DNA of 62,370 bases, filler included, from Rhabdomonas costata (taxonomy: Eukaryota): NCBI GenBank assembly GCA_019059605.1. It is 37 parts of 37 records of this genome, joined end to end, with 100 filler letters (N's around TTAATTAATTAA, not from the genome) between each part and the next. Parts side by side here need not be neighbours in the genome. Positions count along the whole stretch, not along the records: positions 52,342 to 53,929 come from JAHMHO010012513.1; 36 more parts are not named here. The stretch is one strand, 5' to 3'. Positions 1 to 62,370 of this stretch are shown here, piece after piece (the stretch's first letter is position 1; each line of letters begins with the position of its first letter). The position numbers were made by a program, and so were the translations under genes. The notes under the pieces were generated by a model, which saw only the letters and a program-made list of their open reading frames with translations, did not search any database and had not been told where the DNA came from.

Positions 1-1589
1 CTACGCCAGAAGAGACTTCACCTCCGGGATAGGCGTAAATTTTGTGCTGTGTGCGTGAAATCTAAGCGTCCTATGTAACCGCTTGTAGCCTTCAACTAAA
101 ACAAAGTCCAAGAGCAAATTTGAAGCACGACCAAAAAAAAGCATTGGTGGAAGCATACGTGTACACAGAGCAAACACGTTTGTACAGAAAAAAGTGCAAA
201 CTGTATCGAAGCGCTCGAATGGGGGGCAACTAGAAGGAATGGTGAGCGCGGCAAAATCGTGGCCTCAGTCTCCTGCTGTCCACGCGCTTAGGCCGTCACC
301 CTCTCTCAGAGCCTGATTGGGAAAGAACAGGTATTTGAAAAGCTGTAAAAACAATAAGAAAGGATGGTTTCATCGCCACTCAGCAAACGCTCTCTCTTTG
401 AAAAAAAGCGGCACCACCACCACCACCACCACGCCTTTCGACTCAGTCCTCCTTGGTCAGGGCACCATAACCATTATTCTTGCCGCATCAAAAAATCATT
501 GGCTACGGCGTAAAAGTACTGGAGGGGTTCCATGGCAGGATCTCGGAACCTCAACGGTGCGTTCGGCTACGTCCCCACTTAGCGGCCGATGAACGAAAGA
601 AAGAAACGAGACTAGAGACAGTACGCCCAGTACGAAAGACAACTTATCAATAAAATGGTAAGGGAAGACGAATGCTCTGTCACTGCAACCGCGAATTCTG
701 CGAGAACAACAACTTTCACTTGGATTGGGTTGGCTTTACGAAACGACAACCATAAATGAGAGAGCCAAATAAGGTGAAACCGAGAGTTGTTCTTGTGGAC
801 AACCTGTTTACTCTGTCCGCCATCGCCGCCACTACCCCCGCCGGGCTGGGCTGACACGGATTTGAATCCGCAGGAGTGGCGTTTCTGTGAGGCCATTCCC
901 TACAAAATTGAAAATGGAAGTGGAAAAAATGAAACCATCCTACAATGCGGTAGACAAGAGATGTGAGACATATATCGAGCGTCGGATGGGGATTATCTGT
1001 GGAGGGGGAAAAGAAGGTGAATGGTGATTCATTTTGGTGAAACTCTGGTCTGATGGGAACCCATTCCACAGACGATATATAAAACCAAAGTGACCTTTCC
1101 GTGATTCGTCTTTGACTTTCCTCTACAAGAGATCACATCATTGGTTTGATTTTTTACGTCCATTAGTTTAATGTTTCTTAACTATCTTTACGCATTCTTA
1201 AGATGCGTCTTTCGTGTTAAACAAAAAGTTGGTGTCTCGAGCGACATGGACGAATAAAGTATCTGTCGGATGACCAGCCGGGGGTTCGCATTGACATATA
1301 CGATCTAGAGCAGGAAAGACCGGGGCACCCGAAGGCAGAAATATAAAGTTGTAAGTATAGTAAGGTGTCACCCGACCCTCAGTCACACCCTAATCTGACG
1401 GGAGTCTGTGCAGCTTTGCAAGCTGCGGTGCGCAAGCTTGGGGGTGTACGAAGTTGCGGGCTGCGGCAGGCAGGACGCTGCCGGGGTCACAGAGAGGGAG
1501 CTGCCAAACCCCACGCAGGCGATGTCCTCAGGAGGTCTGGAAGAAGTCCCACCACCATCATAAACCACAAACCCACCCACACCCACCAC

Positions 1590-1689
1590 NNNNNNNNNNN
1601 NNNNNNNNNNNNNNNNNNNNNNNNNNNNNNNNNTTAATTAATTAANNNNNNNNNNNNNNNNNNNNNNNNNNNNNNNNNNNNNNNNNNNN
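1590..1689. other. Artificial contig linker N44-TTAATTAATTAA-N44 (first of 36, about every 1689 bp, last at 60683-60782)
   Basis: Identical 100-bp block with stop codons in all six frames, repeated between unrelated contigs of near-identical length. Confidence 0.99.
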
Positions 1690-2127
1690 GTGGTCGGATA
1701 GCCGGGAAACCTCTCAATGCCCACTCGCCCGCAAGCCAGCATTTCGCTCCGCAAAAAAACGAGCACCCAAGCATGCCCCTCTATTCGCAACATGCCGCCA
1801 GATTATTTCCTTGTGCTATTTGTCACTGCCACTACCACTGCGGGCTTGACACCCACCGACACGAGGCGCAGATCCCCTCACCACGCCAGCAGATACACAC
1901 GCCCGCTTCCCGTTGCCCCCACCCCGCCTCACACATTACACAAACCTCAAAAAAGTTTAGGGAGGAGTATTGAGCCAACGGGGAACCTAAGGAACTCCAG
2001 AAAAACTGCAAACACGGATTGCAGCCTTCCATTTGTTACCTTTCGACCAAAATCACACATATACTGTGCGACACAATTTCAGACCACTTCGATTTCTGTC
2101 TGCCCCCCCCCCCGACAAGCAAGATAC

Positions 2128-2323
2128 CTTGTGGTTGGACGGAGACTCGTTCTGACGAGGTGGAAGGCCCCGGAGCGAACGCAGAGATTTGTGACGGTAG
2201 AGACGTTTCAGGGATGGTGGCATTTATAGAGGGGCTCACCCCATCCCGAGAGTAGAGCAGCAATAGGAGCAAAATGAGCCCCAGGCCTAGCAGAGAGGTC
2301 CACCATTGCCAACCGATTCGCAT
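2128..2323 (-). CDS. Probable first exon of a type II membrane protein (N-terminal TM helix, Ser/Pro-rich stem)
   Basis: MRIGWQWWTSLLGLGLILLLLLLYSRDGVSPSINATIPETSLP...; ends at a GTATC donor. Confidence 0.35.
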
Positions 2324-4091
2324 CGTCGGGAGAGGGGTGGGAGGAGGTGAAAGTAATTGGAGGGGCGGGGTTGAGGAAACAGAGAACAGATACTTTATTA
2401 TCAAGAAACAGCAGCAGCTGGTTAGGTTTTACAGGTTGGAGATCCCAGGTTCCAGCACAGTTGGTTCATTCACCACAACCGTGCACTGACAAGTGCATGT
2501 CCCAACGGGGGGCCCTCAAGTCGTGCATCGATAAGACAGGACCCACCCAGTTTTCCCAAGTCGCCGAGCGCCAATGGGTGCCCCCACAGCCGGGCAAGAC
2601 TCCGAAGGGGCAGAGTCTCTCATTCACCACCACATGACCGCACGCAGTAGCTCGTCCTCAGCTACACTGCCGCTCTACTCGGGTGACTGTCCGTGAGACC
2701 ACAGCCCTCGTATTCCTCAAAGAAAAAGGCAGGCTGCCCACCTTGGCACGAGGCTGGTCCTGCGTGAGCACCACGGGCGGTGTATGTGCGACGTCCAAAA
2801 CATGCAGCCCTCTCTACTGTTGAAGTCTCAAAATCCTCACGAATACAACGACTTTCGACCTTTGATTTTGCGTAGCCCACCGAACCACCCCTTGTACCCT
2901 GCCGTTCCCTGCCGTTCCCTGCTGCAAAGATGCATGTTGTAAAAAACTGGCATCGTGTCTTGCCCGTGTCTACTCCACACCACCTCCACATCACCGCCTA
3001 GACTCCCCCACAGCTCTTGAGCCCCGCTTCCCGCTTCGGGGCCTCTTATATTTTTTTTGCAGCGGTTCACTTGACAGGCCAAAGTATTTTTCTCGCAGGG
3101 GGTTAGGGTGCCATGCACCTGCGGGGGGGTCCGGGGGTCCGCAACTTGCCCAGTGTTAGGATGCGGTGTTTTCTTCCAGTGGCGCAGGAACCTCCTTGAG
3201 GATGCTGATCCACTCATTTCCCTCCTTTCCTGTGTCAGAGACGGTTGCCTGCACTGATCCTTGGTGCGTTTCGTTGCTNNNNNNNNNNNNNNNNNNNNNN
3301 NNNNNNNNNNNNNNNNNNNNNNTTAATTAATTAANNNNNNNNNNNNNNNNNNNNNNNNNNNNNNNNNNNNNNNNNNNNGGTGGGGGGGGGGATCTGATGA
3401 AGGCATTTGGCCTCCAAGGGGACATGGGGAGAGGCAACACAACCAGCTCCAGGGCTTCTGCGGTAATCTTGTCCCCTGGAGGGGAAGGCAGAAAAAGCTC
3501 TGCCCGGGCAACTCCGATCCGCAGCTCGGTCACAACCTTAAGAGAGGCACAACCCCGAACATGGAAAAAAAAGCCATAGGAAAGAAACCACGCCAAAAGG
3601 CACGTGAAAAAACCCTGCGTGCCGGTGATTTCGGTGCGAATCTTTACAGGAAGTGCAACTGGAGATGGCGAGAGGGTTCGTGGCGACAGTCAGTAGAAAA
3701 ATCGATACCAAGCCGACGGAAACTCGCACTTTGTCTGAAAGTCTGCAATGGGGCACACCCAAAGCCCCCATCCAACTCCACTGTGGAGGTGATACTGCCT
3801 CGGTCCTCTGGTGATTCCCACGTAACAGTGTGTGTCATTGAGGTTTTCCAAGAATTCCTCCGCCTCGCCCCAGCACACGGTACCCCGAGAAGTAGCCAGG
3901 CAGCGGCAGGGTATTCGAGGCCCGCGGGACGCGGGAGGCAGAAAACACCAAAACCACGCTTTGTGCTCAGGTAGTGTACGCGGGTGTGTGTGCATGCGTG
4001 TGTGTGTATGTGTGTGGATCAGTCGGGTTGTAGCTTTGTCGTCCTTTCTCCCCTGTGAGATCTGTATCGGCTCGCTGGGAATCAGCACACA

Positions 4092-4345
4092 TTCTGCAAC
4101 AGAACTGGGCCACCACCACTGCGTGAAATCCACGCGGAGCCAAGCCCCCACGCCCCCACCGGTCTTCACACGCACCGTGGCGGCTGAGTGGAGATACGGG
4201 GGGAGCCGCTCGGAGGCGTCTGCCAGGGTTTTCGCCATAGCAACCAGCTCGGGCACCGTCTCGGGCCGCGCCTGCAAGACATCGCGCTGTGCCCGCAGAA
4301 GGGCAGACAGCGAGGAGTGCTCTGTGAGGGAGAACACGATCACCC
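4092..4345 (-). CDS. Exon of an uncharacterised protein (boundaries approximate)
   Basis: GC3-rich open frame VIVFSLTEHSSLSALLRAQRDVLQARPE...WWWPSSVAE ending near a GTGTG donor; no family recognised. Confidence 0.4.
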
Positions 4346-5740
4346 CCTTGGCTCTCTATCTCTCTCTTTGAATTAGGAATGTGAAGAGTGGTGGCGTGGG
4401 TGGGCGGGTTTCACTAGAGACGGACTTTTCCGATGATGATGCAACGATGCAATTAAGAAGGAAGGTGGGCATTTTTTGCTGCACTCTGCATCCTCGGAGC
4501 TTACGACCGTCCCTCGTGACGCTTTGCTGTGCAGCCGAAGCATTTTTGACGTTCCCCTGTAAGCTGGACTGGAAATGGAGTGGTAGGGAAGCACGTGCAG
4601 GAAAGAGCACGACAACAGCGTGCAGCCCGTCTCCGCCATCGAGGGCACACGGCAACAGGGGCTCCTTCCAACACACCACTTAATGTGGCGGGAAGCCTGC
4701 ACGGGAACCACCGCAAAACCGCCTGCAGGTCCTCGTGGGAGAGAGCCACCGCGGAGCAGCGGGCCTCGCGGCCGAGTCGGGAGCCCACAGCCAAGGGCAA
4801 GACGTCGCCCTAGCACACACCGTGTACGCAGAGCCATGACCCATGAGCCAATGCAAGGCACTTCTCCCTCTCAAAGCCAAAAAGCCAAGGACGACCCATT
4901 GCATGGCTGCATTCAGCGAGAAAAACCACTCAATTCCTCTTCACATTTGCTGTCTGCTCGGAAAACCNNNNNNNNNNNNNNNNNNNNNNNNNNNNNNNNN
5001 NNNNNNNNNNNTTAATTAATTAANNNNNNNNNNNNNNNNNNNNNNNNNNNNNNNNNNNNNNNNNNNNTCTGAGTTCTGAATACTGTCTTCTGTTTCTGGT
5101 TCTGTCTTCGGCTTCACGTCATATGTCGAGAACCAGACGAAGTCGTTTGGAAAAGCCTGCTAAGTACTCTGTGATATCCTTTTGTAGATTCCCATGATTC
5201 CTTAAATATCCGTTCGACCCGAACCAGCGTTGGCGGGTTTTGGGGATCTCATATCCCCCCCTCTCGGCATTGCAGCACTTTGATTTACTCTTGCGGGGCA
5301 TCTTCGCAAACCGGTTTTCGTAATCTGACCTACCACACCTCTCCTTCCTCTCCTCCACACAGACATCCTCTAACATATCTCACACCTTCTTCGTTCACAT
5401 CCAAAGTAAGCTTGAGCATTAGTTAGTTGTGCACCAATTTGGCAAGAAAAAAAGAAGCCCCGAGAGCTTTACGAAGGCACGTTCTGGGCGCGTTATTAGG
5501 GCCCGTAATGTGGTTGCTGAGGAGTGGCAGCGGCAGCTCTGTGAGAGCGTTCTGCCCGAGGACCGCCGTGACTTGCTGGGCCCTGTCGCAGAGGCCCGCA
5601 AGCTACGCACGCAGCTGCTGCAAGAATCTGAGGTGTGTTTCTGTTTTTTTTGTGTGTGTGTTGAGAGGAGCGGGATATTTTTCAGGAGAGCAGGGATTCG
5701 GTCCTCTGTACCTTGCAATCTGTGTGCTTGCGGCTGCTGA

Positions 5741-5775
5741 CAACCACCATTACCTTAGCAAGGTAATGGTGGTTG
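5741..5775. repeat. Internal perfect hairpin, 16-bp stem and 3-nt loop
   Basis: CAACCACCATTACCTT-AGC-AAGGTAATGGTGGTTG. Confidence 0.9.
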
Positions 5776-7686
5776 GTATGGCAGTATTTGCTGTTCCTGT
5801 TCGGTGCTGCGCAGCATCGGCAGCCCTGGCTGCCGCTCATATCTGAGTTCTTGCACATTTGTATCCATGCGGTTGTGGATGTAAGTGGGCGTGCGACCCG
5901 GACTGGCGCAGTAACGAACTGGGCAGTTTCCCAGGTCGCGCCACCATGGGCTCGCAAGGTCAGAAGAGTTGGGCGGTTGCATGAGACGCCCCACCCCTTC
6001 CCTTCTACGCAAAGCTGTGCGCAAAGCAGCGGATGCATAACGCTTGCCAACCTCAAGAGCGATCACACACCACAAACAGCGACGACCGGAACGGCATTTC
6101 GCAAGCTCTAACTTGGGCCTCAGAGCGCTAGGCCCAAGACATCATGGACTAACCGGAACGCTTGCACCGATCTTTACCCCGCTTCTGTAGAAATCCCAGG
6201 GGACACGTGCATTCCCCTTAACCCCCTGGAAAATTTTCAATACAAAACCCAGGTTGACTGGCAGTACGTGGGGAGGGGGCGACTATTGCACCACACCTAA
6301 ATGGAACGTTCAATGAGACCTTCAGCTCTGCATCTCTGCATGCACGTGGCAGCAGCCTCAGCAACGACTGGTGGCGAACGGGTCGATGGGGGTCGATAAG
6401 ATTTCAGTCCATTGTACAAACATGCATGAACATTGTGTCCCTTTCAGCCTCCGCCACGGTGCCGTCCTCCAGAGCGGTTGTGCTGAGGTCCAGGGCGTGC
6501 CTACAGGCGGCGAGGCTCTCGCGGTTCGCGGCCACTGCCGTACCCAACGACTCCCGCACCGCCACCACCCACGCATCCCAATCGGGAGTACTCACCGGAC
6601 GTGTACAGGGCCTCATCTAACAGAACAAACATCACCAACTGACACAAACACCTACTNNNNNNNNNNNNNNNNNNNNNNNNNNNNNNNNNNNNNNNNNNNN
6701 TTAATTAATTAANNNNNNNNNNNNNNNNNNNNNNNNNNNNNNNNNNNNNNNNNNNNTTGTTTTGTGAATAGAAAACGTCAAGGAAATGTGACTGATTACT
6801 ATGAAGAAGAAATAAATTTCGAAAATACTGCACCAGGCCTCATCAACTTTTTGCTTCACTTCTGGACGCGTGCTTCGTCGATGGTAGGCATCACCATCTT
6901 CGAACCAGTGGTGCCACCAGCAATCTCGATGAACTACATGTGAATTTTTCATAAGCAAGAGGTCACTAATGCGGTTGATGGAAACTGGGATTTCAAGCAT
7001 TGAGTGGAAAAGAAGTAGCTGACGGATCAATCGACGAAATAACAACCATTACCAACTTTACTATCATTCCCTTATTACTTTACTTTCTTTTTCACGCCCA
7101 TGCCTACGTATTTGTTAAACTTCTATTGATGGCAACAAAATCGTGAACTCTGAACAGAATGACGTTATGTATCTGGACACATGGATACGCTAACACGGCT
7201 GAATATCAAATTAAAACCGGCGTCATGAAATAATGTAACAGCAATTATCATATTTTAAAAATGACATTAGAAGTGTCAAATAAATTGGATGGAGTCGTGA
7301 AGAGACATATCGCGTCGTTCTGAGTCGTTAGTATTCGCAAGATTGGCAACAAGACATGGTTGAGATGGTAAACTCTTATCACAAATGCAAGGAGAAAACG
7401 GCAAGTGTCAAACGGCTCGTTTGACGGATTAGTAAAGAAATCTCAGGTGACAATTAGCAGACGTGGAGCAGCGTCGTTCCTGTCGGAGGACAAGTAGTGG
7501 ATGGGTTCCCCAGAAAGAAAGTTTTTGTGGGTTCAGAGGTGTTAGTTGTTGTGGAACAAGGGGTTCGAAGGTCGGCCCCAATGCCAGCACTCGGGGAAAA
7601 CGAAAAGGAGCGCCCGAAAGGAATACGCGGGAGGGCGAGATGCAAAAGAGAGGTGGTTTTTTGCCCTGCCCCCCTCCATGCGTCAG

Positions 7687-7869
7687 GTACCCTGCATGAC
7701 GGAGGAGCTGAAGCGGTGCGAGTGCAGGGCCTCGCAGGCCGAGGCGGCCAGGCTCGCCGCGGAGAACCGTGCGGCCCAGCTGCACGAGAGCAACCTCCAG
7801 CTAACCGCCCGCCTGGCGGACACGGAGGCCCAGGTGGCCGGCCTGCAACGCAAGATAAAGTCCCTCGAG
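7687..7869 (+). CDS. Internal exon of a coiled-coil protein
   Basis: cag|VPCMTEELKRCECRASQAEAARLAAENRAAQLHESNLQLTARLADTEAQVAGLQRKIKSLE|gttat; heptad-like, GC3-rich. Confidence 0.6.
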
Positions 7870-8563
7870 GTTATTACGTTTCGCATTCCTGATGATTTAT
7901 TGGAGAAAGGATAAGTTGCAGAGGTTCTCCCGTGTCTGTGCCATCCAGGCCAATTCACCCATACCAAGGGAGACCTGCGGTTTCTCTATCCGCGCTGATG
8001 ATCTTTTTTTTTGGTACCTCTGGTATTTTGGTAAACAAGAAACTGATGGAGTGAACTTTTGAGTGTCCTGTGTCGGTGAATGTGTGGGCAGCCTGATATG
8101 GCAGGTGTGTGGGGGTGTTGCTTGGTTCAAGTGATGGATGGCAGGGTCACCTTGCTGACGTTGTTGACCATGGAAGGGAGAAGCGGTTTTTTGATGTCAC
8201 CACTGGTAATCGGTGCTGGCAACCATATCAATCGCTGCGTGTAATAAAGTAGGCCCGCAATGGATTCGAACGTCGAAGGTACTGCATGCGCATGACAAAC
8301 TTAAAGGTATGTCTGACCCTCGCCAAACACGGACGAACCAAAACANNNNNNNNNNNNNNNNNNNNNNNNNNNNNNNNNNNNNNNNNNNNTTAATTAATTA
8401 ANNNNNNNNNNNNNNNNNNNNNNNNNNNNNNNNNNNNNNNNNNNNGTTGTTGTTGCACGACACGGCGATGAGGTTTTTGTGGGGTTCTTACAGTTTTACT
8501 CTGCTGACCGTGAGTTTGCTATGGCATTTCTTTCGTTTTTTCTGCGGTGTGGGATGACGGCAG

Positions 8564-10034
8564 GCGACGAATGACCAGGAGTTCCTGCTGAAATACGGCG
8601 CAGAGATTGTATTCGAGTCCGCACGGTCGTACATTGAGCTTGGGGTGTGGGAGCGGGGCTCCTTCCAGATCCATGGCGTCACCGGTGTGTATGCGGGAGA
8701 GGGGTCTTACAGTCCATGCGCACCGACAGGACGAGCTCACTGCTGACACACAAAGCTGTGGTCATTATTCTTTGCAAAAATGCAAGTTGTCGTCTTGGTC
8801 TCGTGAAAAGCTGATGAGTACCGTTTCCTCATCGTTTAAACAGTGGTTTATGGAAGTTGAATGACTTCGTGGGATTTCGATGAGAAATGATTTTTCTGGG
8901 ACATAGTCGCTCTTAGTAGAAAGGTTTCCTGCAATTTTTGGATTGGATTGGATTGGATGTGGTAGATCAGTTGATGGCCGATGTCAGAGATTGTGGACTT
9001 TAGGGTACACTCATTTCACAGGGCCCGACGAGTACACCGCGCTGGTGGACAACAACTATTACACCAACATCATGGCTCAGGCGACGCTGGAGTATGCTCA
9101 CCGCCTGTACGACTCCCTGTCTTTGGGCCATGCCGAGGAGCTCCAAGCCATCACCGCGAAGATCGACCTCCGGCCCGCAGAGCTGGAGGCCTTCAAGCAG
9201 GTGTGACCTCGCGATGCATCGTCCCGCGCTACCACATCCCAGTGCATCACATCAGTTGCGCCACATCGCATTGCATCTGATCCCATCAAATCACACCTAA
9301 CACTGTGAACACAAGAGGACTGTGCGATTAACAGGACATCATTTGACTGAGAAATTCGCAGATGTCTGGTTTCGGGCAGCTCACTTTTGGTGCCTAAATA
9401 AGTCGGCGGCATAAACCGCGAGCACACTGGTCAGACGGAATACTCGGAATTCACTTCCGCATGACAACTTACACTGATACCGCTCCTCCCTCCCTCCCTT
9501 ACAGACAGACCTGGACCTACATCCATTTGCACGTTTTTCGCAGAAATTATGTAAAAGAGAGCGCGAGAAATGGATGCTTGTGAAGAATTTTGCGGGTAGA
9601 ATTTCGAACAAGGACAATCACACGAACCTAAGGGATGAATTACCACGCGTGTGAAGGAGTATGCACGATGTGGTGTTGGGGTGGGGCCGCTCAGGCCGCG
9701 CTGAAGATGTGGCTGCCGCAGGACCACGTGCTGGGGGTACACCCCCAGGATGACAGCTTCCTGAAGAAGAAGTCGTGGGACTTCGAGAACACCCCACGGG
9801 ACAGCTACCCCTTGCTGATGCATTTCCACCCCTTGGTGATCTACAAGCACCGGTATGTGTGTTCATGTGCGCACCCACGATACGGTGCTGTGTGCGAACA
9901 ACAATCGGACCTGAACATCGGCGATATATATAATGTAACAACATGCTGTGTGACATTGTCTTGTTGCAGTTCGTCTTCTCACTCCAAGGACCACACGTAT
10001 TTCTCCGTTCTTTAACAGGGTGTGCAAGCAAGCC
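8564..10034 (+). CDS. GH65 disaccharide phosphorylase, central catalytic domain (trehalose/kojibiose/maltose phosphorylase-like); partial, exons 8564-8684, 9022-9200, 9695-9852, 10019-10034
   Basis: Spliced peptide ATNDQEFLLKYGAEIVFESARSY...IHGVTGPDEYTALVDNNYYTN...YPLLMHFHPLVIYKHRVCKQA carries the GH65 GPDEY, NNxYTN and KQA(D) motifs; three GT-AG introns with consistent phase. Confidence 0.92.
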
Positions 10035-10416
10035 NNNNNNNNNNNNNNNNNNNNNNNNNNNNNNNNNNNNNNNNNNNNTTAATTAATTAANNNNNNNNNN
10101 NNNNNNNNNNNNNNNNNNNNNNNNNNNNNNNNNNCACTCAGGCCGGTATGTCGATGAAGCTTATATCATCCTTCTGTCGGAATCACATCGTATCGGCCTC
10201 TAACCGGCCCAACTTCTATCACGCTGCGCTGGTAACAGGGATAACAATGCCGCTGCAGCTGCAAATGGGTGCAAAATCCAGCTTGCTGGGTGTTGTAACG
10301 CGCTGCGGCTGGTATCGCAACGAGTTGAGCTGCAAAGCTTGTCCTGTGTCGTTATCATTTGCATTTGTTGTTTCGGTTGTTGTGGGTCCTGAGTTTCATC
10401 TGGCTTGGCGATGCAG

Positions 10417-11249
10417 GTTACAAGGTGGGACAGGTTATCGCCCTGTGCGAGGAGCAGGGCTTCGGATTTATTCGGCTGAAGAATGACCTTGAGGTGTACT
10501 TCCGAATGTCCGAAGTCGCGGAGAGCGGTGTGCGGGCCCTGTCTGAAGAATCTGTGGTTTGCGAGGCGGGGGGTGTCTCATTATTTTCGGGCATTTCAGT
10601 TTTCAGTTGTCATTCTTTTTCTCTCGCGTCTCCATCCCCGCTCCTAAAAACATACAGCTTACATCTGCAAGGCGGACATTGTGGAGTGCCGGGTGGTGAT
10701 AGATTCAGCCCGCGAAGGCCGCGCCACAGCCAGAGACGTCCGGATGCTCCAGGTTGTACCCCTTTTCTGCTCAACCTTGCCGGCAGCAGTTCTTGTGTGT
10801 TCACTGTCATGTTATTGATGATGCCCTCCCCTTCCCACTGCTGGGGGATGAGGTGTGGATTTGTCTTGCGGGTGAACTCCGTTGGGGTGGTAGGAGGCGA
10901 TTCTGAATTACTATGATGCCGACGCATTGGACTCGCTGCTGGAGCGGTGGGCGGAGCAAACTCCGCGGGAAATCCTTACGGCGGTGACGCAGAGGGTGGA
11001 AGTCCTGAACACCCTTCTGGCCACCCCGGCCCCAGCTGACGGTCAGCTGTATCCGTTTTGGGTTGTTTGCCAAGGGTGTGCACTGAGCTTCACTGCTGGA
11101 ATGCTCGGCTTCTCACAGGATCGCAAATGCATCCCCGACATGCGGTGGCTCTCCTGGAGATTTCGGCTAGGCTGACCCAGAGCTGCATGACGGCCTCCTT
11201 GCGAGTGTTCTTTTCGGCCATCACCGCAGATTGCGCCTTCATGACCCAG
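10417..11249 (+). CDS. Cold-shock/OB-fold domain protein with a following helical region; partial, exons 10417-10556, 10672-10752, 10894-11041, 11119-11249
   Basis: GQVIALCEEQGFGFIRLKNDLEVYFRMSEV...ADIVECRVVIDSAREGRATARDVR fits the CSD pattern (GFGFI, vFfH-like, A..V); GT-AG joins keep frame. Confidence 0.7.
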
Positions 11250-13911
11250 GTCCCTAAATCCTCAGCCTTTCTTTGTCTTTGGTGGGAAGGCGTGAAGCTT
11301 TTCACTCGTGGGTCCTAAAAATCCTTTCTGTGAAACTTCCGAGCGGGACGGTTGGGGAAGCACCGATCTGGTGATGGGGCCGTTATTGCTCACCGTGCTT
11401 GTCAAGACGCCGAGGCAGCTTCTGCATCGGCATCGGCTTATTTGTTTGCTTACCATACTCAGTTTGCCTATTGAACCCAAGCCCACATATGACCGGTTGG
11501 CCTCTGTGCAAGCACGGAATGGGGCAGAGGTAGGGGAAGTCAGGTGTCAAGGGTCTGGTTCCGCCCGGGAAACAAACGGAGGAAAAATGAATATTCAACT
11601 CTAATGGGGAATTGGTGGTGCGTTGGTGCGCTTTTCTTTCAAATGCTTCTCATTGGACGTCAAGAAACTCTCACACTTGGGGTGACGCCATTTCAGGCGA
11701 CAGGATACCGGGTCAAAACCCCCNNNNNNNNNNNNNNNNNNNNNNNNNNNNNNNNNNNNNNNNNNNNTTAATTAATTAANNNNNNNNNNNNNNNNNNNNN
11801 NNNNNNNNNNNNNNNNNNNNNNNGGAGATGGGGAGCACAATATATTCGGGAGATGTGGTGCATTCCAGAAGACAAATAGAGTCAATGAGATGGAGAATGG
11901 AAGCTAAGGATGCAATAAATGACGGGTGCAGAGAGATAAGGCGTGGATTGCAAAGCGTAGGAGTCCAAGAGAAGTCAGCGAATGAGATCAAGAGGTGAGG
12001 TTGATTTTCTAAAAATGTTAGTTTTAAGCAGCACACACAATAAGTTGACTTAGCTCTCTATTTTGTGAGTTTTTAGATAATGCGGTGAATTTTGAAGGCA
12101 CAGGAGCCATTTGCAGAAAAAGCGCTTTTCTCTCAAAACTGCCGTAAGTGACTGGGTCAAACAAACGACTTTTACTTATAAAAATGTGTGCGCTGCAATA
12201 CAGTGCACAGATCGGCGGTGTGCCAGTGTTTTTTCCAATCCAGAGTGCTGCGTTAAACTGCTTTTTTATTTGAACAGCAATGATAACCAAAGTCAATGCT
12301 CGCTTACCAAGAGGCTCTCCAGAAAAACAGCCAAAAGAAACAGGACAGTTCGCTATCAATGACAAGTTAATTAGTCCAAAATGCCTCCAACAAACTTTTT
12401 GGAAGTCGTGAAATAGAATTAAACCGAATCAAAAACTAACACGGGCACAAAAAATAACTTCTATTTGTATTTGCTCATATAGATATTAATTTTTTTCCTT
12501 GATAAAAGCAAATAGTATACGAATATCTAATTATGAATCCATGAGTGCGCATGATGACACATGATGACATGCGCTTTTAGCCAATTATTATAGAAACATT
12601 TACTTGTGGGTGTACTCATGAAAACTTTGAGTGAGATTTGCTGTAGATGACCCAAAACAATCTCCATGTGAAAACATGACTGATCAACACAAACTTTCCG
12701 CAAAATGGTTCTGTTTGTGCTCCAAAGCCATGTTTTTAGTTACAAAGATTGCAAAAAGATGGAAAGAAGTTCTGTCCATTATGACTATGGAACACATCTA
12801 ATCAGCCTTTTATCACTTTCTTGAATTTTTATACGTCATGTTTTGCGGTGAAAAATGTGTGAAACGGTAGGCTTCCGTCATTAAACAGAATGGCATTAAT
12901 AAGAGTCAAAGTAGCACACTTGAGTTATTGTCTGAGCGCTTTCAGGGTTCAAATCGACCTTCTAGAGCCAATTCCTCTAATGGGATTTTCCATGAAGGAC
13001 GAGGTCTTTTTGGCTAAAATTGAACCTTCAGAGATGCTCCAGAACATCACTTCACTTAGCAAGGCTCCTACTGCATGAAATACTATATACTATACTATAT
13101 ATTCTTTTTCTACGAGAAGGTTCGTGAGAAAGGCACAGAGGTCATATACACCACAGTGCATAATTGGAAAGTGTCATACATTCACCACATTGTCTGCTGC
13201 ACCAAACACGCAAGAAAAACTCGGAGGAGTCATTATCTGGCGTCCTGTGCACTTCAAGAAGACGCTTAGTCAAAAGTCCCCTCCTTTGTTGGAAGCAAAA
13301 ACGTGAGGAATAGCGAAGGCTAGACAGTGCATGTAGTCCACAATTGATTTTACGTGCCCATGCCCAGCATACCACAAGCTCTCTCTCAGAATTACATTTC
13401 ATAGATTGCAACNNNNNNNNNNNNNNNNNNNNNNNNNNNNNNNNNNNNNNNNNNNNTTAATTAATTAANNNNNNNNNNNNNNNNNNNNNNNNNNNNNNNN
13501 NNNNNNNNNNNNTTTGTTTGGGTAACCAAAGCTTTCCTTGGTTTCTCCAAAAGGCCGGATCTGAATTTTTTTTTTTGCTATTTTTTCAGTTCTTTGTACA
13601 AAAGCCCGAAAATCCGTTTTTCACAATTGTTTTGACTTTTTTTTAAAACCTTTTACAATTGCAAAGGAAGGAATCCCTGCCCAAGATCATGTCTCGAAAT
13701 TTTATCAGTCCGATGCTGACCCCGATTTTCTTTTCCGTCGACTGGCGTTCGGAACCAGAACAGACAATTTCAAGTCCCATGTCCGTTCGTTTTTCTTTTT
13801 CCGATGATTTTCGTTATGAAATCCCAGAAGCTCTCAGCATTTAATGAGTCAGGGACGGGCATTAACAGATTTCGGGAGGGGGTGGAGGGCGGCCGGACGG
13901 GATGCGTCTTC

Positions 13912-14550
13912 ACCTCTGTAATTAGTTGCATCAGGGTCACGCTCTCGCATTGGTAGGCCTCCTGGTATGCTTCTGCTTCGTCCAGAAGCTCGTTCGCCAT
14001 GTCGTAAACCCCCTCCTGTGAATACAGCGCGTGTCCAGATGCCAACACGTATTACGGGAAGAACAAAGCCAAGGCTAGCATTAGTTCTGACACAATCATT
14101 CAATGTGGCAACAATGCATCTAATGTATCAAATGCCCTCAGATCAGGTGACATATTTCAAGATGAACATAAAATTCAAGCAAGGTCATACCTACCTCAGC
14201 ATGTGATTTAACTCTTTAGGAACCTTTTTACAGTGCAGCTTGCAGCAGTTTTAGTGCTTACGTCTTCAAGTTTGTATGTCTGCTTCGTCACGTGTCCTTT
14301 TCAATTTTCACGAACATATTAATTGCGAATGTTTCAACTGCAACATTTCCGGTTCATTTTGCAGTGAAAGCTGCTTCGCATCCTCTTTTTTTTTAAACGA
14401 AAACGCATCAGGCGGCAGAGAACGGCACACCATCTGAGAACAGACTTCCAGCATTCTTTCGGAGAGGTCCAGGATCCGCTCATGAAGTCCAACCTTGAAC
14501 TCCAGCAGGTCTGCGTTGACAGCCCTCGTCCGGCAGTCGATGTAGTCCAC
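13912..14550 (-). CDS. Two exons of an uncharacterised helical protein (approximate)
   Basis: VDYIDCRTRAVNADLLEFKVGLHERILDLSERMLEV... and ...GVYDMANELLDEAEAYQEAYQCESVTLMQLITE|gtgaag. Confidence 0.4.
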
Positions 14551-15289
14551 CTGGCGGGGGGGGGCAAGCCAAAACTGAACTTCCCATGTATCGAACGTTG
14601 GTATTTTGTGAGCTCCAGCACGCTCACCCGCCCCATGCTGTAGCACTGAATCTCAGAAGGTTCCCCTCAACACAACTTGTTCACTGTGGACTTTCTGCTG
14701 TTCCCTACAGTTTTTCGATCCAGCTGAAAGCACGAACGTCGCCGCGGGATTGCATTATATTGCCTTCGACTCAAGTGAAAACGGTTTATTTTATATAAAA
14801 AGGCATAGCTTTCCTTTTGCACAGGGTTAGGTCGCCATACACGCTCACCAGCGTTACATCTGCGGGGGGTACGGAGGGGGCTACACAGGTTAGGGAGCCG
14901 TACAACAAAAGGAAAGCTATGCCATATAAAACTATATATATTAAACGAGAGAGCTTCAAACTTAACAGAGAAAGAAGTCGAAAAATGAAAAGTAAACTGA
15001 AATTACCCCGTTTTACCGTGTCCACCTCGCTGCATACTCAATTTGCCGCTGGAGGGTGAATTTATAGGGGAAGGGACAAATCTGAAAGGAAACCCCCCAC
15101 CNNNNNNNNNNNNNNNNNNNNNNNNNNNNNNNNNNNNNNNNNNNNTTAATTAATTAANNNNNNNNNNNNNNNNNNNNNNNNNNNNNNNNNNNNNNNNNNN
15201 NGGTGTGTTGTAGGGAAAGCTCTGCCCATTTTCCGTCTCATTTCTTTCTATGAACACTCGCGCGGCAGATGAGCAGAGCTTTCCCTACA

Positions 15290-15570
15290 ACATGCAAACA
15301 GGGACGCTCCTGCTCCTCGGAAACCAGCCCAGGCGCCAGCTTGTGCAGCACTCCAAGCAAAGGGTTCAGCACCGCCGTGGAGTCGGCTCGGGGATGGGCC
15401 AGCCTCTCTGGGGTGTAGCCCCCGCGGGTGGGCGTGGCCAAGCTGTTTACAAAGCACAGCAGCAGTGCCGTGGGATCGTCCTGGGTGGGCTGCAGGAGGC
15501 TCACCAGTGTAGGCCCGTCGTCGTCAGACACGGCGGGCCTGCCGAGGGGGGGCACGGGACGGGCGTGCAG
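15290..15570 (-). CDS. Exon of an uncharacterised protein (approximate)
   Basis: GC3-rich frame PVPPLGRPAVSDDDGPTLVSLLQPTQDDPTALLLCFVNSL...GVLHKLAPGLVSEEQE. Confidence 0.4.
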
Positions 15571-16149
15571 AAGGAAAGCGTGGGGCACTGTAACCAGTCT
15601 TGCTGGGCACCACTTCTCCAAAAATGGTACTCTGGATCCGATTAATTAAGCAGTGTTTGCCGTCACGGCCAGCGGCGCAAGGATTCAACCCATTGAAAGA
15701 ATTGTTCTCTGTCTTTTCGCCGTTTATAGATCCTCCGGAAGACCCCCACAGCCAAGGCATGGAACCCGCTCCTGCTATTTTTGGTGATTCTGTTATAGCA
15801 GGTACCTCTGATTGAGGACTAGTGGCGGGGATGCAGCTGATCGCGCATGAAGTGATGCAAGAGCTCCTCCGATGGTAACACGGGATGCCGCTGTTCTGGG
15901 CAGGGATGGATATCTTAAGGTTGGGGTTAGGGAGGGAGATTACTGTTCCAAGGTGTCATAAGATGACTAAAATCATTGCTGTTGTGACAGATAATTTCAG
16001 GCTCCGCAGCCCAAGACTCTATGTAATACTTGAGAATACTAACTAATATTTGGCATTGAACGGTACCACTGGAACCGGGTACCCCCCCCCCCCACACTAC
16101 TACAAGATCGAGAACATTTGGAGGACACCACACGTGAGAGCATGCACCC

Positions 16150-16530
16150 CTCGATGGTGTCGAAGACCAGGTTCAGAACCTTTTTCAGCTCATACAGCTC
16201 CCTTTGGGTGTCACTCATGCTTTGGTCAACCTGAAAACCGACGGCAGAGACTGTACAGAGACAAATAACCAGAAAGCCAACGTGCGCTTTCTTGAAGTGA
16301 CCGCAACTCATCTGACAGGGAAGGGCGCAAGACGCGAAAGCTCAGGCACCGATGTGTGCACACACAAACGCATTGCGAGTGTACCCGACTCCTCTTCCGG
16401 GAGATCAGCGCGAAGTCGGACACCATCTTTCGGTTCTCCTTCTCCAGTCTCTCGGCCTGCTCCTGGGCCACGGCCAGAAGCTTACGGGTCTCTGAAAGGT
16501 CACTCTTTTGGCGCATTGGGCACAAGCATT
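16150..16530 (-). CDS. Two short coiled-coil exons (approximate)
   Basis: RQKSDLSETRKLLAVAQEQAERLEKENRKMVSDFALISRKRSR and cag|VDQSMSDTQRELYELKKVLNLVFDTIEG. Confidence 0.45.
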
Positions 16531-19500
16531 CCCAAGGATCACACATACGAGTAAATATATAGCACGTTACACCGTAAACTCAGAACACGTGCTTGTTAGC
16601 CTCACTGTCGTGAAAACGTTTAAACATATTGTATGAATACACACCAGCCTAGCGGCAATTTATAGCGTTCTTCAATCTTATAGCGGACTTCAATTGGAAA
16701 CTCGTAACATAGTAAATTCTGAGTTTCGGGGTGTAACGTGCTATATATTTACTCGTATGTGTGATCCTTGGGAATGCTTGTGCCCAACANNNNNNNNNNN
16801 NNNNNNNNNNNNNNNNNNNNNNNNNNNNNNNNNTTAATTAATTAANNNNNNNNNNNNNNNNNNNNNNNNNNNNNNNNNNNNNNNNNNNNTGTGTTGTTTT
16901 GCATGAAACCACCTGTTCATATGTCGCTTTTTGTGTGCCCTTTTTTTTCTCTGTTTGCTCTTTTGAGCATTGCCATTGTCCGGTGATGAATGAGCGGCTG
17001 GGAGCCGAACGCCTGAGTTACGGGAACAGCAGAGGTACTCTTCCTTTGGTGCTGAGGGGTTTTATTTGCCTTCCAAGCGGAGCGACCCATTTCCTTGTGC
17101 AGCACGAGCTTTTTTGTCTTTTTCTGTCGTGTCGTTCATTTTTCTGAGTGCGTGTGCGCAAATTCGGATGCATTACTTCCTGCCCCTGTGCTTTCGGGGA
17201 GGCCTTTCTTTGGCATGGGCTGGAGGATGGTGTAGGCTCGCGAAGGCTGCTGGGGTTGCCAGGGGGCTAGCCACGTCACGAGCGGCCAATTCATCGGCAA
17301 CCCCTGGGGTGTGGTTCAAATCAACGGAGAGCTTCACTGAAGCACTCGCGTATGTCACTTTTCCCTCTCCCGCCCCTCACCCTCACATCCCAAGCGCTGC
17401 ACCTACCCCACGGGCTGTGTGCCCCAGTGCGTGTATATTATCCTAGTTTGGCGGTGGCGGTATATGCTCGTCGGTCTTTTCTAATTTTCCTGATTTAGCA
17501 AAGTATTGAATGGTGTATTTTTGTGCCACTGAACCTTGTTGCGATGTGAAAGGCTAATACTTCTTCACTCCCCCATCCATTAAGTTGTGCCCAAAGTGGG
17601 ATGTGTCGTATGTATTGTTCCAAATTACGCACAGACGTGAAACTAACACATGTTGAACGTGTGCACCATGTCAGCAGGAATTCCACCGCAAGCATCCTTT
17701 TCGCAGTTAAGCATCGCGTGTGTTTGCCGTTGACCCCAGAGATTTTGCCAGCGGTTTTTTTAACTTTCTGAGCGTTTCTTGTGTTTTTGCCTTGGGTTGC
17801 AACATTTTTGGCGTGCGTTTTTTTTTGGCATACGTTCAGCAGTGAACCTTTTTGTTGGGGACACGTGCATCGCTTCCTAACCCCTGCGAGTTCAAATTCA
17901 AAAAGATTCACCGGAAATGTCCATCGCGAATGTGTTCCATCAACGAAAGAAAGGGTTCCTTGCCGCCCAAGTTTGCTCTCCACGGGAACTCCTTTATATA
18001 GCCCAACAAATGTCCTTTCAGATCGCCACTCTTGGTTCAGGCTTCCCCTGTACACACTGGCCTTCAGCTGGGAGTCACATTTCGAGCATTAAGAAGGGGG
18101 GGCTCTCGGAGAACCCAATCACCTCTCAGCCACTCTTGGAGCTTTCTTTCGTCCTTGCAGAGGTTCAGGACATTACAGTGTCAACATGAGCAATAAAAGG
18201 AGCCTTTTTAAGGAGAGTTTTTCATTTTTTCCACCCCACAAAAGGAGAAGAGGCCCGTGGTTTCAGCAATTTGTGAGCTATCAATATCCAGCCAAGTCAA
18301 TATAAGTTGCCACAATTCTTGGAACGACTGGAAGACGTTTCTGTGACCATCGGCAAACATTTCGGGGCTTCGTTGTGCCAGGACATATCGTCTAGTAGAG
18401 TTAAGAACATCTCCTTCACAGCACGTATATGACGGCCATTGGTACTTCACAGCAAAGTTCCTTGGACAACCACCACACNNNNNNNNNNNNNNNNNNNNNN
18501 NNNNNNNNNNNNNNNNNNNNNNTTAATTAATTAANNNNNNNNNNNNNNNNNNNNNNNNNNNNNNNNNNNNNNNNNNNNGGGTTTTGGTGAGCTGCAAAGT
18601 CGGGAATGAGACTCCGCTGAGAGAATTCCTCAGCGGAAAAACAATCTTCCTGCCCTTCTGGCAGCTTGCACAGGACGAGCACCGACTGGGCTTGGAATTG
18701 AGTCAACGAGCAGAACTTGGAAAACAAAAGCAGTACATCCCGCAGCATCCCGCAGCAATTCCCTCGGATGCTCCTTATGCTGCCTTCTGTCAGTTGTCCT
18801 TCACTCTCAGTTGCAAATGCAAATCATCACGTTAGAGGGCAGCGAGGATGGAGTGCAAGACTGCACAGGTGCACTGACACACACGCAGGCAGGCACGCTA
18901 CATGGCAGGACACAGCAAATTTCACTACAGCCAACAAAGTCAACCATGCAACGACTGTCGCATTAAAGTTGCAACAGCCACAACGACCAGGAAGTCACGC
19001 AATGCACATCACCACACTGCCACCCCCGCAGCGCGAACACCATGCATCCACCTCATCCTCACGGCGAAGCAGCGTTGGAGAAGAAAGTTCATGGCGGGTT
19101 TTGTACCCACTGCAGGATTGGAAGGCTTCCGTTCGGAGACGATGACGAGAATGAGGTAGATGCGGGTACCTCAGACCCGGCGGCCTGGCTGAGCCCCGAG
19201 GTGGGCCCACGGGGCAGTAGGGGATTCTCAGAAGGCCGCCGTGACACCCGTGAACGTCCACCTCCTTCCCCCGAAGGAACACTGGTGGGCGACCCCATGG
19301 ACACCTGGAAAAACACATAGACGCAAACATTCTCGTTCAATTATTCTTCTCACTGCTCCATTCACAATACATATTCATCAACACATCAGTTTAAAGACGG
19401 GGGGGGGTTGCGAAACTTGCGCAGAACCACAGAGGCACAAGTTAGCACACAGGTCATCACAGGCTCGCCCAACAGAAAGATTGAAGGGACCGTGGACCGT

Positions 19501-22123
19501 GGAGTGGAGAGAAGGGATGAAAGGGAAAAGGGAAAAAGCGGATGTGTGAGGAGGCGGGGACGGAGGTGCATCACATACCGAGTTGGAATGAACATCACCA
19601 GCAGAAAATGAGCTGTCGTGAAGTCCAGCACCTGAAGATTGAACGAAGCCCAACGTAACGTCATTAATGTCTTAAGCAAGCGATAGGAATTGTGAAAAGG
19701 AATGGGTACATTCATGATGGCTCCCGCCCTCCCACCAAAAAGCAATGGGGCGTGAACTCCGCAAACCGAGAGTCATACTAATCACCCACGGACCAGATTT
19801 CCAATCACAACAAAAAAAGCCAACAAAACCAACGCCCTAAAATCAATGACACAGCTTTGATTGGGGTTGTTCAAGGGTTTAGTGATTACGGTGCTCCCGC
19901 AAAGAGAGCGAGAGCGAGGAAAAATGGCAGAACTACCTGCTGCGAGCCTTTGCCACACAAATTTCTGCGGCGTTAAAACGATTCAATTGCCTCAGCTGGT
20001 AAGCTCAGAAAACAAAGCTTCGGCAAAAGAGGAAGAAACAGAGAGAGAGAGAGAGAGAGGAGCGCTGATACCGGCTGTGGCAGAAGAGGCCGCGGGCGGC
20101 TGCGAGCTGATGCTGAGCCAGCGGGACTTACGAGTATTTGCAAGGGCCTTCTCCCCCCCCACACAAANNNNNNNNNNNNNNNNNNNNNNNNNNNNNNNNN
20201 NNNNNNNNNNNTTAATTAATTAANNNNNNNNNNNNNNNNNNNNNNNNNNNNNNNNNNNNNNNNNNNNTGTGGGGGTTGGCTCTTGTTCTCGACCCTAGTC
20301 AAGCTTGTGTGTGTGTGTGTGTGTGTGTGTGAAGAAGTCCATCTCCAAAAATTGCTCGAAGGGTCGTCTGTGCAATTTGTGCCCCAATCACAAGCACAGT
20401 ATCAGAGTGTTGACTGTCCTTTTGTTTCACCTTTCGCCTTTACGTCGCGTTTTTCTTTGAGGGGAGCGGGGCGATTGTGATCCCGCAGCTGCATTGCGAA
20501 CGAGACTGGCTGGTCCTCGCAGACCGCGTGAAAGCTATCGCCAAAACGTGTCTGTATGGGATGTGGGGTAACATCGAGAACTGTAACCTGCAACGTATTC
20601 GGATACTTTTCTCTCTCCTGAGAGTGTTTCCGACCTTGCCCCGACTGTGTGCACGGCGTGCAGGTGGAACCCGAGACGGGCGAATCGTCTTCTGGCAATT
20701 CGTCGGCGGGGAGAGCTCCACAACTGCAGAGGACTGGGAGGTTCCTCCCCCCCTCCTTCCCCATTTGCCCGTCCCCCTTTCCAATGGCCCACACCATCAC
20801 GTTCGGTATCAAACGAAAATAGTCTCTCCTGTTTCTTTGGCGGATGTTTGAGCGTCAAGGTTTGGAGGAGGCACCCCTATGTAAATCCAAGACACATTTT
20901 TGGCGCACTCTTTGATGTTAATGAGCTCCCTTACATTGCCTGCTGCAGGCGTTCGCGGAGATCGACCTGGAGGTGGGGATTCAGGACATTCAGTGGGGTA
21001 CGTCTCTGCTGGCAGTGACACCTCTGCCTTCTGTTTCTTCTGGTTTTGGTTATGCTACGTGTGCTTTTGCTGCTGAGCTGATTGTCCCCATTTTGGACTG
21101 ATAGCTACTGGATGAACTGCAGTGACGGGCCGAAGCGGGTACCCGGCGTTCCTTCTGCCCCGACTTGGCTTTGCTGGGCTGCTGAGGCATTTCCTGTTGT
21201 GGTGTTACCATTCTTACCCTTAGTATGTTGCAATAGTAGTACCTCGGTACGTCTTCCGCAGCGCGAATGGAGGAAAGTTACTCACATTGCTGCTATGCTA
21301 CTATCGGCACCCCGTTTGTGCGGGCATGCCTTGTTGTTGAGAAACTTGCTCACATTCCGAAAATTTTCGTCAAAACCTGCTCTTATGCTAAATGCACTGC
21401 CATTCCATACCGTCTGGGGCAATGGCGCTATGACCATTTTTGTTGCCTTTGGGCTTCGTCTTTTGGTGGACCAAAACCCTCCCTCGCCGAAGAAGAACGT
21501 TTTTCGCCCTCCCCTCTTGTGCTGCCATTCCCACCCACAGGCCCCGGGGAGACCTTGCTAAGCGCCAGCATGCTGGACAGCGTTAGCATTTTGCACGAGA
21601 CGGTGCTGAAGCGGAAGATGCTGAACAGCGTGGGGGTGGTGCAGCTTTCCCCTGAGTGCGTGCACGTGGAGATGCTCACTGTGAAGGTTGCAGCTGTTTT
21701 CCTTTTTGTGTCGGGCAGGGTTGATGGGGAACCGCCCCAGCAGGTGTGAGGTTTGGTGGACAAACACTCTGAATCCCTGAGAAGCTCGACCATTCACAAC
21801 GCTATCATCTACTTGTGTGTGTGTAGACTGCTCGTGGACATCCTCCCTGTCATTGCANNNNNNNNNNNNNNNNNNNNNNNNNNNNNNNNNNNNNNNNNNN
21901 NTTAATTAATTAANNNNNNNNNNNNNNNNNNNNNNNNNNNNNNNNNNNNNNNNNNNNGTGGTGTGTGGTGGTGCGCTGGCAGAAGCCACCTGTGTCGGTG
22001 TGGAAGGGCCGCTTTTGTTTTTTAGTGGAGAGATTTTTGAGTTTTGTAGTGTGGCAAGAGGTTGGGGCAATGGGATGAGGTTGGGGTGGTCTCTCTCCTC
22101 TCTGCTGGTGCTGACTTGCGCAG

Positions 22124-23142
22124 GGTTCTGTGGCAACGGCGTGGTGGAGTCTTCACTGATGGAAACCTGTGACCCACCAGGCGGGTGCTGGTATGCTTCC
22201 CTCTTGCTCACTTACTCTGTTAACCTTTGCGCCCTTGCTTGTTCGGCACGGGCAGCAGCTCGCCATCCTCGTCATGCGCCACGTCGCCCTGCGCCATCCA
22301 CGAGGCAAGCCCCATGGGCACGTCTTGCTCCAAGTCCTGCGAGGGGTAAACCAGCACAGCACAAAGGAGCTCCACGCCAGTGCACCCTCTATCAACTTGA
22401 TATGTTGGTTCCTCCACCCGCCCACTGCCGTCATGGAGTTCACTTGGATGATATCATGGATGGGATTTTGTCACGCTTTTGTTCTCAGTGACGAGACGTG
22501 CCACCTCATCCCCAACGGGACGGTGTGCCGCGAGGCCTCGGGCAAGTGTGACATCAGCGAGACCTGCGACGGCAAGAGTCCGAAGTGCCCCATTGACAGC
22601 ATTCAGCCCGCCAATACCGTTTGCCGGTGCGTTGTGAGGTGTTGTGAGGCAATCAGGGACTGCCTTGCGCAAGTAGTCCGCCAGTGATGGTGGTAGTGCG
22701 TGCCTGTCTGTAACAAAAAGCTGCGAAATTGTACGAGGCAAATAGTCACGCTGCATCGGCACCCCCTCACCCCCTTAGACGATGCTGGCGCTTGAAGAGG
22801 CACGGTACGTGGCCCAAACATTGTCATTTTGCCGGGAGGCGTGCAGGCAGCTGGATGGCCTACGAAAAGGGAATAAATTGGGTTAATGTAATGTTAATAT
22901 TTGCATACAGTTCTTGGTGATCACAGATATTGTTGTACATGTTAGGGTCAGCCTTACGCTTTGCATTTGGTGATGAGAGGTGCAGGGAAGGTTGTGGTGT
23001 GAGGATCTTTTGGGTATGGGGGGCTCAGGTCCGAGGTGGGCCCTTGCGACGTTGCGGAGACCTGCGACGGAAACAGCACGGCCTGCCCAGATGACGTCCT
23101 GGTGGTTGCTGACACCATCTGCAGGAAGGCCACAGGCGACTG
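22124..23142 (+). CDS. Disintegrin-like cysteine-rich repeat protein; partial, exons 22124-22190, 22489-22626, 23029-23142
   Basis: FCGNGVVE...ETCDPPGGCCDETCHLIPNGTVCREASGKCDISETCDGKSPKCPID...TVCRSEVGPCDVAETCDGNSTACPDD...TICRKATGD; CR....CD..E.CDG.S..CP.D is the disintegrin signature, repeated in tandem. Confidence 0.85.
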
Positions 23143-24133
23143 GTGCGAGCACGCCCCCCCTGTTCATTTGAACCGAAACTTGCCCAGAATTAGTTTTCGC
23201 GTGGATTTCGCGTGCTTGTAATTGGTGGACTTTTTTTTGAATCCACAACTCTCATCCGACGCGATCCCCTAACCCCAGAGACCCTCCGTCCCCCGTCCTT
23301 TCTCTCTCTCTCTTTCGTTCTTTCTTGCATCCTTTTTTTTTTGGTGTACATGGTGAGCTGTGCGGGTTTCACTCTTCATACTGTCCCTGAACCCCTGTAC
23401 GTCTAGCCTCACAAACAAACGAACAAATTTTTTTATGCTTTAGTTTGAGGATCTCACCAAACAGCGGTAATGGATTTGGAGAATAGAGAGGAAGTAGGTT
23501 TGTGAGCGAGAGCAGTGCCCCGATTCCCCCACCCAAACACACCCACNNNNNNNNNNNNNNNNNNNNNNNNNNNNNNNNNNNNNNNNNNNNTTAATTAATT
23601 AANNNNNNNNNNNNNNNNNNNNNNNNNNNNNNNNNNNNNNNNNNNNGTTTTGTGGTCGACCTGGCACAGCTGTGGGCCCCTTCGGCCTTTTTGACGGAGT
23701 TTCCCGCGTATCTCTGTTTGGAGGTGATGTGAAGGGAGGTGCGGGTTGTTGCTTCAGTGGTTCTAGGGGCACCGTAATATTATCTCCCATACATATGGTA
23801 CATTCCAAGTAAAGAACGAGCGAGCTGCAATTCACATTTTCACGCAACTGCATCGTCACACGTGAAGATCTCTCTGTTATTGGCTACGCTCGTTTGCTCA
23901 TGGTGACTTCGCACGCACATCACCCTGATAACATTGCCCCCGAAAAATACGCGCACTGCGGTGGCGCAATGTCTGTCCCGGGACGCCATTAAAGCCGCAG
24001 CGCAAAAGCAGAAATCTTCCGGTTTGCTCGCTTATTAGCAGTTTTGAATTCTCAGCGTGCTTTTTGTTGAACGTTTCATGGCGCCGGAGGGGGTAGGGTG
24101 CCCCCCCCTCAACTACTTGCTGTGTCTTCGCAG

Positions 24134-24784
24134 ATAACGGCAGAGGAAGAGCTGGAGTTGCTGCGATGGAGTGGGCTGGTGGACAGTCGGCTGCGCCTTT
24201 TAGCGGCGGAGCTCCACACGATCCCCTCGCTCACTGTGAGACTCTTCCCTCGCCGCTTCCGGTTCACCCCCGCAGCCTCTACCCTGGTGCCCGCCCAGGT
24301 CGCTGTGACCCCTTCCGTATCAGATCCAGGCCTCATGGTACAAGAGTTGGCAGCAAAGCAGCCAGTGTCACCAACTGAGCATGCATCATCTGGAGAGCTG
24401 GGGAAAGGTACACCTGCTGTTGCTGGGGACACGAGCGCCTCAACTGAGGCATGTGGTCTGCATGTTGGCGGGGGGGCTCGAGGGGCCCCGGAGACAGAAG
24501 GGGCACTGACAGAAGGGGCGCTTATCGAGAAGGCCCCCGAGGCTACGGGGGAGGTGGCCTCCTCCAAGGTGGCGTTGGGGTGCAGGTGGCTGCTTGGGCT
24601 GCAGGCCACGAAGTGGACCAAGGGGGCGTTCACGGAGATTGATGAGGCAGTGGAGCACTGGAATGGTGGGCTGAACACCTTCCTTCGACGGGAGCAACAG
24701 ACATTCCAGAGGACAGCCCAGATGAAGGGGCCCATGGTCCGGTTAGTCCAGAAGGAAGCGGTTGGCTCCTTGGCAGAGTTTTGA
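24134..24784 (+). CDS. PAP: Canonical poly(A) polymerase, terminal exon encoding the C-terminal RNA-binding domain with a long loop insertion
   Basis: cag|ITAEEELELLRWSGLVDSRLRLLAAELH...LFPRRF resembles the PAP RBD motif WxGLVESKxRxL...PF; later RWLLGL resembles the W/F-xIGL strand; ends at TGA. Confidence 0.72.
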   Translation: MTAEEELELLRWSGLVDSRLRLLAAELHTIPSLTVRLFPRRFRFTPAASTLVPAQVAVTPSVSDPGLMVQELAAKQPVSPTEHASSGELGKGTPAVAGDTSASTEACGLHVGGGARGAPETEGALTEGALIEKAPEATGEVASSKVALGCRWLLGLQATKWTKGAFTEIDEAVEHWNGGLNTFLRREQQTFQRTAQMKGPMVRLVQKEAVGSLAEF

Positions 24785-25630
24785 AAGTGCCTTCGTGTGA
24801 ATTCGCAGAGGCGAGCTAAGCGAGTTGCCTTCGCATGACGGCGGCTGTCGCTCGTTACCAGAGCCTCGATTTTGTGTTTTGGGGGTAGGGCTGCCTTTTC
24901 GCACGCTACGTGCCTGGAGGTGAGGCACCCTGGTTTGGTTCTGGTGATGAGCGTTTTTGTTCAACAACCACATTGCCAGAGACCTTCTATGCAATTGTAA
25001 ACGTCTTGCGCTTCTGAATTTATGGCGGAAGTACGTATTGTTACAAAGAGGACCCTGTGCCACCCTTCAGCGCACGCTCGCGCTGCTTAAGGTATTTTAT
25101 TTTTCGGAGAATGGAGAATGGTTTTTGCTTCTGGATTCTGCCAGCCGTTTTCTTATTATCTCTGTGGGGTGCTACGAAGTTTCGAACGATGGCGCCCCAT
25201 CAGTGTTCCCAAGGCCATTCCATGTCCCAAAAAACNNNNNNNNNNNNNNNNNNNNNNNNNNNNNNNNNNNNNNNNNNNNTTAATTAATTAANNNNNNNNN
25301 NNNNNNNNNNNNNNNNNNNNNNNNNNNNNNNNNNNGTTTTTGGTGAAACCATTGATTCCATCCCCTGAATTCCACTGTCCGCAGGTAATTCTGGGGATGG
25401 AATCAATGGTTTCACCAAATGGACCGTCAAAATATGATGCGTTAATTGGATTGGTTCTATCCCTAACCAACTGGGCCTACTGCCCGGTGTTCGGGTCAAT
25501 TCCAGTGGGGTGATCACACTCATCCTTCGCTCGCTTGTTTTTCAGGTGGACTCAGATATTTTAGTGGCTTTTCTTCTTGTGAGAAGACTCGAAGGGTACA
25601 CTATCGGGTGGGGCGGGCTTGTGGTGCGAC

Positions 25631-25833
25631 ATGGCCGAGGACGAAGAAAAGCGGAGGGCTGACGCGGCGCGAATGGCGGAAGTGCTGCTGCAGCTCCACC
25701 TGGAGGAGCACGTGGAGAGCTTTACCTCGGGCGAGGTTACCGTGGAGACGCTGTGGTCGATGGAGGAAAAGGACTGGAAGGAGTTGCTGCCCAAACTGGG
25801 CCACCGCGTGAAGCTCCAGGCCTGGCTGAAATC
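25631..25833 (+). CDS. First exon of a SAM-domain protein (possible next exon 26512-26616)
   Basis: MAEVLLQLHLEEHVESFTSGEVTVETLWSMEEKDWKELLPKLGHRVKLQAWL fits the SAM pattern (L..Y/H...F....I/V....L..L...DL.EL...LGHR.KL). Confidence 0.8.
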
Positions 25834-27168
25834 TGTACCGCGGGTCCTTTACCATTTTTTTTGCCTTTCGTTCCCTCTTTTGGCGGTTTAGTCAATGGTT
25901 CGATGTTCTCACCAACAACTCTCACTCGGGCTTGCAGCCGAAGCGCTTGCAAGTAAGTTTCCGCAGATAGCTGCGGGAATTCCGACAACACCGACCATAG
26001 GATGAGTGAGAAAAGCACAAAAGATTGAGCGGTTACCCCTGTTTTCAACGTTATTCAACGTTATTCGAAGTGAGTTCCGAGCCAAGACGGTCATTCTGTT
26101 TCTGCTGGTCGTTATCGGTCAAAATTGGTCCTGCTGAACCTTTCCTGGGTTGTGCTGGGTGCTTCTGGCGGACCATTTAACAACACCCGTCAGGTAATCG
26201 AAAAGAAACGTCCCACCCAATAAGCGCTTCTCAGGCAAACCACCCTTTCATCTTTCGGGTCCTTGCTTTCTGCCTTTTTTTCTTTCAACCGTAGCAGAGA
26301 AACGTGAACAAATCACAAAGCTGAAATGAACAGGTCCTTTGGTTTTTCCGATGACCTTGTTTGTGGTTTGCCACCGTTGCCGAATTCCACGTAACATTTG
26401 TCTGTGTTTGTGTTTTGGGTGGCCGAGATCAAGGAAAGAGATCCCACTTGCATTGATCTCCGACTTGTTTTTCGTGAGCTGCTAAAATTCATTTTGTGGG
26501 TTTCATTTCAGGAGGTCAGGGGTCCCGCCGCTGCCGTGCCGCCAACGGGGGAGGAGCTTCTGAGCGCACACCAGAATCTTGGGGTTCAGTCAGAGGACGA
26601 GTGGGGAAGTGTCAAGGTTTGTTTTCGAGATGAAATTGAATATCAATTGTTTCACCTGATCCCCGTCGCTTTCCCACTTTTTCAGTACCTGGGTGTGTAG
26701 AAGGCAGTGAGAAAAAGGGGGGCAAGGACCACAGCTGGCGCTTTTTGTCTGATACGCGTACATTTGAACGAAACAAACTCCTGGGCGGCGTCTTTATCTT
26801 ATCTCAACCGTATCACTTGTTTGCTTCCTGTCCAATTAGTGAATTCACGTGGGCAATTCTCGTGGGTCTAGTGGCAACCTGGCTCTTTGCATTGCGAGAA
26901 GGGACGCATGACCACACACAACCCNNNNNNNNNNNNNNNNNNNNNNNNNNNNNNNNNNNNNNNNNNNNTTAATTAATTAANNNNNNNNNNNNNNNNNNNN
27001 NNNNNNNNNNNNNNNNNNNNNNNNTGTGGTGTGTGGGCAAGTATACTGTTCCAAATAAAGACTAACAGAAATCGGAAGTGAGGAAAGACGTTGCCTGTGT
27101 CTTGGGTGCCCTATAAAGGTTCGCATCGCACGGGCTCGTGGTCTTCTCTAGAAAAGAGAGGCGCAAAC

Positions 27169-28444
27169 CTTTGACAATTCGTCCAGGTCCCATGGCATCG
27201 GCTGCGAAAACTCACAGAAGACCTGAGAAAGCAAATACGACATATTCAACAAGAACGTGACGAGCAAAACGAGAGGAAAGGATAATGCAGCAGCACTGAA
27301 CGCAGCGCCGGAAATCAACAGAATTCTGCAATTTCTCCATTTGCTTTGGGTCAAGTGCTGAAGCTCGTATGAAGGATCTGGAAGTGCTTCGAGCCTAGCC
27401 CACCTTCACACGCGTTTCGCATGCGTGCAAAGTGGCTGCAGGAAGACCAAGAGCGAAATAGAAGGAGTTAAGAAGGAGTTTTAGGAGAAAAAAAAAAGAA
27501 AAGGTTTGAAGCCCGCGGAGATTCAAGAAGTAGTCATCCCCTCCACCTTCCCCAACCTGAGTCTGAGGTCCTGCCCGTGTCCCCAAGGGGGCGTTGGTGG
27601 GGCGGCTGGCATAGGTCAGCTGGTCACGGTCCCAGCGGAAGGTCAGCACATTACCCCCGGAGCGGACCACGGGTCGGTCGGTGAGGCTGAACACACTGTA
27701 GAAGCCCACTCCGAACATCCCCACGGTGGACTCCAAAGGGTTGCCCTCAGCAATGCTGCGTGTGAGCAGAAGGGTGGTGGGGTAAGCGGAAGGTATTTCT
27801 CCTTTTCTTGAAAGAGCACTACATAATGGCATACGGTCGCAGTCCAGCGCAGATTATCACCGGTCATTTGCAAAACAATTCCTCAGCTTTCAACACAAGA
27901 TCAAACATCCGCCTTCAATGCAAATCGAGAATTTAAGAAACAAAATGTCAACGATGACTTCGGTTGAACGGGAGTGGGTCCACCGCAAAAGCAAAAGGAA
28001 GTCGTCTTTGTATGGCACTCTGACTCCAGCCACCCACACAAAGAAAAGAGATCATGAACCCGCAACCTTGTCAGGCGGCGCCAGTCATCCTGAGTGAAGT
28101 CCCGGCCATCGTTAGAAACAATCATCCTGGCTACCTCATCCCCTTTCTTCTGCAGGTGGACCTCCACGTTGACTGGGAAGAACGCAAGAGCACAACGCGA
28201 AGTCGAACGAGATGACCAGGTCTTGCGCGGCAAGAGCGGTCCAAAGCAACGCTACAACCGCAAGTCAGCCACACACACAACGATCCAACCTCACCCTCCT
28301 CCTCCTCCTCCTCCCTTGCGCTTCCATCGACACGTGTCTCTCAAGAATTTACCTGCGCCAGCGTCTTCCGCGTTCTGAAGCAGCTCTCGCAAAACCCCTC
28401 CAAACTTCGTGGAGTACCTCGCAAGCATCTTGTCAATGAGCTGC
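27169..28444 (-). CDS. Sacsin-like GHKL/HATPase_c domain protein; partial, exons 28444-28353, 28172-28067, 27755-27557, 27222-27169
   Basis: RQLIDKMLARYSTKFGGVLRELLQNAEDAGA (N-box), VSNDGRDFTQDDW (G1), IAEGNP...VGMFGVGFYSVFSLTDRP (G2); GT-AG introns in phase. Confidence 0.88.
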
Positions 28445-28775
28445 CTGTGTGTCCCAAGCCAAGAGCAACCCAAGGCAAGATGAAAATAGCAGAATCTGCT
28501 GGCTCTCGGTTGGCATCGCCGGGAGAAGCAGATGGGATTCGATCACAGCTGAGGGAAAGACTCATCTAAGAGCAAGAAGCCGGTTTACATTAAATCTTTG
28601 GCACCCAAACACCNNNNNNNNNNNNNNNNNNNNNNNNNNNNNNNNNNNNNNNNNNNNTTAATTAATTAANNNNNNNNNNNNNNNNNNNNNNNNNNNNNNN
28701 NNNNNNNNNNNNNGGTTGTACTCAAGTACCTTGGGGGAGAGGATAAATGTGTGGATGTGTGCTGCGGGCATTCAG

Positions 28776-30285
28776 GTCGTGTGTGCAAGACTTCCCTTGT
28801 GAGGCGGTACATTAATGACGAGTTCTTAGATAAGGAGCAGACCACTGTCCAGGTCCTCTGCCGCTACGTCTGCTGCCCTCTCTGTTTTTTTTTGCCTTTA
28901 TCGTCATCCGGAAGCTGCAGATTCTGTGTTACGGCTCAGCTGCAGGGCAGCCGAGCTTGGGAAGTGAGTTGAGCGTGCTCAGCGCGCTTGCTACTAGTTG
29001 CAGAGTTTCTCTCCTATCTTTCACTATTTCACTATTAGTGATGAAGGTTCCAGCTGACTGTCAGATCTCAAGTGTTTCCTCGTTCCATTTGCTCACTTCT
29101 TTTTGACCCCCATGTGATTTGCTGATTGGGTGATCAACCCCAAGCTGTATTTTTCGCTGTATTTTTCCTGCTGGAATTCACTGGTTTTACATCTCAGGCA
29201 AGTATGTATTCCAAGAAGAGGGTGTCCGTCGGGGACCAGGTGGTGACCATCGCAATATGGGACACCGCGGGGCAAGAGCGCTTCCATGCGTTGGGGCCGA
29301 TCTACTACCGTGACGCGGACGGTCTGCGTGCAAGAAATCTGTTGTGAGGGCAACCCATTTTGCGGATTTGTTACAAATTCTCTCAATCTGCAGGCGTGCG
29401 AGCTGCGCACTTCGTTCTTGGTAGGAATGAAGCATGTGATAATTATCACCTACGGTATCTCGAAAAATGGAATGCAATGAAAGTTGAAACCAAAAAAGAT
29501 GCTATGGAGTAATGGCGTGGCCAAGCCTCCAATTGACGGCGCAGGAAAGGAAGACCCTTTCCTATGCCCCTAACTCGACGCTTGATATTTTGAGTTCTAT
29601 TCTGTTCAGATGGCATTGCGTGCTCTCCTGGGATAACGATCAAAAACACAGCCCCATATACGTACAGCGTACAGCGAGAGGTAGAGTCGCAGTACGACAT
29701 CCAGAAAGAGGAGTACACTGCTGAAAGAGCTAGCGAGCTAACGCCGACCCGGATTCTTTAGAAGGACCCCTCAATTGGAGGCTGCATTTCTTGAACACAT
29801 GGGATGGGAACAGGGCACAGACAACTCCGCTTTGCCTTCCCTGCCACCCCCGCCCTTCCGTCTCCTCCGGTCTAAATCTGAAATCTAGAACAGGCAGGGC
29901 AGAACTTGTGAACAAAAAACGACCAAACCACATGGAAACCAAAGCATACCCGACCACGCTTTCGAGGAGAAAGGGATAGCCAGCCGGAAACCAATCTAAA
30001 ACGCCATCAGGACAACAAGGGGCGGCCCAAAAGGTTGGGTTGGATGGATGGCCATGGGGGTCCCCCCCTGTCGGCCTCTCTTCGTCTAACTCGAGGTGGG
30101 CGGGTGCGGGTGGGTGCAGGCGCCCTGCTGGTCTACGACATCACGGACCAAGACACCTTTGACCGGGTGAAGCACTGGGTCCGGGAGCTCAAGGCGGTGG
30201 TTGGCGAGGATATTGTACTCTGCGTCGCAGGCAACAAGTCTGACCTGGAACGCTCCCGGCAAGTCACCCTGGAGGAGGCCTTGGC
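28776..30285 (+). CDS. RAB21: Rab21-like small GTPase; partial, exons 28776-28852, 29198-29321, 30120-30285
   Basis: [38 protein letters not shown] and [17 protein letters not shown] is typical of Rab21. The P-loop reads GRVCKTS. Confidence 0.9.
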
Positions 30286-30402
30286 GTACGAAACCCCCAC
30301 CCNNNNNNNNNNNNNNNNNNNNNNNNNNNNNNNNNNNNNNNNNNNNTTAATTAATTAANNNNNNNNNNNNNNNNNNNNNNNNNNNNNNNNNNNNNNNNNN
30401 NN

Positions 30403-30770
30403 GGTGGTTTTTGGGGGAAAGGCTTTGAGGTGAAGGCCGATGAGTGTGAGGTTGGTCGAAAGAGGAAGGGCCTCCATGGTCATGATACTGATGTGAAAGG
30501 GGACCTTAGAGGCCTCTTTGATAGGTCAACGGGTCGCCTCCTTGTTGAGCCATATGAGACACAAGAAATCGATCGAGCTTGGGGCCAGCTCCTCAGGGCT
30601 CGGGGTGACGTTCGCGGTGAGCAACTGGTGAGCAACGTGAAGGAATTCCAGTGGAGACGTAACCTTCCTCACGACAGTGATCCTTTCTATTCACTACTGG
30701 ATTGCATTAAGGACGGCTGCTTCCAGTGATGCTTCGTTTTTGCTTTGGGCCGGGATAGTGGAGTTATGCC
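30403..30770 (+). mobile_element. Merlin (IS1595/ISXO2-like DDE) DNA transposon, right part: internally deleted transposase ORF (30403-30729) and candidate right terminus at about 30752-30770
   Basis: GKGFEVKADECEVGRKRKG...LRGLFDRSTGRLLVEP resembles the Merlin VEIDE..F..RK...VFG..ER.TG block. It joins directly to TQEIDRAW...VKEFQWRRN...DPFYSLLDCI, the C-terminal block. The candidate end reads 5'-GGCATAACTCCACTATCCC on the minus strand. Confidence 0.75.
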
Positions 30771-30949
30771 ATTTAAACAAAGAAGCCAAGTAAGAGCGGA
30801 CTTAAGCGCAGCGCAGAACAATCTAATTCTTCACGCCCACGCCGGGTAAAATGTGGGGGAAGCGTCGGGAAGGAGCCAAGTGGGGCATCCACCTTAAACC
30901 CCAGCAAGTGGTGGCACAGCGAAACCATCACCGGCGGCTGCCTCGACAC

Positions 30950-31990
30950 GAAGCGAAAGTTGTTCAAAAAGCCCAGGAAGACTACCCACTGCGAAATGGT
31001 CCATTGGTTCACGGGATTCCCAAAGAAGGCTAGGAGCTGCGCAAAACAAAGGCACCAAGCGAAAACGACATTGTGAAAGAATGAACGCAATGGAAAGCTC
31101 TCAGACGTCAGGCCTGCTTCTTTTTTTTGGTAATGTGAGGGGACAAAGCGGCGTAAACGCACCCATCGGGCACCCACACTACGCCTACGCATACCCATCC
31201 GAACGGTCAGTGAGCTGCTTTGGGGTCCGCCACCAACCCTCGCCTTCTTTTACTTTTGCATCTTTCTCCTCAAAGCTTTTTCTGCCTCTAAAACGTATCC
31301 GTTTAGGTTGCCCATACGTATTGTGTCGTCTGTCAAAAAGGCACTCTCGCTGACGCGTTTGTGGATGTGGATGAAGATGTGCACGGGCTGCATGTGCATA
31401 TGTATGCGTATGGGCATACATGTGGGTACGTGTAAACGCACGCACGCACACACACACACCTCAGAAATCCTGCTGTATATCCCAACCGCGGGGAACAGCA
31501 CAAAAAACAGCAGCAGCGGAAGCCTCACCAAAATGTACAGGAGCTTAAAGATCCCCTGCCTGTGCGCGTGCGTGGGTGTGCATGGGTGTAGTGAGTGTGA
31601 GCGATCAATGTCTTCAATGCCGCCATCTCAACCCCCATCTCCCATTTCTCGCTCTCTTCACTATAAACGCTCCATAACGAACATCTACCGGGATGCTCAT
31701 AAAACCATCCTAAAATCAAAAGACCACCAGCACTGCGTCCAGCTCCTGAAATCGAAACGGCATTCACACCAGGACTGGGTCGCGTTGTCGATGTACGCGC
31801 CGTAGTTCACGTACTTCATCAGAAACTCTAAGTCCCACAGCCGCACCAGCCACAGCGCGTTGCAGTACCCAAAGCTGGGAAATATACAGCTGAACTCCCC
31901 CAGCCAAACGATCATGCGGTGGCGGTACTTCCGCTTCCACACCAGCCGGGTGATCCTGGCCACCCAGTACAGCAGGTACAGCACAACCCC
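30950..31990 (-). CDS. Multi-exon uncharacterised membrane protein (approximate)
   Basis: Hydrophobic GC3-rich exons VLYLLYWVARITRLVWKRKYRHRMIVWLGEFSCIFPSFGYCNALWLVRLWDLEFLMKYVNYG..., QGIFKLLYIL and LLAFFGNPVNQWTISQWVVFLGFLNNF. Confidence 0.5.
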
Positions 31991-32184
31991 CNNNNNNNNN
32001 NNNNNNNNNNNNNNNNNNNNNNNNNNNNNNNNNNNTTAATTAATTAANNNNNNNNNNNNNNNNNNNNNNNNNNNNNNNNNNNNNNNNNNNNGTTTGGGGG
32101 TTGTGGGGCGGTCCAAAACCAGGATGCGCAAAGACCGACCGCAGTTTTCCGTTTCCGTTTTCTCTCCACAAGCGCGCGGGGGTT

Positions 32185-32490
32185 ATGCAATATGCTTTGC
32201 GCATAGGGATGATTGTGCGCCAGAACCCCGGCACCACGGTGGTGCACGTGGCCAGCGTGGAGCCCGGAGCCCCGGCCTCGCAGGCCGGGGTGCAGCCCAA
32301 CGACCAGATGATCAGCTTCGGTGGGGTTCCCACCACCACCATCGGGGCCTTCCGCAGTGCTCTGAAGCAGAACGCTGTGGTGGGTCGGAGGATCCCCGTG
32401 GTGCTGGCCGCGAACATGGGCACTCAGCCACAGAGAAGCACCACCATCGTCGTCGGCACGAGGATCCGCCAGGTCAACGGCCTCCCCTAA
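32185..32490 (+). CDS. Small stand-alone PDZ-domain protein (101 aa, apparently intronless)
   Basis: LRIGMIV...VHVASVEPGAPASQAGVQPNDQMISFGG fits the PDZ pattern V..V..GSPA..AGL..GD.I..vnG; preceded by a pyrimidine tract and AG. Confidence 0.85.
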   Translation: MQYALRIGMIVRQNPGTTVVHVASVEPGAPASQAGVQPNDQMISFGGVPTTTIGAFRSALKQNAVVGRRIPVVLAANMGTQPQRSTTIVVGTRIRQVNGLP

Positions 32491-33210
32491 CAAAACGCAA
32501 ACACACACACCCGTATACAACCAGTCAACCAGGCAACAGCCAGCGCGCAAATGCGCTCAACACACACACACACGTATACACAAGAGACTCCAGCCCCCCC
32601 CCCCAAGGTGGTCGAAGCTTCAGAGACCCGAGCGGAAATTGAGCAGCGCGGGTAGCGGGTGGAAAAAAGGCAGGTGCGTGGCAAAGGCCCGGGACCCGTG
32701 AGGGAAGAAGGTAGGGTACCGCATGTGGAACGCTTGGTGGTGAGCCACGGCGGCGTGCTCCCCGAAAGTACCCACCGCCAGCACCTGTGTGGACAACAGC
32801 GCGTACGCCAGAGGACATTAGTCCCCAACAGCCAGCACGCTATGCACCCAACACACACACACACGCACACTAAGTGCATGGGGCACTTTTTTGATGGGAG
32901 TTCGTTTCTGCCCCAAACGGGCTGTCGAATACTCTCCCGGTGTATGCCGCTTCTCGGGGTACGGATCACTGCCGCTGTTGGACGGCGTTTTTGGAAAACT
33001 AAATGGCGCATTAAACCGTGTGGTGGCTCCAGGGAGCTCTAACCGTCTGCGCTTGCCCAGTCTGCGTTGGCTGCTCGATAGCCTTCTGCCACTTTTCTTC
33101 TTCCTGGGATCCTGATGAGAGATAGAGTCAACATCCGATCTCATGAACAAGAGACAGGAATACACCGCCGGCAATACACACTGCGAGAGTTATGACGTAA
33201 CCAGCTTCAG

Positions 33211-33549
33211 GACCTGTGTTCCCTCTCTTGCGGAAGGTTCCCGCGAACCTCCCGCCGATGCGCACCGTGGAGGAGCTCGAGGAGATCCTCCGCGAGCGGT
33301 CCAAGCTTCACGCCGTGGCTGTCGCGGCGTTCAACATCTGCGACGCCGACGGCAGCGGGGTGGTGTCGCGGCAGGAGCTGGCCACGGGTATGCGCAGGAT
33401 GCTTCCCCCGGAGGCCAGCCGGTCCCTCACGGACCCGCAGATGATGGAGGCCTTCGACCGCGCCGACGCCGACGGCAGCGGGTACCTCGTAGGCGGGGAG
33501 TTCGTGCCCGTGGTGGAGCACTGCTTCCGGATGATCATCCAGAATGCCC
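33211..33549 (+). CDS. EF-hand calcium-binding protein exon (two EF-hands)
   Basis: FNICDADGSGVVSRQEL and FDRADADGSGYLVGGEF loops; flanked by cag| and |gtatgc. Confidence 0.88.
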
Positions 33550-36500
33550 GTATGCCCCCCTCCCTTGCAATCGTGCTGGCGCTGCTCGAAACCCACTACC
33601 CGCTGACCTGTACTCAGCGCAGTTACAGCTAACCGTTGGCCTGCCGTGCGGATATGGTCGTCCGTATCCGCACACCACAANNNNNNNNNNNNNNNNNNNN
33701 NNNNNNNNNNNNNNNNNNNNNNNNTTAATTAATTAANNNNNNNNNNNNNNNNNNNNNNNNNNNNNNNNNNNNNNNNNNNNGTGGGTGGGTGGACAACCTC
33801 AATGCAAACCGCTCCCGCTGGGCGGAAATCGACAGCGCAGGGGAGGCGAAGCCTCCGGCCTGAGAGCGCAATGTGCTCGGTTGGGGTCTTGCGCTGCTGA
33901 GCGGCGGGCTATTGCATAGTGTCCGGATGCCCCCACTTGGTTTTTTCTCGCGTTTTTTCTCGGATTGACTCACGCTGCACAGCAGCCGGTCCCCGTGACT
34001 GGGGTTTCCGGGTTTCCAGTGTAACTGTAGCTGTTGCTTTGATTCGAATCAGAAGGGGCAGAAGCAAGCAACTACAGCATTCCTGATGCAGCACGGAAGG
34101 CGGGCGGAAATCAGATCACTCTAATGGATGGATCAAAGTTGTGATACCTTCTGAGCTTCAGAGGCAGAAACGCTTTCTGCGCGTGGGGCGTGGGTGGTGC
34201 GTGGGTTCTGAGTGCAGTAGCTGTTCTGCTTCGATTCAGGGTGCAACGACGGCAATTACTGTTCAGATCCATCCGCGACCTAAGAGATCCTGGAAAGACT
34301 CCCGGGAACGTGCATCGCCCCATAGCCCCGCAAAACCTAATACCTCATCCAGGGCACGCGTGTATCGCCCCTAACCCCCTGGCCAACAGGAAGAGAACCA
34401 CCGAGGATCGGATGTGTGGGCACGAGGAAAACATGCAATTAGTTGTGATGTGAATGCACCTATGCAATATTTTTCTTGGAAGGTTGCGTTCGTATTTCAC
34501 CATGGATGCAAAGTCACCGGTACCGAGAGGGCAGCGCTGGCGGGGAACGAGCTGGTGCAGGCCCGCATACCCGTTGGCGGGGTGTGGGGTTGGAGTTGCT
34601 GCTTTAGGAGTGCGGCGGTGAGTGCGGGCACACCTCTGAATGGTTGTTCTCTGCGTCCGCTCGCTCTCAGAAAGGGTGCGAAGCAGACACTCCGCAAACC
34701 CCTGCGTGCGCATGTGCGTGGGTAGTTAGACTGGCCTTGACAAGAAGTGGGTGAGCAGCAGTGGGGAAGTTTCACCAAGGAGGTGAGGTTTCCGAGAACC
34801 TGTCTCCATTTATGGATGGGACCGGAAAAGAGACAGCGGCGGACTCTGCAAAGGTTTTCCCTCACCGATGGCTTAACCAGGATTGCATGTGGAACACTTA
34901 CAACACAAAGGGCACACCCTGGCGTCCTTCATGTTGCATGCCGGCACAGCGGACGACGACGACGACGTCGACGACGAGGAGGAGACGCAGGCCATGGTGC
35001 GGTTGAGACAGCTCGAGCCACCCATGGGCAGCGCCGCAGCCGAGGAGGGGACGACAGGCTCTGCTCGGGTCACCTTCGTTTGGGAAGACGATGTAAAAGG
35101 CAGAATGAGAGAAGGAAGAGGGGCGGCATGGCGAGAGCTGAACTTTGGCAAGCGTGGATGTGTAGGAGAATCGCCTGGACGTTGACACTTGGGATGCATA
35201 GGAAGAAAATGCGCCTTGTCTTCTCTCCTCAGTCAATCCAGACGGTACCTTATAGAGAGAGTGTGTGTGGGCGTGACTCTGCATGCGTGAGTATGTGTAT
35301 GTGCGTTGGCGCTGGCAGTGCGCTGGCACCTGACTGGCTGACGGTAACCCCAACACCNNNNNNNNNNNNNNNNNNNNNNNNNNNNNNNNNNNNNNNNNNN
35401 NTTAATTAATTAANNNNNNNNNNNNNNNNNNNNNNNNNNNNNNNNNNNNNNNNNNNNGAGCCCAAGCGCCTCCTGCTTGAGAGTACGCCCTGCTGAGCTG
35501 CCGCGCAGCCCTACGCAATTTAAAGAAAAGGCTGAAAGATCTAATTCTTCCCGCTGTACAATGCTTGCTCCTTCTCAAAGAATTCCATGCAAAGGAAGGG
35601 GTTTCGGCAACATTGTGCACGTGGAATTAAAAGATAAAAAGCTTTTGCATGAAAGGTCATTAACACACACACCTAAAACGGCCGAAGCCAACAATGAGAC
35701 AAGAATCAAGAACATGACGGTACCTTCGGTTAGGACATGGAAATTGAAGTTATTGTCTACCACAAAATTGACGAGTCGCAACTTTGTGATATGTATTTAA
35801 CATAATACATAGCATACAGCTTACATCCTATTAATTTTCCATTGCATACCGGACATATTGAGAGAAAATCAGAGCTAAGGATTATACATAAAGGAGTGGT
35901 CGATGTTTTGACTTCACCCAGTGCAAAAAAAAAGTGAACGGAATGGGGTTGGCGGCATGTCTAAAAGGCGATAATTTTGGTTCATACATGGTGGACAAGG
36001 AGGTTCAACAGCACTGCTGTCAGATGTCACCACACAAGAGGCCATCCGCCTGCCCCACGTGTGCTTATGTACAAAAACGCGAAAGATAACGTTAACGCCC
36101 ATGCTACTCCCACCACCGCAGAAGCGTTAAGAAACGCAAAGAACCATCTTGCGGCGACACATGCACAGCTCACCACTTGTTAACTTGCGCATTTCTTCTT
36201 TGGCAGCTCACAACGCGCTGATAATGGCTTGGGAGACCAGAAGACTGGAACAACGGCTTTTCCGTGAGCGTCAGCGGGAGCAAGCTGGCCTTCCTGGTGC
36301 GATGTGGTTACTTACATTGTTTGCCTCAGCAGTACTGCAGTATAGATCCCCACTTTGCAACTGAGGTGATGTTCGCAAGATGAATGCACAGTTAAATGGT
36401 GAATCTTGCTTGCTCGGCAAAAAAGAGAGAATCTGGATTCTGAGCAGTAAACTGAGTTCGGGTTCCCTGTTTTTTTCCCCCGTTTTCACAGAGCTTGGTG

Positions 36501-39500
36501 GTGTGCCGGAAACCCGCGGTCCGTTGTCGAGCATCCCCGCTTCAGGGCCGTCTGGAAACGTATTCTTTTTTGGCACGTCTTTTCTTCTTTTGACTGTGTC
36601 ACTTTTAGAGTTTAAATCACGAAATCTCAATTAGCTTCATACCCAAACGAGGACCCAAGCGACGTGCTGAGATTCCACTTTCCCGAAAGTCAGGGAAAGA
36701 GAAGAGCGCATTGGCAGAGCGCAGGAGCAGGGCAAGGAGTGCTTATAAATTGTGTAGGAAGAAAAAGAGGTGTGAGGAATGAGGGAAGAACGGACATTCA
36801 GAAATCGCATGTGTGAGGTCAGACAGAATCGATTCTAAGGAGGTTGTGAGCGCGGTTGACGGCGCTCAAAATTTATTTTGCGCGAAAGACAGTGTAATCA
36901 TTCAACCGTGTGCATGATCCGTGTACACGCGCAGACGATACGCGCAGTTCGCTCAGGGTTGACCACTTTTTTCAAAACAGGAACGTAAAACGGCAGCAGT
37001 CGCCAATTGGGACACGACGAGAAGGATGGGGAGCCACAACAACACNNNNNNNNNNNNNNNNNNNNNNNNNNNNNNNNNNNNNNNNNNNNTTAATTAATTA
37101 ANNNNNNNNNNNNNNNNNNNNNNNNNNNNNNNNNNNNNNNNNNNNGGCGCAGCTAGTCTTCAGCTGCTTGATAAGCTTTTTTGTAAAAGAGATGGCCTGG
37201 GGGTGTAATCCACCATGCGTGTCCGCGGTTCACGCGGCAGATGGCACGCATTGTCTCTTTGAGCACACTGTGTCCGAGTTAGGGGGTTCCAGATCCCTAG
37301 CACTTGGTCAGGTGCTTCCATTCGGTGTCGCTCTGAACTCCGCTGTTGTGACAGCGTATCACTTCCATGCTATGGCTTCGCGGAACTAAATGGGCATGGC
37401 GACCCATGGATTAGATCCAGTGAGCCAGTTGGGCGCAGCAGGCGATCCCTGGCGTCCACCCCCACGCTTGCGAAGAATTGTGTTTTGATTGCCGCGTGGA
37501 GCGCGAGTGTCAATACATGATGGAGGTGAGGCTCGGGTTGTGGCACTGTAGGCTTTGTGTTCCCGAATTTCAGTGCGTAGGATTGCGGGCCTGTGTCCGT
37601 TGGGCATGTGAGGGATTGTTTTCTAGGATGCGGCAATCACTTTTTCAATTGAAGGCAGGCTGCATGGTGGGGCCATTTGTGTCGAGATGGGACCCGTCTC
37701 AGGGCGACCGGCACCTGATCGGAAGCGTTGCACTGATTTGGGATCCTTGATATCCGCGGGCAGGGCGGCGGTGGGAATATATTGAACGTCGTCCGTCTGG
37801 GTGCACAGTAAGGCTTGCAACCCCACCACTTACGTGTAACCCGGCGTCTGCCGGTGGTTACACTGGGCTCTGTGTTCAGCAGCCGTATCCCGAATATGCT
37901 TTTGCAAAGTGGGCGCTGTCCCAGCTTACCCTGGGTGTCCACAAGAGCGTGACTTTCTTACGACATGTACGGCTTCGACTTGCGTCCGAAGTCCGGCGTG
38001 CGAGGGAACCTGAGGTCTCCATCGGTAAGTGGTGAAAGTTTTATGTCTGCTGCTGCAACGTGGGGAGACGTGCAAGGCTTTTCGGTATTTACTCGTGTGC
38101 TTGGGTGCGTTATGCAAAGAGTGGCGGCGAGTCAATCTCTCTCTCTTTAGCTCGGCTTTTTGGCCACCTCGTGGTCACTCTGCAAACCAACAGAAGGGGA
38201 AGGTGGTGCGAGCTTTGCAATGGTGAACCTGGTGTCTTGACTTTTGCGGGGCTCGCTGCCTCGGGCTCTGCTTATTCACGGTGGCGTGCTACCCCTTACG
38301 ACTCTCTCCTCCATTCAATCAGGCTGGGACTTACGCAGCACTTACGCAGCAACCGTGCAAGCACAGCAGCGTTCAAAACCACAACTGCGACAGCTACAAC
38401 GGCTCTTTCGCTTCCGCGCTTCACCCTTGCAACCTAATTACAACGCACAAACAACACAAGCACAAACAAAGGAAATCAAACACCAAACCATTTTCTCACG
38501 CTCTTTACATCCCCTTTTGTCTGCAGCAAAACCTTAATCCAACAAAAGGACCACTCTGAACGAAAAACCGGTCCAATGAATTTGCAAACAACATCCTTCG
38601 ATGCAGTCTAATTTCTTCTTTCGAAGAAGTCATCTTTATTTGAATTCCGCCACTTGCCACATTCTTCTTGAAATCTTCGAGCTTGCCAGATGCAACTCTC
38701 TTGTGCAAAACCTTCTTTTCAATGCAACCCCACCNNNNNNNNNNNNNNNNNNNNNNNNNNNNNNNNNNNNNNNNNNNNTTAATTAATTAANNNNNNNNNN
38801 NNNNNNNNNNNNNNNNNNNNNNNNNNNNNNNNNNCATCTTCCCACGCTGACGATGTTGGTAGTAGCAGTGATGCAGCAATGGTGATTGTACGGAGCTACA
38901 CAGTGGTGTTAACATACTTGCAATAGTGGTGGTTACGCTGCGTTCGGGATTCTAGGTGTCACGCTACGATTTGCCTTGTTTTGTAGGCAGGTAGGCACCC
39001 AAGTGGTGGTGGGCATGTGTCGGGACACGTATACAAGATGATGATGGAAGTGGAGAATGAAAGCATGAAAGGGAGATGTTTTATTGAATTTAACAATGAT
39101 GTGATGATGGTGGAACATGGGGCCCCCGCAAATATTTTTTGTGTCGGTTAGGCGGGGCGACGCATATATTAACCTCATAGGGGAGTGGGTTTGTCACGCA
39201 AGTCATGGTGGCACGCTCGGTTTCCCGGACGCTCTAACTCTTGATGGGGGGTTCGTTCCCCACCCCTGACGGGTGGGACGCTTACTGGGTCACACTCGCT
39301 CCGCTCACTGCGTTCGATGCCGTTCCTGTTCCTTGTGTGTTGGTTTGTTACATTCGTTCTCTCCGATTCCTTTACGTCACGGTTCACAATCACACTCGTC
39401 GCTGCGCTCCTCCTGTTCATGTTCCCTCATACCGGTTCGCATTCAACGCTCGCTCGCTATGTTCGTTCGTGTTTCGCGTTCTTTTCCTGGTCGTCACACT

Positions 39501-40530
39501 TGCTCCTTGCTACGCTATGTCGCTCCTGTTTCTCATCGGAAGACCACAAAAAAGAACTGGACTGACCGCAATCGCGGAAAACGTGATGGAACATTGATGT
39601 TACTTTAAAATTGCTTGGTAGCGCCGCAATATGTTTCATTCCCTGCCATCTTGTTTTTGCATCGTTGGATGAAATTATTTGCCCAAAGAACTACACTGGT
39701 TCTGTGACGTTCTGTGAGAAGGCGGCCGAACTGAAGGACACTTTTGAGTGGGAAGTTGTGGAAAACTATGGTACTTGTGAGAGCGAGTAAGAAGGATTGG
39801 TTATCAACAAACGGCGAATTTGGTGGGCGCGCCTGGGAGCAAACCAACCGAGAAAGTCTTCTGTACTGCGCAGCGCCACGCTGACAAGCCAAGAGACAGG
39901 ACACCGTCAGAAGAAGCGATACAATAGGGACACATTCCAAGTCGTGGGCATCGCTTGAGAATTCGGTTCCAAAACGGCGGGCCCTTTGAGCTTCTATCCC
40001 ATTCGTAACCAAAGTTCAAAATTTGCTTTGCTGTAATCACAAAAGCGTTCGAGCATACATGTCCTGCCGCCTTTGATAACCAGTTGCTAAACGATTCCGC
40101 GGATGGGGCAAATCAACAAGCCATTTCGAAACAAAGTCTGTCATATTAAATACCAGTAACGACTCCTCACGTGAGCGTGAAACAACCACAACGCCATGCA
40201 CTGTGGCGGCTTCTGACGTTGGGCAAGCGGGCTAAAGAGTCAATTGTAGTAACTGGCACTAAGTGTTGACCACCCGGCTGCGCATAGCCCTCAGTACGAC
40301 TTTCTGCTCAAATCTCAGCGACGGCAGCACCCACCTGAACAGCGAGAGAGGGGGGTGCTCTTCTCTGTGGGAAGGGAAGAGGGAAGCTTACAGTCAAATT
40401 CACGGAAATGCTACAACAACAANNNNNNNNNNNNNNNNNNNNNNNNNNNNNNNNNNNNNNNNNNNNTTAATTAATTAANNNNNNNNNNNNNNNNNNNNNN
40501 NNNNNNNNNNNNNNNNNNNNNNTGTTGTGG

Positions 40531-40610
40531 GGGAAACTCTCACTTTTGAGATGAAACGGGCCACTGTCTCGAGACAGTGGCCCGTTTCATCTCAAAAGTG
40601 AGAGTTTCCC
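40531..40610. repeat. Perfect 80-bp palindrome at a contig start (fold-back); similar terminal inverted repeats at 16516-16787, 25339-25419, 43660-43793, 55725-55847
   Basis: GGGAAACTCTCAC...CACTGTCTC|GAGACAGTG...GTGAGAGTTTCCC; in every case one arm abuts a contig end. Confidence 0.95.
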
Positions 40611-41368
40611 ACACAAGCATCAAACTGCCGCAACTCCGAGGAAAGAGTCACATCAAAATGAATAGATTCCTTCACTTGACTTAAAGCAATCACTGTCAGC
40701 ATACTGCGACCAATTCTCGGAAGCAGGGGGGGGGGTTGTGGGATAAAAACGGCACCCAATTCACCTACATAAATTCATCAGCTGAAAACACCCACAGGCG
40801 CATTTCATTGGAACAATAGGGGTGAAAATCGAAAATTCCCCCCCACTCCAAACCTCTGTAAGTCTCTGTAAGTCCGAAATGTCTCCTCTTTTGGAATCGC
40901 TTTTCTACCTCTCAGTTTTGAGGTGAAACAGGCAATATTTGGCGGATACAGTGCCCGTGTGGCTTTGGCTGCGAAAGCGATGTGCTTATGCGCGCAAAGA
41001 TAACAATTTCCTGTATTGGACGGTTGCAATTCAAGTACAGAGCTGACTGGATGACAAATTGGCATGGGTTTCTTTGCCTTGACATTTTCATGCAGTGCAC
41101 TCGTTGGAAGAAAAAAGGCGCATGGTCACACAAAAGGCCAGCTTCCGGACACTTTCCAGAGTGAGCACATTGCTCCACAGCGGTGAGCCAGTCGATATTC
41201 TTTCTTTTGGGAAGCTTTCCGAAGCTTCCCGCGATGCGGAGCTTCAAATGAGTACAGCAACTGCTCTTGCAGGTTCTGTTGTTTACCCCGCGGCGCACAG
41301 CCTGATTACGGGTCAACCCAGAGGAAGCGTGGAAACTGAGGGATGGTGGGCGAGGAGACAAGGCCCAC

Positions 41369-41492
41369 CATGCACTTGCGGTCGTACTCCGCGCGCTTCT
41401 TGGGGTCGAGCAGCGTGTGGTAGGCGTCGTTCACCCTTTTGAACAGAGACTCCCCCATGGGGTTCTTGTCAGGGTGCAGCTCCAAGGCTTTC
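41369..41492 (-). CDS. DnaJ/Hsp40 J-domain exon
   Basis: cag|[38 protein letters not shown] with the HPD motif. Confidence 0.92.
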
Positions 41493-42210
41493 CTGCGAGG
41501 CAAATTAGGGTGCTTGAGGGTCCCTTCCACGAAAACACAGCCGTTAGGTAAATTCCGAGGGCTTGAACCCTGACGATAATCTGCGTCGATCCTTTTTCAT
41601 TCGTTCAACTGCTGAGGGAGTTCCAGACCTTATTCGAAATGCTCTTTGTGTTTGATTGTGTCCGGAGAGAAATGTGGCCAACTGCACTTCCAATTGCAAC
41701 CGGCGCTCACCACTGAAGAGGCGAAATCTTAACTTGAACAGTATGACAGAATGACAGGGAATGACAGAAATTACTGCCATCCCGACGCAGCAGCCATACG
41801 CTTGCTCAATGAGAGGAGTTCATTGGGGTGAGAGGAGTTAGCCAGTCTCCACTGTAAAACGGCTGTGGGTAAGGTGCATACTTTCGGAAGGCCCGTTTGA
41901 TCTCCTTTTCGGAAGCCCCCACAGGGACGTCCAGCAAGGCGTAGGCGTCCCCTTTGAACGTCATTGTGGGAGAGACACTGAAGCCACGCTCGATGCGCTA
42001 AATGCAACTGGTCTCGGTCCACGGGTGGACGGAAAGCAGTTACCCTCGTTGTCCTCGAAAAACAAACACAAAAACAAAAAAGCACTCGCTGTTCGGAAGA
42101 AACGACAGTTNNNNNNNNNNNNNNNNNNNNNNNNNNNNNNNNNNNNNNNNNNNNTTAATTAATTAANNNNNNNNNNNNNNNNNNNNNNNNNNNNNNNNNN
42201 NNNNNNNNNN

Positions 42211-43530
42211 TACATGTACAGCTTCATGCCCTTCCTGACGAAGGCGGTGCCCGCAGACGAGGCGGCGCGAAACCTGGCCAAGGTGTGGACCACCGTCTTC
42301 GTGGGCAACTTCATTGGCTGCGTCAGCCTGGCACTGATCGAGGGAGCCCTCACCAACCCCGCGACGGCGACCTTCGCGGCCTCTCTGGCGGTGAAGAAGA
42401 CCTCCTTGGGCTTCGGCGTGGTCTTCCTGAAAGCCATCGGGGCAAACTTCTTGGTCGCTTGTCCGCATCCTCTCACACTCTCTCTTGTTGATTCAAAGCT
42501 GTCTGGCTTGGGCTTGTGAGTGCAGAGCTGTACACAGTCCGTGAGGTTTGGGTCACACTTTGGTGGACCTGAAATAAGTTTCGACAAAAACAGAAAAAGC
42601 ACGAAAATGAGTGACGTGGGCCAAGCCGAGCGCCATCCCTTTTGCCCCGCTCAGTGAAGCCGCTGATGCTAAACGTTTTCAGTTTTTTCCCAATATTTTC
42701 GGTCTTCAATGTTTTTTTATGTCGTGCCACCTCCCCCTTCCCCGATTGGACTACTTACCTATTTAGGTGTGCACTGCCATGGCCGGGGCGATGGCCACCC
42801 AAACTCCAGGAGGGAAGCTGCTGTGCATCTGGCTTCCGATCAGCACTTTCGTCGCACTGGGGCTGGAGCACAGGTTTCTTCGTATCGAAACTTTTCTGAC
42901 TCGCTTGCGACTGGCACTGTGCAGCAAAGGCACCTGCTCAGCTGCATCACAGACAGATCGTAGTTTTGTCATGGTGTCCGATGTGGAGGTGCAGGAGTGA
43001 AGGCTGGATAAGCTTCAGGAGGCAGTAGCACGGTGGGCCCAATCTACTCTTTTCCTGCCAACTATTCTCTCTGGGCTCATCGAGTGCCCAAACTTCAGAT
43101 AATGTGGGGGAAAATTTGTCGCTTGCTGAGGTGCATTGAGGCGGGTGCAGGGAATTTGGAGGGCATTTGCAAAACAGGGCGCACAACTGGGGGAGTCACT
43201 GTGCGAAGCTGGTGATGTTTATTTGGAATGGCTTCAGATTTTGTCGCATTTCTTTTGCTTGGCGATCCCAACCTCCAGCAGTTTTTGTGCAGAGTTATTC
43301 GTAACTGGGCAGTGGGAAATGACCAGTACAGGTGACTTCAAGACTCGGAGAGACCATACCTTCGCTGTCACAGCATTGCAAATATGTTCCTCATTCCGCT
43401 GGGAATGCACTTCTCCAATGTCACGGTGTACGACTTCCTGGTGGGTAACCTTGTCCCATCCACCTTGGGCAACATTGTCGGGGCCTGGGTGTTCGCCACC
43501 GCTATGTGGCTGCGCCACCGCCGCCATTGA
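42211..43530 (+). CDS. Formate/nitrite transporter (FNT family, FocA/NirC/NAR1-like), C-terminal half; exons 42211-42453, 42767-42873, 43374-43530
   Basis: VFVGNFIG, FLKAIGANFLVCTA, GGKLLCIWLPISTFVALGLEHSIANMFLIPLG and NLVPSTLGNIVGA are FNT signatures; stop TGA at 43528-43530. Confidence 0.93.
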
Positions 43531-46331
43531 GTTGAGGAAGTGGGATGATTGGGTAACCCGTGGAGTAGGGATGTTATAAGGAACAGCGTGGCTTTTTGTT
43601 GAGTTGTGCGTGCGTATGTGTGTGTGTGCGTGTTAGAGGTATGGACCCTTGAAGTTGGTGGTGTGAAGAATGAAGTTGTGGCTCTGTAAGGAGGGTGCTC
43701 TGCATTATTGTTTTGCCCGTCCGCCTCGTGCCCGGGGGAAAAGAATAATGCAGAGCACCCTCCTTACAGAGCCATAACTTCATTCTTCACACCCCCACNN
43801 NNNNNNNNNNNNNNNNNNNNNNNNNNNNNNNNNNNNNNNNNNTTAATTAATTAANNNNNNNNNNNNNNNNNNNNNNNNNNNNNNNNNNNNNNNNNNNNGG
43901 GGTTTTTTACCGTTCACAAGGTCTGCCTTTAACTTGAAGTTTTGCGGGGAGGGGGGGAATGTTGGGCCCACTTCGCTTGTAAAACTCTAAAACTCTCACT
44001 CACTCACGTGTGCACCTTTCGGTGTCACAGGAGAGGGAAATCACAACTTATCTACACCCCAATGCCGGCGGGGGGCCAGTTCTGCTATCCAGTCCTCTTC
44101 CATTCCCTCGTTCGAACTCACACATCTCGTCGCACCTGTGCATCAATTAAAGGGATTCCAATGGCGAACTCCTCGGTCCATTGCACAGGCTGGGTGAGGT
44201 CCATAGAAAATGAAAGGTACACGGAAAACAAGACACGAGACACAGGACGCACACGAGGCAGAGTGCGAAATTTTGATTTCACACAGTGTTACGAAAGGGA
44301 AGTGGGGAGGGGCAAAATAAGCGAAGGCAAAAAAGGGTTCGGAAGAACTGCGTATTCGGTTGGAGAGGCAGGAGACGAATTCGAAATCAGAGGATCTTTC
44401 CAAAACCACGCCAATGGTGAGCCAGGTAAGTCCGCTCTCTCTGCTCGACCAATGATTGGCTCGAAACCGAGAACTGACATAAAAATGGCGAAAGCAAGAC
44501 AGCCAACAACAACAACAACAACAACAGCCGCTAAATGTTAGCCAGTGCCGTTGCAGACGAAGCCATGAGTGTGGCGAGGTACGCAGAATTGCTGGACAAT
44601 TACTGGAACCTTCACGAAACTGAGCAGGATTTTGTCAAATTTCTGAAAAGAGTCAGTTTCATTTTCACACAACCTTTTTTCTGAATGACAAGAGACCCGG
44701 AGCATAACGGACAGGTTCGAAGAAGACTGACCTATTGTTCGAAAGTTTGCTCGGGTGAGGGGGTTCCCATCCAAAGCAAACCATACACATATCCCAATCC
44801 CCAGTGCCCACCTGGTGGGCGGGGGCCAGGATGGAGTCCCGAGGCGTGAGTATGAATTTGGCAGCTTGTCCGCTCTGGAGGGTTAACGGTTCCAAAATTT
44901 CTGAGCGATATGTTTCTAAGTTTTGTTGAGTTTGAGCACCCTTGCTCTCAGCGGAAGATCTATTCGGATCCCAGGGGAACGTGCAGCATCCCGGAGTGGA
45001 CGGGCATCATTGATGCACCCCCCCCCCGCTTCCCAAGCACAAAAAACTTCAAAGGAAACCACACAACTGACTCATTTCGTTTTTTTGGTTTTGTAAAGCA
45101 CGACTGCTCTATCTCGGACGCCACCTGACTCTCTCGCCGGTCATGCACCGGGGAACAAGTCAAATGAGAGCAGCGAAAGATAAGCGAGCAAGCAAAATAC
45201 GGCCAGCGCGCCATATTCACCTGGCTAGAAGGGAAGGGGGCAGGGCAGAATATGACACTCATTGCTAACCAGCAAAAACCAGTTGGCTGGACGCATCCGT
45301 ATGGGCACATGCGCATTTTAAAAATATTGATGATTGATGAAGACAAGGCAACAGGCACAACAGATATTCACTGACTGATGTCGATGATGATGGTGATGGT
45401 TCACAACAATTGTTCGAACAAATCAATGCCCTACAACTTAACCCAAGCAAATCTTCTCGAGCCCGATAAAAGTGGACAATGACCGTNNNNNNNNNNNNNN
45501 NNNNNNNNNNNNNNNNNNNNNNNNNNNNNNTTAATTAATTAANNNNNNNNNNNNNNNNNNNNNNNNNNNNNNNNNNNNNNNNNNNNGGAGGGGGGGGTCT
45601 AATGTACTACGCCCAAGAGTTGGAAGGGAGGGACCCTGCAATGTAGAGGTTTCAATGGGATTGACTGTGTTGGAGATGAGTTACACGGCGGTCGATGCAT
45701 CTTTCTCGAATTTGCTTTTGTGGGTTACCTTTGTCTCTTCGGCATTTGCTTTTTCCTATACCCCAAGTGCTGGGACCTCACCTGCAGCATTTCATTGAAC
45801 TATTCCATCGTCGAAAACTGGACCGCTTGGAGCTGCTCCAATGCTAATTGGCTGTTGAACCGACCCTCTGCAACGTGCACCTTAGCGGACGAGTCGACGT
45901 GCAGCTGCTCTCTGCCTTTTTTCGGCCCATTGTATGTCCTGACTCCCTTCATGATATATAGCTTCTGCTGTTTTGTCATTCAGCCTGCCTGGATCCTGCT
46001 GACTACAAGCTGGCCACACTTCAGTGGCTTTTTCAGGTGCGTGTTGACAAACTGTGGCCGATGAATGCGTTGTTGCGTCGGTTCGTTGTCAGAACGACTT
46101 TGTGCGTCCGTCGACATCTGGCAGAGACAAAACATGCCTTCTTTCTTCCCTTTTCTTCCCTTCCATTCCCTTCCCTTCCTTTCCTTTCCTTCTTCTCCTT
46201 CTTTTCAGTCACATTATGGATAAAGGTGGTCATACTTTACTGAGCTTGTATCTCTCCAATGGCCTCGTGCGTGCGGACTGAGTTCGATGTTTAACTGAGT
46301 CTAAGGGCGAGGCTTTCATTTTACATCATGG

Positions 46332-47174
46332 GTGAATCGCAAAAGCAGTTTACTTGTTTTGCATCCCAAAATTGGCATTGTGGTTGCTTTGGCTTTTGCC
46401 CTTATTCCGATTGAACGGGGCGTCTGGTCTTGGCATTCAACTTGGTCCAACTCTTCGAATCCGACTTCCCGAAACTTCAGTCAATGCACTGCGAACAGAC
46501 ATACTAATTGGTTGACTCTGCCGATCGCAATACTTAGCGATTTTTTGAGCAACGCACCTCCTGTGCAGCAACGGCTGCGAATTCTCCGATCCTTGACTGA
46601 AATTATTCGGAAATTCTTCTGCGGGGGTGCAACTTCCACATGTAATAACCCCTCGCTGGGCATACGCACACCTTTCTCATTTTTTTCTGCGTTGTCTTCT
46701 TCTAGTGGTTATCAGGCGCTTACTACCCAAGCGGCGGAGAGTGTGGCAAACCTGACGTCTCCCCTCTTTACTGCCAGCTGTGGCTGGTTTCGGGATCACC
46801 TCATTTGGATGGCTCCATACCACACTTGGCTGGATCCTCTTGTAGCGATGGTGCACTTCTTGAGCTGCCCTATTGTTGTTTTTGGACTTTCCGCCTCGTA
46901 CTCGTCCTCATTGCTTTGGGAGGAGGCCCCGGAAGTCTCGCTGTTCCTGACCTGCTTTCTGCTCGTCAGTGCGGGGCTTGTGATCACCAACCCCCACTTT
47001 ACTTGTCACCGAGCGGTATTTGAAGGAGGGCCAATATGTATTCCATACAAGTGCATAGTGTACAGCTATGGGATCTTCGCATCGCTCATCGTAGCGCTAT
47101 ATTTTCTTTACCTTTTCTTTCTGCCTTGCTGCGGAGGAGTGCTTTGCACAGTTAAAGCGTTCTTCACAACCCCC
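46332..47174 (+). CDS. Long open frame, putative multi-pass Cys-rich membrane protein, 3'-truncated
   Basis: About 280 codons without a stop and with several hydrophobic stretches; no family recognised. Confidence 0.4.
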
Positions 47175-47820
47175 NNNNNNNNNNNNNNNNNNNNNNNNNN
47201 NNNNNNNNNNNNNNNNNNTTAATTAATTAANNNNNNNNNNNNNNNNNNNNNNNNNNNNNNNNNNNNNNNNNNNNGGGTGTGGGGGCACACAGTACCTCGC
47301 AAATATTGGCGATGGAAGCCGATGGACAGCAGATGGAAATGGGGCTTTCTGAAAACGGCTGATGTGCCCACTGAACCCCAATTCCAGCGGGCACCAAGTG
47401 TGTACGAATACTAAAAATAGCCACAACTGCGGTGCAGACCGAGAAGGCTGAGGGGTTTTTGCACCCTCCGAAACAGCGCTTTACCCAGGTGGATAAAAGT
47501 GGATTAAAAGCTTGGGCAGTGTGCGGATACTTGAGTGTTTGCAGCAGTGTTCTCCCGAAAATAATGGGCAAAGTTTTCTTCAGTCGCACATCGGCAACAT
47601 GGGGATTTCAAATTTCAAATCAACAAGACTCCCCGGGAATCGCTGAACTTCGAGTTACTCCTTTCATTCTCTCTGAATATTAGGATATCATAAGTGACAT
47701 GTCACCAGACTTGACGCTGATATGATCCCAGAATGGTTTCAGCGCAATTGCTCCACCCTGAATCCTTGAAGACCTTGAAGACACAGAGTGGGTTATGTTG
47801 GCTCTGCATTTACGCCTAAG

Positions 47821-48865
47821 GTATTCCTCAGCTCGACATGGTGAGAGTTAAGGACATGCTTAAGTCCCAGAAGAAGACCAAGTTGATTGGACCTAACTGC
47901 CCCGGCGTCATCAAGCCCTTGGAGTGCAAGATGGGGATCATGCCCGGCTTCATTCACTCCAAGGGGAAGATCGGTTTGTGTGTGTGTGTGTGTGTGTGTG
48001 TGCGTATCTTGGGTTTTAGCGTCTGCGTGTGAGTGTGACTCACCAAACGCTTTGTGGTGGTCCTCTGTCAGGAATCGTTTCTCGCTCTGGTACCCTGACG
48101 TACGAAGCCGTGGCGCAGACTACAGCTGTTGGCCTTGGGCAGACCACAGTGGTTGGAATTGGCGGTGACCCGTTCAATGGTATTTGCGTGGGTGACTCCT
48201 TTTTGTTCCAGATGTGCCAGCTTTCGTTTTCATGTGGCGCTCGTTCGCTTTTGCTCAGGAACCAACTTCATCGATGTCCTTTCGCAGTTCTTGGAGGACG
48301 AGGACACCAAAGGTTTGCGGTGCAAGGTTTTGGGAGCGTTTGTTCTGTCACAAGGATGCCTGTGTTCATGCTGCTGGAAATCTCGGAATTGCACCTTCCT
48401 CTGCGAGCTCTCATGCTGTCCTGTTGTCTTGTCTTTGCAATTGCAGCGGTGAGTCTCCTTTCCATATAGTTGTGATCAAAAAATTTTGGCTGTCAGAGTT
48501 TTCCCTGCCTTTTGAGTTCAGCACAGATGGTCCTTTCTCCTCCTGTCCCTCTCCGCCCTCGCGCTATTCGACATGGTCCCCACCACATTCGTTTTTTCTA
48601 CGCTTCCCCTTACTGCGGGACCCTTGTGGACAATACGTCGCGCTTTTTTATACTATCACACCCTGTGCCCATCTCCATTTTCCATTCCTACTGCATCAAC
48701 TGGGAACAAGTTGTTGCTGCTGTTCATGCGAGGCACAAAACTAAAAAAAAATATCGCCTGCCGAATCCCCTCGTTCGTGTCCTTCCTTCCAGGTATCATC
48801 ATGATTGGTGAAATCGGCGGTGAAGACGAGGAGGACGCGGCCGCATTCATGCAAGCCCACACCCC
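47821..48865 (+). CDS. SUCLG1: Succinyl-CoA synthetase alpha subunit; partial, exons 47821-47973, 48072-48179, 48259-48312, 48793-48865
   Basis: [10 protein letters not shown]...[20 protein letters not shown]...[41 protein letters not shown]...[10 protein letters not shown]. Confidence 0.97.
47976..48002. repeat. (GT)n microsatellite in an intron; others at 20307-20331 (GT), 20040-20059 (GA), 44505-44526 (ACA), 55917-55940 (TTCGG), 412-432 (CAC)
   Basis: Read directly from the sequence. Confidence 0.95.
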
Positions 48866-48967
48866 NNNNNNNNNNNNNNNNNNNNNNNNNNNNNNNNNNN
48901 NNNNNNNNNTTAATTAATTAANNNNNNNNNNNNNNNNNNNNNNNNNNNNNNNNNNNNNNNNNNNNTG

Positions 48968-49093
48968 CTGGGCAAGCCGATCGACACTGCTGCGATGTTC
49001 CAGATGCTACAGAGGCTTCTGGAAGCCACGAGCGAGTCCGCTTCGCCGAACTCCGTTGATCTCGCTGAGCTCACATGGGTAGGCTTGAACCAG
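48968..49093 (+). CDS. Possible C-terminal end of a response-regulator receiver domain
   Basis: LGKPIDTAAMFQMLQRLL resembles the receiver beta5-alpha5 segment L.KP.....L...L.R.L; only a short fragment is present. Confidence 0.35.
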
Positions 49094-52000
49094 GTAAACC
49101 AAAGGATGTAGTTGCTATGTACGGGCACACTCGCTTGCCAGCCGCGTCGTTTCATTCCTGCTGTCCTGTTCCTAGTGGTCTTCTGCCAGCCTTTTCCTGG
49201 TTTATCTTGTTTTGAATCTTGTTGTGCAGGTGTTTGCTTTGCTTGCTCCCCTTTGTTCAAACATCACCCCCCCCCCGGCTTTCCCTTCGGTCGCTCGCTC
49301 CCCTTTGTCTCGGGATTTTTCAGGCTTCGTGCGGTTTCATGAACCTTTCAGGGATGTGCCGTGTCACTCTGCACACTGCGCTCCGGTATGTTTCGTGGTA
49401 TCGGACGGCGCAGTGTATGGAGAGCGCCTCGCTATTGACAGATCGCCAACTCCGACTTTCTGTCGCGAATCTGACGCAGAGCGATAGCGCCGCAGACAGA
49501 TCAATTTGGATGTAAATATTCCGCGCGTGATTTGCGAATATGGGTGTTTCTATATCCTTTACAATTTCTGAAGTGATGTTGAGCAGCAGCAAAAGTGCTA
49601 ACCGCTGGAGGCTGGGAGGGATAGCTACTCGGGAATACCGACCTGTACTTACGTCCCTCTCAGTCATATGCAGCGTAAATGCTCCTGTTCTCTTTTCACT
49701 TCCCCTCCTGTCCACTGCCTTTCTTCCTTTTTCTTTTTGTGTTTTGCGCCTTGTCGTCGCGACCGTTCCCTCCATTCATTGCCTGTGTACTTGTTTCATT
49801 TGCCGTGTGTGTACATGCGAAAGGCTCTTCCTCCACCTCCTCCAAACCCCCACCTCCTCTACCGTACTCCACCCATCACTCTTTCATCTCCTGCCGTCGT
49901 TGTCCTTTCCTGCACGTCATTTAACCTGCAGTAACACCGCAGGGATGGAAAACGCTACGCTGCAGCATCCCCTCTGCACTCAGGCCACGTTCTCTTTGTT
50001 ATGTTCGTGACTAGTTCCATGCCGAAGCATACCGCGGTGGGACCGTTTGTGGTGGTTAGGAACACGGCGAGCTGAGTTTGCCTTTGTGGGCTTTGCGGCT
50101 TGGTCTTGGTTGGGTGAGACCGAGAGAGAGAAGCGATCTGCATCATTCAACCCCCTCACGCGGGGGGCACCTTCTTTCCGAACGTTTTTCCCCCTCCCCC
50201 CCTCGCGGATGCGACGGCGTTTTGAGGAAGGGGGATTGTGAACCTCCCATGCCTTTCTCAGCGCGCTATGTGCCCTGTGCAATGTCTCCTTCCGCTTGGG
50301 ACTCAATGGTTGCCTGCAAATCTGTGAAAGCTCAGTTTTTGCTTGCTGTCAGGATCTAAGCGAGGGCAGGTTGCGGGTGATGTTTCCAAAAGTTCGGCCG
50401 GACAATAAGTTGAGTTGAGGTTTTGAGATTTCCTGTCGTCACCCATGTTCACTTTCCAAGCTTCGAAGAATGAAAAGGGCGTTTTGACCCATTTCGATCC
50501 GATTTGATCCATACTCTGAACGGAGGAATTCTGCATCTTCCCACCACAACACCNNNNNNNNNNNNNNNNNNNNNNNNNNNNNNNNNNNNNNNNNNNNTTA
50601 ATTAATTAANNNNNNNNNNNNNNNNNNNNNNNNNNNNNNNNNNNNNNNNNNNNGTTGGGGGGTGGGATTTTTATTACGGTTACAGTTCTTTCTCTTATCG
50701 CTGTTGTGGGGGTTCTACCAGGTGGGCCTATCTGGCCTCTTCAGCCGACCTCCCGAACCTCACCAATCGTCGGGGGCCTCAGTGAAAATGGAGGGGTCCA
50801 CTTACTTCGGCCCAAAACCTCGCCCTATTCGCTGGGTGACATCCGACATTTCAAGGCCTTTTCGAGGGTCCCGGGCCCTTTTTGCGTTTACACGGGCTTG
50901 TAAGGACATTTTGTTTTTTGCACTGGCTTTGCATCGGGGCTTGGGCTTTATAAAAGAACTCTAGGCTGGCACACCGTCCGCCCACCTGCACGCCGGTGTT
51001 CCAGCAACTATTTTTGTTGTGGTTGGTCCTCGTATTCTTATTGAACTTGTGCCTGGGCTGGCTAGGTCTTCTTGCGTCAACGGAGTATCCTCCCAGGTGG
51101 TGACGGTGGTGCTCTAGTTCTTGGTGGTTCAAGCTCCGAACTGTTGCTGCCTTGCAAATGCTAGATAGGCAACACCATGGACCAAAAATATTCACCTCGC
51201 ACCCTACACAACGTCGGAAATGTGTTGCAACAGTTTTTACATGAACACAACACTGTAGCGACCATTGTGCGGAGAGAGGGCCCAAAAAAAAACAAAAAAA
51301 TTTCCTGAGCTCTTCCACGCCCGTGGCTTATCTTTTACATCCACAGTCCGAAAATTTGCTTTTCGCTTTGTGAGATACTTTTTTTCTTCACGTTTTTCGG
51401 AAACCCTGGATTTTATGTTTCATTTACATTTTAAGACTCTTTTACAAAAAAAACTGGCCAACCCTGACAAAGAGCAAAATTATTAGTCAGTTACCCCCTC
51501 CATTCCCTCCATCCCCAGTAATGACGCCGCCACTGAATTTCGCCCGTAAATTGTAATACTGATCCGCTATCAGTTGCCTTTTTGTAACAGCCGTGCTATT
51601 ATTTTGAACGGAGGACTTGTACTGTCCCAGTCACCCAAACCAGAAGAGAGCGTGGATAATGGCCAAGCAGCGTTGCACCGACTGCAAAAATTCAGTGTGG
51701 CGGCACTAAAAACACCAAAATTCAACGTTTCCCTTGCAAATGTCTTCAAAGTTCAGAGTCATGACCATAGTAAAAACGACAAAAATTCAAGATCCTTGAA
51801 AACTGGGCCAAAGTTTAACGTCAAAATTAAGAGTTCAAAGTTCAATGGCCGGCAGATCAAAGTTCAAGTCAATTGAATTTAGTTTTTAGGCACGAAATGC
51901 ACGGCAATGCGCCACCACAGTTCAGTGAATGGAACGTCAGCAAAAGCAAAGTCAAAAAAAGCCAACAGCCAACGGAATTTTCTAGTCAAAGTTCAGTTCA

Positions 52001-52345
52001 ACCTGGAGAGGGAAGATGTGCGGAAGAGTGATAATCGAAAGGGAAGAGGCCAAGTATCGTCTGGAGTTTTGTCCAAGAGTGTCTTCCAATGTGCCGAAAT
52101 TCATTCATTATCAAGGGGACTAACAATTTGCAGTCACAAGTCACAGGTCGCAGCGCGATTAAAAAAATTGTGCCCCCCCCCAAAAAAAATAGAGGACTTT
52201 ATACAGCGGTGCGATGGGGGGAGGGGCGCAGACAAAAACACNNNNNNNNNNNNNNNNNNNNNNNNNNNNNNNNNNNNNNNNNNNNTTAATTAATTAANNN
52301 NNNNNNNNNNNNNNNNNNNNNNNNNNNNNNNNNNNNNNNNNTTTT

Positions 52346-53725
52346 GGGGTAATGATTGGCCTTCCTGGGCAGACCCTGCGTGACCTCGCCCAGGACTTGG
52401 TGTTCTTCCGCGAGGAAGGCGTGGATATGATCGGAATGGGTATGCATTTTGTCAACCCTACCCCGCTCTACTCCTCTACCGTGCTCAGCAATGGTGGTCA
52501 ATGTGACACAGTAAGGTCCTCATTTTAGTAGCAGGTGTGCTCTTGTAAAAATTTGTACCACAGTGGGCTCACTCACTCACCGCTCTCCTTTACGGTGCTG
52601 TGCCTTAGTCTGGGGGTAAAAGTCAAGTTATTTCTCAACGGGGCGACCGCAGCGCTGGGGACAATGTCGGCAGGTTATCATACTTCACATATCTCTCACC
52701 CAGCCTGTTTTGTTCCAGACCCAAGCGGTTGTTTTGAAGGTGGTTGTGGCGTTTCATTCCTTCGCTATTGAAGCGGACCTTCCCTTTTCGTGCGTGTGCA
52801 TCGTCCGCCCCTGGCTGCAGGCAGGGCACCTAACCAGAGGACACCGAGTGCTCAGTTGCCCGAGTTGTAATCTGTGGGTAAAGCCCCGTCACGGGCCACA
52901 AGAACTTCCCCACCACTACTAGTACGCTGGTAGAGAACGTGATCAACCTCATGGTCCTGTCCCCAATGGGTGTGGTGTGAATGTGCATGGGGGGGGGGTG
53001 CTCAGGTCCCTATATCCCAGCCCCCGGTACCCCTGTGGCGGGGATGTGGAAGGACGCCGTGGACCAGAGCGGGCGTGAGGTGAAGTCCATCCAGATGGAC
53101 CTCTTTGAGCTGACCACCCAGATGATCGCCCTCGCACGGGTCACCATGGGCAACGTCAACCTGGCCGCCACCACAGGCAAACCGCCCCTCCGTACATGCT
53201 CACCCTCACACTTAGATACCTGGCGACACTTGCTCAGAGCAGAGGGCTTCAGTTGTCAGCACAGTTACACTGAGTATATGTGCCTCCCTCCGGGGCTGGC
53301 GTGTCCTTCACTACACCAGCCTAAGTTGCTGAAGTCTTCCAACAATACATCACACTTCACGATGTCACCGCATGCCTGCGGCCCTTTTTTGTCCTTTCCT
53401 CTTTTCCACCTCCCTTTCTTCGCCCACTTGGCGGAGCAGACTGTTTCCCCATAGATGCCTTTTCAGGATACAGATTTGGCATCTGGACAAGTTTTTCATT
53501 TTGTTATGCACCTTCTGAGCGTCCTGAAGTCGATTTTCTGAGACAAAGTTAGCCCGTTTCTTTATGCTCAGCCCTGCAGGCGCTCAACGGCTCTGGCCGC
53601 GAGCTGGCGCTGCAGCGGGGTGCCAACGTGCTGATGCCCATCCTGACCCCGACGAAGTACCGCTCCAACTACCAGCTCTATGAGGGCAAGCCCTGCATCA
53701 CGGACACCGCGACCCAGTGCCGAAG
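52346..53725 (+). CDS. hydE: [FeFe]-hydrogenase H-cluster maturase HydE (radical SAM), C-terminal half; exons 52346-52439, 53006-53176, 53572-53725
   Basis: GVMIGLPGQTLRDLAQDLVFFREEGVDMIGMGPYIPAPGTP...MIALARVTMGNVNLAATTALQAL...GRELALQRGANVLMPILTPTKYRSNYQLYEGKPCITDTATQCR has the GLPGQT, DMIGMGP, ATTAL, GANVxMP and YxLYxGK motifs of HydE. Confidence 0.93.
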
Positions 53726-54429
53726 GTTTCGTCCCCTCCATCGCCTTCTTCGGCAATGCCCCCTCACCGGAACGACGCAGTAGAATCCCAACTGTGCCCG
53801 CTTACTGTGACACGCGGTGCTGAATCGGCTTGACCGACGATGTCCTAGGTATGCGATGGGTTCAGTTGGCTCCTTGCCAGCGGGATTCAACATACATCAT
53901 CAGCTCATCAGCCCATCAATACTCCCCGCNNNNNNNNNNNNNNNNNNNNNNNNNNNNNNNNNNNNNNNNNNNNTTAATTAATTAANNNNNNNNNNNNNNN
54001 NNNNNNNNNNNNNNNNNNNNNNNNNNNNNTTTTTGTTGAAGCACTCGGCTGGGCTTGAGTTTCAGCATCCAACTTCGTCTTAATCCACCCGCTTTCGACC
54101 CACTTTCGTCATGGCACATTTTTATACCCTCAAAAGTCACGGCACAACAGTTCGGGTAGGACAGAACCAAAATGTCGAAGACAAAAGGGAACGGAAGTGG
54201 GCAGGGACCCCAGGGCGAGGAAGGGCGTCCACGGTACAGAGACAGCCATCAAGACAAAGGAAGGGAAGAAAGAAAATGTACGTACATACGTACATACGGT
54301 GTAGCAGAGGGTGGTGGAGAAATGGGAGAGGGATGGAGGGAAAGAGACCTGCAAGGATCGCGGAAGCTTGGCCATGGGAACAGAGCCCGCAAAAACAGAG
54401 GAGTGCAGCGTCAGCGTGGTCAGCAGAAC

Positions 54430-54796
54430 CATGGAGAGGGCGCTGAAATTCAGAGTACTCCTCGTCAACGCAACGCTCGTATGAGAACACTTCTCAGGAG
54501 AGAGACTGAGGCCCAATGGGACGGAGCTGGGGCCAGGGCCGCAAGTGATGCCCACCCAGGGCTGGAGGCATGGATACCTGCCCCCACCATAATCAAACTC
54601 CCCCAGCCGATAACGGCCCAGCTAAGGTCAACGAACATCCCACCGCGGAAGGGAAACATAAAGATAGAAACACACGTCTGGCGCTTCCAGAGGTTGGACC
54701 AAGATCCCAAACAAAACGGGGAATTTCGCGCTATATACCGGTAATTGCATAAGACTGGGCTGCACCACTTCCACATATAGCAGGCTCCACCGTAAA
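54430..54796 (-). CDS. Possible LRR N-terminal cap (LRRNT_2-like) exons 54796-54739 and 54577-54430
   Basis: Spliced YGGACYMWKWCSPVLCNYRYPCLQPWVGITC resembles W.....PC..W.GITC. Confidence 0.3.
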
Positions 54797-55529
54797 CTGA
54801 GACTTTCGTCGGAGCAGTTTAAGCACTGTGTTTTAGGGCTGAGCGGCACTAAATCTGGGCAGTCAGTGTGTCGGCTGATGTTTGGTGTTGAAGGTGCACA
54901 CCTTCCACCCGAAACACGTCTATTTCATCTTCAAAACGACTGATCCTGAGGCCGAAACTTCGCCTTTGCACTGTGCACCTAAAAGCCTGAAAGGACTGGA
55001 GATTTACTCCTAAAAATCCCCGCGCCTTCGGCGCGCAAAGCTCCTTTCCATTACCGTATTTTGCCTCCCAGGTCAAAACCTCATCTACGGGCTGCGCTTA
55101 TCTCCACGTACACTACATTTTTGACACCAGCGGCTTAAAAACAGGGTGAAAAGACTTCTGTTCGGAATGTTACAGACTAATCTCTCAGTTTCCGGGTGGA
55201 GCTAGCCTTATAATATTAGTAGGCACCCCAGGGCACGTTCCTGCCCAGCCGCCCGCTCCGGCGGCCGCTTTGGTGGCCTTCGCCCCTAAATAAGTGCGTC
55301 CTGCTCGTCCACCAATATCCCAGCCGTAGGTCGATCCTTTGTCAGCACGAGATATGACGTGCAAAGGAACACCACAACCGGCCGAGGGTGAAAGTTCAGG
55401 AAACCCCAAGCCCTAAGGACCGGGCAATACACAGCGTTACGGGAGGCCTGCCCCCTTACATTAGAGTAGAGTTATTTCATTTTATTGCGTCAGATACCTA
55501 ACCTTTTGCAAATTACCAAGTTTCCCACA

Positions 55530-55610
55530 ACCACTGGTAACCGTGACCACTTGCGGTTGCCATTGGTAACGGCTACCATTGGTAACAATTATCAGTGGTA
55601 GCCGTCGCCA
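55530..55610. repeat. Degenerate tandem array with about 16-bp period and a palindromic TACCANTGGTA core
   Basis: ACCACTGGTAACCGTG / ACCACTTGCGGTTG / CCATTGGTAACGGCTA / CCATTGGTAACAATTA / TCAGTGGTAGCCGTCG. Confidence 0.7.
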
Positions 55611-56088
55611 ACACCCCCNNNNNNNNNNNNNNNNNNNNNNNNNNNNNNNNNNNNNNNNNNNNTTAATTAATTAANNNNNNNNNNNNNNNNNNNNNNNNNN
55701 NNNNNNNNNNNNNNNNNNGGGTTGTTTTATGGACGGGTCACCACAGATCTGCGTAAAATTTCAAAATGCAAAATTTTATAGCACCGCTTCAAAAAAAATT
55801 TTGCATTTTGAAATTTTACGCAGATCTGTGGTGACCCGTCCATAAAAAAATACAAAATAAGAAAAATATTGGGGAGTCCCTTCACAAAATTTACCTTTCT
55901 TTCCATTATTTTGTTTCGTTTCGGTTCGGTTCGGTTCGGTGTGTACAAGAGATACCAGTCCATGCGAGTCGCGAACCGATAAGACAATTCTTACAAAAAT
56001 AGAGCGAAAATATGGAACTAGAGGAAAATATGGCAAAAAAAAATTAGGTCAGGGCACTGCAAACAAAGAAACAGAAGGGGAGCTCAAC

Positions 56089-57263
56089 CTCAACATCTTT
56101 TTTCGTGCTTCGACCCTGAGCAGGCTCGTCGGTGTCCACAACCACGGCATTGAAGTAGTTGATGCTCTTTTCCACAAACGTTGTTCTTCACCGAGAAACG
56201 ACCACGGGGAATGGGACGAAAGGTTAGGAAAACACCTCAAGCATGTGAAAATCCCGAAACTGCTCATTTACAGAACCGAAACAAACCGAGCAAGAATGAA
56301 AAATCCACACCTGTCACAAGAGAGGTCGATCCACCCACGAAGTGATTTTGAACAAAAGTATTCGTCCTGGTAATCCGGCACTTTTTCAGCAAACTCACGA
56401 GCCGTGTTGAAGTCCCCTTGTCACAAAGCAAAAAAAAATTCCTCAACTCGCGCGAGAGAAAAATCGTGCACAGAGTGGCAGGCATGACAATCATCACAAA
56501 ATGGTTCTGAAGGTGCATATAAGCCCCCCACTTCAGTCTACTCTACTGTGGGTATTCCTGAGGGTGCGGGGGGTTCGGTAGAAATGCACGGGTTTCTTGA
56601 TATTCTAACGTAGTAATTTGCAGGGGGTTAGGTGGCGATGCACTTGCACCCTGGGACATGCAGCATGAATCTGCATGTCCCATGCAAAAAGCTGGCAAAG
56701 CAAATACGGAGCGCATGCCCAAGGACACAAATGAACCACCTGAATGCCAGTAAAACATCGCAGTCAAAAGAAGAGCTTGCTCCGGAGCATTCTTGTCTTG
56801 TAACCGTTCCTCCAGAGCTCTCACTGCTTCTTGGTCTGTGGATGTTCGGATGGGTAGGTGAAAACAAGGAACATTGAACAGGTGAGCACAAACGAAGGCC
56901 ACATCGAACTCTCACAACACCTGTGAGCTTGCAACGCTTGTGCGCATGAAGCATCGCAGCATTTAAGGCATACTGAACTTCACGTTTTCCATCCAGCAAA
57001 GAGTATTCCCGAAGAGCTTCCGTTGGACTTCCTGTGGAATCAGGTGAGAGTTCACAAGTTGAAAACAAATCAACACCGCTCTTAATGCCGAATTAAAGTA
57101 CAAATAAAGTATGAACTGAAAACAAAAAAACAACAAAATCTTCAGAGGTCAGGAACCTTCCATGTCGATGGCCCAGGCTTTCCAGAAGCGGAAAATGGGA
57201 TCCTCCCCACGCTTGGAGATGGCGTCATTGCACACTGACTGAATGTGCCGGTGAAGGCCCTCC
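56089..57263 (-). CDS. IFT139: Intraflagellar transport protein IFT139/TTC21B, N-terminal TPR region; exons 57263-57157, 57031-56921, 56835-56740, 56416-56311, 56185-56089
   Basis: EGLHRHIQSVCNDAISKRGEDPIFRFWKAWAIDMEGSPTEALREY...AMLHAHKRCKLTDQEAV...MFYWHSGDFNTAREF...LRGWIDL...KSINYF follows the TTC21B N-terminus (DPVFRF, EALREF, AHK, D.EAI, KAWLDI) across five in-phase exons. Confidence 0.9.
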
Positions 57264-59236
57264 CTAAAAAAAAGACAAAATAGGAAAACCGAAAGGCAAC
57301 CACAACNNNNNNNNNNNNNNNNNNNNNNNNNNNNNNNNNNNNNNNNNNNNTTAATTAATTAANNNNNNNNNNNNNNNNNNNNNNNNNNNNNNNNNNNNNN
57401 NNNNNNATTTTATGCCGTGTCTGTGTGGGTTGCGTGTTGCGGTGGGCGTTTGCTTGGATAAAGGATAACAGGGGTTGTAATGCGACAGCGCGGGTCCGAA
57501 GGACCTCCCCTCGGTTTTAGGTGTTGTCCGCATCTTCCAACAAAGCGGCTTCTGAGGAGAGTGACTTGATGAGAAGCCCGCCTGGAGCAAGCGGAAACGA
57601 GCGACGTCCCAACAGATTCATTCCCTTCTGCGTGTTTATGTGAGTGTGGGTGGGTGGATGGGTGGGTGGTTTGGTGATCGGGTCCGCTAGTTCACGTCCG
57701 GCGCCGAGCCACGTGATCACTTTGTGACTAGTTTTTCTGTTTTCGATGGGAATGTGTTCTCGAATATCGTGTATTCGTATAGACCGCCGCCCAGGCTCCA
57801 CTTCCGCTGGGCTCATACCAGGGCAGGGATTTTTTATCAAGCTCTTTAATGTGTTCTGACTCACTCACTCACTTTTGACTACTTCCAGTTGGGTGTTGCG
57901 ATGGGATAGTCGAGATGATCGGGGTGGGAGATTTGTTGTGGGGTGACGTGGGTTGCCTCTCTTGTCCGAATTCCTTATTGGGCATGGAAGTTAGGCTCTT
58001 GCAAATGGTTTCCCCCGCACTCATCACCACTTGCCCCCGTGAGGTGTGTGGTTTGTCCACCTGTGCTGTACTTTATTCACCGCGGATCCACGGATCCACG
58101 CGTACTGCGAGTGTGTGTGTGTGTGTGCCCCTGTACTTAAGCTCGTGGCGCCCGAAAAGGTTGCCTTTTTTGTTTTATCTGTGAAGTGACTGTCCTAAAC
58201 GTGCGGATAGAGCTGAAAGGATACTCGGGGGAAGACAGACGTTTTGCTTGTGGGAGGAAGGGGGCTTCGTTTTCTGTGGTTTTGTTACCTCTTTCTTTTC
58301 ATTGATGCATCGCGGTTGGCCTTTCCACACAGTGGTTGACCTTCCCACCGTTCTACTTTTTTGGATGCCAGAGTGCTACCTCCTGTCCCTTTCTCTCACG
58401 CAAGCTGCTGCTAAGTTCAAGAACTCGCTCCCTCACCGGCTCATTGGCCCGCGCGGTCGAGTTTGGGCTTCTTGTAGTTTTTTCACTGTCCTTGGAGACT
58501 TTTTTGACAATATATACACCTAACAACTGCAATTGTTGACACATATGTCCGCCCACACACGGCAGTACCTTTACGGGTACTACCCTTCACAGGCATTTCT
58601 GCCCACCCTCCCCTCCCCCCCGTGGTCTGCCTGGTAGTCCTGACCTTCGCTTTTCCCTCTTCGGCGAGGAAGATCTACACAGACTGTTTCTCAATCACTT
58701 CTCGATCCAGCGACACAGTCGGTTTCTAGGGTTTGTGGGATTTGCCTTTTGCTCTCCAAAGGTGATGTGGCTCTGTGGCCGGCTGTAGTTTTTGTGATGG
58801 GGCAACCCATTGAGTGCGGCGTTTACTGCGGATGGTTTCATCGCAGCCCTGTAGTTTTAGGTTTTTTGCACAGTGAGGCCCCCCTGACCCCTTTATCGGA
58901 ACCCCTGAAGGGTTGCCGACGAATCCGGTGACACAGCAGCTGGTATGATCGACCCCAGGCAGACATGGAGCAGAAGGGCAAAGAAAAACCAACANNNNNN
59001 NNNNNNNNNNNNNNNNNNNNNNNNNNNNNNNNNNNNNNTTAATTAATTAANNNNNNNNNNNNNNNNNNNNNNNNNNNNNNNNNNNNNNNNNNNNGGTGGT
59101 GTGGTGAAAGCCACCTGTTGACTTCATTACGTTTGTGCCTTCAATGAATTCCAGTCCACCAGACCAGCCAAAGTTGCCCCTACCTGAGCTTTCGGGAAAG
59201 CCGGGGGCTTTTTAGCAGTTATTTATGTTGTGCCAG

Positions 59237-60477
59237 GGCAAAAGGACCCGAGGTTTGCGCGGCTGCGGCCCCCCACGCGGCAGATTGTACTCCTGGGGTG
59301 CCCCCGGGAGCTCACCCTGGCCCACGTCCGCCAGCACTACGGCACGATTCTCGGCGACGATGCTGCCGTCTCGCAGGTCGTTTGGCGGGTTGGCCACGAC
59401 GGTGAGTACGACGGCACCGGTGTGGAAGAATATGCATGCCGTGCGCTTCTATACACATATCGCATCGAGTGGACATTTTTGGATCGCTATCCCATGGGGC
59501 ATTCCGAGTGTAGCAGGGTAAGGATCGTCAGCAAGAATCTCCCGGATCTTCACCACTGGTAACTAGGATGGTCATGGACACCCTTCCCCACCAGTCTTTT
59601 TGAACTCTTCGCGGTCTACGACGCTTTGCTTCTGACGATCCGAGCTTTTGGGTATTGTGACTGGACTGCTTCTGTCTTCTGGGGATGGTTATCACAGTCA
59701 CAATCATCGTCGCAACCCAAGCCCACTTCCCACCATGATGGATGTAATATGGGAGTAAATGCCAACTGGCCCCCCCTCATCCTACCTTCATGTGAAGCAA
59801 ATGACGTCAGCCATTAAAAGTATCATGAAGAAAAAGGGACAAGGGAGAACTTAGACCCCCCCCCCCATTCAAAAATGTGTAGTGAAGGCCACGCATCTAT
59901 AGCGATGGCAAAATCCCGTATTGCAAAAGAAGGGGGGTTAGAAGACGCTGCAAGCCCAAAATCCCAGGTGCTTGGAGCATTATGTCCCATTCGTTGATTG
60001 TTACACTTATATTTACTAGGAGGGGAGGGGCGTTTGGTAGATGCACATACGAATCGCTCTGTTAAACATCATGTTGCCGTGAGATTATAATGAATTTCCT
60101 ACTGCCCTGTTGCCGTGATACTTTTGCCTTTGGATTGTGCCGTAGCGAAGCCCGTTTTCTCTCTCGCATTTGCTGTGACCGGTGGTGCTGTGTGTGTATG
60201 TGTGGCTGTTGCGGGCCCCCACCTAAACTCGAACGGGGCGTTCTTTCAGCCTACGTCGCGTTCAGCAGCCAAGCCTATGCCCGCCGTGCTGCGGACGTGG
60301 AGCCCCCCACCTGCCCTGAGACCGGCGTCCGAGTGGAGCAGTATGCAAGCGTGGTTGAAGCTCCCTCTCTCACCGTTTGGTTTTCCCTTGCTACGCCCCG
60401 GGCTCCGTTCTGGTTCCAGGTTTGACATCGAAAGTAACTTCTCATTTGGAGATGACCGTCCCCGACAAAGCAGCAGG
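59237..60477 (+). CDS. RRM-domain RNA-binding protein; exons 59237-59419, 60250-60340, 60420 to about 60477
   Basis: RNP2-like IVLLGCP; splicing rebuilds RNP1-like DGTAYVAFSSQAYARRA. Confidence 0.7.
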
Positions 60478-61462
60478 GTGGTTATGGTTGTGGGTGCTGT
60501 TGTCCGGCCGACAGGCTTTTTCGACGCTTTGCAGTTAATGCCATGTTTTCAATGCAGATTTAGATGCATGGAATGCCGCGAAATAGTTGCAAGGGGTTAG
60601 AGGCGTTGTAAAAACGTCTCAGTCATGGGTTTTTTGAGGGGGGTGCGTCGAGTTCAGCAACTTGTGCAATGACCCCACAACANNNNNNNNNNNNNNNNNN
60701 NNNNNNNNNNNNNNNNNNNNNNNNNNTTAATTAATTAANNNNNNNNNNNNNNNNNNNNNNNNNNNNNNNNNNNNNNNNNNNNTGTTTGTGTAGCATCCCA
60801 GAGAAGGGCAAGCCAATTGCAAAAGAGACGAAGGCGCCGCAGAAGCGGAGGCAGCCTGCATCTGATCTCCCCGCAGTGGTCAGCGCGGCCCGCGCGCTGC
60901 TGAGCTCCGCGGCCAGTGCCACAAAGCAAAGGCCTCGGGGGAAGGCCTCGGCGGCTGTGGGCGGAGGGGAGGCCCCGGCGTCATCCGCGTCCGCAGATAC
61001 CTTGAAAGAGGACATCAAGGCCTTGGGGGTGCACCGCGCAGCCCTGAAGGGTTTTGTTTGGATTTGAATGGGGGGAGATAATAGGGCTGTGGCGTTATTC
61101 GTTGATCGCCATGCGGTCTGTGTGCTTGGGCCAGGGTCCGACACATTTTGCGTTCGTTGACAAAACTGCAAACCTGCACAAAAGGAAGATCAGTAGAATG
61201 TGAGGATCCAGAAAAAAGATGTGACACAGCTGTTTTTTGAAGCTGTTTTTTTAATTATCTCTGAGAGTTGTGTTGTGTTCAGTTAGCCTGTTCATTAGCC
61301 TGCTGCGCCTCCGGTATGGCATCGTTCCCCCCCTGATGTGGTGCCCCAGCTCATGTTCCGCTCCTCGTAACCACATCCACCACAACCGTACGCATCCAAT
61401 ACTTCCCTCACGAAGGAGTCCACACCTCCGCACCTCGCCCTCCCGCAATTTCCTCTGCACAG

Positions 61463-61680
61463 CCCTGCAGCAGCAGTACGGCACCCCGCAGTCCGTGGAG
61501 GCGCTGTGGCAGCCCTTGGAGCAGGGCCTGCAGCTCACCATCGCCGCGCTGGCCCGCGAGCTCATCAGCAGCCCGGCCTGGTTGCGCAAGGCCTCCCGGC
61601 CCGAGCCCAGCAACCACGGCACCAGGCTCAGCATGGCGGGGCTGATGCGGTTCTTCACCTCCCAGGGCGCCTACACGAAG
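61463..61680 (+). CDS. Internal exon of an uncharacterised protein (another exon probably near 60795-61048)
   Basis: cag|...LQQQYGTPQSVEALWQPLEQGLQLTIAALARELISSPAWLRK...FFTSQGAYTK|gtgtgc; GC3-rich. Confidence 0.55.
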
Positions 61681-62370
61681 GTGTGCTTTACAGGAGTGCT
61701 AATTTTGCGAGGGGCAGTGCCAGACTTCCCAGCCTGGGAAACCGGTGAGAACTTGGACCCCTGTGTTGTGTGCGAAAGTGCTCCCTTTGGGAATAGGATA
61801 TGACCAGTTTTCAGTAATTGTGAGATAACCCCCCACCCGCCCGGCTTTGCAGCCAAAATATGCCAAACACGATACAAAACAAGATACAAATGTATTGTGT
61901 TTGACATCTTTTGGCTGCGAAATCGCCTCACATCGCAAGAATCGGACGAACATTAATGGTGTCTCTTCTGAGTGTCGCGTTGCTCTGTTTACAACAGAAT
62001 GCTGGATTGGGGCAAATGGCACCTGGGGCCCCGAAAGATTGGGCGCCATTCAGCCATTCAGTCAGCAGCAGTTGGCCTGCTTTTTACGACCAACAAATAA
62101 AAACGGGGGGAAACGGGGAAAAAATATAGGGGTCGGCAAAAACATATAAAAAATTGCATAAAAAGCATGCACCAAGCCTCCATCCTTTCTCTTTGTAGTT
62201 TACTGTAATACAAAAACAATGCTTTTTGCGCGGCTGAATTTTTCGGCTTTTTCTATTCCTGTTATAAAATTGTCGGTTTTGTTGAAGCCCACAATTGGTG
62301 GAGACGCAGGCATCCCTTCCTTCCTGCGCAGATCTGGCAGAGCAAGCGCGATGACGGGGGCAACCCCCCC

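What the first reader, a model, noticed from the sequence alone, without database searches (positions are those of the whole stretch)
52346..53725. Intron-containing HydE: hydrogenase maturation in a flagellate with euglenid-like splicing
Seen: three exons splice in phase into a HydE C-terminal half, so the gene is eukaryotic and not bacterial contamination. Known: HydE works with HydF and HydG to build the H-cluster of [FeFe]-hydrogenase, and in eukaryotes it occurs patchily in anaerobes and facultative anaerobes. From memory, the motifs TMGNVN.ATTALQA and YQLYEGKPCITDTA.QC look like the chlorophyte HydEF type. Inference: the organism can produce H2. This would be notable if the host is a euglenid, since the best-studied euglenid anaerobic route is wax-ester fermentation.
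Basis: partly seen in the sequence, partly recalled or inferred. Interest (0 to 1): 0.78.

Follow-up and report, generated by a model that had tools for sequence, protein, structure and literature searches.

The report
Euglenid nuclear HydE hydrogenase-maturase gene fragment
A short contig from the colourless euglenid Rhabdomonas costata carries three intron-separated exons of HydE, an enzyme that helps build the metal centre of hydrogen-producing enzymes, so this relative of Euglena probably has a hydrogenase system that the species' published description does not discuss.

Summary
The window is 37 joined contigs of about 1.59 kb. On contig 52342-53929, three + strand exons (52343-52439, 53006-53176, 53572-53725) join in phase through one GT-AG and one GC-AG intron. 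The product is 140 residues with no stop. It aligns end to end, with no gap at either junction, to the C-terminal half of HydE at 60-73% identity to algal HydE/HydEF proteins.

Only HydE models and HydE structures match the exons; BioB and PylB do not.

The host is almost certainly Rhabdomonas costata. A Rab21 gene on another contig matches protein RCo047332 (57 of 57 residues in its longest exon). Window GC is 51.65%, against 51.63% published for that draft assembly.

That paper's Table S8 lists a HydEF-like and a HydG-like transcript with predicted mitochondrial targeting. Its main text never uses the word hydrogenase.

The closest relative found is an environmental 1033-residue HydE-HydF fusion. 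Its transcript starts with a euglenid-type spliced-leader end. The pair branches outside the chlorophyte clade.

H2 production is not shown, because no HydA was seen. This is a new member of a known kind, of moderate interest.

The parts
52342..53929 (+). Whole 1588-bp contig that carries the gene fragment; spacers of N and TTAATTAATTAA on both sides
   Evidence: Contig boundaries. No shared repeats with the other 36 contigs. No Rfam match. No other Pfam-supported ORF on either strand.
52343..52439 (+). Exon A (partial; the contig end cuts its 5' side). It covers HydE residues equivalent to T. maritima HydE 197-227 and includes the GVMIGLPGQT strand. The last base is the first base of a split Gly codon.
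   Evidence: Translation. NCBIfam TIGR03956 positions 196-226, E 1.6e-4. PDB HydE chains at E 4e-6.
52440..53005 (+). Intron 1, 566 nt, GT..AG, phase 1
   Evidence: Borders read. The junction is confirmed by gap-free alignment to 8 of 8 homologues.
53006..53176 (+). Exon B, 171 nt. This is the variable middle part of the HydE C-terminal half; it holds a eukaryote-type insertion relative to bacterial HydE.
   Evidence: Translation. No family or PDB hit on its own. tblastn matches at 42-56% identity to all 11 HydE/HydEF queries.
53177..53571 (+). Intron 2, 395 nt, GC..AG, phase 1. Shifting the border by one base would give GG..CA, so GC-AG is the conventional reading.
   Evidence: The R. costata paper counts GT(GC)/AG as conventional, and GCAG/CTGC rows occur in its intron table.
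53572..53725 (+). Exon C, 154 nt. It is the most conserved part, equivalent to T. maritima HydE 277-319. It holds two cysteines, seven residues apart, that align with the first two of the C-terminal accessory-cluster cysteines. It ends in phase 2.
   Evidence: Translation. TIGR03956 positions 271-319, E 6.3e-12. PDB HydE at E 3e-9 with the alignment shown. 70-82% identity to most of the 92 hits.
53726..53929 (+). Start of intron 3 (begins GT). It runs to the contig end; no further HydE or HydF exon was detected.
   Evidence: tblastn with full-length HydEF proteins finds nothing downstream of 53726.

Best explanation
The contig is a piece of a nuclear, spliceosomal-intron-bearing gene of the osmotrophic euglenid Rhabdomonas costata. 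It encodes the C-terminal half of HydE, the radical-SAM maturase of the [FeFe]-hydrogenase H-cluster.

By established knowledge of the pathway, HydE takes the Fe(CO)2(CN)-cysteine unit made by HydG and converts it into the di-iron precursor. That precursor is completed on the GTPase scaffold HydF and inserted into the hydrogenase HydA.

I infer that the gene continues beyond the contig into a HydF domain, making a HydE-HydF fusion as in green algae. I also infer that it corresponds to the HydEF-like transcript already listed for this species, and that the product works in the mitochondrion together with HydG.

Shown: exon structure, HydE identity, host identity, and a fused closest relative of euglenid type.

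Inferred: fusion in this gene, identity with the listed transcript, mitochondrial location, existence of a HydA client, and H2 production.
For: Identity:
- Colinear HydE-model hits for exons A and C (TIGR03956 positions 196-226 and 271-319). No BioB or PylB hit at E up to 1.
- Only HydE chains are significant in the PDB.
- The 140-residue product is 60-73% identical over its whole length to most of the complete homologues. Many of these carry HydF domains.
- P0031, at 72.9%, passes the HydE equivalog cut-off (285.1 against 254.6 bits) and covers the HydF model from 7 to 386 of 392 positions.

Gene structure: GT-AG and GC-AG borders, junctions free of gaps in 8 of 8 alignments, exon GC 0.64 against intron GC 0.50-0.57, GC3 0.84.

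Host:
- A Rab21 gene on contig 18 matches protein RCo047332 in three exons: 57/57, 44/45 and 27/32 residues.
- The RCo prefix is the R. costata transcript naming used in PMC8219788.
- Window GC is 0.5165 against 51.63% published. The published assembly is highly fragmented, and the culture was monoeukaryotic with sorted cells.
- The Rab21 exon has GC3 0.80, similar to the HydE exons.

Expression and partners: Table S8 of PMC8219788 lists two relevant transcripts, neither with an E. gracilis orthologue.
- RCo018024: '[FeFe] hydrogenase H-cluster maturase'. Best NCBI hit is Chlorella sorokiniana 'iron hydrogenase assembly' at 2.5e-245. It also hits a HydF at 1e-120. TargetP 0.864.
- RCo052057: HydG-like, TargetP 0.898, MitoFates 0.977.

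Euglenid kin: the fragment pairs with P0031 in both trees (97/87 on 140 columns; 95/84 on 393 columns). The pair lies outside the chlorophyte clade (97/88; 99/93). P0031's contig L001 holds one uninterrupted ORF. It begins CTTTTTTCG, and its last eight bases equal the 3' end of the published R. costata spliced leader.
Against: - No protein identical to exon B or C was found. The best hit for exon C was 82% identical (92 proteins scored out of 104 candidates). Exon B found nothing (53 candidates, none scored). RCo047332 from the same proteome was found. So I could not show that the contig and RCo018024 are the same gene.
- Table S8 marks both maturase transcripts as lacking a detected spliced leader.
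- No HydA was seen, and E. gracilis is reported to lack HYDA.
- The radical-SAM CX3CX2C motif, the third accessory cysteine and any HydF domain lie off the contig.
- The contig's 4-mer profile is neither typical nor an outlier (rank 7 of 37 from the bottom, r 0.61), so it does not help.
- The trees sample only proteins that share words with exon C. Other Discoba, such as Naegleria, are missing.
Confidence: 0.85

Rival explanations
1. The contig comes from another eukaryote, such as a green or other alga, through cross-contamination of libraries or a co-amplified cell. It would then not be a euglenid gene.
For: All best named hits are green algae or Vitrella. No identical R. costata protein was recovered for exon B or C. 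E. gracilis lacks HYDA. Green algae also have high GC3, so one search does not separate the two. The 4-mer profile is uninformative.
Against: The culture was monoeukaryotic, and the DNA came from sorted or microdissected cells. The independent R. costata transcriptome holds HydEF-like and HydG-like transcripts. The fragment lies outside the chlorophyte clade and pairs with a transcript that bears a euglenid-type spliced-leader end.
Confidence: 0.06
2. The gene is genuine and euglenid, but the maturases do not serve an H2-evolving hydrogenase. They could be a relic, or could serve an uptake, sensory or other H-cluster protein. In that case the organism would make no H2, and wax-ester and rhodoquinone-based fermentation would remain its only anaerobic route.
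For: No HydA was seen in the window or in Table S8, where all five occurrences of 'hydrogenase' are in the two maturase rows. The paper explains anaerobic survival by PNO, rhodoquinone and wax esters alone. E. gracilis shows barely detectable H2 and has only a NAR-like protein.
Against: Table S8 covers only the predicted mitochondrial proteome, so a HydA without a predicted presequence would not be listed. From general knowledge, not tested here, eukaryotes that keep all of HydE, HydF and HydG have a HydA. The exons show no sign of decay: no stops, GC3 0.84, conserved cysteines.
Confidence: 0.2
3. The fragment is a pseudogene or a second, unexpressed HydE copy, distinct from the HydEF-like transcript in the published table.
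For: Only a fragment is visible. No identical protein was found in the large protein collection. Some algae carry a separate HYDE beside HYDEF (Tetraselmis, table note read).
Against: There are 140 open codons with canonical splice sites. Identity to P0031 is highest at the junctions and in exon C. Codon bias resembles that of other exons in the window.
Confidence: 0.07
4. The peptide belongs to another radical-SAM family (BioB, PylB, ThiH or HydG), not HydE.
For: These families share the fold. Full-length HydE relatives give weak secondary hits to PylB (77 bits) and BioB (67 bits).
Against: For the exons themselves, only HydE is hit and only HydE chains are hit in the PDB. Identity to proteins fused to HydF is 60-73%. 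The paper lists a separate biotin synthase transcript, RCo027187.
Confidence: 0.01

Closest known systems
HydEF of green algae (Chlamydomonas reinhardtii HYDEF and the chlorophyte proteins hit here, e.g. Chlorella variabilis P0064, Volvox carteri P0024)
   Same: The HydE C-terminal half is the same, at 63-69% identity over 139-140 residues. The conserved exon C block and two cysteines are shared. The likely fusion to HydF is shared by proxy of P0031 and the listed transcript. Core chlorophyte maturases are also mostly predicted to be mitochondrial (PMC12924338, passage read).
   Different: The fragment branches outside the chlorophyte clade. The host is a plastid-less euglenid. Fusion is not visible on this contig.
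Environmental HydE-HydF fusion P0031 (contig Ga0181508_1559085, locus L001)
   Same: It is the closest relative found: 72.9% identity and sister in both trees. Its transcript starts with a euglenid-type spliced-leader end. It has a roughly 150-residue N-terminal extension before the HydE domain.
   Different: It is from a different organism: 27% of residues differ, and the untranslated regions are AT-rich. It is a transcript-like contig without introns, so intron positions cannot be compared.
Thermotoga maritima HydE (PDB 3CIW, 3IIZ and others)
   Same: Exon A aligns to residues 197-227 and exon C to 277-319. This includes the GxMxGLPGQT strand and the two cysteines at the end of the alignment.
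   Different: The bacterial protein stands alone and its gene has no introns. The euglenid middle exon has no detectable PDB match and holds an insertion relative to bacterial-length HydE proteins.
R. costata transcripts RCo018024 (HydEF-like) and RCo052057 (HydG-like) in Table S8 of PMC8219788
   Same: They come from the same organism and pathway. RCo018024 is probably the mRNA of this gene.
   Different: The paper's main text does not discuss these transcripts (0 occurrences of 'hydrogenase').

Membership tests
HydE (NCBIfam TIGR03956, [FeFe] hydrogenase H-cluster radical SAM maturase) | Best and specific match to the HydE model, in colinear order | tested here: met
   Exon A matches positions 196-226 (E 1.6e-4) and exon C positions 271-319 (E 6.3e-12). 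The only other family at E up to 1 is HutW at 0.07.
HydE (NCBIfam TIGR03956) | Whole-protein score above the curated cut-off (254.6 bits) | tested here: inconclusive
   A 140-residue fragment cannot reach the cut-off; the exons score 21 and 45.4 bits. The sister protein P0031 scores 285.1 bits.
HydE | Radical-SAM CX3CX2C cluster motif in the N-terminal half | not testable with these tools
   The contig begins at about HydE position 196; the motif lies upstream, off the contig.
HydE | C-terminal accessory-cluster cysteines (CX7CX2C in T. maritima HydE; numbering recalled) | tested here: inconclusive
   The first two cysteines are present and align with the T. maritima cysteines. The third would fall in the next exon, beyond the contig. 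P0031 has all three.
HydE | Similarity to solved HydE structures rather than to BioB or PylB | tested here: met
   For exon C, 8 of 8 PDB sequences at E up to 1 are HydE. For exon A, the 8 significant ones are HydE and 3 unrelated chains have E 0.26 or worse. Exon B has no hit.
HydE | Occurs together with HydF, HydG and HydA in the same organism | tested here: inconclusive
   HydG-like and HydEF/HydF-like transcripts are listed for R. costata. No HydA is in that table or in the window. The whole proteome could not be searched.
Fused HydEF (green-algal type) | HydE domain followed by the HydF GTPase domain in one reading frame | not testable with these tools
   The contig ends in intron 3. Indirect evidence: sister P0031 is fused, and RCo018024 hits both a HydEF (2.5e-245) and a HydF (1e-120).
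Fused HydEF (green-algal type) | Branches within the chlorophyte HydEF clade | tested here: not met
   The window plus P0031 pair lies outside the chlorophyte clade, which is supported at 97/88 (140 columns, 55 rows) and 99/93 (393 columns, 50 rows).
BioB / PylB radical-SAM enzymes | Match to the BioB or PylB models or structures | tested here: not met
   No hit for any exon at E up to 1 in NCBIfam or among significant PDB hits.
Euglenid nonconventional introns | Borders other than GT(GC)/AG | tested here: not met
   Intron 1 is GT..AG, intron 2 is GC..AG, and intron 3 starts GT. The definition is as used in PMC8219788.

The most novel reading that the evidence does not exclude
Plastid-less euglenids such as Rhabdomonas costata, and at least one uncultured euglenid, encode a complete, mitochondrion-targeted [FeFe]-hydrogenase maturation set. 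It would be built around a fused HydEF of the kind so far associated with green algae and chromerids.

If so, their cristate, facultatively anaerobic mitochondria would make H2 alongside the rhodoquinone and wax-ester route. The HydE-HydF fusion would also be older than, or have been exchanged independently of, the green-algal plastid of Euglena.
Probability: 0.4. Interest if true: 0.65.

Novelty: new member of a known kind. Interest (0 to 1): 0.45.

Why it matters
Euglenid anaerobiosis is described in terms of PNO, rhodoquinone and wax-ester fermentation. E. gracilis is reported to have no HYDA. The R. costata paper explains a month of anaerobic survival without mentioning hydrogenases.

An intron-bearing nuclear HydE gene adds a further piece. 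Together with HydG-like and HydEF-like transcripts listed only in a supplementary table, it suggests that some euglenids possess H-cluster assembly, and probably an H2-evolving enzyme, in a mitochondrion with cristae.

This would add Euglenida to the lineages with hydrogen-producing mitochondria. It would also give a new data point on how the HydE-HydF fusion is distributed. The genomic introns matter chiefly because they argue against bacterial contamination.

Five literature searches found no paper in the held library that discusses hydrogenase maturases in euglenids. Subscription journals are not covered.

Tried and rejected
- Whole-genome access: no genome is held for this window.
- Exon B against the large protein collection: 53 candidates, none scored.
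- Exon B against the PDB: nothing.
- Pfam on the three exons: only a chance-level 0.096 hit.
- Linking the contig to the rest of the window by shared repeats: none beyond 14-18 nt chance matches.
- Linking by 4-mer profile: rank 7 of 37 from the bottom, r 0.61, against a range of 0.42-0.85, so uninformative.
- Rfam on the contig: 0 matches at E up to 0.1.
- Other ORFs on both strands of the contig: 10 scanned, with only a sub-threshold CSL zinc-ribbon hit (17.3 bits against a 29.2 cut-off).
- Further HydE/HydF exons elsewhere in the window: none.
- The paper's intron table (Table S2/S3, parts read) gives transcript, contig name and border type but no coordinates. I could not tell whether a transcript had been mapped to this contig, and I did not pursue it.
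- Intron-position comparison with algal homologues: some collection 'proteins' appear to be intron read-throughs, with insertions near residues 31-32 and 92-93 of the fragment. Without their DNA the positions are ambiguous by a few residues, so no claim is made.
- Earlier findings of the scan: none for this genome. The word search returned only bacterial and archaeal HydE/HydG notes that do not bear on this case.
- One literature search was set too loosely and gave nothing useful.
- PMC8003979 mentions euglenids only in a table on another enzyme.

Full report
**What the window is.** The 62,370-base window is not one stretch of a genome. It is 37 contigs of 1577-1591 bp joined by spacers of N and TTAATTAATTAA. 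The finding sits on contig 32 (52342-53929, 1588 bp, GC 0.558). That contig is therefore the only context available.

**Checking the observation.**
- Three + strand pieces translate without stops: 52343-52439, 53006-53176 and 53572-53725.
- The first intron (52440-53005, 566 nt) has GT..AG borders. The second (53177-53571, 395 nt) has GC..AG. A GT follows the third exon at 53726, and the remaining 204 nt hold no further exon.
- Joined by coordinates in a script, the exons give 140 codons with no stop.
- The product aligns from residue 2 to 140 with HydE or HydEF proteins. The best are P0031 (72.9% over 140 columns) and P0025 (70.5% over 139 columns, E 2e-67). Most complete homologues lie at 60-69%.
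- In 8 of 8 pairwise alignments there is no gap within ten residues of either junction. Against P0031, 17 of 21 and 20 of 21 residues around the junctions are identical.
- tblastn with 11 full-length homologues gave three colinear matches each on this contig (33 of 33; E 5e-8 to 6e-23). Nothing else in the window scored better than E 0.23.
- Exons are GC-richer (0.58-0.67; GC3 0.84) than introns (0.50-0.57).

**What it encodes.**
- NCBIfam's HydE equivalog model TIGR03956 is the only significant family. Exon A covers model positions 196-226 (E 1.6e-4) and exon C covers 271-319 (E 6.3e-12). The middle exon falls between them but scores nothing alone.
- The fragments cannot reach the whole-protein cut-off of 254.6 bits. 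The closest relative, P0031, does reach it at 285.1 bits.
- In the PDB, exon A aligns to Thermotoga maritima HydE residues 197-227 and exon C to 277-319. Only HydE chains are significant. The two cysteines of exon C align with two cysteines of the bacterial enzyme.
- No BioB or PylB match appears for any exon.
- The radical-SAM cysteine motif lies upstream of the contig and could not be examined.

**Whose gene it is.**
- Other contigs carry fragments of ordinary eukaryotic genes, found among 150 ORFs scanned: poly(A) polymerase, a disintegrin domain, the intraflagellar-transport protein TTC21, succinyl-CoA ligase, EF-hand and PDZ domains, and a Rab.
- The Rab exon on contig 18 found a protein named RCo047332 at 100% identity (87 proteins scored among 109 candidates).
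- tblastn shows three exons of it on that contig: 57/57, 44/45 and 27/32 identical residues. The lower values are at the ends of the matches.
- RCo numbers are the transcript names used for Rhabdomonas costata in PMC8219788.
- That paper describes a very fragmented draft assembly from whole-genome-amplified, sorted cells of a monoeukaryotic culture, with GC 51.63% (sections read). The window without spacers has GC 51.65%.
- I take the host to be R. costata, a primarily osmotrophic euglenid without a plastid.

**Is the HydE contig really euglenid?** Direct proof, meaning transcript or read mapping, was not possible. The indirect evidence is as follows.
- Table S8 of the same paper (the one supplementary file held) lists RCo018024, annotated '[FeFe] hydrogenase H-cluster maturase'. 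Its best NCBI hit is a Chlorella sorokiniana 'iron hydrogenase assembly' protein at 2.5e-245, and it also hits a HydF at 1e-120.
- The table also lists RCo052057, a HydG-like protein. Both have mitochondrial targeting predictions (TargetP 0.864 and 0.898; MitoFates 0.977 for the HydG-like one). Neither has an E. gracilis orthologue, and neither has a detected spliced leader.
- In trees of 55 rows by 140 columns and 50 rows by 393 columns, the fragment pairs with P0031 (97/87 and 95/84). The pair lies outside the clade of all sampled chlorophyte sequences (97/88 and 99/93). It sits in a poorly resolved grade with Vitrella, an unnamed EukProt sequence and Mastigamoeba.
- For the first tree I kept 54 of the 92 hits: those aligned from residue 5 or earlier to residue 138 or later with at most 12 gaps. 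For the second I kept 49 that cover at least 300 residues of the stand-alone HydE P0083. The rest were partial or carried long insertions.
- P0031 is a 1033-residue HydE-HydF fusion. HydE occupies residues 150-488. HydF occupies 577-1016, covering 7-386 of 392 model positions at 249.8 bits, which is below that model's 325.55 cut-off.
- Its contig (Ga0181508_1559085, L001) carries one uninterrupted ORF and starts CTTTTTTCG. The published R. costata spliced leader ends in the same eight bases, TTTTTTCG. So the closest relative looks like a trans-spliced euglenid mRNA from another species.
- The GC3 of the HydE exons (0.84) resembles that of the verified Rab21 exon (0.80) and of 6 of 8 other Pfam-supported exon pieces.

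**Evidence against, or missing.**
- The large protein collection returned no protein identical to exon C. The best was 82%, with 92 proteins scored among 104 candidates. It returned nothing at all for exon B. RCo047332 from the same proteome is in that collection.
- Either RCo018024 is not in the collection, or it is not the product of this contig. I cannot tell which.
- The 4-mer profile of the contig is unremarkable (rank 7 of 37 from the bottom), and it shares no repeats with the other contigs.
- The trees lack other Discoba. They therefore cannot separate vertical inheritance from transfer.

**How it most likely works.** By established knowledge of the pathway (reviews listed; only their abstracts were seen), HydG makes an Fe(CO)2(CN)-cysteine unit. 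HydE, a radical-SAM enzyme, converts that unit into the di-iron precursor. HydF holds and completes the precursor, and HydA receives it. I infer that the euglenid gene continues into a HydF domain, that its product is imported into the mitochondrion with HydG, and that a HydA client exists. R. costata survives a month of complete anaerobiosis. It relies on PNO, and rhodoquinone and wax-ester routes are the only ones discussed by its describers. The word 'hydrogenase' does not occur in the paper's main text.

**Comparison with what is known.**
- The fragment works like, and by the tests possible is, HydE.
- It resembles the fused green-algal HydEF in sequence, and probably in architecture. It is not a member of the chlorophyte clade.
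- Its introns are conventional. Nothing at this locus shows the nonconventional splicing for which euglenids are known.
- In core chlorophytes, HydEF and HydG are also mostly predicted to be mitochondrial (PMC12924338, passage read).
- For E. gracilis, a 2023 study found no HYDA and barely detectable H2 (PMC10407231, passages read).
- Searches for euglenid or euglenozoan hydrogenase maturases found no paper that discusses them. The library lacks most subscription journals.

**Verdict.** This is a real, correctly read eukaryotic HydE gene fragment in a euglenid. It is a new member of a known kind. The transcripts already sit unremarked in a public supplementary table, which lowers the novelty.

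Noticed in passing
window 28714-30302 (contig 18), exons at about 28757-28852, 29189-29323, 30119-30289: Three exons of a Rab21 gene match R. costata protein RCo047332 (57/57 residues in the longest exon). I used this to identify the host.
   Followed up: yes
window, whole: The window is a chain of 37 near-equal-length contigs (1577-1591 bp) separated by N/TTAATTAATTAA spacers. Any feature that seems to cross a spacer is an artefact.
   Followed up: yes
window 24071-24781 (+), 22160-22684 (+), 56546-57092 (-), 48020-48466 (+), 32092-33629 (+), 9632-10012 (+), 27398-27853 (-): Other contigs hold exon-sized Pfam matches: poly(A) polymerase RNA-binding domain, disintegrin, TTC21/IFT139 N-terminal repeat, CoA-ligase (succinyl-CoA synthetase), PDZ plus EF-hand on one GC-rich contig, glycoside hydrolase 65, and sacsin. 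All are consistent with a flagellated eukaryote.
   Followed up: partly
window 11824-13412 (contig 8): This contig has much lower GC (0.393) and the least typical 4-mer profile of the 37 (r 0.42). It may be organellar, bacterial or repeat DNA.
   Followed up: no
L001 1-70 and 3170-3948: The environmental HydEF transcript has a 61-nt leader after a nine-base spliced-leader-like start, then a long AT-rich 3' untranslated region of about 780 nt. Its protein has a basic, serine-rich N-terminal extension of about 150 residues before the HydE domain, which looks like an organellar presequence. That is a by-eye judgement; no predictor was run.
   Followed up: partly
proteins P0078, P0079, P0088, P0049 and others: Several collection 'proteins' from genomic contigs look like exon-level ORFs or intron read-throughs of algal HydE genes. 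Their breaks lie close to, but perhaps not exactly at, the two intron positions of the euglenid gene. Shared intron positions would bear on gene transfer between eukaryotes.
   Followed up: partly
window 52620-52919 (+), inside intron 1: A 100-codon open frame in intron 1 gives a sub-threshold CSL zinc-ribbon match (17.3 bits against a 29.2 cut-off). This is probably chance.
   Followed up: partly
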